Below are positions 1 through 64,000 of a stretch of 64,000 nucleotides of DNA, piece after piece. The DNA lies in NCBI GenBank assembly GCA_037447605.1, contig CM074807.1:310001-374000 (forward strand). The letters are read 5' to 3'. The DNA comes from Zygnema circumcarinatum SAG 698-1b. Lineage: Eukaryota; Plantae; Zygnematophyceae. Position 1 is the stretch's first letter; each line of letters begins with the position of its first letter. Under the pieces are notes generated by a model. That model made no database searches. It worked only from the letters and a program-made list of their open reading frames with translations, and had not been told where the DNA came from. Position numbers and translations under genes: made by a program.

Positions 1-535
1 GGGAGGGCGAGGGCGCGGCAGCCATGGCCGTGGCTCGATGCAGGAGAGAGAGGGAAAAAGAGAGAGAGAGAGAGGGAGAGCGCGAGAGAGAGAGATAGAG
101 AGGGTGAGTGAGGGAGAAATGATGGCCCGGCCGGGTGGGCGTGGCCTTGGGGTGGGCCCCGGGCAGCCCTGAAATGGTTTTGGCTGCCGTGTGCGCGACG
201 TAAGCGTCCGCGATTGGGCGAGCGCCGTCCGGGCAGCTCAAGGTTGGCCGCGAGCTGCCCGGAGAGGAAAGGTGTGGCCCAAAATGGTGGGCCGCGCGTC
301 TACCTTATCACAAATCTTGGATAAGACTGTACGGTTGGACAGGTGGCGCCACCGCCGTGGGGGAATGGTCGCGTACGGTACGCGTGACGCAACGTGACCC
401 GACTCGCTGAAGGGGGGCTGCACCTGGTCGTACTCGAGGTGAGGGAGGACCGGAAAGAATTTCAGCTGCCCGGCCAACGCTCGGCCAATCGCGGACGGAC
501 ACGGCAGCCGAAACATTTCGGTTCATGCGTTGGAT

Positions 536-727
536 CAACCATTGGATCCAATGGTTGCGATTTGCAAACCGTTGATTCCCGATCCAACCAACCGTTGGAT
601 CCAATGGTTGCAGAAATTGGCAATGTTTGGCTGGGTAGCTAGCCAATGGCTTCAAACAATGGCAATCGTTGCGACTTTTCAAACCATTGATTCTCGACCC
701 AACCAACCATTGGATCCAATGGTTGCA
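536..727. repeat. Cluster of three 22-bp palindromes (CAACCATTGGATCCAATGGTTG) inside a degenerate ~115-bp tandem duplication
   Basis: Perfect palindromes at 536-557 and 704-725, and a one-mismatch copy at 589-610. The segments ~554-612 and ~668-727 are near-identical (gttgcga...aaacc.ttgatt..cga.ccaaccaacc.ttggatccaatggttgca). Confidence 0.9.
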
Positions 728-2000
728 ATCATTGACAATGGTTGGGCGGGCATGCCACAAACAAGAAGATAGACGTTCACTAAATGAGGGTCGGCTTTGC
801 CAAAGCACTAGTCTTCTCTTTGTTCTTAAATTTTTGTGAAAGTGAACTTGTTGTGTATTACGAGACAGGAAACTAAATTTATTACGTTCAAAGCTTTGCA
901 TAAGTGAAGCCATGACCATGACCATGACCATGACTATGACCTCATCCCTATTGGGCCTGGGGACATGAGCATGAACAACGTCATGAATGACGATCTTCGT
1001 ACTGCACATTTACATTCCCTGACCAACATTCAGCTGTAAAGAGATGGCTAATTTCGTCACCATATCTAAATTCCTACATCCTTGACTAGACCTACTCCAC
1101 AGCCTAGTCAGAATAATGAATGTGGAGAAGTAACCCGTTACCTATGTACAAACCCTCGCCATCTTTGTTGCCGCTGCAAACTGTATGAGGAGCTGTGATA
1201 GACATTATCAAAATAGAACTCGGCATTCCAGGTCCCCATGAAAGGCTACAAAGCTTTTAGTAAAGGAGAAAAATGATTCGACAATTTTACAAAGAAAACG
1301 ACACATGCTGAGCGAGTTCCAGTTCCCTGCAGTTCACAGTACTGGAAGTGATTCTTTCATCTCTCCTTCGTTGAAACCGAAAAACGTTGAAATTGCTCAT
1401 GTATCAACCAATGGCAGCAAATGTTGGCTCCCGTAGATACCTGCGTGTTCACCCAGCAAACATGAGTACTGTACTGCGGCTTCACAAGTCCAGAGTTCTC
1501 GTCTCTCTCTCCCACTCCCTCCCTCCCCCCTCCCCTCCCTCCCCGCCATGTTTCTCACTTACGTGACGTAACGTAACACGTAACTTATCTGACGTAACAA
1601 ACGACCCTCAGCCTTATTAGTGATGAATGTTCTGGTGGTCCGAGTCAGACACATGATCCTAGACAGAGGACTGTATGCACCTCCTCCTTCCTCTCCCTCT
1701 CCCTCTCGCCCTCCCCTTCCCCCTCCGTCTGCCTCTCCCTTGTTGCCTATGCTTATAAGCAAAACAAATGAGCGACAATACGACTACGTGATGTATTCCC
1801 TGATGGTTAACGTAAAACTTTCTTCATCTTCTTGGATGTGGAGGAAGTCAATCCCCATTGTTGCTAGCAAAGCATTTCCTTTCGATATTAGGATAACCTT
1901 CGTGGCCTTCCCAGAGACCTATGCAGAGCAGAGACCAAAAATCATAGCAACCTACGAAACCTGCAGTCAACTTCCTTCTCCCCATTTCACTCTCTGCTAT

Positions 2001-5000
2001 TTACATTGCCCAGATCAGCAAGGAATATTGAACGGGATAGGAATTTGCCGAACCTGGAGACCATGTCTTTCCCCTTTTCTCTCCATCTTCTCCAACTCCC
2101 GCTCGTCTCGGTCCTCTCCTTCTCCCTCCCCCTTCAATTCCAATAAAGCTTAAGTCACTCCCCTCAAGGACCAAGCCACAAGCTTTCTGCAGTGCACGCA
2201 GCTCGTTGTGCTTTTGCTTTTTTCCTCGTTTCCTTGGAGGAATATGGCTCCCTTTCTGTCCAACTTCAGATTTCACCACAGCGCCACCAAGGTCCGGACT
2301 TCCAGGATCAGCTAAACAAGCATTGCCCGCATCTTCACTCCCACCAATCCCCGTATGATCCCTTTTGCCATCGATAACGACGACCAAAACTTCTCCTGTG
2401 CCACCGGCAGGGACTTCCGCAACACTTATTTCTATAGTAACAGTCTCAGATTTGGTAGGAGGGGGACCAGCACGAGAAGGAGACGGAGGAGAGAGAAGAG
2501 GAGGAGGAGGAGGATGAATAGGCAGAGATGGACGACGACGAGAAGCAGCTTCACGATTTGCTTTCGTCTCGGCTTTAAGCTTAGCTGTCCCTGACAACTT
2601 CCTCTTCTTTCTGCGATTCATCGGTCTACCTCGAGAACGCACTCCAGCTCTGTCATCTGCATGTACTATGATGTCCCTTTCTTCTATACTACCATTCTCA
2701 GAAACGATAGGAGGGAGAGGTGGAGCAAGAGAAGAAGGAGTAGAATGAGGAACAGGGAGGGAAGGTGGAAGTGAAAGAGAAGCTTCCACGCGTTTTGCTT
2801 TGAGCTCTGCTTTAAGTTTTGCTGCCCCTTTCAGTTTTGCCTTCTCTCTGCGGTTTGAAGGGCTGCCTGCAGAACCCGCTCCTTCAATGTTATCTGCAGA
2901 TACTACAACATCCCGTTCTCCTTCACTGGCAACCTCGGAGACAAGCGGGGGAGGAGGAAGATCAAGGGGAGAAAGAGTAGGAGACGGAAGTTGAGGAAGT
3001 GAGGGAGACGGGGGACGAGGTGGAGGAGGAGCAGCTTTCCCACGATTTGCTTTCATCTCTGCTTTAAGCTTAGCTGCCCCTGACAACTTCCTCTTCTTTC
3101 TGCGATTCATCGGTCTACCTCGAGAACGCACTCCAGCTCTGTCATCTGCATGTACTATGATGTCCCTTTCTACTATACTACCATTCTCAGAAACGATAGG
3201 AGCGAGAGGAGGACCAAGAGTAGAAGGAGTAGAATGAGGAACAAGGAGGGAAGGAGAAAGAGAAAGGGAAGCTTCCACGCGCTTTAATTTGAGCTCTGCT
3301 TTAAGTTTTGCTGCCCCTTTAAGTTCTGTCTTTTCTCTGCGGTTTGAAGGTCTACCTGGAGAGCCCGCTCCTTCAATGTTATCTGCAGATACTACAACAT
3401 CTCTTTCTCCTTTACTGGCAACCTCGGAGACAAGCGGGGGAGGAGGAAGATCAAGAGGAGCACGAGAGGGAGACGGAAGTTGAGTAAGTGAGGGAGATGG
3501 GGGACGAGCTGGAGGAAGCGGAGGTGGTGGAAGAGGAGCAGCTTTCCCACGTTTTGCTTTCAGCTCTGCTTTAAGTTTTACTGGCTTTTTCAGTAAGCTC
3601 TTCCCTCTGCGATTGAAAGGTCTACCTGCAGAAGCCTCTCCTTCAATGTTTTCTGCAGAAACTACAACATCTTTTCCTTCTTTAATGGCAACCTCAGATA
3701 CGAATGGAGGGGTAGGAGGAAGAGCGAGTGGAGCAAGAGAAGGAGACGGAGGAAGAGGAAGAGGAGGAGGAGAAAGTGATTGAAGAGCAGCTTCCTCACG
3801 TTTTGCTTTCAGCTCTGATCTCAGTTTTGCTGCCCCTTTCAGTTTCGTCTTCCCTCTGCGATTTAGAGGTCTACCTACAGGAGCCTCTCCTTCAATATTT
3901 TCAGCAGAAACTACAACATCTTTTCCTTCTTTAATGGCAACCTCAGATACGAATGAAGGGGGAGGAAGAAGAGCAAGTGGAGCAAGAGAAGGAGACGGAG
4001 GAAGAGGAGGAGGAGGAGGAAGTGGTTGAAGAGCAGCTTCCTCACGTTTTGCTTTCAGCTCTGCTCTCAGTTTTGCTGCCCCTTTCAGTTTCGTCTTCCC
4101 TCTGCGATTTAGAGGTCTACCTGCAGGAGCCTTTCCTTCAATGTTTTCTGCAGAAACTACAACATCTTTTCCTACTTTAATGGAAACCTCAGATACGAAT
4201 GGAGGGGGAGGAGGAAGAGCGAGTGGAGCAAGAGACGGAGGAGACGGAGGAAGATGAGTAAGAGGGGGAGAAGGGGGAGAAGGGGGGAAAGGTGGCGGCG
4301 GAGGTGGAGAAAAAGCAGCTTCCCCGCGTTTTGCTTTCAGCTCTGCGTTGAGTTTCGCTGCCCCCTTCAGTTTCATCTTCAGTCTGCGATTTCGTGGTCT
4401 CCCTGTAGAGGTCTCTCCTCTGGTGTTCTCCGCAGGCATTGTCAGTACTGAAACAGAGTCCTGCAGTAATCTCTCTGCTCTCTCTACACTACCATTCTCA
4501 AGGAGGAGGAGAGGAGTCTGCTCACTTCTCTCTTCCACCTCTGAGCTGCAATTCACTGCCATCTTCAAAGTCCTCTTTCTTTTCCGACTTGCAGAAGTCT
4601 CTGCAGCATGATCGCCCTCCTGACTTCCATTGTAATCTCCACTCTTCTCTGCAGGTTCTACCAGTCCACTCCCACTAGGAGCTTTCTCCTTTCCTGCTTC
4701 CAGCCGTAGCTTCCTCTTTCTCTTTCTCGTAAAAGCCCTTCCTTCATCTTCTCTCCCATTGCTTCCATTGTGATCCCTGCCGTCCTCTGCAGATACTACC
4801 GTAGTTCTCCCTCCCAGCCTTTCCCTCTCACCACTTCCCTTGTGGTCCCTGAGCTCCACTGCATGTTCTCCCGCCTCCCTCCCTCTCACATCACTACTCT
4901 CCAACACAACAAGAGCTTTCTCACTTTCCCCTTCCAGGCCCTCCTTAAGTTCCATCAGGGCCTTCAGTTTTAACTTTCTCTTTCTACTTATATAAAAGAC

Positions 5001-8000
5001 TCCTGCATTCCCTTTCTCGCCATTTCCTTCGTAATCTCCTCCATTCTCTGCAGTTCCTACCACTTCCCCCTCTTCCACATTACCGCCTTCAATGACATAG
5101 GAAGCTTTAACATTTTCCTCTTCCAGCTTCTCATCATGTGAAGCTATGGGCCCATTCCATCTGAGAACGCTCCGCGCTTTCCTCTCTCCACGTTTCCGCT
5201 TCACACTCCCACTCACAAGCCTTACAACCCCTTCAGGGTCATCTCCTCGCTGCAACTCTCCAGTCGGCACTTCTTTCCCTACGATCTTCTGCTCCTGCCC
5301 TACTTTCCCTCCCTCTCCTATATTTATGCTTGTCATCTTCCTTTCAGCTAAGAACGGAAAGATTCCCTGCCCTACTGGAATTACTTTCTGCGCTCCCTCA
5401 GATGTTCTAGGCCCTATTTGAGCCTTCAACTTGTGCTTCATCTTCACCAACAGGCTTTTGCTTCGCCTTTTCTTCCCCCATTTCCACTTCCCTGACTGCT
5501 GCTTCACTGCTTGCTTGTCTTCAACATCAATTATTTTCCCATCCTGATGTTCAACATGCTCTTTTAGGTCCTTCCTGTTCCTTTCCTCACGTTCCATAGC
5601 TGCCGCATCCTCCTCTTTTTCGTCAAATTTTCCACCCATTCTTATCTCATCACCCTCCACTTCCATTAGTTGCCCTTCAACTTCCAGTTCCCTGTTTCTA
5701 CCCTGCTCTCTTCTGCTCCCTTCACCTCCCTCTCCCTCTTTCACTTCCTCTCTTCTCAGCTTCCTCTTCTTCTTCTTCCTAGCTTTATCTTCTCGAAGAC
5801 TTGGCTTCTCCTCTCTGTTTCCTTCAGTTCCTTCGACCTCCTCCCCTACTCTTCTTCTCAGTTTGCTCTTCTTCTTGTCTCGAACTTCTTCATCCCTCGG
5901 CTCCTCCACTTTGCTTCCTTCCATTGCCCCTGTCTCTTTCTCTCCTTGACCCGTCTCTTGCCTCTTCCTCTTCTCAGCATTCTCAACTCTCCCCTCAACT
6001 TGCTCTTGTATTTCTGCCACAACTTCTGTCATACTTAGCTCCTCCTCCCTTCCTGCCTCCCTACTCTTCATCTCTTTCACCGACTCACTCGCTTCCTTTC
6101 CATCCCCTTCAAAAACAGTCGTCCCCTTTAACTTTATCCGAACAGTAAGTCGACCTGACCGAGAACCCGAATCTTCAGAGGTTCCGCTCATATTCTCTTT
6201 CACAGCAATTTTCCCAGAAGTTTCTTTCAGTTTGGAGCGCACCTTTTTAAAAACCTTTCCAGTCAACAGCCTTGTATCTTCACCGGTCTCATTGATCTCA
6301 CCGTCATCAAGAACCCCATCTCCCTGCTTGCTCAATTCATCAAGCACGTTATTCTTCAACTTCTTGGACTCCTTTCCTTTCGCCTCTGAAGAGGAAGTTC
6401 CTTCCTTCTCTACCAAGTCTCCTTGAAACCTTATTCTTAGATTCCTAGTGGGCTCTCTATCCATCTGACATGCCTGTTCCGTATTTTCTTCTTCGACCAC
6501 ACTCGCATGTCTTTCTTGCTCAGCCGAAGTAGTTTCCATCGCAACTTCCTCACATAACTTCTCAGTCGCATCCTGACTTATCTTATTCTCCTCCCTTTCT
6601 TGCTGGTCTTCCACATCTCTCTCTGCTGGGTTCTGCTTGTCAGTTTGGCCGAATTCCTGCTCCCTCTCAGCTTCCTCCAGTCTTCTATCACTCTCACGGT
6701 CCATTCCCTCCTCACGCTCCCCCAGTAAATCTACCCCACTAAATTTCACTTTTAATCGTATCTGCGGTTCCGGTTCAATATTCTTTTTCTCCATCAATTG
6801 ATCTTCCACTGCACCACCTTCATTACTTTCTTTGTTGTTTTCCTCTTCGACTTTGGTTGTATTGCTACTTAAACTCCCTAATGCTGAGCGCCTTAAAGTG
6901 ACTATCAGTCGAGGCTGACCCTTTGGTGGCGGCGATTCTTCTCTAGCAGGTTGCGATAGCACTACTGTGTGAATGGTCTTTTCGAGAGCAGAAGAACCGG
7001 GGAAAACCAACATCTGGAGTTCGTCTCGCAGCTGATGAAACTGCAACACAAAACAAAAAGGCACTACTTGAGCGCCTCTAGTTTGCAGTATACAATAAAG
7101 AATCATCATCATCCAAAAATGCAAGGTGGGCGGGGCCTACAACAAAAGCATTTGTATCAATAAAGAGAGCACAGGAGAGGCGAAGAGAGAGACCGGGAAA
7201 CAGGAATAGGGAACAAGAAGAGCAAGAGCATGAAGCAGCAATTCCAACAGGGAATAGATCAATCACATCACTTACCCTATCTTCAGGTACGCGAACAAAG
7301 CCAAAGCCTTGAAGCCACGTTGCCTCTGTTCCCTCTGCTGCAGGAAGACAAAGCTTCTCCACACCCAAGCTGGCCAGAAGCCACTCCACAACTCTAAATA
7401 AGGTAGAGCAGTATCCCTGGAGAGACAACAGACCAGAAGGCCCTCTTGAACGAGTCAATGTTCATGTTTGGATAAGCAGATTGCCGTGTACGATCCCTCC
7501 CCTTTGACATACATCTCCCAGCTCACTACCCCACCTCCTCTCTCCCTGTCTCCATCTTTCTCTCTCTCTCACTTTCTGCCTCCTTAGCTTCCTCTCTCTA
7601 CCCCTCTCAACGCATTTGTGTCCCTCTCTCCTCCTTTTTCCAGGTCTGTCTACTCAATATATGACCATACCTGTCTGCGTGCTGAATTGGCAGTGGCAAC
7701 CAGCGGCATTTCTGCCACTTGTTGTCCAAAAACTCGAAGGCATGCAGCCGACATGACGAACTCCCTGCAGTGTTTGTCACAGAACAGCGAGGACTGTCAG
7801 AAAAGCACTCGTATCCGTAACGCATCACAAAGGTTTAAAAACAACATTTTTATTAGCGGTGCAGGGCCCAATCTAACACGGACACAATATGAGAATCCTC
7901 CAGAGTGCGCTTGAATCCTATCCCTGCGTAAATTCTTGCAGTTTTCAGTTTCAGTTTCAGTTTCAGTTCCAGTTGTGTCACCTGCACTTCAGGACAACAC

Positions 8001-11000
8001 AGTACATGCCGCCAAAGTCGTGATCCCTTGTGCTCCGACTGTTAGACCCGTCCACAACCTCAGAGAACAATGTCAAATAAAGACCAAACGGAGGAGTATA
8101 CATGAGAAGAATGTTTTAGACCAATCTGATGACACATGCAACTTTACGACACATTTGACTGCCGCTAAAAGTTTAAATCATCGACAGATGTCAAAAGAAT
8201 CCAGAAATCTGAAAAAAGCCAATGTGGGATATACTTCTTTGTATAATGCCGTACCTGTGCACCATGAGAGGAATAAGGTTGCGGCCGGTGGAGCCATCTA
8301 CTATGGGAATGAATGATTCCTGACGATGAAAAATGCCAAAGCACATTATTTCAAAGACATGTAGGACGAAGAAGTTATCAGATAATGAACAGAATAACTA
8401 CCTTTTCCCCCCCTCCCTCACCCCCCCCTCCTCAACTTACTCCCACCCCTTCCCCAAAGCGGGGGAACCCTGACTTACAGAGAACATGTCCATTACAGCC
8501 GCCAGAGTCTTGCCATTTTCCGGGTCATTTTGACGCCCTCTTAGGAGTTGCCAGCTGCAGTCTTCAAAGGGTATTTGAGAAGGCTTCACCGTAATGGTCC
8601 TCAACAACGACTCGTTCTCTAAAAGAGGGCGAGGTCCCTTCTCGACCATTTGCCTAAGAGATAGAAAGATCCGATCGCAATCAGAACTACAGAACCATTC
8701 TCCTTCCGGTAGTTCCTTGAGGTCTGCCAAATCGTGCTCCTTGAGGCAGCCTACATGGAATTCGCGTTCGCACTGCAAACAACACCAACAAAAAGCAAGC
8801 TGAAAGGTTTAGTCCCATATAGAAGTTCAAAAGTAGCATTAACATGCTATCAAAGGCACCTCTGATCGCAGAAATCCCCTAACTTGCTCATAGGTCCATG
8901 TGGCCAACTGTCTCTCTCCATCATCTCAACTCTTCTCCTCCTTCTCCTCTTCGTCTCCTTCTCCCGTCATCTTTGCTTTCCCTATCCCCCACCATCTCAC
9001 CCTCGCTTCCCCTCTACCTGACTACCGTTATCTCCCCGCGCCAATTAAACCCAATCCTCACTCTGCTTTGTCACTTCCCCTCTCTACTATTCCCTCTCTC
9101 TCCATCTCGTCCACTCTCTCTCTGTGTCTTTCTCACCCTCTTTCTACTCCCAAACTTCAAGGTTACGGTGCATGTATGAGTTAGGGTACCTGGTCACAGA
9201 GCATTATCGTCCTCGGTCCAAAACCTGACTTCGCGAAATCGAGTGACCTGATGCAGCAGAAAAAGGTGATCAAGGCTTACAACAAGGTCATGTCTCCTTT
9301 AGCTCTATCACAACTTCCTGTGCTTCTGGTCTAAGAAATACATCGCACTCCAGAATCTCACACTTTCGTCGCCACCACTCAAAAAAATTCCACTGTTATC
9401 AAATCTTCCCTCTCAGCTTCTAGGCACGTGCACTACGCTAATTGACAAGTTCAACATAAAGGTACCAGTTTTCCGAACTGTGTTGCTCATCCATGGGAAC
9501 ATGTGGATGGAAAGATACCTTAACATTCACATTCAGCCCTAGGCACAAAGGATAAAGCAATATCAACCATGAACAAAACTCTGGTGTCCTTGTAGCATTC
9601 CTGCATACTCCCAGGTTATGAGCAACAGGGAGGAGTTTTCTCGTTAGGGTATAGGCGTACCCAGATTTACAGAGAACGCAACCACTGCCTAAACCTTCCA
9701 CATCGTCAGAAATGCGCCGACATCTTGAAAACATTCCTTCCATTTCCACCGTCCTTTGGGTTGGAATTCTGATAGAAATGGATGAACTATGGCCCTTTTG
9801 ACAACTCGGGCAGTGCCAAATGCCTCTGGGTATAAGAGGTAGCCCCACACACTCTGCAGGAATTCCGACATTACTACCCAGAGCTTATCAGATTATGGAG
9901 CAACTTGATTTGTACATATCAATGGAACGAACACGCGAATTGGCTTGCACAAACTTCACAACAGGTTTCTGTATTTGACGTTTGTTGAGCCCGTGTCGTG
10001 ATGGCTGCATGCGCAGATTTCCGTTGACCAAACACTCTATGCCATCCTACCAACGAGGGGAGGGAGAGGAGCTGCTAGAGTTCTGCAGAGTTTGTTCCAT
10101 TAGTTCAGCTTATGAGTCAAAAAGTGCTTCATTTAGTAGAGTCTATGCATTCGTTCCACTTGCCTGAATGATATGCGGCTGGACAGCTGTCACAAGAGAC
10201 AAGCATCCCTCCATCGCCACATTCCGTGCAGGTTTCCGCAACTTCTCGAATTTTGCTGTCAGCCTTCTCCGAACCATCCTCGTCTTTGGCTGCCAAAGCC
10301 AAGGCTGCTTCATGAAGAGATCGTCCATCTTCCAGGTAAATGCTGTTGTACCTGTAAGGCCAATTCAGTGGGTATGATGAGCACCAGATATACTGTGTAG
10401 GGTGTTCCACGCAGGACAGGGAAAGAGAGAGAGAGAGAGAGGGAGGAGAGAGAGAGACGGAGAGAGAGAGACGACAGAGTAGAAGGGGGGCGAGGGAGGG
10501 GCCGGAGGAGTCGCCGGGGAGGGCGGGCGGGAGGAGGAGAGAATGACTTGCTACTAGAAAGTCCAACAAAGGGCAGATGGTCGGGTTGGCAGAGCTTACG
10601 GATTACGACGAGAGCCATAGCCGGCGTGCATTTCAAATTGGGAACAGCTCACCTGCAAGAGGGATGCAGTTATGCTCCAAATGCTCCTCAGAAAAAAAAC
10701 TCCTAAAAAGAATACATCCCAAACATCGTCTCCAACATATGCTTGCCGAGATTTTCCTTAAAAAATCGAGTGCATTACATACAACCCTTGGGTTCTTCAA
10801 AAGCCATAAATCCATCCCAATTATGTACATCCTATGCAAGTCCAATCAATCAATTTCGCCAGCTACAGATGACAGTGGTCATTTATCAATACCCATATCA
10901 CACTTCCTCCACTGAGTAAGTTGTTGTAACTAACCAGAGTGTTGCAACATGTGCAGAAAATGCCCCCTGGTATTTTTGTCCCCGTCAATTGTTTCTGCAG

Positions 11001-14000
11001 ATCAAAGGTATACCCAAGAATGAAATTGCATAAGGCACAAATAGGTTTGAAGGTATGAGCCACCAACGGTCATCCTCCTCTTCGTAAGACAGTCATAATA
11101 TCCATTGGACTTCACTTCAAAGTACTCTTTGTAGACAATTAGCATGTAATTATCAAAAGAATTTGACGCCATGTGGATTATCTGTTGTACGCATTGCAAA
11201 GGTATGACAATGGGTCAAATTGCAGCCTCCTCACAAGTTGACCTCGCTTACCTTTCCCTTGACAAAATAAGCCAAAGAAATGCCATCCTGTAAGCCTCCT
11301 GGCAAGAATAGCGCCTTGTGTAGAACCGCAGGGTCTCTGTTCCCAGTTTAAATTCCAAAAAATTGACCAGTTCAGTTTGTGAACTCCTTGCACTGAAATC
11401 AACGAAGGACTCATCAAAACAAGAAAGGATCATTCAGGTCAAGTGTTGTAATATTTTGTCAAGTGCTTACAGCAGGAGAGGACAGCTATGAAGTTCAGAA
11501 AATTTACCTCCTGCAGATTCGGCCAGGAGTTGGCAGGGCTGGTAAGGGTCGTGGGATTAGGCTCCTGATTGCATAGCTTCCAGCCCAAATCAGTTCTAAC
11601 ACTCTATAAAGACCAAATGAACGCACACCACACTCAATCTGTTTTCCAACCTTTGATACCATTATTCTTTATAGAAAGAAGAGAAAAGAGAAAACAACAC
11701 TCAACCCTAACATTCTGGAATAAAGACCCACCTTCGTTCTTCCTCCACTGTGGCCGGAACAGCATCAAATCCACGGCAATGTGGGCAGAGCCACTCTCCC
11801 TCTGGAACAGTGCTCAAGAAAACACATTCTGCACAAAGAAAAAGGATAATCAGGACACACCTTCCCAAACCTAGCTTGGCAAAATCATGAAAATTACTGC
11901 TATCTCTAAACTGGTGAAGTGTCGTAACTGGAGGTCAGACCACACTGAACAGCGACGTCCAATGAAATCACTCCTGCAAGCAATCAGCTTCATAGATCCT
12001 TTTCAAAGAAATCTCAAAAGGACAAACCAATCGGTCTGCCTGCCATGCATGCCTCAAAATCGAAATGGCGTTACCCTTTTATAACATTGCTCCACTCACC
12101 CAAATGATAGACAAGCGGGCAGCCTTCTTTATCACAGCAAAGTAACGTTCCCCCAGATCCACATTTGCTGCAAAAATCGTGAGAGTCTGTAGCCCCTCCC
12201 GATCGTAAAGCGTCTGCTACAGCCTTGCCTGCCTTTCTGGAGTCCTTGGTCAGCATAGCCGCTGAAATCAGATCCTTAAGGCTAAGTCCATTCCCCACAT
12301 GAATATTATCACTTGGATGGCGAGCTGAGCTGCCAGCGTGGCGCTCAAACTCCGAAGCAGAAATTCTCTGAATGGCAGAAAGTGGGGAGAGAATCAGATA
12401 ACTTTCACGCCAAAACTGTGGCTCAGTTGCAATACCAATGAAATAACTTCAATGTTGAAAATTAAAACAAGTAGTTAGGAAAAAAAAATAAACCTATGTA
12501 AGTAGTTTGTGCTTTCACGTTCCCCCATCGAGTAAAAAGGGAAAAACTCACCACTACCCCTCCGCAAGCGCTACATCCACAGGCGATAAGGCCGTCTCTC
12601 ACAATGCCTCGAAGCATTACCTGATTCAATCACAGTGCCAAGTCAACATCCATCATATTGCAGGAACAGTAGGTGCTAGAAATACAAAAAGCTTGAAGGT
12701 TTTAAGCTGCATGCTTCCATGTGTCGACATAAGAATTAGCTTTCCTTTTTTTTTCCATTCTACTTGTAGTGAAGGTGATGTAAAGAACATGAACATACCT
12801 TGCCATTCTTGTCTAGATAGCTGACATCCAAACTCTCCAAAGCGCCAGTTCCAAGGAGCACTTTTGCATTCTGGGGAATTTCACCCATCTTGACCTCAGG
12901 AATATAACCCCTTATCCGCCCAGAAAGTTTCATCATTGGTTTCACAACTGGTGCTTTCAAGAGTCTTTGGCCTTGTATCTCCTCCGAAGAGCCTTTCATT
13001 AATTTCCGTTTTGCCTCCCCAAGCATACCTGCAACAAGAATGTGATAGGCAGTTCACCTTTTTAAGTGAGAACATCCTCACATCGTACTTGTTGTCTTCG
13101 GGCTCCTGCATCTAGACATCTTTCTTTCTAGTGGACATATATCATCAATAGCTTAGCTTATAGGACCAGAGAGTTAGAACTAGAAGAAAGGTCCAATTAA
13201 GTTTGAAAGGCGTGCAACCACTTAAGGAATGCACAATCTCTCTCCATGCTGCTGCGAATGCTTTGTGAATTACAAAGTTCAGATCTAATCTGACCTAGTA
13301 CAAATCGCTCAAGCTATCAGGTAATAAACTTATTACACAGATAGGATAATGGTGGAACGACGCAGCGGAAAGTATGAGAAGCTCTAAAGCAGGAGGACAG
13401 TCGTATAAGTGCAAATTTCAAAAGCTCGACTCATTCTTAAATTATTTTCCGTGAACAACCTGCTGTTCAGTGACAGGCAAGCATATCCTAAGTTTTGCAA
13501 ACAAGTGACTCTGCTTACCTCCAGTCAGAGTCCCCGCCTCAACTCCACCTTCTGCACCATCAAGAGGGCACTTGTGGCCCCTTTTCGGAACTCCGCAGCG
13601 CCGGCATTTGTATCGTCGACCCCCTCCTCCGGAAGAGACATCATACACCTCATTAGCAGTTATAAGACCACTTTTCCCACTACCATCAGGCAGTAGGGTA
13701 TTGCCTCCCAAATTGCCCCTGCTAACTTCGTCCTCGTCATAATCCATGTAGTCACTGTATACTCCGTCGTGATCTTCCTCTTCACTGTCTTCCTCTCCTT
13801 GTTCCATGAAATCCTCTCGAGTCCCACGGTGGTAATCTACCGAACTTAGAGGATGCTGCATACCCGTCAACCTTGCAGAGCCCCAAGAAAGATCTCCCTG
13901 GAATTCTTCAAACGGTTCCTCGGCGTCCTCATCTGTCATACTTTCATCCTCCCACTCGGCACCTACCTCAGGAGGATATCCTCCCTCCTCTTCTTCATCA

Positions 14001-16258
14001 TTCAATACACCATTAAGATATTCTGGTTCAAGTATGTACTTCTCCGCATTGAGGTGCCCATTCAGATCATTCACCTGTTCTCCTTCATCATGTCCTATCC
14101 CGAATGATCCACATCTAAAAAAGCCTGAAAATTCCACGTCGACTTCCGAATTATCATGTTCTGCTCCACTGGACCTGACATCATGGCTCTCTCCCCTAGA
14201 CAGATTACCGATCACCCCAACTGGCATTTGGTGATTTTCAGAGAAAGGGGGAACAGATTCTACTGCGTCTTTACTCCAGATAGAAGATTCGACTTCGGGC
14301 TGCCCTTTGCAAACGGGGCAGATACACCCAGTCGGATGGGGCACCTAATTGAGTTCATCAAGCCAAAGTTCAGTCGCCTGCTATACCAAAATAGAATGAC
14401 CAGATGCTACTCACAAAAAACACTGAATAGTTATCAACTGCCTAAAAAAGCGACAACAAAGAGCAATTATGCACGTCATCAGAAGCGATCAAGTACGATG
14501 ATTCGCGAACACCTCCTCATTTACAGAGAATATCCTGAAATAACCAGATAGAAACCACTTTTCCAGGCCAAATGGATCCGAACAGCATTCTATCCTGTGC
14601 ACGAAGACTTTATGACTCCAAAAACACCTTCCTAACGGAGTAGCTGGTTTGCACCAGCCACCAACCACAAAAATCATTCCCAAAGAAGAATACTACCTTA
14701 GGTATTGATCCTGCTGGCGTAGGCCCCAGCTGCGTAAGGGAATGTTGTTCAATCCCATTAGAGTCTGGAGCAGCCGCATTCAGGATAAGTGGTGAGCTCT
14801 CAAATGGTAAGAGTTTAGCCGAATCTGCTGAATAAGACTGGTCTTCTTGAGATTGCTGGCAAACTTGGGTCTGCATTACTGCGGCGTTCTCAGAGTATCC
14901 CTGAGCAGGAAAGTGGGGTCTTTCTGTAGCTATGGACGGCAGAAAAGGGAGCTGAGAGCGTTTAGCAACTGCAGGGACCTTCACAGGCAAATACGGTTTC
15001 TGTGACGACATGGGCGCTTCTACAGTGGAAGGTATTGCTGGAGTAGCTCCTGATGTCCCAGATTGTATTGCAACTGGGAGAGGAGAACGACTTACGGATA
15101 TGCTGGCAATCGGGCTATTTGACGGAGCTACATCTTTACTATAAAGAGAGTGGTTCTGGCTAAGGGTATGAGACGCAGAAGACGGAGGTCTGACTGGCAT
15201 AGGCAGCGCCGATCTCCTTGCAGTTGTCCCCGTTGCTGCGGCCGGAGGAAGGGAGGGGACGATGACATTTGGGTTTTGGATGGGAGGCCGGGGCAAGGGG
15301 GAGCGCCATGCAGAAACAGTGCAAGGCTGTTGTTCTGGAGGCCCTCCTGAAGCCATTGAGGTGCCGAATGATTGAATGGAGCTGGACGTGGCGATTACCT
15401 GCACAAAAGTTCCCAAATTCAAAATAGTTTTCAAATTAACATTGAAATACTTCAGAAACGCGGTATAAAAATTTGTTTCTGACTTGAAGTGGGATTCGCG
15501 GTAAAGGCACAATTGGTAGCCTTTAAAATCGAGGGTACCAAAAACAAAAACGAGCAGTCACTGTCCCTTCGCAAGTTATGCCGATCGGCATGAATTTTCC
15601 TGCTTTGAAATTAAGACAGGAAATGATTCTATGATGGCAACTCCCAAGTGGCGCTCTTTCGTTGAATTATTTTGTTCCGCAAATAATGATCTCTTTGTCC
15701 TATTTATGCATGCCTACTCTGAAGCCATATCCTCTCTTGATAAAGCAGCTTACAAAATCACTCTGTTTAATGAAGAAAAGATGTGGCATTGATCTCACGA
15801 TGGCGATGCCATCAGATGTACATGGACAAAATCATCATGGGGAACCACGAGGAACTGGTCGCAAAGGACCTAAGTACAAAAAGAAAACAAGCCCTCTCTC
15901 TGTTTAATGGCTTACCAAGATAAGGCATACTCTGAATTCTAACATTATTAGCCTGGTTGCCAAGTTGCAAAAAAACGGACCAACTTTCAATAGCCGTATC
16001 CCCTCCAGATTGGCACGATGCTTTTCAACTTACAGCCTGATATCTGGAAACATCCACAGTCGCCCCCATATCTGTTCCCGCGCTTTCTGTCTGCAGCGTC
16101 GGCTCGATTGCATTGTCTGCAAGGCCGTCTACTAGGTCTCCCAAGTCGGCAAACGACAAAACCATATCGTCAAGACCTCGATTTGCATCCCTATTTGAAA
16201 CATTGGCTCCATCCGCACAAGATTTCTTCCTCGCCTCCTCATCATTATCGCCTTCCAT
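2001..16258 (-). CDS. Tify-binding-domain / PHD-finger / GNAT acetyltransferase chromatin protein (IDM1/ROS4-related plant family) with a very long low-complexity C-terminal tail
   Basis: Phase-consistent exons: 16258-16034, 15398-14697, 14344-13519, 13028-12799, 12620-12552, 12367-12100, 11828-11732, 11564-11508, 11336-11252, 10994-10935, 10652-10600, 10351-10164, 9853-9661, 9247-9190, 8772-8479, 8319-8255, 8038-7982, 7764-7671, 7416-7276, 7040-~2001. Motifs: two Tify-binding domains (VLLGTGALESLDVSYL...CGCSAC...SEFERHAGS and RDPAVLHKALFLPGGLQDG...CTCC...SQFEMHAG), PHD fingers (CSKCGSGGTLLCCD..CPLVYHL, CTECGDGGMLVSCDSCPAAYH, CVLCK..DF...GPRTIMLCDQCEREFHVGC) and GNAT (DFGGMYCVVL, AEMPLVAT...RQGYC...LPAAEG..ATW..GFGF). 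The start codon is uncertain because upstream spliced 5'-UTR-like exons lie near 17062-17500. The 3' end is also uncertain: either the stop at 2001 or a splice at 2054 to a short exon ending ~1848. Confidence 0.85.
2540..4440 (-). repeat. Coding tandem repeat: eight ~80-95 aa units (GRP-x-NRR basic motif + KLKGAAKLKAELKAK helix + Pro-rich linker + VSE..DVVVSAENIEG)
   Basis: Visible in ORF 2001..7124 and at DNA level, e.g. gctttaagttttgctgcccc recurring every ~240-270 nt. Units 4-5 and 6-7 form a higher-order ~480-nt dimer. Confidence 0.92.
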
Positions 16259-17175
16259 TCCTGCTACACACGGCAAGAAATTCATTCTTTGTTTAGGTTT
16301 CGACTTGTGACTTCAGAGATGTGAAACAGCGCCGACTCGCATGATAATTTTTTTTGCCCAAATGGAGCCACAACTCACCTGAAAGGACGGAGATTTCACA
16401 CATGGCTCCGTGCTCCTGGACACGCGAGCCGTGTTCAACTAAGGAGCTGCTCTATGGAAACCATGTTTCTTTCCTAGTCAGTGACAACTGCCTCGTGCTT
16501 GCTTTCAAATGACGAAAGGTTTGGCTATTTCAGACTTTTTCAGACATGGAACAGCAGGATTTCCTGAGAAAGAAATTAAGATATAAGGGACAAAAATCTT
16601 CAAGATAGTGCGTCTGGGACGTGAATATTCAGCTAGGTGCTCAACTCAAGAGGCTAAGCATAGAGTCTTGTAACTTTGTTTCAAAGCAAACGCCTCCACA
16701 ACCTGTAATACTGGTTAACTCACACCTGCTTTTCTCCTTCAGGCCTCAAATTTTAACAGAAAGGTGGACTCACATACATCTACCGCCCCTATACCACCCC
16801 CCCCCCCGCCCCTTCCCTTCCTCTCCCTCCCCTTTTCTTCTGTTTCCTGGTCAACATCTGCCCTACTTTCTCTCGCTCTCTCCATCTCCCTCTCTCTCTC
16901 ACGCATACACTCACAGCCTTTTTCCTCCTCTTTCTCCCTCTCCATCTCCCTCCCTCTTCCCGCCCTCCCTCTCTTCCCCCTTCCCTCCCTCCCTCTTCAT
17001 CCCTTTTTCCCTCCCTTCTCCCTCCTCCCCTCATCCTCTCCATCCGCCTCCCACGCCTCACCTCGTTCGTGAAAAATGTGTCGTCGCCCGCTCCGCCATT
17101 CAAATTTTGAACAGCCAAAACATCGCCGCCGAAAAGATGGCTCGCCCGCGCGTCCGCCCGCCCTCGCCCCCTTGC

Positions 17176-17196
17176 TAACCCTAACCCTAACCCTAA
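17176..17196. repeat. Short (TAACCC)3 telomere-like / telobox-type tract in the 5' region of the PHD-GNAT gene
   Basis: taaccctaaccctaaccctaa read directly. Confidence 0.7.
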
Positions 17197-17519
17197 TTCT
17201 TCCTCTGACTATGACCCTAGCCGACAGTCGACAGCCCTCCCACCCGTGGCCTACGCCGCCGTCTGTCCCTACCAAGGCCTTTCCCCGCCGATAGGGTGCA
17301 GGCGGCGAGAGAGAGTACAGAGATTCGAGAGATGATCACTGTCTCCTTCTCTTCACACTCTCTCTCTCTCTCTCCTTCTCTCTCTCTCTGTCTGTCTCGC
17401 TCCTGTCGTCGCCTCCTTATGAGATGACAGACACCGCCATGGTTGGATGGGATGGAAGCTTTTAGGGCTAGGGGGGGGAGGCTGCTGCGTGCTTCCCGTT
17501 CCATGTCACCGTAACAGAA

Positions 17520-17960
17520 AAATTAAAAAAACAGGGAAATCAAACTGAAACTGTAATGAAAACAGCGTGCTGTAGCACGGTATCCCGATATATCGCCAAT
17601 TGGTTTACCGTTCAGTTCACGTGTACATTTCGTACCGTTTTGGACGTTTCTAACGGCTCTTTTTCGGACGGCCATGTGTACGGACTGTACCATGGTTTGG
17701 CTTAACATAGGGGAACCGACACTGCAAAACCTCGATAAAGTGTCAAATATCGCAGTAAGGACTTGATAAAGTAATGAATTCTAGACGACATTAAAACCGA
17801 CACTACTGTGTCAAGGCTGATAACTTTTTAGAGCGTCATAACATAAAAAGCTTGACAATTGGTAGGCGGTCCGTACGTCATATATTCCGATACGATATAT
17901 TGTGATATACTGTGTATATGTGTCGATACGATACTCCGATATGATACCTGCTTGTTTTTT
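17520..17960. promoter_or_regulatory. Likely bidirectional promoter between the PHD-GNAT gene (-) and the MoCF-domain gene (+)
   Basis: Lies between the two divergent 5' regions. It contains TCTAACGGCT (MSA-like, 17649-17658), several GTAC cores, two ACCGAC motifs and CGATACGATA motifs (~17889, ~17924). Function is inferred from position. Confidence 0.5.
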
Positions 17961-18255
17961 CGCAGCTGAAGGCAAGCAGGGGCCAGGAGGGAGAGGGAGG
18001 GGTAGAGGGAGAGGGCGAGGGCGAGGGAGGGGAGAGAGAGAGAGGGAAGCATTTGAACGTCTGCTGCTGGCAGGGGGAAGTCTGCACTCCTTCAAAGTGC
18101 CTGCAAGTCCTTTCAACGGCATATTTTTTGCACGAAAGCGTGCGGAATGGGCGAATTATTGTGATCAAGAGTCACTGAAGCGCTCTCAGTCCCCACACAC
18201 AGTCACCATCTGCCGGTGCATCCCCGGCAAAGTTCTGCCTTGCCAAACAGAAGCC

Positions 18256-21200
18256 ATGGTTGCTGCCATAACTCTGCAACGCGTTGCCCTACGACTTGGT
18301 GCCAATCCTTTCCTCTTCGGCACCTCTTAGAAGCAATAAAAGAATCTTAATAGGAGTAATGGTTTTTTGTTGCTGAAACAAAAAATGCAGATGCTTACTG
18401 CTTTATTCATTCACCTATATCAAAACTGAAAGTGACTGAAAGTTTTGATATCGGTGAATGCTTAGAAAGTCAATCTGCCTTCCGGATATTACAGAACAAA
18501 CCCAGAAAGGGCGTCTCCGGAAACATCCTCCTGCTGTGACAGTCTGCTTCCTTGTGAAGCCAATCAGCTGCTGAGCGTTATTCTTCCCTTCCACCACAGC
18601 TGATCAGCAAATGGAAATTTCTGGAACCGTTGTATAAGTACCCAACTTGAAAGGATGATTTTATGACAGGCCTGTCGTCCTCCTGATCGATGCAAAATTC
18701 TGTAAAACCTGAGTAAGGTTGTTGTCTTCTGTATGTTTTTTCCTTGTGTTTTACAGGGGCTGTTTATCCTACAATAAGACCCAGAGGCCCGATAACTTCC
18801 TTAGGATATGGTCAAGTGCTGAAGTTAGGCTATTCGGTGAAGGCCATTACTTCAGAAAGTCCAAAAGCTGGTGCACTGGTGATCGGAAATGAGATCCTCA
18901 CAGGAAAAATTCAAGATACCAACACAGCAACACTGGGTAAGACTGATAAAGTCTGCACTTATCTCGTTCATTCGAAATTTTGAACCACGATCATTATGCA
19001 GTCTTCACGCTTCTGGTACTCCTTAAAAAGTGTTTTCTTCTACCTGCTTGTCAAGTCTGCCGTATGCATCTGCTTTTTTTTTTCCTTTTAGATGTTGAGG
19101 TTCAAAATCAAACCTCATCATCTAAAAGGATGATGAGGTAGGAGCAAGTTCGGAACCAGTTCAGTCTTTGGTACTTGGCGCCGCCGGCAATTTTTGTCGG
19201 CTATTGATGCATGCTAATGTTTACTTTTCTAACCATGAGGCAGACAAACTAATTTTGAACTTGATTTTGAATGTGTTCGGACTTGTTGGGTTTGGTGCTG
19301 TTAGCGAGGACACTTTTCAGTAGGGGAGTGGACCTTGTGAAGGTGGAAGTAGTGAGGGACGTTCAAAGCGAAATTGTTGATTCCATCCATCAGTTACAAG
19401 GTCAAGTAGGCTCCACAGGTGTCATCTTTACGAGGTGGGTTTACTCCCTTTGTGTCTTTCCTGCTTCGTCGATAGATAAAATTGTAAGATTTCTGAGCGT
19501 ATTGGGCTCCTTTACTTCCCTGTTCCGTATTTCAACAGGACGTTTGCCGTTGTCAGGATTTGGTTGTATGACATTGCATCTCCTGGACCCATATCAGACC
19601 CAAGGCCGTCCTTATTTCCACCAATTGGTCTTTCTTTATGGTCTTTGCTGAGTAATCTGCTTGCAGGGATGCAGTGGAGGGATAGGCCCAACACACGATG
19701 ACATCACTTATGAAGCGATTGCATCAGCATTTGGCTGCAAGTTAACACTGCATCAACCAACCGTTGAAGTGAGCGCAACGTCCGTTGTTTTTGTGACTTT
19801 CACCTTGATGATTGACTTTGCAGTCGGGGTCGTCCATTTAGATAGATTTTGTTGACATGCATGTAGTAAATTTTTGATTTGCAGCTTCCTACTGCAATAA
19901 ACATCGGCATGCATAAACAACAGGACGAAGTAAGCTGCATATTGAAATTTGGACTAACTTGTGGGAGCATTACCTTCTGTCATGTGATGTTGAGCTGACA
20001 GCTGATGAGAGCATACTATGAACCCCAAGGAAAAGAATTAAACGCAGCTCGCTTACGCATGGCAACACTTCCAGAAGGTGGGGATGACAAACTCTTCTTG
20101 TTTCACCCTCTCTGCTTTCCTTCCCTATCGATCTCCCTCAAAATTCCCGCTCCCCTCTTGCCATCTTCCCGTATCCCGTATCGAAGTCCACCGTAATGTG
20201 AATGGATTTCAAGAGGAAGGTAGGAGGCTAGACAAGGGAGATTCCGGGATAACCGAACCTGATGGCCTTTTTGTACCTGCTAGCTTTTGATCTCCACTGG
20301 GGGGGGTCGATTACACCCTCCTGTTGCACCACCAAGCTTTTTTCAATGTGTCACTTGAAAGATAATGTTCCTTTAGAGAATTCCGTCATCCGGGGAGAGG
20401 AGAGGCTCGCTATTTGCAGGGTGCGATGTCCTCTACACACCGGGACTTTGGGTGCCTTTGGTTGTACTCCAAAATGTTTATGTGCTACCTGGAGTCCCTC
20501 GACTTTTTACCCAAATGCTTACTTATCACAAAGAGGTGAAGCGAAGGGGCGGCTTTCTCTTGTTTTTTGCTTATGTTGCACTCTTCTTGCACTGGAACAT
20601 GTCTTGCCTCTACAGAGGACACCTCTTGATTCTGCATAATGTTGAAGATCGATCAGTTGCAAGGGACAAGGGGGGGCTTTGATCGAATCCAATTGATAGT
20701 TACTGACATGTTTTGTGTTGTTGGCAGCGGTTCACGGGGCCGCTTTGTACAGCATGTATTCTTTATACTCATCAGGTGTGTATTTCTTTCTGGGTGAACT
20801 GGTCTCGTGCGAAGGAGAGGGAATGGACGCGAAAGGAAAGAATTTGATCTGTTGAACATTTATTCAACATTTTTATAAATCGACTCCTTTTCAGTACTCT
20901 TCAGTCAGTGCTATGTTTCGCATTCCATTTAGCTGTGAATACTAATCATATGAAGAACTCATCGAGCACATTGTTTGTGGTGTTTGCATTCCCGCTTGCT
21001 TTCTGCATTTTATAAGCTCCTTCAAGGATGAAAGGCCGAAAAGGAAGGTTGAAAGACCGATTCGCTATAGTAAAAAGTTACTCAACGTGACAAAATCGGA
21101 AAGTTGACGCAGTATTGAACTATGGCTGGTGGCGGCATCGTCTTTACAGGGAGAGGGTGATTTGGCGGAGTCTCTCACAGAAATAGCAAAGAAGTTTCCG

Positions 21201-21858
21201 GATGTAGCAATTGGGAGCTACCCAGCTACAAGTCCTGATGACAAATTCACAACCAGGTACGGTAGGCTTGTACTGCGTGAGCTTGAACTCCTCTGTGGAG
21301 AGTGACTTGTTGAGGGGGGCGGAGGAGAGGGTAGGGGATTGGGGAGAGGATGGCTCATTGATCATGACTGAGGGATAGGACCGATAGAGGACGTTGCCAT
21401 ATTTTCCTTGCTTTCTTTTTCAGACCATGGCTGAGTGTCGGTGAGGTTCCAAACTGGATCACTCGTTCTGTTCATAAGGCATGATTCATTAGTTCCCTCG
21501 AGTTTTCAAAGCTGAAGTTCGTCCCTGCACTCTTGGTAGGTTAACCCCACATGGAAGTGTTCCTTTCTACCTTCAGCAGTAATGGGGGAAATGGGGGCAA
21601 TTGGGACATACTCACTATGGAACCGGCATTTGAAGCGTCCCTTTTGCCTTCAGTAGTAAAGGGGAAAGAGAATGGACCACTTTTGCGCTAACTACCAGTT
21701 GCGAATGTTAGGGTATTTAGGACTGAAGGTTCCCATAACTAGTTTCCTGTGTGCTTGTTATTATGCGCAGGCTCGCATTCGAGGGGCGGGACCCGGCTTT
21801 AGTGGAGGCGGCAGTGACGGAAGCAAAGGCGAAGATTGAGTGTTTCTGCAACGAGTAG
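18256..21858 (+). CDS. Stand-alone molybdopterin-binding (MoCF_biosynth / CinA N-terminal-like, FAD-diphosphatase-like) protein with putative organellar transit peptide
   Basis: Exons 18256-18298, 18757-18936, 19305-19434, 19675-19768, 20002-20077, 20420-20535, 20728-20775, 21150-21256, 21771-21858. Hallmark motifs: ALVIGNEILTGKIQDTN, VFT/IFTSGGIGPTHDDIT, RLRMATLP, NVYVLPGVP, GEGDLA...IGSYP. No PAPS-reductase domain is present. Confidence 0.87.
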
Positions 21859-22401
21859 GCATCACTCTTTCTTCGTCTTTTTCTCTTTTGTTCCTTCCTT
21901 TTTCTTCTTTCTTTCGCAATATCCGTGAGTGGTTACAAACTACTCGAGGTTTGGGCAAGCGTCAATTGTTACGGCCCCACTTAGAATATTGATCGTACGG
22001 AATAGAATGACAGTGTCGTTTATTTTTGTAGAGATGAAGTTTCTGTCTTTATTGGTGTGCGATGACGCGCACGGTTTTAGAGATGGAGGAAGGATCTTTA
22101 TACTATGACAAAGGCTTCCGGTACAGAGCACTACTTCTCTGTTTCTGAGAAACCGCCACATATCAATATCCGTCGGCAATGTTTCAAGGGTCTACATTAC
22201 TGTCGAACGTATTTCACATTTCATTGAAAAAAGGGGAGAAGCAGAGTATGGGGGCAAAAGAGGAGGCAAACGTCTTCCGAGTAGACAAAAATGGAAAATT
22301 GGAAAAACGTCGGACCTTCCTCCCAAATTCGAGGAGGACGTTCCTTTCCATCTCCTCCATCCGATGCCGAGTTCACTTATTGAGCTTAGAGAGAGAGAGA
22401 T

Positions 22402-25400
22402 TCACAGTAGCTTTTCGAGGCCGTACACCAACGACTGTCCAACCCAGAGGGATTGAATATACCAGTCAGGACATTGCATGCGCATAGCACGCCGCAGCAG
22501 TTGAACAGAATTAATCTTACAGTGACAACGTCAAGATAACATTGGAACAGATGTGGCATCAACGACTCTGCGGGAAAGTGTGGGAGGGTGGAGAGAGGGA
22601 GAGAGGAAGGGGGAAGTCGAAACAGAAAGGACGAAAATCAGGGAGTGAGTGTGAGGGAGGGGTTGTAAGAGGTAGGTGCCCTTACCCTCAATCTTGCAGC
22701 TCGGCGAATGGCCAGAAGTAGCCCGGGCATGAGAGCGTTCACATCTTCCACATCGTGGCGTAACGAGAGTGTCTGCCAACAAACCACGCGTTTATTTACA
22801 TACCACAAACCACAGCTTTGAATGAACCTCAGAATGTACTAACACTCATAACGCAAGCAAGGCTCTGACCAGCTGATGACCCAAAAGGACAAAGACGTCC
22901 ACACTTTTTGAAAGAATGAAGGTCAACAGATCAACAAATGACTTTTGCTCCAAACAACCAAAAAGCCCATCCTAACAGATCAACAAATGACTTTTGCTCC
23001 AAACAACCAAAAAGCCCATCCTTCCATCTCCTCCTCAGTATGGTAAGTATTGGTTCAGCTACTTTTCCTTGGTTCAAAAGGGAGAAGGAGAGAGGGGGGG
23101 TAGTGAGGGAAACATCGAGAGGGAGAATGAGGTGAAGAGAGAGAGATATATATACGGAGAAAGAGCGAGAGAGAGGGAGGTAGCGAACCTGCCCTGGAGC
23201 TCCGAACCGGACCTCCATACTCCCCAGCTGCCCCTTCTTCTCCACCCCATGCCATCGTATGCCTTCGGGGAGAATCACCGTCTTTCCCTGGCCAGCACAC
23301 AGTATACAAAATATTTTTATTTTAGATGAGAAAAAGAGATCGTTTTTCATTCGAAGTGAAAGATACTCCATTGAAACCCATATGACATACACATATAAAC
23401 CTCCATTACTTCCCATGCCTTGGAATTTTTCTTAGCCTTCCATCGGTCATTCTGAAAAGTTCGTGTAGGAGGAGGCACGGAAGGTCAATGAAGTGAATTA
23501 GGAAGAGCAAGAAAGGTTTAAAAGGAAAGTGGAAAGGAAGGCCTCTCACTCCGTATCCGGACGGTTTTCCTTCCAAGTCCCGCTCGTTGTAGATCCTTCC
23601 AAGACCTGCAAGCGCATCCGCCATCTGAAGAGCTGCTGGAGAGGGCTCTGAGTCCTCCTATACCTTCCGCATATGACAGGAGGAGGAGAAAGAGATACCA
23701 AGTAAGAACAGCGCTGAAGCCAGAATAGGGAGGAGGAAGGAATTTCCGTCCAGCCGGAACTACGAGTTTCACTAAGTTAAAAGGAATCTAGCCGAAGGTC
23801 TTGTATGTCCGTAAATTGCATGCAAGAGTATAAAGAGCATAAAGAGAGCTGTAGCTTTACGGCGATTCATAGCTAATGTCAATAACAGGGAGTAAATACC
23901 TCAAGTGAGTCGCTGCCCTCGATGATGTCAACATTGGGGTAATGGAAGGCAGCGGTGACAGCAGCTTGTTGTAAAAGAGTAGTTCCAATGCTTAGGGTTG
24001 GAGCAATGACGCAGCCCTGTGCACGAAGTAAGTGAACAAAAGAAATCGTAAAGCATCTCATATTGAATCTACTTCAACACTGAGAAACAGTAAATGCTGA
24101 GGATCGATCAAACCAAGGTATGCGTTAAGGGATTGCTGGAAATTTGAGTTTTGTTCATACCATCGACGCTTTTTCACAGAACTTGAAGAGTGTTTCCACT
24201 TGATCTTCATCCAAAATGGCTCCACTAATCACGCTCTTCAACCCAAATGCTGCAGCCTGCCCGAATCCATGCAGAAAGAACAGTATGAGAAAAGCAGGGC
24301 AAGGACCAACGAAAAGAGGGAGAAGAAAGCAGATGCAAAGAAAGAAAAAGGTAAGAAATAATAAAAAGCAGCTATTCTTGCTACAAGGTACTTCAAAAAA
24401 ATAAAAGGCGACTTCATGATTGGATTGAATATATCTTGCACCTGTCGGATGTTCTCATAAGCATCTCCTTTGCTCTCCAAGTCAACCAGGACTCCCAGGT
24501 CTTGAGTCTGTTCACCGGAAAATTTGGAGGAAGGAGGAAAGGGTACGGAGGTGTCAGGCCTAAAGGAAGCAGAGAATGCAGCTTTCAAAGGCAATACAAA
24601 CCCCCATCATTTGAGTGTCAAAACGTTAACTTGAATCGCAGAGGCTAGAGGGGCTTGGATCTTCTGCATCTTTGACTAGCATTGGCTGCCAAACAATAAG
24701 ACTTCCACCTTTTCGTATCGATTTTTAGAAATAAAGGTTTTTATGCTATTGTTTGCTAATAGATGAACAAAACCAAAAGAAGGAAATGACAGAAATCGCA
24801 CCTGGGCAACAGATGCGAGCACCATCACGAGGTCTTTCGTCACAGGGAGCTCGAGCGGCTCTTCTAAGCCTGCAATCTGGCACAATTTCATTCCTCTGTG
24901 ATTTGAAATTCTAAGATGAAGTTGCCTCCATTTTTTCTTTTGTACTCTTGAAAGTGTTGAATTAGGTCCAATGCAGAGTACAACCGAATCCTGGTGCTTG
25001 GTTGAGCGCAGGTTCCGTGAGAAATTCACAGATTCAGAGAAATAAGTGAAGTCTTCGGTGCCATTGTGAAGAGAAGAAGAAAGTAGATGGCATACCTCGC
25101 CTGCATCTCGACCAGCTAGAGATGAGTCAGGATCAACGGCTCCCGCAACTTCCATACCACGAGCTCCAGTAACAGCGCGCAGGGCAGCACGGCCCAGCTC
25201 TCCACCGGCGCCATTCACAACTACCTGCACAAGCATTAGAGACTTGGATACTAAATAAATGCCTGCAAGGACGTTTATCCTTGAACTAAATATCGAAAAA
25301 CGAATGGACCACATGTGCTGGTGTTAAGCCTAAGTTCGCGTTTCTTTATGGTATTCGAAGATACTTTTGCTTTGAAAAACAAAGAGAATTGTTGGTCCTG

Positions 25401-25786
25401 AATGCAGACTTCAATCCTACACTAACACCTGCTCTTCATTTGCAAAGGAATTGTTTACCAGGTTTGTACCACATTCATTGTGGAACAAAAAAATTGCGTC
25501 AAGAACAACCATGATGAAGGAGTATCACTTTGGTCATCATTCTTATATACAATGTTCCAGCTGTCCCTCGCAAAGTGACAACATTAGGAAGGCCTCAAAA
25601 GCACAATCCATTTCGATGAACATAACCACACACATTTCGACATCTTACTTTGATAAGAGAGCTCCTCTGCTTTCCTCCTCTGCTCCCAATATCTGCAGTC
25701 ATACTGATGACTACTTTCCTCCTCCTTGCGTCTGGAAGACGATAAAGGAAACAACAAGGGGAAGCAGCGAGGCGGACTGCAGCCAT
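22402..25786 (-). CDS. CRR1: Dihydrodipicolinate-reductase-like chloroplast NDH assembly factor CRR1 (DAPB3)
   Basis: Exons 25786-25649, 25224-25096, 24876-24802, 24507-24442, 24256-24161, 24016-23900, 23657-23550, 23287-23189, 22772-22686, 22434-22402. The sequence tracks Arabidopsis CRR1 as I recall it: VVVNGA..ELGRAA..AV..ARGMEVAGAVD, EEPLELPV..DL.MVLAS, GCVIAPTLSIG..LLQQA...AAFHY, LGRIYN, RHDVEDV.ALMPGLLLAIR...LVYGLEKLL*. Confidence 0.88.
22925..23022. repeat. Perfect 49-bp tandem duplication in a CRR1 intron
   Basis: aacagatcaacaaatgacttttgctccaaacaaccaaaaagcccatcct occurs at 22925-22973 and 22974-23022. Confidence 0.9.
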
Positions 25787-26216
25787 TGCAAGCACTATGT
25801 TAATTAGCTACTCGTATCTTAAAAATCAAAAGCACAAAGGACAGAGCCAAAATAGCTGCCCCTCTTCACGGATGGCGCCTCCACGTTCCAAACAGTTGGT
25901 TCACTTTCAGTAAATTATCGAACGGTAGACTTTAAAGAAGGCGAACTAGCGAAGCTTCAAAGCTCACAGTTTTAAGCAAACCTTTGGCGTTATCATAATC
26001 TTGAAGGCACGAATGCCACAGCTTTGTGGAGCATACTGATGGATGCATGCGTCTCAATGGCGCCTTTTTGCGGCTGAAACTGCTTAGGAACTGTCGCATG
26101 CTGTGAAGAAGACCTCAGAATTACTCGCCTGCAATCCACCTTGCAATTAGGGTATTGTGATTGAGCAAATTGGGGTTGCTGGAGCTGACATAACGCCGAT
26201 TGAAGAGCTGTTAGCC

Positions 26217-28101
26217 ATGTTTTTCCACAAGCACGTGGAGAAGAAACTCCAGCTGCATCCAAGATATTTCGGACCCCACCTAAGAGAGACACTCGTAAAG
26301 AAATTGATCAGTGAAGTGGAGGGAACTTGCACGTAAGCGGATCCTGGCTCCTTTTAATGATGTTGAATGCTGTGTTTCTGTTGCATTTTCTTATTTTTTA
26401 AGAAATTGGACTCACATGTCATTCTACTGCTGTGCTAGGTTTCGCTTGCTTCCCCCAGTGGTCGCCATGGCTTCGTGGTGGCCGTCACTGGTGTGGAGGA
26501 CATAGGCACAGGCATGATTCGCGATGGAACTGGTTATGTCAGCTTTCCAGTGAAGTACACATGTGTCGTATTCAGACCTTTTAAAGGAGAGATTTTGGAA
26601 GCTGTTGTATCCATGGTCAACAAGGTGAACTGTCTCTCTCTCTCTATTATTCGAAATAGGCTGACAGGCCCTTACCCTGCCCCTTTTGAAAGGCAGGCCT
26701 CTCATAATCAAAACTGGAGTCTAAATCCCCCTCCTTACGACAGCAGAATCGCCAAGTCAACTAAGAAAATTGAACGCAAGACAGAGCAGAGGGAGAGGAG
26801 CAGAGGGTGGTAGCGCTTGGGCGATGTGAAGCACGTCATCTTGAACCAAATGCAAGGGGGTGCTGCACCGTTGGGAAGCCTTAGCTCTTGAGTGTTGTGA
26901 TTCCTTTAATGCCCGGATGAACTTATAGGGTACTCTTGCTGTCTTTAGATGGGTTTTTTCGCAGATGCAGGCCCAGTGCAGATTTTTGTTTCAAACCATG
27001 TAAGTGGCCGAGGTCCTAATCCAAGTGCTTTCAAGGCTTTAATGAATGTGCTTTTTGTTATCATAAAATCGAATCACCAACCTTTGCCTTGGCTACGTGT
27101 TAAATGGCGAGGCTTAATTATTTCAGCAAGTGGCTGACAGAACAATCACTGGTTCCTTGGCATATCCGACTCTATCTTTTGTTTAAAGGGACTCATTTCT
27201 GAAAGTCTTATCTAGAAACAGTTTGGAGTACATGGATTCCCATCATTTGAAGGACTTTCTAATTATTCCTTTGGCTTTTTCTGGAGGACAGCTCATCCCA
27301 GAGGATATGAAATTTGTTGCAGGCGAACCAAACTGCTATCAGACAGAAGACGGCATGGTAAACACTGAGCCCTCTACCGTCCTTCCTTCCTCTCCTTCCC
27401 CTCCCTCCCTTACCCACTCCCCCTCCCCCTCCCCCTCCCTCCCCCCCACCTCGCCCCTTTCCTCCTTTCTTCCTCTCTCTCCCTCTGTCTCCCTCTCCGC
27501 CTTTCTCTCCCATTCATTTTCTCTCCCTTCCCCTCCCCTTCCCTCACTCCCCACTCCCCCCTCTCTCTATCTTTCTCTTCCTCCTTTCCGCCATCTTGAA
27601 CTCAAGCCGCGTCCGAAAATTAAGGGTGGGGCAGTGAAAGTTGTTTTTAATCTTCGAGTAAAATGCGCATCTCATTGTGTGGGCTTTTTCTACCGCAGGT
27701 TACAATTCAGAAGGAGACTGAAGTGAGGTTAAAGATTGTCGGTACCCGAGTGGATGCGACTGAGATTGTAAGCTGTTTGCCTTTCAATCGTTGTTGAAGG
27801 GAGTGTGAGGCAAAAAACAGTGAGAAACAATCTGAATCCTCCACTGAAAGCAGTTCGACTGTTGGAATCTTCTGCATGACTACTGAATGGTAGCTGTGCT
27901 TGACCTGTTCCATGGCTCCCTGCTTCAGCTCTTTCTAACTTTACTGGGCAGGAACTGAGTACATGGAGCAAAGAAGGATTAACGTATCTATTGCAATCCA
28001 GCATGCTGAATTGCCCTTTTCTCGACATTTTGCAGTTTTGCATAGGGACAATCAAAGATGACTTCTTGGGGCTTATCGGGGAGGGAGGGCCTCCCATCTA
28101 A
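26217..28101 (+). CDS. NRPB7: DNA-directed RNA polymerase II subunit RPB7
   Basis: Exons 26217-26332, 26459-26624, 26949-26999, 27292-27357, 27699-27767, 28036-28101. Translation: [20 protein letters not shown]...[16 protein letters not shown]...[39 protein letters not shown]...[30 protein letters not shown]. Confidence 0.97.
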
Positions 28102-28891
28102 AGACTGGACCTCACACTTTTCCTTACAAGTCTTCCATGTCACGAGAAGATGGATGAAAATTGGCAGATAAAGCTCCCACTCGCTCATGTGAACGCTCTC
28201 AGTTATGTTTACAGCCCACCAATCAGGGATGGGAGAGCCTTCAGAGTATAGGCCATACCACCTCCTTGCTTACAAGGTCGCATTCCATAGGAATAGATGT
28301 TAGTGAGTCTCTGCCTATTAAGGTGTCCCCTCTTGAAGGTTTGTTCTCTTCAAAGGGCGTGCGAATGGAGGAGCATTTGAAGGAGGCTCCAGAGAATAAG
28401 TTAGAAGCAAGTTCTGCAGTTGGGACAAAGTATGGACTGTTTGGAGTAGGCCAAAGGCGCCATGGGAAGGAGGTTGGAAGTGAATCATGAACTTGGTTCA
28501 CATGCATGCATGCTTTGGATGGCACAGTTGCACATGTGGTTTGCTAGGGCTCAGTAATTGTGTATTGTTGGGCGTTCCGTTGGTCCCATTGTGGGGCTTG
28601 TAAGCCATGTCGTAAGCCGCTGCTCTGTTCCAATAGAACATGAAACCAAACGTGGACTCGACTTTGAATCAACAAACAGTTTCAGCAGTAACGATGCCAA
28701 ACTAACTTTATATCATACTTTATGAACTGAAAATGGAAAGGGTTTTGCTGACATTGAGATGAAAAACAAACAACGTGATGATGAAAGATGGGATTCTCCA
28801 ACAAGAACATGTCGACCACCTCTGGTTTTTATGTGACGTTTTTGTGAAACGCCAGAAAGCTACATGTAGCCAGTTCTAGGGTTTTTTTCAT

Positions 28892-29219
28892 GGAAGGGGC
28901 TCTTAACTGACCACGCTGGGCAGTGCTGGAACGCGAGCTGAAACTGAACTAACTGGAATGGAACTGGAACTGAATCGACTTGAACTTTAACTGCGCTGGA
29001 ACTGGACTGGAACTGAACTGTATCAAAATTAGAACTAAATTTAACTATTTTTGGCGCTGTATTTTAACTGAGCTAGAACTGGACTGTAACTGGACGTTAT
29101 TGACCTTTCACTGGAACTAAACCGGCCACAGGAGCAGAAATTGAATGTGAACGGGATTTGGAACTGTAACGGAGGGTTTTAGAGCATAATTTTGGCATGC
29201 TGACAGGGAAGGGGCTCTT
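28892..29219. repeat. ~300-bp degenerate (G)AACTG satellite-like insert bounded by a 13-bp direct repeat
   Basis: ggaaggggctctt at 28892-28904 and 29207-29219. The interior is rich in gaactg/aactgg/gaactgg variants. Confidence 0.7.
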
Positions 29220-29578
29220 CAGCCTCCATAGGTGCTTAGGGCTTGAGCTCTATTAGCAAGCAGAGGCATGTGCTAAGGAGGGGAGGGAGGGAGACAGAGA
29301 GAGAAAGAAAAAGAGAGAGAGAGGGCAGGAGGGCGGAAGAAAGGGAAGCTGAAGGTCCGAGTGATTGCTGTTGCTGCACGAATAATTGGCAGCCGTTTTT
29401 GAATCCAGCTTGCCGGATTTTGTGCCGCTTACCAGAGGTTTTTTTTTTCGTCGTTGTGACTCGATGTGGGCCTTCACGAAGTGATTTTAGGGTTAGGAAT
29501 AAGGAAGATAAAAGAAGAGAGTGTGTGCTGGAAAGCGAGAGGATCATCTGAAGAATCTGAATCTGAATCTTTGTCAGT

Positions 29579-32500
29579 ATGGGGCAGAGTGTGAGCCATG
29601 CGGCTGCTGCTCCTCCCCCTCCTCCTCCTCCTCCCCCTCCTCAGCCTCCACATGCAGGCGGCACTTCGCCGATCATGGAGCCGCTTAGTCCAGCAAAAGA
29701 CGAAGGCGAAAAGGAAGAAAAAATTGACTATTTGAATCTTCCCTGTCCCATCAAGTATGAAGAAATTCAGCGCGAAGCTTTGAGTGAGTTCATATCTTTC
29801 CTGCAATCTCAAAGAAATGAAGTGACGACGCCTGTTTGTCAAGAACGTGGTTCTGTTTAACCTGTTATGACTCTCTTGTTTGCTCACCTTTTAGTTGAAT
29901 TCCACATCATTGGATGCCCTTTGCAGTACTTGAATAAATGCTTGCACGAATTTACTGTCCTTCAAATCACACGAGGAATTGTTCAATGCAGTTCTGTATC
30001 CTTATCCCCGTTTTTTTTTCTCCTTCTAAACGATCAGAAAGAAGGAGCTGATACCACTCTCGTCTTTATTGCTGTGTGGGAAGACTTGGTTTAGTTTTAG
30101 TTCATTAGTGTTGGCAGTATATAAACTGTGTGGACACTGTGTTGAGGTTGGGCTCAGTGGCGTTGAAGCCGGACCTTTTTGAAGGCCTGAGATTCGATTT
30201 CAACAAGCCCCTGAATCAGCATTTTTCAATAACCCACAGGTCTGCATCTAACTCGGTTGAACACTTTGCTTGCGACGGTTCCCTTAAGTTCTTCGTTCTC
30301 ATTCTTTTTCAAAGAGTGTTAACGCCATAAAAAAAATCCACAAAAGACGATATACTTTGAGACTTGAAAGCTTGTTGCTTCTACTGTTGTTCGCTGTTAC
30401 GTATTTTTGTTCATGCTTTGTTGCAGACGGGGCTTTTGCTTAATAGTTTTGTTTGTTTTTTGTAGGCTTACAAGCTTTTGGAAGGTGATTTTTATCTAGA
30501 TCGTAGCTTCAAGAGTCTCATTGGTTCCGTTAGGGTCGTTGTTGCAGTCTCTTCATGGGAACTGTGGAGGTTCCTTCACAATCTCCGCAAGTTTTGAAGA
30601 TTCCAAGTGCATCATACGAGTTCGGCGCAAATGTGCTTGACCCAAAGGTTACTGCTGCCTCTTCTGACCTCATTTTTTATGGTACTTCTTTGGACGGTGC
30701 CGTTTAAATCAATACATATTTTGAGCTGCCAGAGAGATGACTATTGTTTTCTCCAACTTCCTCCAACTGAAGGTTTTCCTTTTAATTGGCTGCAGATGAT
30801 GATGGTTGGCCGTGTTATGACCGACGGGAGAATGACTGCAAGAGTGAACTATCAGATGAGCGACAGCTTTGCTGTGAAGGTTCACGCACAGGTGCATTAC
30901 TTCCCAACATGTAGAGCCCTTTTATGAACTTTCATATGCAAAGTTCTACCGCTGTCGATGTGTTTATCGAAGTTGTTCGGTAGAACTATCTGAACACTTG
31001 AAAGGGTCACCTCAGGATTTTTTATGTTCGTCTTAAAATCGCTGGCGTACCCAGAAGCAGCTGACGCTTTCAATCAAGCATCTTGCGGTTATTGTTTTAC
31101 AGGTTTTAGTCTTTATGAGTTTAGATTCATTAGAAATGGTTCCCTCCCTTTTTTTCTTTTCACGAGCAAGCAAAGTAAAACGCTTTTCTGATTACCTTGA
31201 TTCCGTTTGACACTCTGCATCGGCTTATTTGCTTCTTGTTTCAGCTCACAAACGAGCCACATTTCTCTCAAGGCATGCTTCACCTTGACTATAAGGTGAG
31301 TGGACTTGACATGAATAGAGGATGACTTTGCTTGTCCATTAGCAAAGAAATGAAAAGAGTTTAATTTTCATCCGGATTACGCGCATGTTCTTTTCTGTCT
31401 TTACTAATGTATCCTGATTTTTCTCAAGATAGGTAGCCTGTAGACAATCGGATCATTTTCCGAGTTTGAAGTTCAGTGTGTTGTTTGAGCCCTTCAGGGT
31501 ATCATGTGGAAGGCAGTCCTTTGACATTGCCGCTTCTGCTGCTACTTTGCAGGGCCACGACTACCAAACGCAGGTTCAACTGGGTAACAATGCATTTTAC
31601 GGCTTCAATTACATTCAGGTGAAATCAGTCATTCTTTCCGTTATCCTTTTCTATTCCTTGTTAGATGTAGTCCACTTGCGGAGAAGAGGCCCGTGTGTCA
31701 TTTAGGCTAGTAATTAGGGCCTTTCGTATGTACGCTTTTGGACATAAACCATCGCGCAACATGTTGAATGCGTTCCACTCATTCTTGTGTTCAGACAATA
31801 ACCCGAGCATGATTTGATTCTTCATTCTTATTATGATTTGAATGCAGAGTGTGACCCCCAAATTGTCCTTGGGAGGTGAAGTCTTTTGGCTCGGCCATCA
31901 AAGACGGTCGGGGATTGGCCTCGCAGCGCGTTACAACTCTGAAAAAGCGGTACGGCTTTTAGGGTTTTTACTTCATATACCTCTACAGCTTTTTCCCAGC
32001 TTTGAGAGAATGGCTTTTTAATGCTCCAAGTGACTTCCTAGCTGTGAAGTCCCACCCTCCTTCCCCCCCCCCCCACACTCGCATTTTCTTCCGTTCATCA
32101 TTTGCATTATTTGCCCCTCCCGTGTCCTTTCACTTTCATTTTCTTTCCCTCTCCTTCTCTCCCCTCCACTTGTCCACCCCTTCTCTCCCCTTAGTCCGCC
32201 CATTTCTCTACATTCCTATTTTCTTTTCTCCTTCTGCTCCCTTTGCCTCTCCTCGTCTCTCCTTTCTCGTTAAGGAATATCAGTACATTTATGTATTTTC
32301 CTTCCTTACAATACAAATATTCTGTCATGCAGATTGCAACAGCACAACTGGCGAGTACGGGGATGGTGTCCTTGACCTATGTCCAACGAGTATCTGACAA
32401 GGTAAGCACTGCATCTCTATTCATACGTTTGTGTTGGTTTTTGCGTTCTTGCTTGTTTATGCTTAGAGGTTTCATATGTTCGGTTCTGTATTCTTGCACG

Positions 32501-33267
32501 AGTCTCCTTCCAGTAATGGCAGTATGTATGAGTCTGTCTTCCTCAACAAACTATAGGAGCAGTTCTGTTACAGGTGCTCATGTGTATGGTGATGCTCCTT
32601 CAGGTGGCATTGGCTTCAGACTTCATGTATAACTACAACAGCAGGGAGGCCACAACAAGTGTAGGTTACGATTATATTTTGCGTCAGGTAAGGACCATCC
32701 ATTCATTCCTCTCCATTGAACCTCCTCTTTGAAACCGAACAAAACGCTTATGTGAAGTTGAAGTCCGCGCACGAGTCTTGAAATAGATTTGAACGGATGA
32801 TGTTCATGATAAAGCTCTTATAAGAGTCTTAGCGAGGGTTTTTCTTTCCAGCGGTTTTGAATGAACAAGAATCTCACGCCAGTTTGACTGCCCGAAAGCT
32901 CAATCTGAGCTTTTTTCCTTGTTTTCCACCTTAGAGTAATGCAAAGATTTCCCTGTACGATTGACCTGCAGAGCCGTTTGAGAGGACGGATAGACACCAA
33001 TGGAGTGGTGGCGGCCTACTTGGAGGAGCGGCTCAATATGGGAGTGAACCTCATTTTCTCTGCAGAGGTCAGTTCTATCACAGAAGGGCCTCTTCTGTAA
33101 TCTCCTTGCTTAAATAAACCATTACCTAGAGAACTTAGTGTGGTTTCTAGTTTCTGGTTTATTTTGAATGGGCATGGATGCATGACCTCATCCTTCGTTC
33201 TGTTGTGCAGGTGGACCACTGGAAAAAGGACTACAAGTTCGGTTTTGGCATGACAGTGGGCGAGTGA
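29579..33267 (+). CDS. TOM40: Mitochondrial import receptor subunit TOM40
   Basis: Exons 29579-29783, 30158-30239, 30548-30647, 30796-30891, 31245-31295, 31553-31618, 31848-31949, 32333-32401, 32604-32687, 32972-33067, 33211-33267. Plant TOM40 motifs: [71 protein letters not shown]. Confidence 0.97.
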
Positions 33268-34158
33268 GGAGGCACGAAAGCACTGCCGGCTTTGGGCAAG
33301 GAGGCGGCTTTAGGGCAATAGAGGGGGGCAGTGAAGTATTGTAGGACACATTTTTGAGATATTGTGGCCGGGAGTAGTAGTGAATGGAAGGGAAGGAAAG
33401 GGAAGGGAAGGGACGAGATTTTACCACCTTATTCTAAACACTTCGTTTCTGTTCTCAGAGCGTAGAAGGCTTGTAGAGAGACGCGTGTCTCGACCCCTAT
33501 TTGCTGGCCATGGGTCGGATCGATCTCGTACGGAACCCCACCATGCTCAGGAGTGAGGCTCGAAGTGACGATGGCTGCTTTCTTCAATACCCACTTCTTC
33601 TTTTTTAAGATGCTTTGTCATCTCTATTTATGGGATGATGTCGTGGGCTGTTCTATGGTACCCCTTGTGGCCCTTCATGGGCATGGCATGGCATGGCATG
33701 GTATGGTCACTATGGCGCAATGAGGATTGAGCCTCGATACGATAAGGTGAACGATGCGATACGATATATCGTTTGATGAGAATGTACGGGTGAACGGGGT
33801 CAAATCCAATCGATACGATACGATGTTTTATATATTGTCGGATATTCGTACGATGCGATATATCTCGAGTACCTTCGATATCATACGGAGCAACGGCTCT
33901 TATTCTAACGGCTCCTTGAAGCGGCGCAGGAGGCGAGGGCGGAGGAGGAGGCGGAGTGAGGGAGGGAGGCCGCAGCATCGCACGTGTCAAAATGTGAGGA
34001 GCAACGGTACAGTCAGGTCCTTGTGGTAGGAGGTAGATGGAGGGGGGAGAGAGAGGAAACATATAGGGGGGCAGAGGGAGAGCGAGGGAGAGAGGAAGAG
34101 GACTTTTGTGGGAGGGAGGGTTTTTTTCCTGGGGAGAAAGTGCATAGCATCTCCAAAT

Positions 34159-35165
34159 ATGGCGGTAAGTGGGGTAGAGGGGGACTGCAAGTGGGAATGG
34201 GAGGGAGAGGGGACGGATTGTATGAAGGAAAGGAAATTGGGAGAGGACGGAGAGAGTTTGGAGGAAGAGAGAAAGTAGGAAAGAGAGAGAGAGGGAGAGA
34301 GAAAGAGGGAAGGAAATGAGCTTACCTTATTCTATCAACGAAATACCTACTTCCTTAGCGTTCTCAGCGTGCAACTCCTCTATTTTGATACAAGATCTTT
34401 TACTATTGCAACCTTACCACCCTCATGTCCCCTTAATTCCTATAACATTTTTTTTGAAAACTCTATTTTTTTTTCCATTTTGGGGTGCTGCAGGTGGTCT
34501 TCTGTCCTTCCCCCAATTGGCGACAACTCAGATTTAGACTCCTCCTTATTGTGGTTCTATGTGCTGCCGTTCCGTCCAACGGAAAACGGAACAAAATCGA
34601 CCTCCCTGAAATCACCCCTTTCCAAGCCGCCATCTTGGGGGACCTCCCCACGTGCTGCCCTGACAGCCCTCTCCGCTACTGCGACTTTTACTTTGATGGC
34701 TTTGAGCACGTCCTCCCTCTCTTTCATGTTAATGATTCCTTAGAGTACGACCACGCTCTCACCACCGTAGACGCCAAGAAGCTCCATTGGAAGGGAACCC
34801 TGGGAGCGTTCAGCCCCTCCGTAATAGACAGCAAGTCTAAGCAGATGGTGACGGTTGGCTCAAATTCTCTGAACGGAACTTTTCTTGAATGCCCCCCTCT
34901 ACCTCCGGAAGTTAATGCTCATGGACAGTTTTATATTACTGAGACTGACTCGTTCGGGAAGGGAGCGAAGCTTTTTGCAAGGTCCTTTCACAGAGAACAT
35001 GATGGGCTTCCTGGAATGGAGTTTTATGAAGGCAGGTGCATACTTCTTCCTCTTACAATGGTGGCTATTCCGGTGGAGGGCGGATTTAAGAACCTAAATT
35101 TGGGGGATCAGGATTCCGACTATCTTGAAAAGAGGCGCTGTGTTGTGTTTAAAACCGGCCCTTGA
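34159..35165 (+). CDS. Hypothetical secreted protein (~225 aa), no family recognised
   Basis: 6-nt first coding exon ATG GCG|gtaagt (34159-34164) splices in phase to a 672-nt exon 34494-35165 after ...gctgcag. The N-terminus MAVVFCPSPNWRQLRFRLLLIVVLCAAVPSNG resembles a signal peptide, and the mature part is a complex, Cys-containing sequence. Confidence 0.68.
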
Positions 35166-36126
35166 TTACGAGTGGTTTTGAACTGAGCTGGAAGTGGGGA
35201 GGGTTGAAAATTGCCTTTAAAGTCGTCTTTAAGGTTGGCAGGTTCGTTTGAACCTTCAGGGCTTCTACCGTTAGCAAGGCCCATGACTGCATGGGAGCTG
35301 TAGGGGTTAGGACGGCATGGCAAATAGGTGTTTGCTTTGTTATTGGATGGTGGATAGGATGAGAGCATGCATGCATGTATGTGAACATGCATGGATGTTT
35401 ACATCCTATTATCATGCATGATGTCTTGTCATGGTGTTGAACACAGATCATCGGTAGTTGCTATAAAGCAGAGGACGCAGTAGTGAAGCTACAACGTGCA
35501 GATGATGATGAGGTTAAGAAATTGTGGAGGGTATCTTAAGAGTTCAAATAGTACAATGCATGTGATCATGCAACAGACCTTTCCTTCCTTCGAAAGGAAA
35601 GAATAAGTAATTTATTAGAAAAATAGAGAGCACCTTGGAGCACTTATATTTCAATAAGGGCTTAAACATCTCTGTATTGTTGGCATCCTTATAGAAGATA
35701 TTGCACACTTTCCCTTCAAGAATTGTAAACTGCTATTTTTACATTTTTTGAAAGCCAAGAAAGCCCTAAAACGACCCTAAAACCCCTCTTGAATCAAAGG
35801 TTTTTGGTCGGTCGGTCGGTCAGTCTTTCTGTCAGATGGTTGTCTAAGTGCCTGTTTGTTACAAGGGGGAGAAGGGCAGTTCTGCTGGCACTGAAATATT
35901 GACCGATTTCTACATCTACCAATATACAAGATGATGAATAAATCGGCTAAGATCCCACCAGCCAGCACCAGCAATTATTTGCTCAGAACTAATATGACTG
36001 AAGATACTCGCATAGTTGAACTATAAGAAACGAGTTCCATAGCGGAGGTTTGACGAAGGGTTGAGAGGCAGCAGGTTGAGTACAGTAAGAGACGAAGTCG
36101 ATGCATAAAATATTGAAGGTCATTTT

Positions 36127-37555
36127 TCAGAGAGGAGGAGGATGAGGAGCAGGAGGGCGGGCGGCAAGACGAATGGAATCCAGCCAATGGAGAAGCTCCG
36201 AATTTGGATCATCTTCCAATTCTGCCCTTTGAATACAGAAAAAAAAAAGTCAATATCTTCATCAAACAATTTACAGTACCTCAGTCAGAAATTAGACTCA
36301 ATTAATCAAATCCCCCAAAACACAGCATGCAATGACAGACTTGATTTACTTTTCTGGTAGCAACAACCTCTGAATCGCTCGTCAACATTGCTGTATCTGA
36401 TATTGAAGAAATGAAAGCAGCAAAAGTGTGTCACATTCACAAGCTTCACCAACTCAATTCCAGCCACTTCCTGCACTTTTTCCTTCTTTAGAATTTATTA
36501 CATCTGCCCTCTCTCTTTGGCACAAATCAAGCAAGCACGAATTTTAGGGTTTCGGACGTACGAAGGGAGGCAACTGTGAGCTGGTTTTCATTCCGATAGA
36601 TAGAGGGGGCACCTTGAATGCGGATTAGGAAGCCCACTTTTACCTGTATTACGCAAAAAAGAAAGGAACGAAGGAAGCTGCTTCGGCCGACTACAAGTAT
36701 AAATCAGAACCTCACAAACAAGGCAACCTAAAAATTCGGCCCTTTTTCATGGCAGAAATAGCAGACAACTTAAAATAAGAGCTGAGAACTATTGCCTTAA
36801 TAGAGAAGCTTTCAGACGTTCTACATATTGTGCAGAAGCATCCTCCCTGGACGGAATAAGCAAAAAGCTTTGAAAGGGGATGGAGGAAAAAAGGGAACCT
36901 TCGCTTCACTTTCTCGGCGGAGGACCTGCTCAACAGCAGAATAGGAATGCCGCCAGAGAATGCATGGCAAGCAAGCAGTCCCATCGTCAACTGTCATAAA
37001 GAATAAAAAATAAAAATGGAGGAAAAGAGGGAGAGATCATTGCATAAGTATGGCCGAGAAACTGCAGGTGTGACGAAATAGGTCAATCGAGCACTTTAAG
37101 AGAGCTGCTGCAAGCGCTGCAAGCGCTAGAAATAGGAAATTGCAGGTCCTGCTTAAAGGCAAACGACGAGATAGAACGAACTCACCTAGAAAGCGAACAA
37201 ATTCCTCTTTCCGAAAGACATCGACTACAATTCCCATGACTTCCACTTGAGCAACAGGCCTCCCTCGCCATAGCATGGCACCTGCCCAGTGGAAGTCATA
37301 TTTGCACTCACTTTGATAATTCTATGGAATGTTTTGAGCTCTAACTTCCAATGGACACTCCTGCCAATGAAACTGTCGAAATCCTTCATTTTCTCTGCGC
37401 CATTTGAGAGATCGTGATGTACCGGGAATGTCGCATGCCGGTTCCATTGCGAGAACAAAAGCAGCTGCAACGGAAATACAAGATGTGAAGAGTGGCTCAA
37501 GGCCCCAAAGAAGAGTGGATGGAACCGCATCCCTTTCTCTTGCATGCAAATCCAT
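36127..37555 (-). CDS. STN1: CST complex subunit STN1 (single OB-fold form, 165 aa)
   Basis: Exons 37555-37423, 37281-37186, 36990-36899, 36643-36562, 36221-36127 (498 nt, phases consistent). Motifs: LLWGLEPLF, GRPVAQVEVMGIVV, FLVDDGTACLPCILW, VKVGFLIRIQG...YRNENQLTV, EDDPNSELLHWLDSIRL. These match STN1 signatures (GHPI.QVDV.G.V, VDD.TG...C..W, DPN.E.LHWL). Confidence 0.9.
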
Positions 37556-37878
37556 TCCTGCTGAAATAGCCCACCCCTCTCAAAGCAGAAGCAACATGAC
37601 TTCGGATTCGTCAAAATCGTGAATAACGCGAATGCTTTCCAGAGACGAGTTGATATGTAATACGAGGCTTTCACTCGTCACTTTGAAGACTCCGCATTCA
37701 AATCCTATCCCTCACTGTTCGGGTGAGATTCGAGCACACTCTTGATTGTCATTTGCATCTCCCTTCCGCTCAACTCTGCCGTTAAATCGCCTCCATATGC
37801 TTCCTTTTTTCCGCGAGTTTAGCTCGCACTCGTTTTTCCCCTCCCTCTTTCTCCGTCGTAAGCTGAGAGCTTCCCTAC
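37556..37878. promoter_or_regulatory. 323-bp shared bidirectional promoter/5'-UTR region of STN1 and TEN1
   Basis: Entire interval between the divergent ATGs (37555 on -, 37879 on +). Promoter function is inferred from position. Confidence 0.7.
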
Positions 37879-38947
37879 ATGGCTGCTCAGAGCTTGAAGC
37901 CAGGGCGGATTATGCATCTGGATGAGGTCTGTCGGCAAGGCGCCGCCACCCAAGGGATGTCCGTGCGAATCATGGGCCGGTATCTACTCCTCCGATTCTG
38001 CTGTTATTGAGTGTCAGCAATAAGTATAGCTTTTGGAAGGCTTTCAGTTGACATGCAGGACATGAGCGCAGAAAGACAGCCAGGAATTTTTCATCCACAC
38101 CTTCATGACTTTCTACCTTCATGTGTATGAAGGAAAGATTTTAGGGTTTGTTTGAATGAAGATGTACGTTCATCATCAGTTTCTACTCGAACCATATTCT
38201 GTTAGATTTTCTTCTCTATGTAATCTCTATTTATTGCCTCTGCTCAGGTCTGTCTGTTCCTGTCAGACTTTGTCGGGAAAACCTTCTAAATGTCACACGG
38301 ATCCTCGTTGTGTCCTATTTTCGCTTGTCCATGTTGTCGATGCATTGCAGTGTTCCTTACTCTCTTTGTGAGGGAAATAGAGGTGCTATTGGTGCAGGTT
38401 GGAGTCGTACAATGTGGAGACTGGGCACTGTCAGATTGCATACAAGGGAGAAAAGCTGACAGTGGATGTTAGTCATATATTGGGAGCTGCACTACGGCCT
38501 GGATCCCTATATCAGTTCATTGGTGAAATGGGCCGAGAACCAGCCATGGGGGCAAAGGAGCAGGCAAGATTGTGATCTCTTTCCTATCAGACCATCATTC
38601 CAACTCTTTTCTTTTCCTCTGATTTTGATATATTTCCGCTCCTTTTGTTTTTTGATGGTCCGATCCTGTTCGATCAAGGAGATAGTTGCTCTCCTTTCAT
38701 GCGTTCTCTCTTGCCTTCTCCTTTGCACTTCTCCTTCTGTTCAGGGACCATCTTAAAGGACAGGAAGCCTTCTCTGAATGCGATATATCTAACGAAACTG
38801 GCCTCCGTTGTATGATTACAGGAACAGTTCATACTGAGAGCTCGCATTGTGCGCAATGTAGATGGTCTCGACGAGGATCTCTACGAACAAGCAGTGATGC
38901 TAAGAAGGAAATTTGAGTCGGGCAAACATGCTGAGATAATGAGATAA
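37879..38947 (+). CDS. TEN1: CST complex subunit TEN1 (128 aa)
   Basis: Exons 37879-37979, 38398-38563 (GC donor) and 38828-38947. Translation: MAAQSLKPG..MHLDEV...GMSVRIMGRLESYNVETG...LTVD...RPGSLYQFIGEM...FILRARIVRNVDGLDEDLYEQAV.LRRKF. This matches plant TEN1 as recalled (GSIYQFIGEL, ILQAR..RNVDG.D..LY). None of the exons is called in its coding frame in the supplied ORF track. Confidence 0.88.
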
Positions 38948-39510
38948 ATACTCTAAGAAAGCAATGCCCAACTATGCATCCGAACACTTCAAACCCTCTT
39001 TGTGAGATATAAAGAATTGATTACTACATTGTAAACTCTCATTACTTCAATAAGGCACATTGCCTCTTCACGATGCTGGAGTCTCTTTTAACAGTAAAAA
39101 AGCACACAATAAAGGAAACATCTCCCTCTCCCTCTCCCTGCCCCTCGCCCTGCCCCTCTCCATTTCCCCTCCCTCTCCCCTCCTGCCTATCTCCCACTCC
39201 CCCGCTCTCAACTTTTCCAATATTTCAGGCAAACGATCCCAGAATATGAGTGACCTTTCATTAGCAACGACAGAGACGGGCGCCTTCATTCAGGGCCCAT
39301 CTTTTTATTTACAAATTCGGCCCTATGTCACAATTGGAGGCTCATTTCAACCCTAAGTTCAACAGATCCTTGACCACTTCCCAGCTTTGAAATTCTAATT
39401 TCAAAACTGCTTAACTGTCCAACCACGACTCTATGACTTCTGACCAGCCAAATCCTCCTATTTTCAATGTACCTGTGAACCCTAAAGGGCTAAAACAGGG
39501 CCCCCTTTCC

Positions 39511-51682
<12,172 letters not shown>

Positions 51683-52429
51683 AGCTCTATTGATGGCACC
51701 TCCCTACCCTTCTTCCTCTCTCTCTCTCTCTCTCCCTTCACACGCTCCTCGCGCTGTCCCTATCGCTCCTCTCTCTCTTACTCCTTTCCTGCCTACCTCC
51801 CTTCCACTTCCCCCCTCACTCCCTCTCCCTCTCCCTCTCCCTCCCCCTCTCCCTCCCAGCAAGCACCAGGGCGGCGGCGCCGCGAGCTTAAAAATATCCC
51901 CGAGCTCAGTGAGCTGCCTCGTGGCGCCCACTTTTCCGTTTGTCCATCAAGCGGGCAGAAGAAACATTTTACTTCACGCACGGGCAGCCCGTTCCCGCCG
52001 CCGGGCACCCAAAACCGATCCGCTGAAGAAAACGGGTTTAGGGTTTTGCGGCGCCGCCGCCGTACGGCCGCTCTTCCGGGCCGGGAAGGGGCGCCGCCTC
52101 CCTGAAAAGGCACCTGGGGGGATGCAGCCCCTGCAATTTTAAGGGCCCGCGGGGACCATGTTTTAAGGGGCCGCTCGTATGGAGCAAGGGGAGAGACATA
52201 GGCCGCGGCATTTTACATTGATGAAGGTCCGCGATTCGAACAAAAGGGGGGACAAGCTTGGGTTTGCGGTTTGCGGCTTTGTCGGTTTTCCGGCAGAATC
52301 TGGAAATTCGAAACTCACACTACTTTTTATTTAGGGAAAATCGATAAAAAGACAAAGCTGTGCACTAGATTCCAAAACGGCCTATCCTTTCTTCCGCTTT
52401 CTTTGGAGGGGGCGCCGCGAAACGATTGG

Positions 52430-53045
52430 ACGGGGAGCCACGTGGCCCAGCCACGTCACTTCTCCCGGACCCTTTTTTTACTGACACATGCCTACTCGAC
52501 GGCCACGATTTCATCTTGGGAGATCGGACGGCTGAGGAGTCTGTCGAGGCGTCGGCGTGGGCCCAGGCAGAGCCAATCACATCCGCCACGTCAGTGAATC
52601 GGCGCGCTCTGATTGGCTGAAATTTCCGACAAGCCAGCAGCTAAGCTGGCACTTCAAAATCAAGTCTCCCTTGGCGCGCCGCGGCGACCCGAAAAAAGGC
52701 AAATTCGTACAGCTGCTCGGTTGGAAACGGTTATCGTATCGACCCTCCCGAACGCTTTCTGTACATTCTGCACCTAGATGTACTTTATCTGTAATTGTAT
52801 GTACAGTACTGTACTTCATATGTACCTGACCGTATACAGGTTCAGATTTTTCTGTTCAGATACATGTACGAAAGATTCGCTACTGTACTGTACTGTACCT
52901 GCATTGGGTTTAGAATTCGTACATGTCCGTACTTTACTGTGCTCATAACCCACAGGAAAGTAAAACTTGGCTGTGCGTGCATTGCTGGGCGTGGGCGTAT
53001 CGTATTTCACTGTGTCGATACTGTAATCCGAAGCAAAAGTACGTT
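52430..53045. promoter_or_regulatory. Divergent promoter region (GLT1 / unknown gene) with G-box/ACGT motifs, a CCAAT box and a dense GTAC cluster
   Basis: gccacgtggc (~52437), gccacgtca (~52450 and ~52585), ctgattggctg (~52610), and 14 GTAC tetramers counted between 52707 and 53042. Confidence 0.55.
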
Positions 53046-53178
53046 CGGCTGTGCGATGATTGCCGGATGTGCGCGTATCGTGCTTTTAGGGCTAAGGGGC
53101 AGTCCTGGAGGGGAGACTGGGAAGGGACTCCCTCAGAAGGAGCGATGCCGGGGAGTGGGAGGAGGCTGGAACCCTGAA

Positions 53179-58108
<4,930 letters not shown>

Positions 58109-58527
58109 GGGAGAAGTATAGAGTGCGATCTGCTGTTGTTCACGACTGTATACAGAAAACAAGTGAAAACGAACTAAAAGCTAAGCTTGGAGAGAATTGT
58201 TCGTCCATGTGTTGAGTTGAGAGAAGCTGCCCTCGTCCTACGGGTGGACGGGTCGTTCTTTTGACATTGTTGACTTTGGAGAATCGTTCACTTTGCTGCT
58301 TGTGGCTGAGTGGAGGACAGATTCCTCACTGCGACCTCGCAGGCTCGAGCGTGCAGTGATGGGCTTTGTATGTGTTACGAGCATGAACACGCTCCTCGAC
58401 GATGACATTCAAGATGAAGATTATAATCACAAGCATAGGTAGCACATACGGGAACGCTCGTGTTGTTAAGGTGGCAAGTTTTCCTTTTACAACTGGAACC
58501 ATGTCGTGCCCACACATGCATAACTCT

Positions 58528-58701
58528 TAACCCTAACCCTAACCCTAACCCTAATCCTAACCCTAATCCTAACCCTAACCTTAACCCTAACCCTAACCCT
58601 AACCCTAACCCTAACTCTAACCCTAACCCTAACCCTAACCCTAACCCTAACCCTAACCCTAACTCTAACCCTAACCCTAACCCTAACCCTAACCCTAACC
58701 C
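58528..58701. repeat. Interstitial telomeric-type array (TAACCC)n / (TTAGGG)n, ~29 units with TAATCC, TAACCT and TAACTC variants
   Basis: Read directly; 174 bp, C-rich strand on +. Confidence 0.95.
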
Positions 58702-59410
58702 AGCCCGTACGACACTACCGCTCGAACGGATCTCGCCGGACGCCAACTCTGTAGCGTGTCGGCCACGCACATTTTCCACATGGCGCCATCCCATTGGTTT
58801 ACCTGACGTGGAAGCCCGGATGCGCGCTACGTGGCATCCAGCTTGCGCAAGCGGGCAGCGGCGCCGCGATTTGGCCGCGGTGCCGTACGATTTGTACAGT
58901 TGGTACGATCGCGGGGAGGCTACGAGGCGCCGCAACCGGCCGACGTGGATCATTTTTTCATCATTTTTTTTGGGAAAATGCTATTCACACACCCTTTTCG
59001 TCTAGATGCGCACCTTTTTTCGCCGGTCATATTTTATTTTAGGCTTCTCATGGTATTGGGGGTAATTTTTTAAGAAAAAAGTGTGTGTACATATACAAAA
59101 AGGTGTGTAAACTGTAATTCCCTTGTTTTGCTCGAATCTGCCACGCTGGATTGAATGGACCAATGGGAGGAAGCCAAAATTCCGGCGCCGACAATTTTGC
59201 GCCGTATACGACCGTACAGGTCTGTTTGGAGCGTCGTCTTGCGGCGGTGAAGTTCGAACTGCGGACGAACTTTTGAAGGGGGCAGTTCGCGCACTGAAGC
59301 GCTCGGACTGGGCGGTATAAATAGAGGAGAAACAGAAATTTGGAGAATAGGGAGGGAGGGAAAGGGAGGGAAAGGGAGGGGAGGGGAGGGGAGGGGAGGG
59401 GAGGGGAGGG

Positions 59411-59420
59411 NNNNNNNNNN
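59411..59420. other. Assembly gap (10 N) within a GGGGA/GGGA polypurine tract
   Basis: nnnnnnnnnn in the sequence. Confidence 0.99.
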
Positions 59421-59751
59421 GGGGAGGGGTGGGGAGGGGCTGGGGAGGAAAAGGGAGGGGAGGTGGAAGAGAAGGGCCTGAGAGAATAGGGAGAGAGTGG
59501 AGTAGATAGGGAGGGAAGGAGGGCGTGAGGGAGGGAGGGAAGGGGAGAGGGCCAGGGAGAGAGAGACGGAAAACCAGAGAACGAGCAGAGAGGCGGGTGT
59601 TTGAGAGGAGAGGTGGTGGAATCGATAGGGAGGGAGAGGAGAGGGAGAGAGATAGAGGGAAAGGGAGAGAGAGGGAGAAGAGGGAGAGGACGAGGGAGGG
59701 CGGACATGGTGAATCCCCCGTCCTCCTCATCACCATCAAATTGATTTTACA

Positions 59752-64000
<4,249 letters not shown>

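Follow-up and report, generated by a model that had tools for sequence, protein, structure and literature searches.

A head-to-head pair formed by TEN1 and a probable STN1 gene, coding for the small subunits of the CST complex, in the alga Zygnema circumcarinatum

The CST complex contains two small subunits, STN1 and TEN1, which associate to form a heterodimer; the complex helps DNA polymerase alpha-primase to fill in the telomeric C-strand. In Zygnema circumcarinatum SAG 698-1b we see a gene for TEN1 and an STN1-like gene lying on opposite strands and reading away from each other, their coding parts separated by a short spacer (Table 1). The window referred to throughout is the whole 64-kb stretch of DNA that was analysed, with positions counted from its first letter.

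Table 1. Coding features and spacer of the divergent gene pair (window positions; exons are listed in the direction of transcription).
Feature	Position	Strand	Details
STN1-like gene, coding part	36127..37555	-	5 exons, 165 aa; RNA joints and open frame
STN1 exon 1	37555-37423	-	begins with the ATG at 37555
STN1 exon 2	37281-37186	-	RNA-contig joints
STN1 exon 3	36990-36899	-	RNA-contig joints
STN1 exon 4	36643-36562	-	RNA-contig joints
STN1 exon 5	36221-36127	-	stop included
Spacer between ATGs	37556..37878	.	323 bp; has to accommodate the two 5' leaders as well as the promoter(s)
TEN1 gene, coding part	37879..38947	+	3 exons, 130 aa; RNA joints and Ten1_2
TEN1 exon 1	37879-37979	+	begins with the ATG at 37879
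TEN1 intron 1	37980..38397	+	GT..AG, joint 37979/38398, skip of 418 bases
TEN1 exon 2	38398-38563	+	RNA-contig joints
TEN1 intron 2	38564..38821	+	GC..AG, joint 38563/38822, skip of 258 bases
TEN1 exon 3	38822-38947	+	stop included

Both gene models draw upon contigs assembled from four sequencing runs, all made on this organism and originating from four studies, which were placed on positions 36000-39100; a single run is recorded as RNA and three carry no recorded type, spliced forms being present in all four. Together these contigs provide splice joints for all six introns, and transcription of both genes, presumed in an earlier note made from the letters of the DNA, is borne out by the presence of contigs for each in every run.

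On the minus strand, contigs skip segments of 340, 255, 195 and 141 bases, corresponding to four introns that all have GT..AG ends on the coding strand (appearing as CT..AC on the plus strand), with the joints placed using the two-base register shifts that the alignment allows. The five exons, which code for pieces of just 27–44 amino acids each, join by conceptual splicing into one uninterrupted frame of 165 amino acids; the five-exon model first proposed from the sequence thus stands as it was, with each of its joints found in RNA contigs and its frame open throughout.

The plus-strand gene also retains its proposed architecture of three exons, but not its proposed length of 128 amino acids, as the RNA-supported protein has 130. 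The difference lies at the start of the third exon: the RNA uses an acceptor at 38822, and the acceptor of the shorter model, six bases further downstream at 38828, is not seen in any contig. As aligned, the joint of intron 2 reads 38560/38819, with four ambiguous letters; we have chosen the register 38563/38822 because it alone both gives canonical-like ends (GC..AG) and keeps the frame. A minor alternative donor for intron 1, at 38163/38164, is found in a single run (X1), where it is joined to the regular acceptor (38163 to 38398, GT..AG); this isoform retains intron sequence containing an in-frame stop. A list of open reading frames with a floor of 60 aa would contain none of its exons, all three becoming visible when the floor is lowered to 20 aa. 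An intron reading frame of 71 amino acids returned no record on look-up.

The identity of the plus-strand gene is firm as far as sequence comparison goes. Run singly against Pfam, its three exons match the Ten1_2 family (PF15490) at profile positions 3-28, 31-80 and 84-115 of 117, in collinear order, with scores of 14.3, 26.2 and 36.8 bits; the sum of 77 compares with a whole-protein cut-off of 27. Among 1.84 billion representative proteins, a search with exon 2 found one of 124 amino acids (P0002) encoded by transcript contigs of roughly 1 kb each, and a profile built from this protein and three relatives in turn recovered 252 Ten1_2 proteins, many of them named ‘CST complex subunit TEN1’. 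Local BLASTP of the spliced 130-aa protein gives end-to-end alignments to P0002 (56% identity, E 2e-50), to the TEN1 proteins of Sphagnum (48%, E 7.5e-33) and Klebsormidium (41.5%, E 2e-28), and to homologues from Spirogloea, Riccia, Selaginella and orchids (E 1e-27 to 1e-31), the Spirogloea gene being SM000166S02480 at s166:64511-65627. A phylogenetic tree pairs the window protein with the algal transcript protein P0002, at a support of 97/98, and beyond this pairing gives no resolution of the alga's placement. The window's own TEN1 was absent from the matches in the protein collections searched, and so appears to be missing from them, in agreement with the earlier remark that the gene is easily overlooked.

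Klebsormidium and Sphagnum share the three coding blocks of TEN1, indicating that the gene is old; this is silent on its linkage to STN1. In the transcript contigs that encode P0002 (L001-L006), the TEN1 coding part is the only section in common with the window, and no antisense STN1 was found in them.

For the minus-strand gene the evidence is less firm: the earlier note had named both genes, and here its assignment becomes a probable one. Exon 2, coding for 31 amino acids, has five matches in the PDB, all of them human STN1, with E-values of 0.14–1.9 and scores below threshold; the alignment covers residues 53-79 of the human protein, within its OB-fold. Against Pfam, the sole match of the same exon is Stn1 (PF10451; E 0.23, 10.8 bits, cut-off 21.5). 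Exons 1, 3, 4 and 5, taken singly, have no match in either library; these parts of the protein probably belong to STN1 too. Searches of the protein collections admit lengths of 0.55–1.75 times the query, for which single exons of this gene are too short; a two-row alignment, pseudo-spliced from the exon 2 stretch and exon 3, produced 68 candidates and no matches in those collections, and scored worse against the PDB than exon 2 alone.

Might this gene instead encode another small OB-fold protein, of the RPA32 or RMI2 type, making the adjacency of two partners illusory? The family signal comes from exon 2 only and lies below threshold, and a feature search, whilst pointing to OB-fold families of the RPA32/RMI2/STN1/TEN1 kind and including a streptophyte STN1 cluster among its results, lists that cluster below those of RMI2 and RPA3. 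Against this, RPA32 and RMI2 chains are numerous in the PDB, yet none is found among the matches of exon 2—five out of five being STN1—and Stn1 is the one Pfam family matched. The length of 165 amino acids suits the short, plant-type architecture of STN1 (around 160 amino acids, consisting of an OB fold only and lacking the C-terminal winged-helix domains); the representative of the Atlas cluster ‘putative CST complex subunit STN1’ (Streptophyta) has 159. Moreover, a motif of the form V/I/L-DD-G/S-T/S-G/A/S occurs only once in the six-frame translation of the 64-kb window, and this single occurrence falls in exon 3; here a VDDGT follows the matched strand, an arrangement that we take to be typical of STN1. 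Low scores are also to be set beside the fast divergence of STN1, with identities of 10–20% between lineages (PMC3400083). As STN1 had been hypothesised before the search, we consider that two libraries each returning it as their sole match make a much stronger case than the E-values would indicate. An RPA32- or RMI2-like gene thus strikes us as improbable, and the minus-strand gene is in all likelihood STN1.

The geometry of the pair is as it was first described, head-to-head with ATGs at 37555 (minus strand) and 37879 (plus strand), 323 bp apart, each being the first in-frame ATG downstream of an in-frame stop. By the usual definition, the members of a bidirectional gene pair lie on opposite strands and have their transcription starts within 1000 bp of each other (PMC2648788); the two genes here count as such a pair, with a distance well within 1000 bp as measured between ATGs rather than between transcription starts. 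The spacer is rich in CpG, with an observed/expected ratio of 1.17 vs 0.62 for the window, placing it at the 97th percentile of 323-bp windows. A scan for motifs found no E2F site, telo-box or TATA in the spacer; the single site-II-like and the single MSA-core-like hexamer that it did find do not exceed what chance would give.

In each of the four runs the whole spacer is crossed by a single contig. That of run X2 begins exactly at the boundary of STN1 exon 1, extends through the spacer to the end of TEN1 exon 1 and continues, by splicing, into TEN1 exon 2; it has a mean depth of 15.2, compared with 15.3–17.5 for exon contigs and 3.5–8.9 for intron contigs, contig depth being a poor and non-comparable measure of expression, with introns also covered at low depth. 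Taken with that caution, the crossing contigs suggest that most of the spacer is transcribed and that the 5' ends of the two genes abut or overlap; coverage of the spacer could partly reflect pre-mRNA or DNA. The same contigs bear on the integrity of the locus. An adjacency created by mis-joining of the assembly is exceedingly improbable, as independent contigs, from four runs and four studies, traverse the spacer with zero differing letters. Given its geometry, its CpG-rich sequence and the contigs that cross it, the spacer may plausibly serve as a shared promoter for STN1 and TEN1.

How widespread, then, is this arrangement? We surveyed 8–10 kb on each side of TEN1 in ten genomes or contigs, about 200 kb in total, from Klebsormidium, bryophytes, Selaginella, picoeukaryotes, a chytrid and one further eukaryote. 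To detect STN1 we used tblastn, the VDDGT-type motif and the Pfam labels that neighbouring genes carry. No STN1 was found beside TEN1 in Klebsormidium nitens, two Sphagnum assemblies, Riccia fluitans, Calypogeia fissa, Selaginella moellendorffii, Micromonas pusilla, two Mamiellales-like metagenome contigs (from picoeukaryotes), the chytrid Spizellomyces or one further eukaryote. With the spliced STN1 as query—one lacking a positive control on these sequences—tblastn returned only proline-run or chance matches from the flanks, and the V/I/L-DD-G/S-T/S-G/A/S motif has zero occurrences in these roughly 200 kb. Annotated neighbours of TEN1 include a PHD protein, a porin, a metallophosphatase, a TFIIB-like protein, a peptidase M16, an oligopeptide transporter and a transposase, among others. 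Two unannotated neighbours were considered as candidates for STN1 and ruled out, that of Sphagnum being Q/S-rich and that of Calypogeia having a weak zinc-knuckle match. A metagenome scan with the TEN1 profile recovered nine contigs from marine picoeukaryotes, none of the nine carrying STN1; scanning with STN1 exon 2 gave no match.

A second line of evidence, independent of our own ability to detect STN1, comes from published accession numbers (PMC3400083, Table 2). Those for STN1 and TEN1 lie thousands apart in Selaginella (EFJ12878 vs EFJ26866), Ostreococcus (ABO95476 vs ABO98342) and Arabidopsis (NP_563781 vs NP_176022), and likewise in Populus and Sorghum, which we read as the genes not being neighbours in any of the five species; for Arabidopsis, this agrees with the separation given in the earlier note. 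Linkage of STN1 and TEN1 is therefore not a general feature of streptophytes or of the green lineage.

This bears directly on the suggestion, made when the pair was first noticed, that we are looking at an ancestral streptophyte arrangement. A pair inherited from a streptophyte or green-lineage ancestor, kept here and lost elsewhere, has nothing to recommend it besides the pair itself. Against it stands the absence of linkage in Klebsormidium, the four bryophyte assemblies, Selaginella, Micromonas and related picoeukaryotes, and, by accession number, in angiosperms and Ostreococcus; it would, in addition, require many independent losses. We regard such an origin as highly improbable, and the suggestion finds no support in the ten sampled loci and five species. 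Its companion statement, that no linkage of the two genes was known to have been reported, holds: a full-text search of the literature found no report of it, nor of a shared promoter.

The products of the pair fit well with what is known of CST in plants, where STN1 and TEN1 are single-copy genes (At1g07130 and At1g56260, respectively, in Arabidopsis; PMC3400083). In the alga, as in plants, TEN1 is a short protein with one OB fold, matching Ten1_2 from end to end, and the probable STN1 has the size of the short plant type, presumably with one OB fold as well, and is without C-terminal winged-helix domains; the algal pair is also expressed. The difference is one of position, since the genes are non-neighbours in Arabidopsis, Selaginella, Populus, Sorghum, Ostreococcus and the sampled genomes, whereas here they are divergent neighbours.

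Bidirectional pairs with a shared promoter have been studied in rice (PMC5045660, PMC4997330), and the algal genes resemble them in lying on opposite strands with 323 bp between ATGs, in their CpG-rich spacer and in the transcription of both members. Divergent pairs that share a promoter are common. Neighbouring co-expressed genes are rarely functionally related, and most divergent pairs are not (PMC5572396), in contrast to STN1 and TEN1, whose products form one heterodimer; a pair that codes for the two partners of a single dimer is, for this reason, the less usual case. Adjacency alone does not exclude chance, however, because the pair was picked post hoc from a very large scan. The probability that two named genes are adjacent is about 2/N per genome, or around 1e-4 for 10–20 thousand genes; since partner pairs are known in their thousands and the scan was so large, one chance adjacency is not surprising.

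The reading we favour, and believe to be probably correct, is that these are expressed orthologues of STN1 and TEN1, which likely share regulatory DNA and have come to be adjacent by rearrangement within a limited lineage. Both genes are expressed and, on this reading, genuine and probably single-copy, coding for proteins of 165 and 130 amino acids with one OB fold each. The 323-bp, CpG-rich spacer would accommodate no more than a pair of short 5' leaders and a single promoter region; with so little space, the two genes most likely draw on common regulatory DNA, as is usual for close divergent pairs. Their adjacency would be derived and confined to the lineage of the alga, having arisen by rearrangement rather than by descent from the streptophyte ancestor. 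Sharing of a promoter, co-regulation and a derived origin are thus, to our mind, the most likely account of the locus.

A possible, if unlikely, alternative is that selection has made the pair a unit of co-regulation, conserved across the alga's class (probably the zygnematophytes) and using one promoter to balance an obligate dimer. That the two products form one heterodimer is established for CST, and the very short, CpG-rich spacer, crossed by RNA contigs, together with transcription of both genes in all four runs, would suit such a unit. Set against this, the sample, which ran from Klebsormidium to land plants and picoeukaryotes, yielded no relative that has the arrangement; all the other lineages sampled lack the linkage and do without it; and one such adjacency is to be expected occasionally by chance. 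In its most specific form—a class-wide unit for dosage coupling, in which one CpG-rich promoter with overlapping 5' ends would set the stoichiometry of the heterodimer—we find the idea decidedly doubtful. Our preference remains with a derived, lineage-limited adjacency of two genes that likely share regulatory DNA.

The classic parallel is provided by the divergent histone pairs (H2A–H2B and H3–H4) of yeast and many other eukaryotes. There too, the partners of an obligate dimer diverge from a short shared spacer, an arrangement thought to balance their dosage; the histone pairs differ in being ancient, widely conserved and repeated, STN1–TEN1 being probably single copy and, so far, seen in one genome.

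For the present, the yield of this analysis is mainly a set of RNA-supported models for two small and easily missed telomere genes. Should the pair prove to be both conserved in related algae and co-expressed, it would offer a clean natural case of promoter sharing that balances the subunits of an essential complex, as well as a convenient handle on the regulation of CST in the algal sisters of land plants; and a class-wide dosage unit, if true, would match the divergent histone pairs in kind while being single-copy and non-histone.

The second intron of TEN1 carries a GC donor, and its spliced form is present in all four of the runs whose assembled contigs were compared with the window. Within intron 1 we additionally see a minor alternative donor, found in the RNA contigs of a single run; the resulting isoform keeps intron sequence that includes an in-frame stop, and is therefore probably unproductive.

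Splicing features of TEN1 and the tract downstream (window coordinates)
Feature	Position	Character	Support
TEN1 intron 2	38564-38821	GC..AG	4/4 runs
Alternative donor, TEN1 intron 1	38163-38398	minor	run X1 only
Low-complexity tract, ~150 bases 3' of the TEN1 stop	39100-39210	CT-rich; repeats of ctccct and gcccct	

One sequencing run, X6, yields a single contig of 8817 bases that spans window positions 37186-39100 and beyond, taking in exons 2-1 of the probable STN1 gene, the spacer, TEN1 and further sequence on the right—the last probably a convergent NADH-GOGAT transcript. STN1 intron 1 and TEN1 intron 2 are spliced in this contig and TEN1 intron 1 is kept; it represents overlapping transcripts chained by assembly, and gives no evidence of a single RNA molecule. 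Among runs that carry one species name, 78-86% of sampled words from a 3.1-kb stretch of the window are present in seven of 2019-2025, and none in three RNA runs of 2017 (X8-X10); the 2017 data may derive from another strain or species sharing that name.

Looking to other lineages, the same three TEN1 coding blocks occur in the Zygnema window, Sphagnum and Klebsormidium, and the gene is also split in Calypogeia; that of Riccia fluitans (L018:10001-10360) is one uninterrupted exon, reflecting either intron loss or a retrocopy. Two brown algal gene models from EukProt (P0042 and P0057; 222-230 aa) contain both ATG12 (PF04110) and Ten1_2, being either real fusions or adjacent genes merged in the models. 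In Micromonas pusilla (L017) and two uncultured picoeukaryote contigs from JGI metagenomes (L011, L014), TEN1 sits within a common order of genes—TFIIB-like, TEN1, peptidase M16, PEX11 and PhyH—a conserved microsynteny of Mamiellales type.
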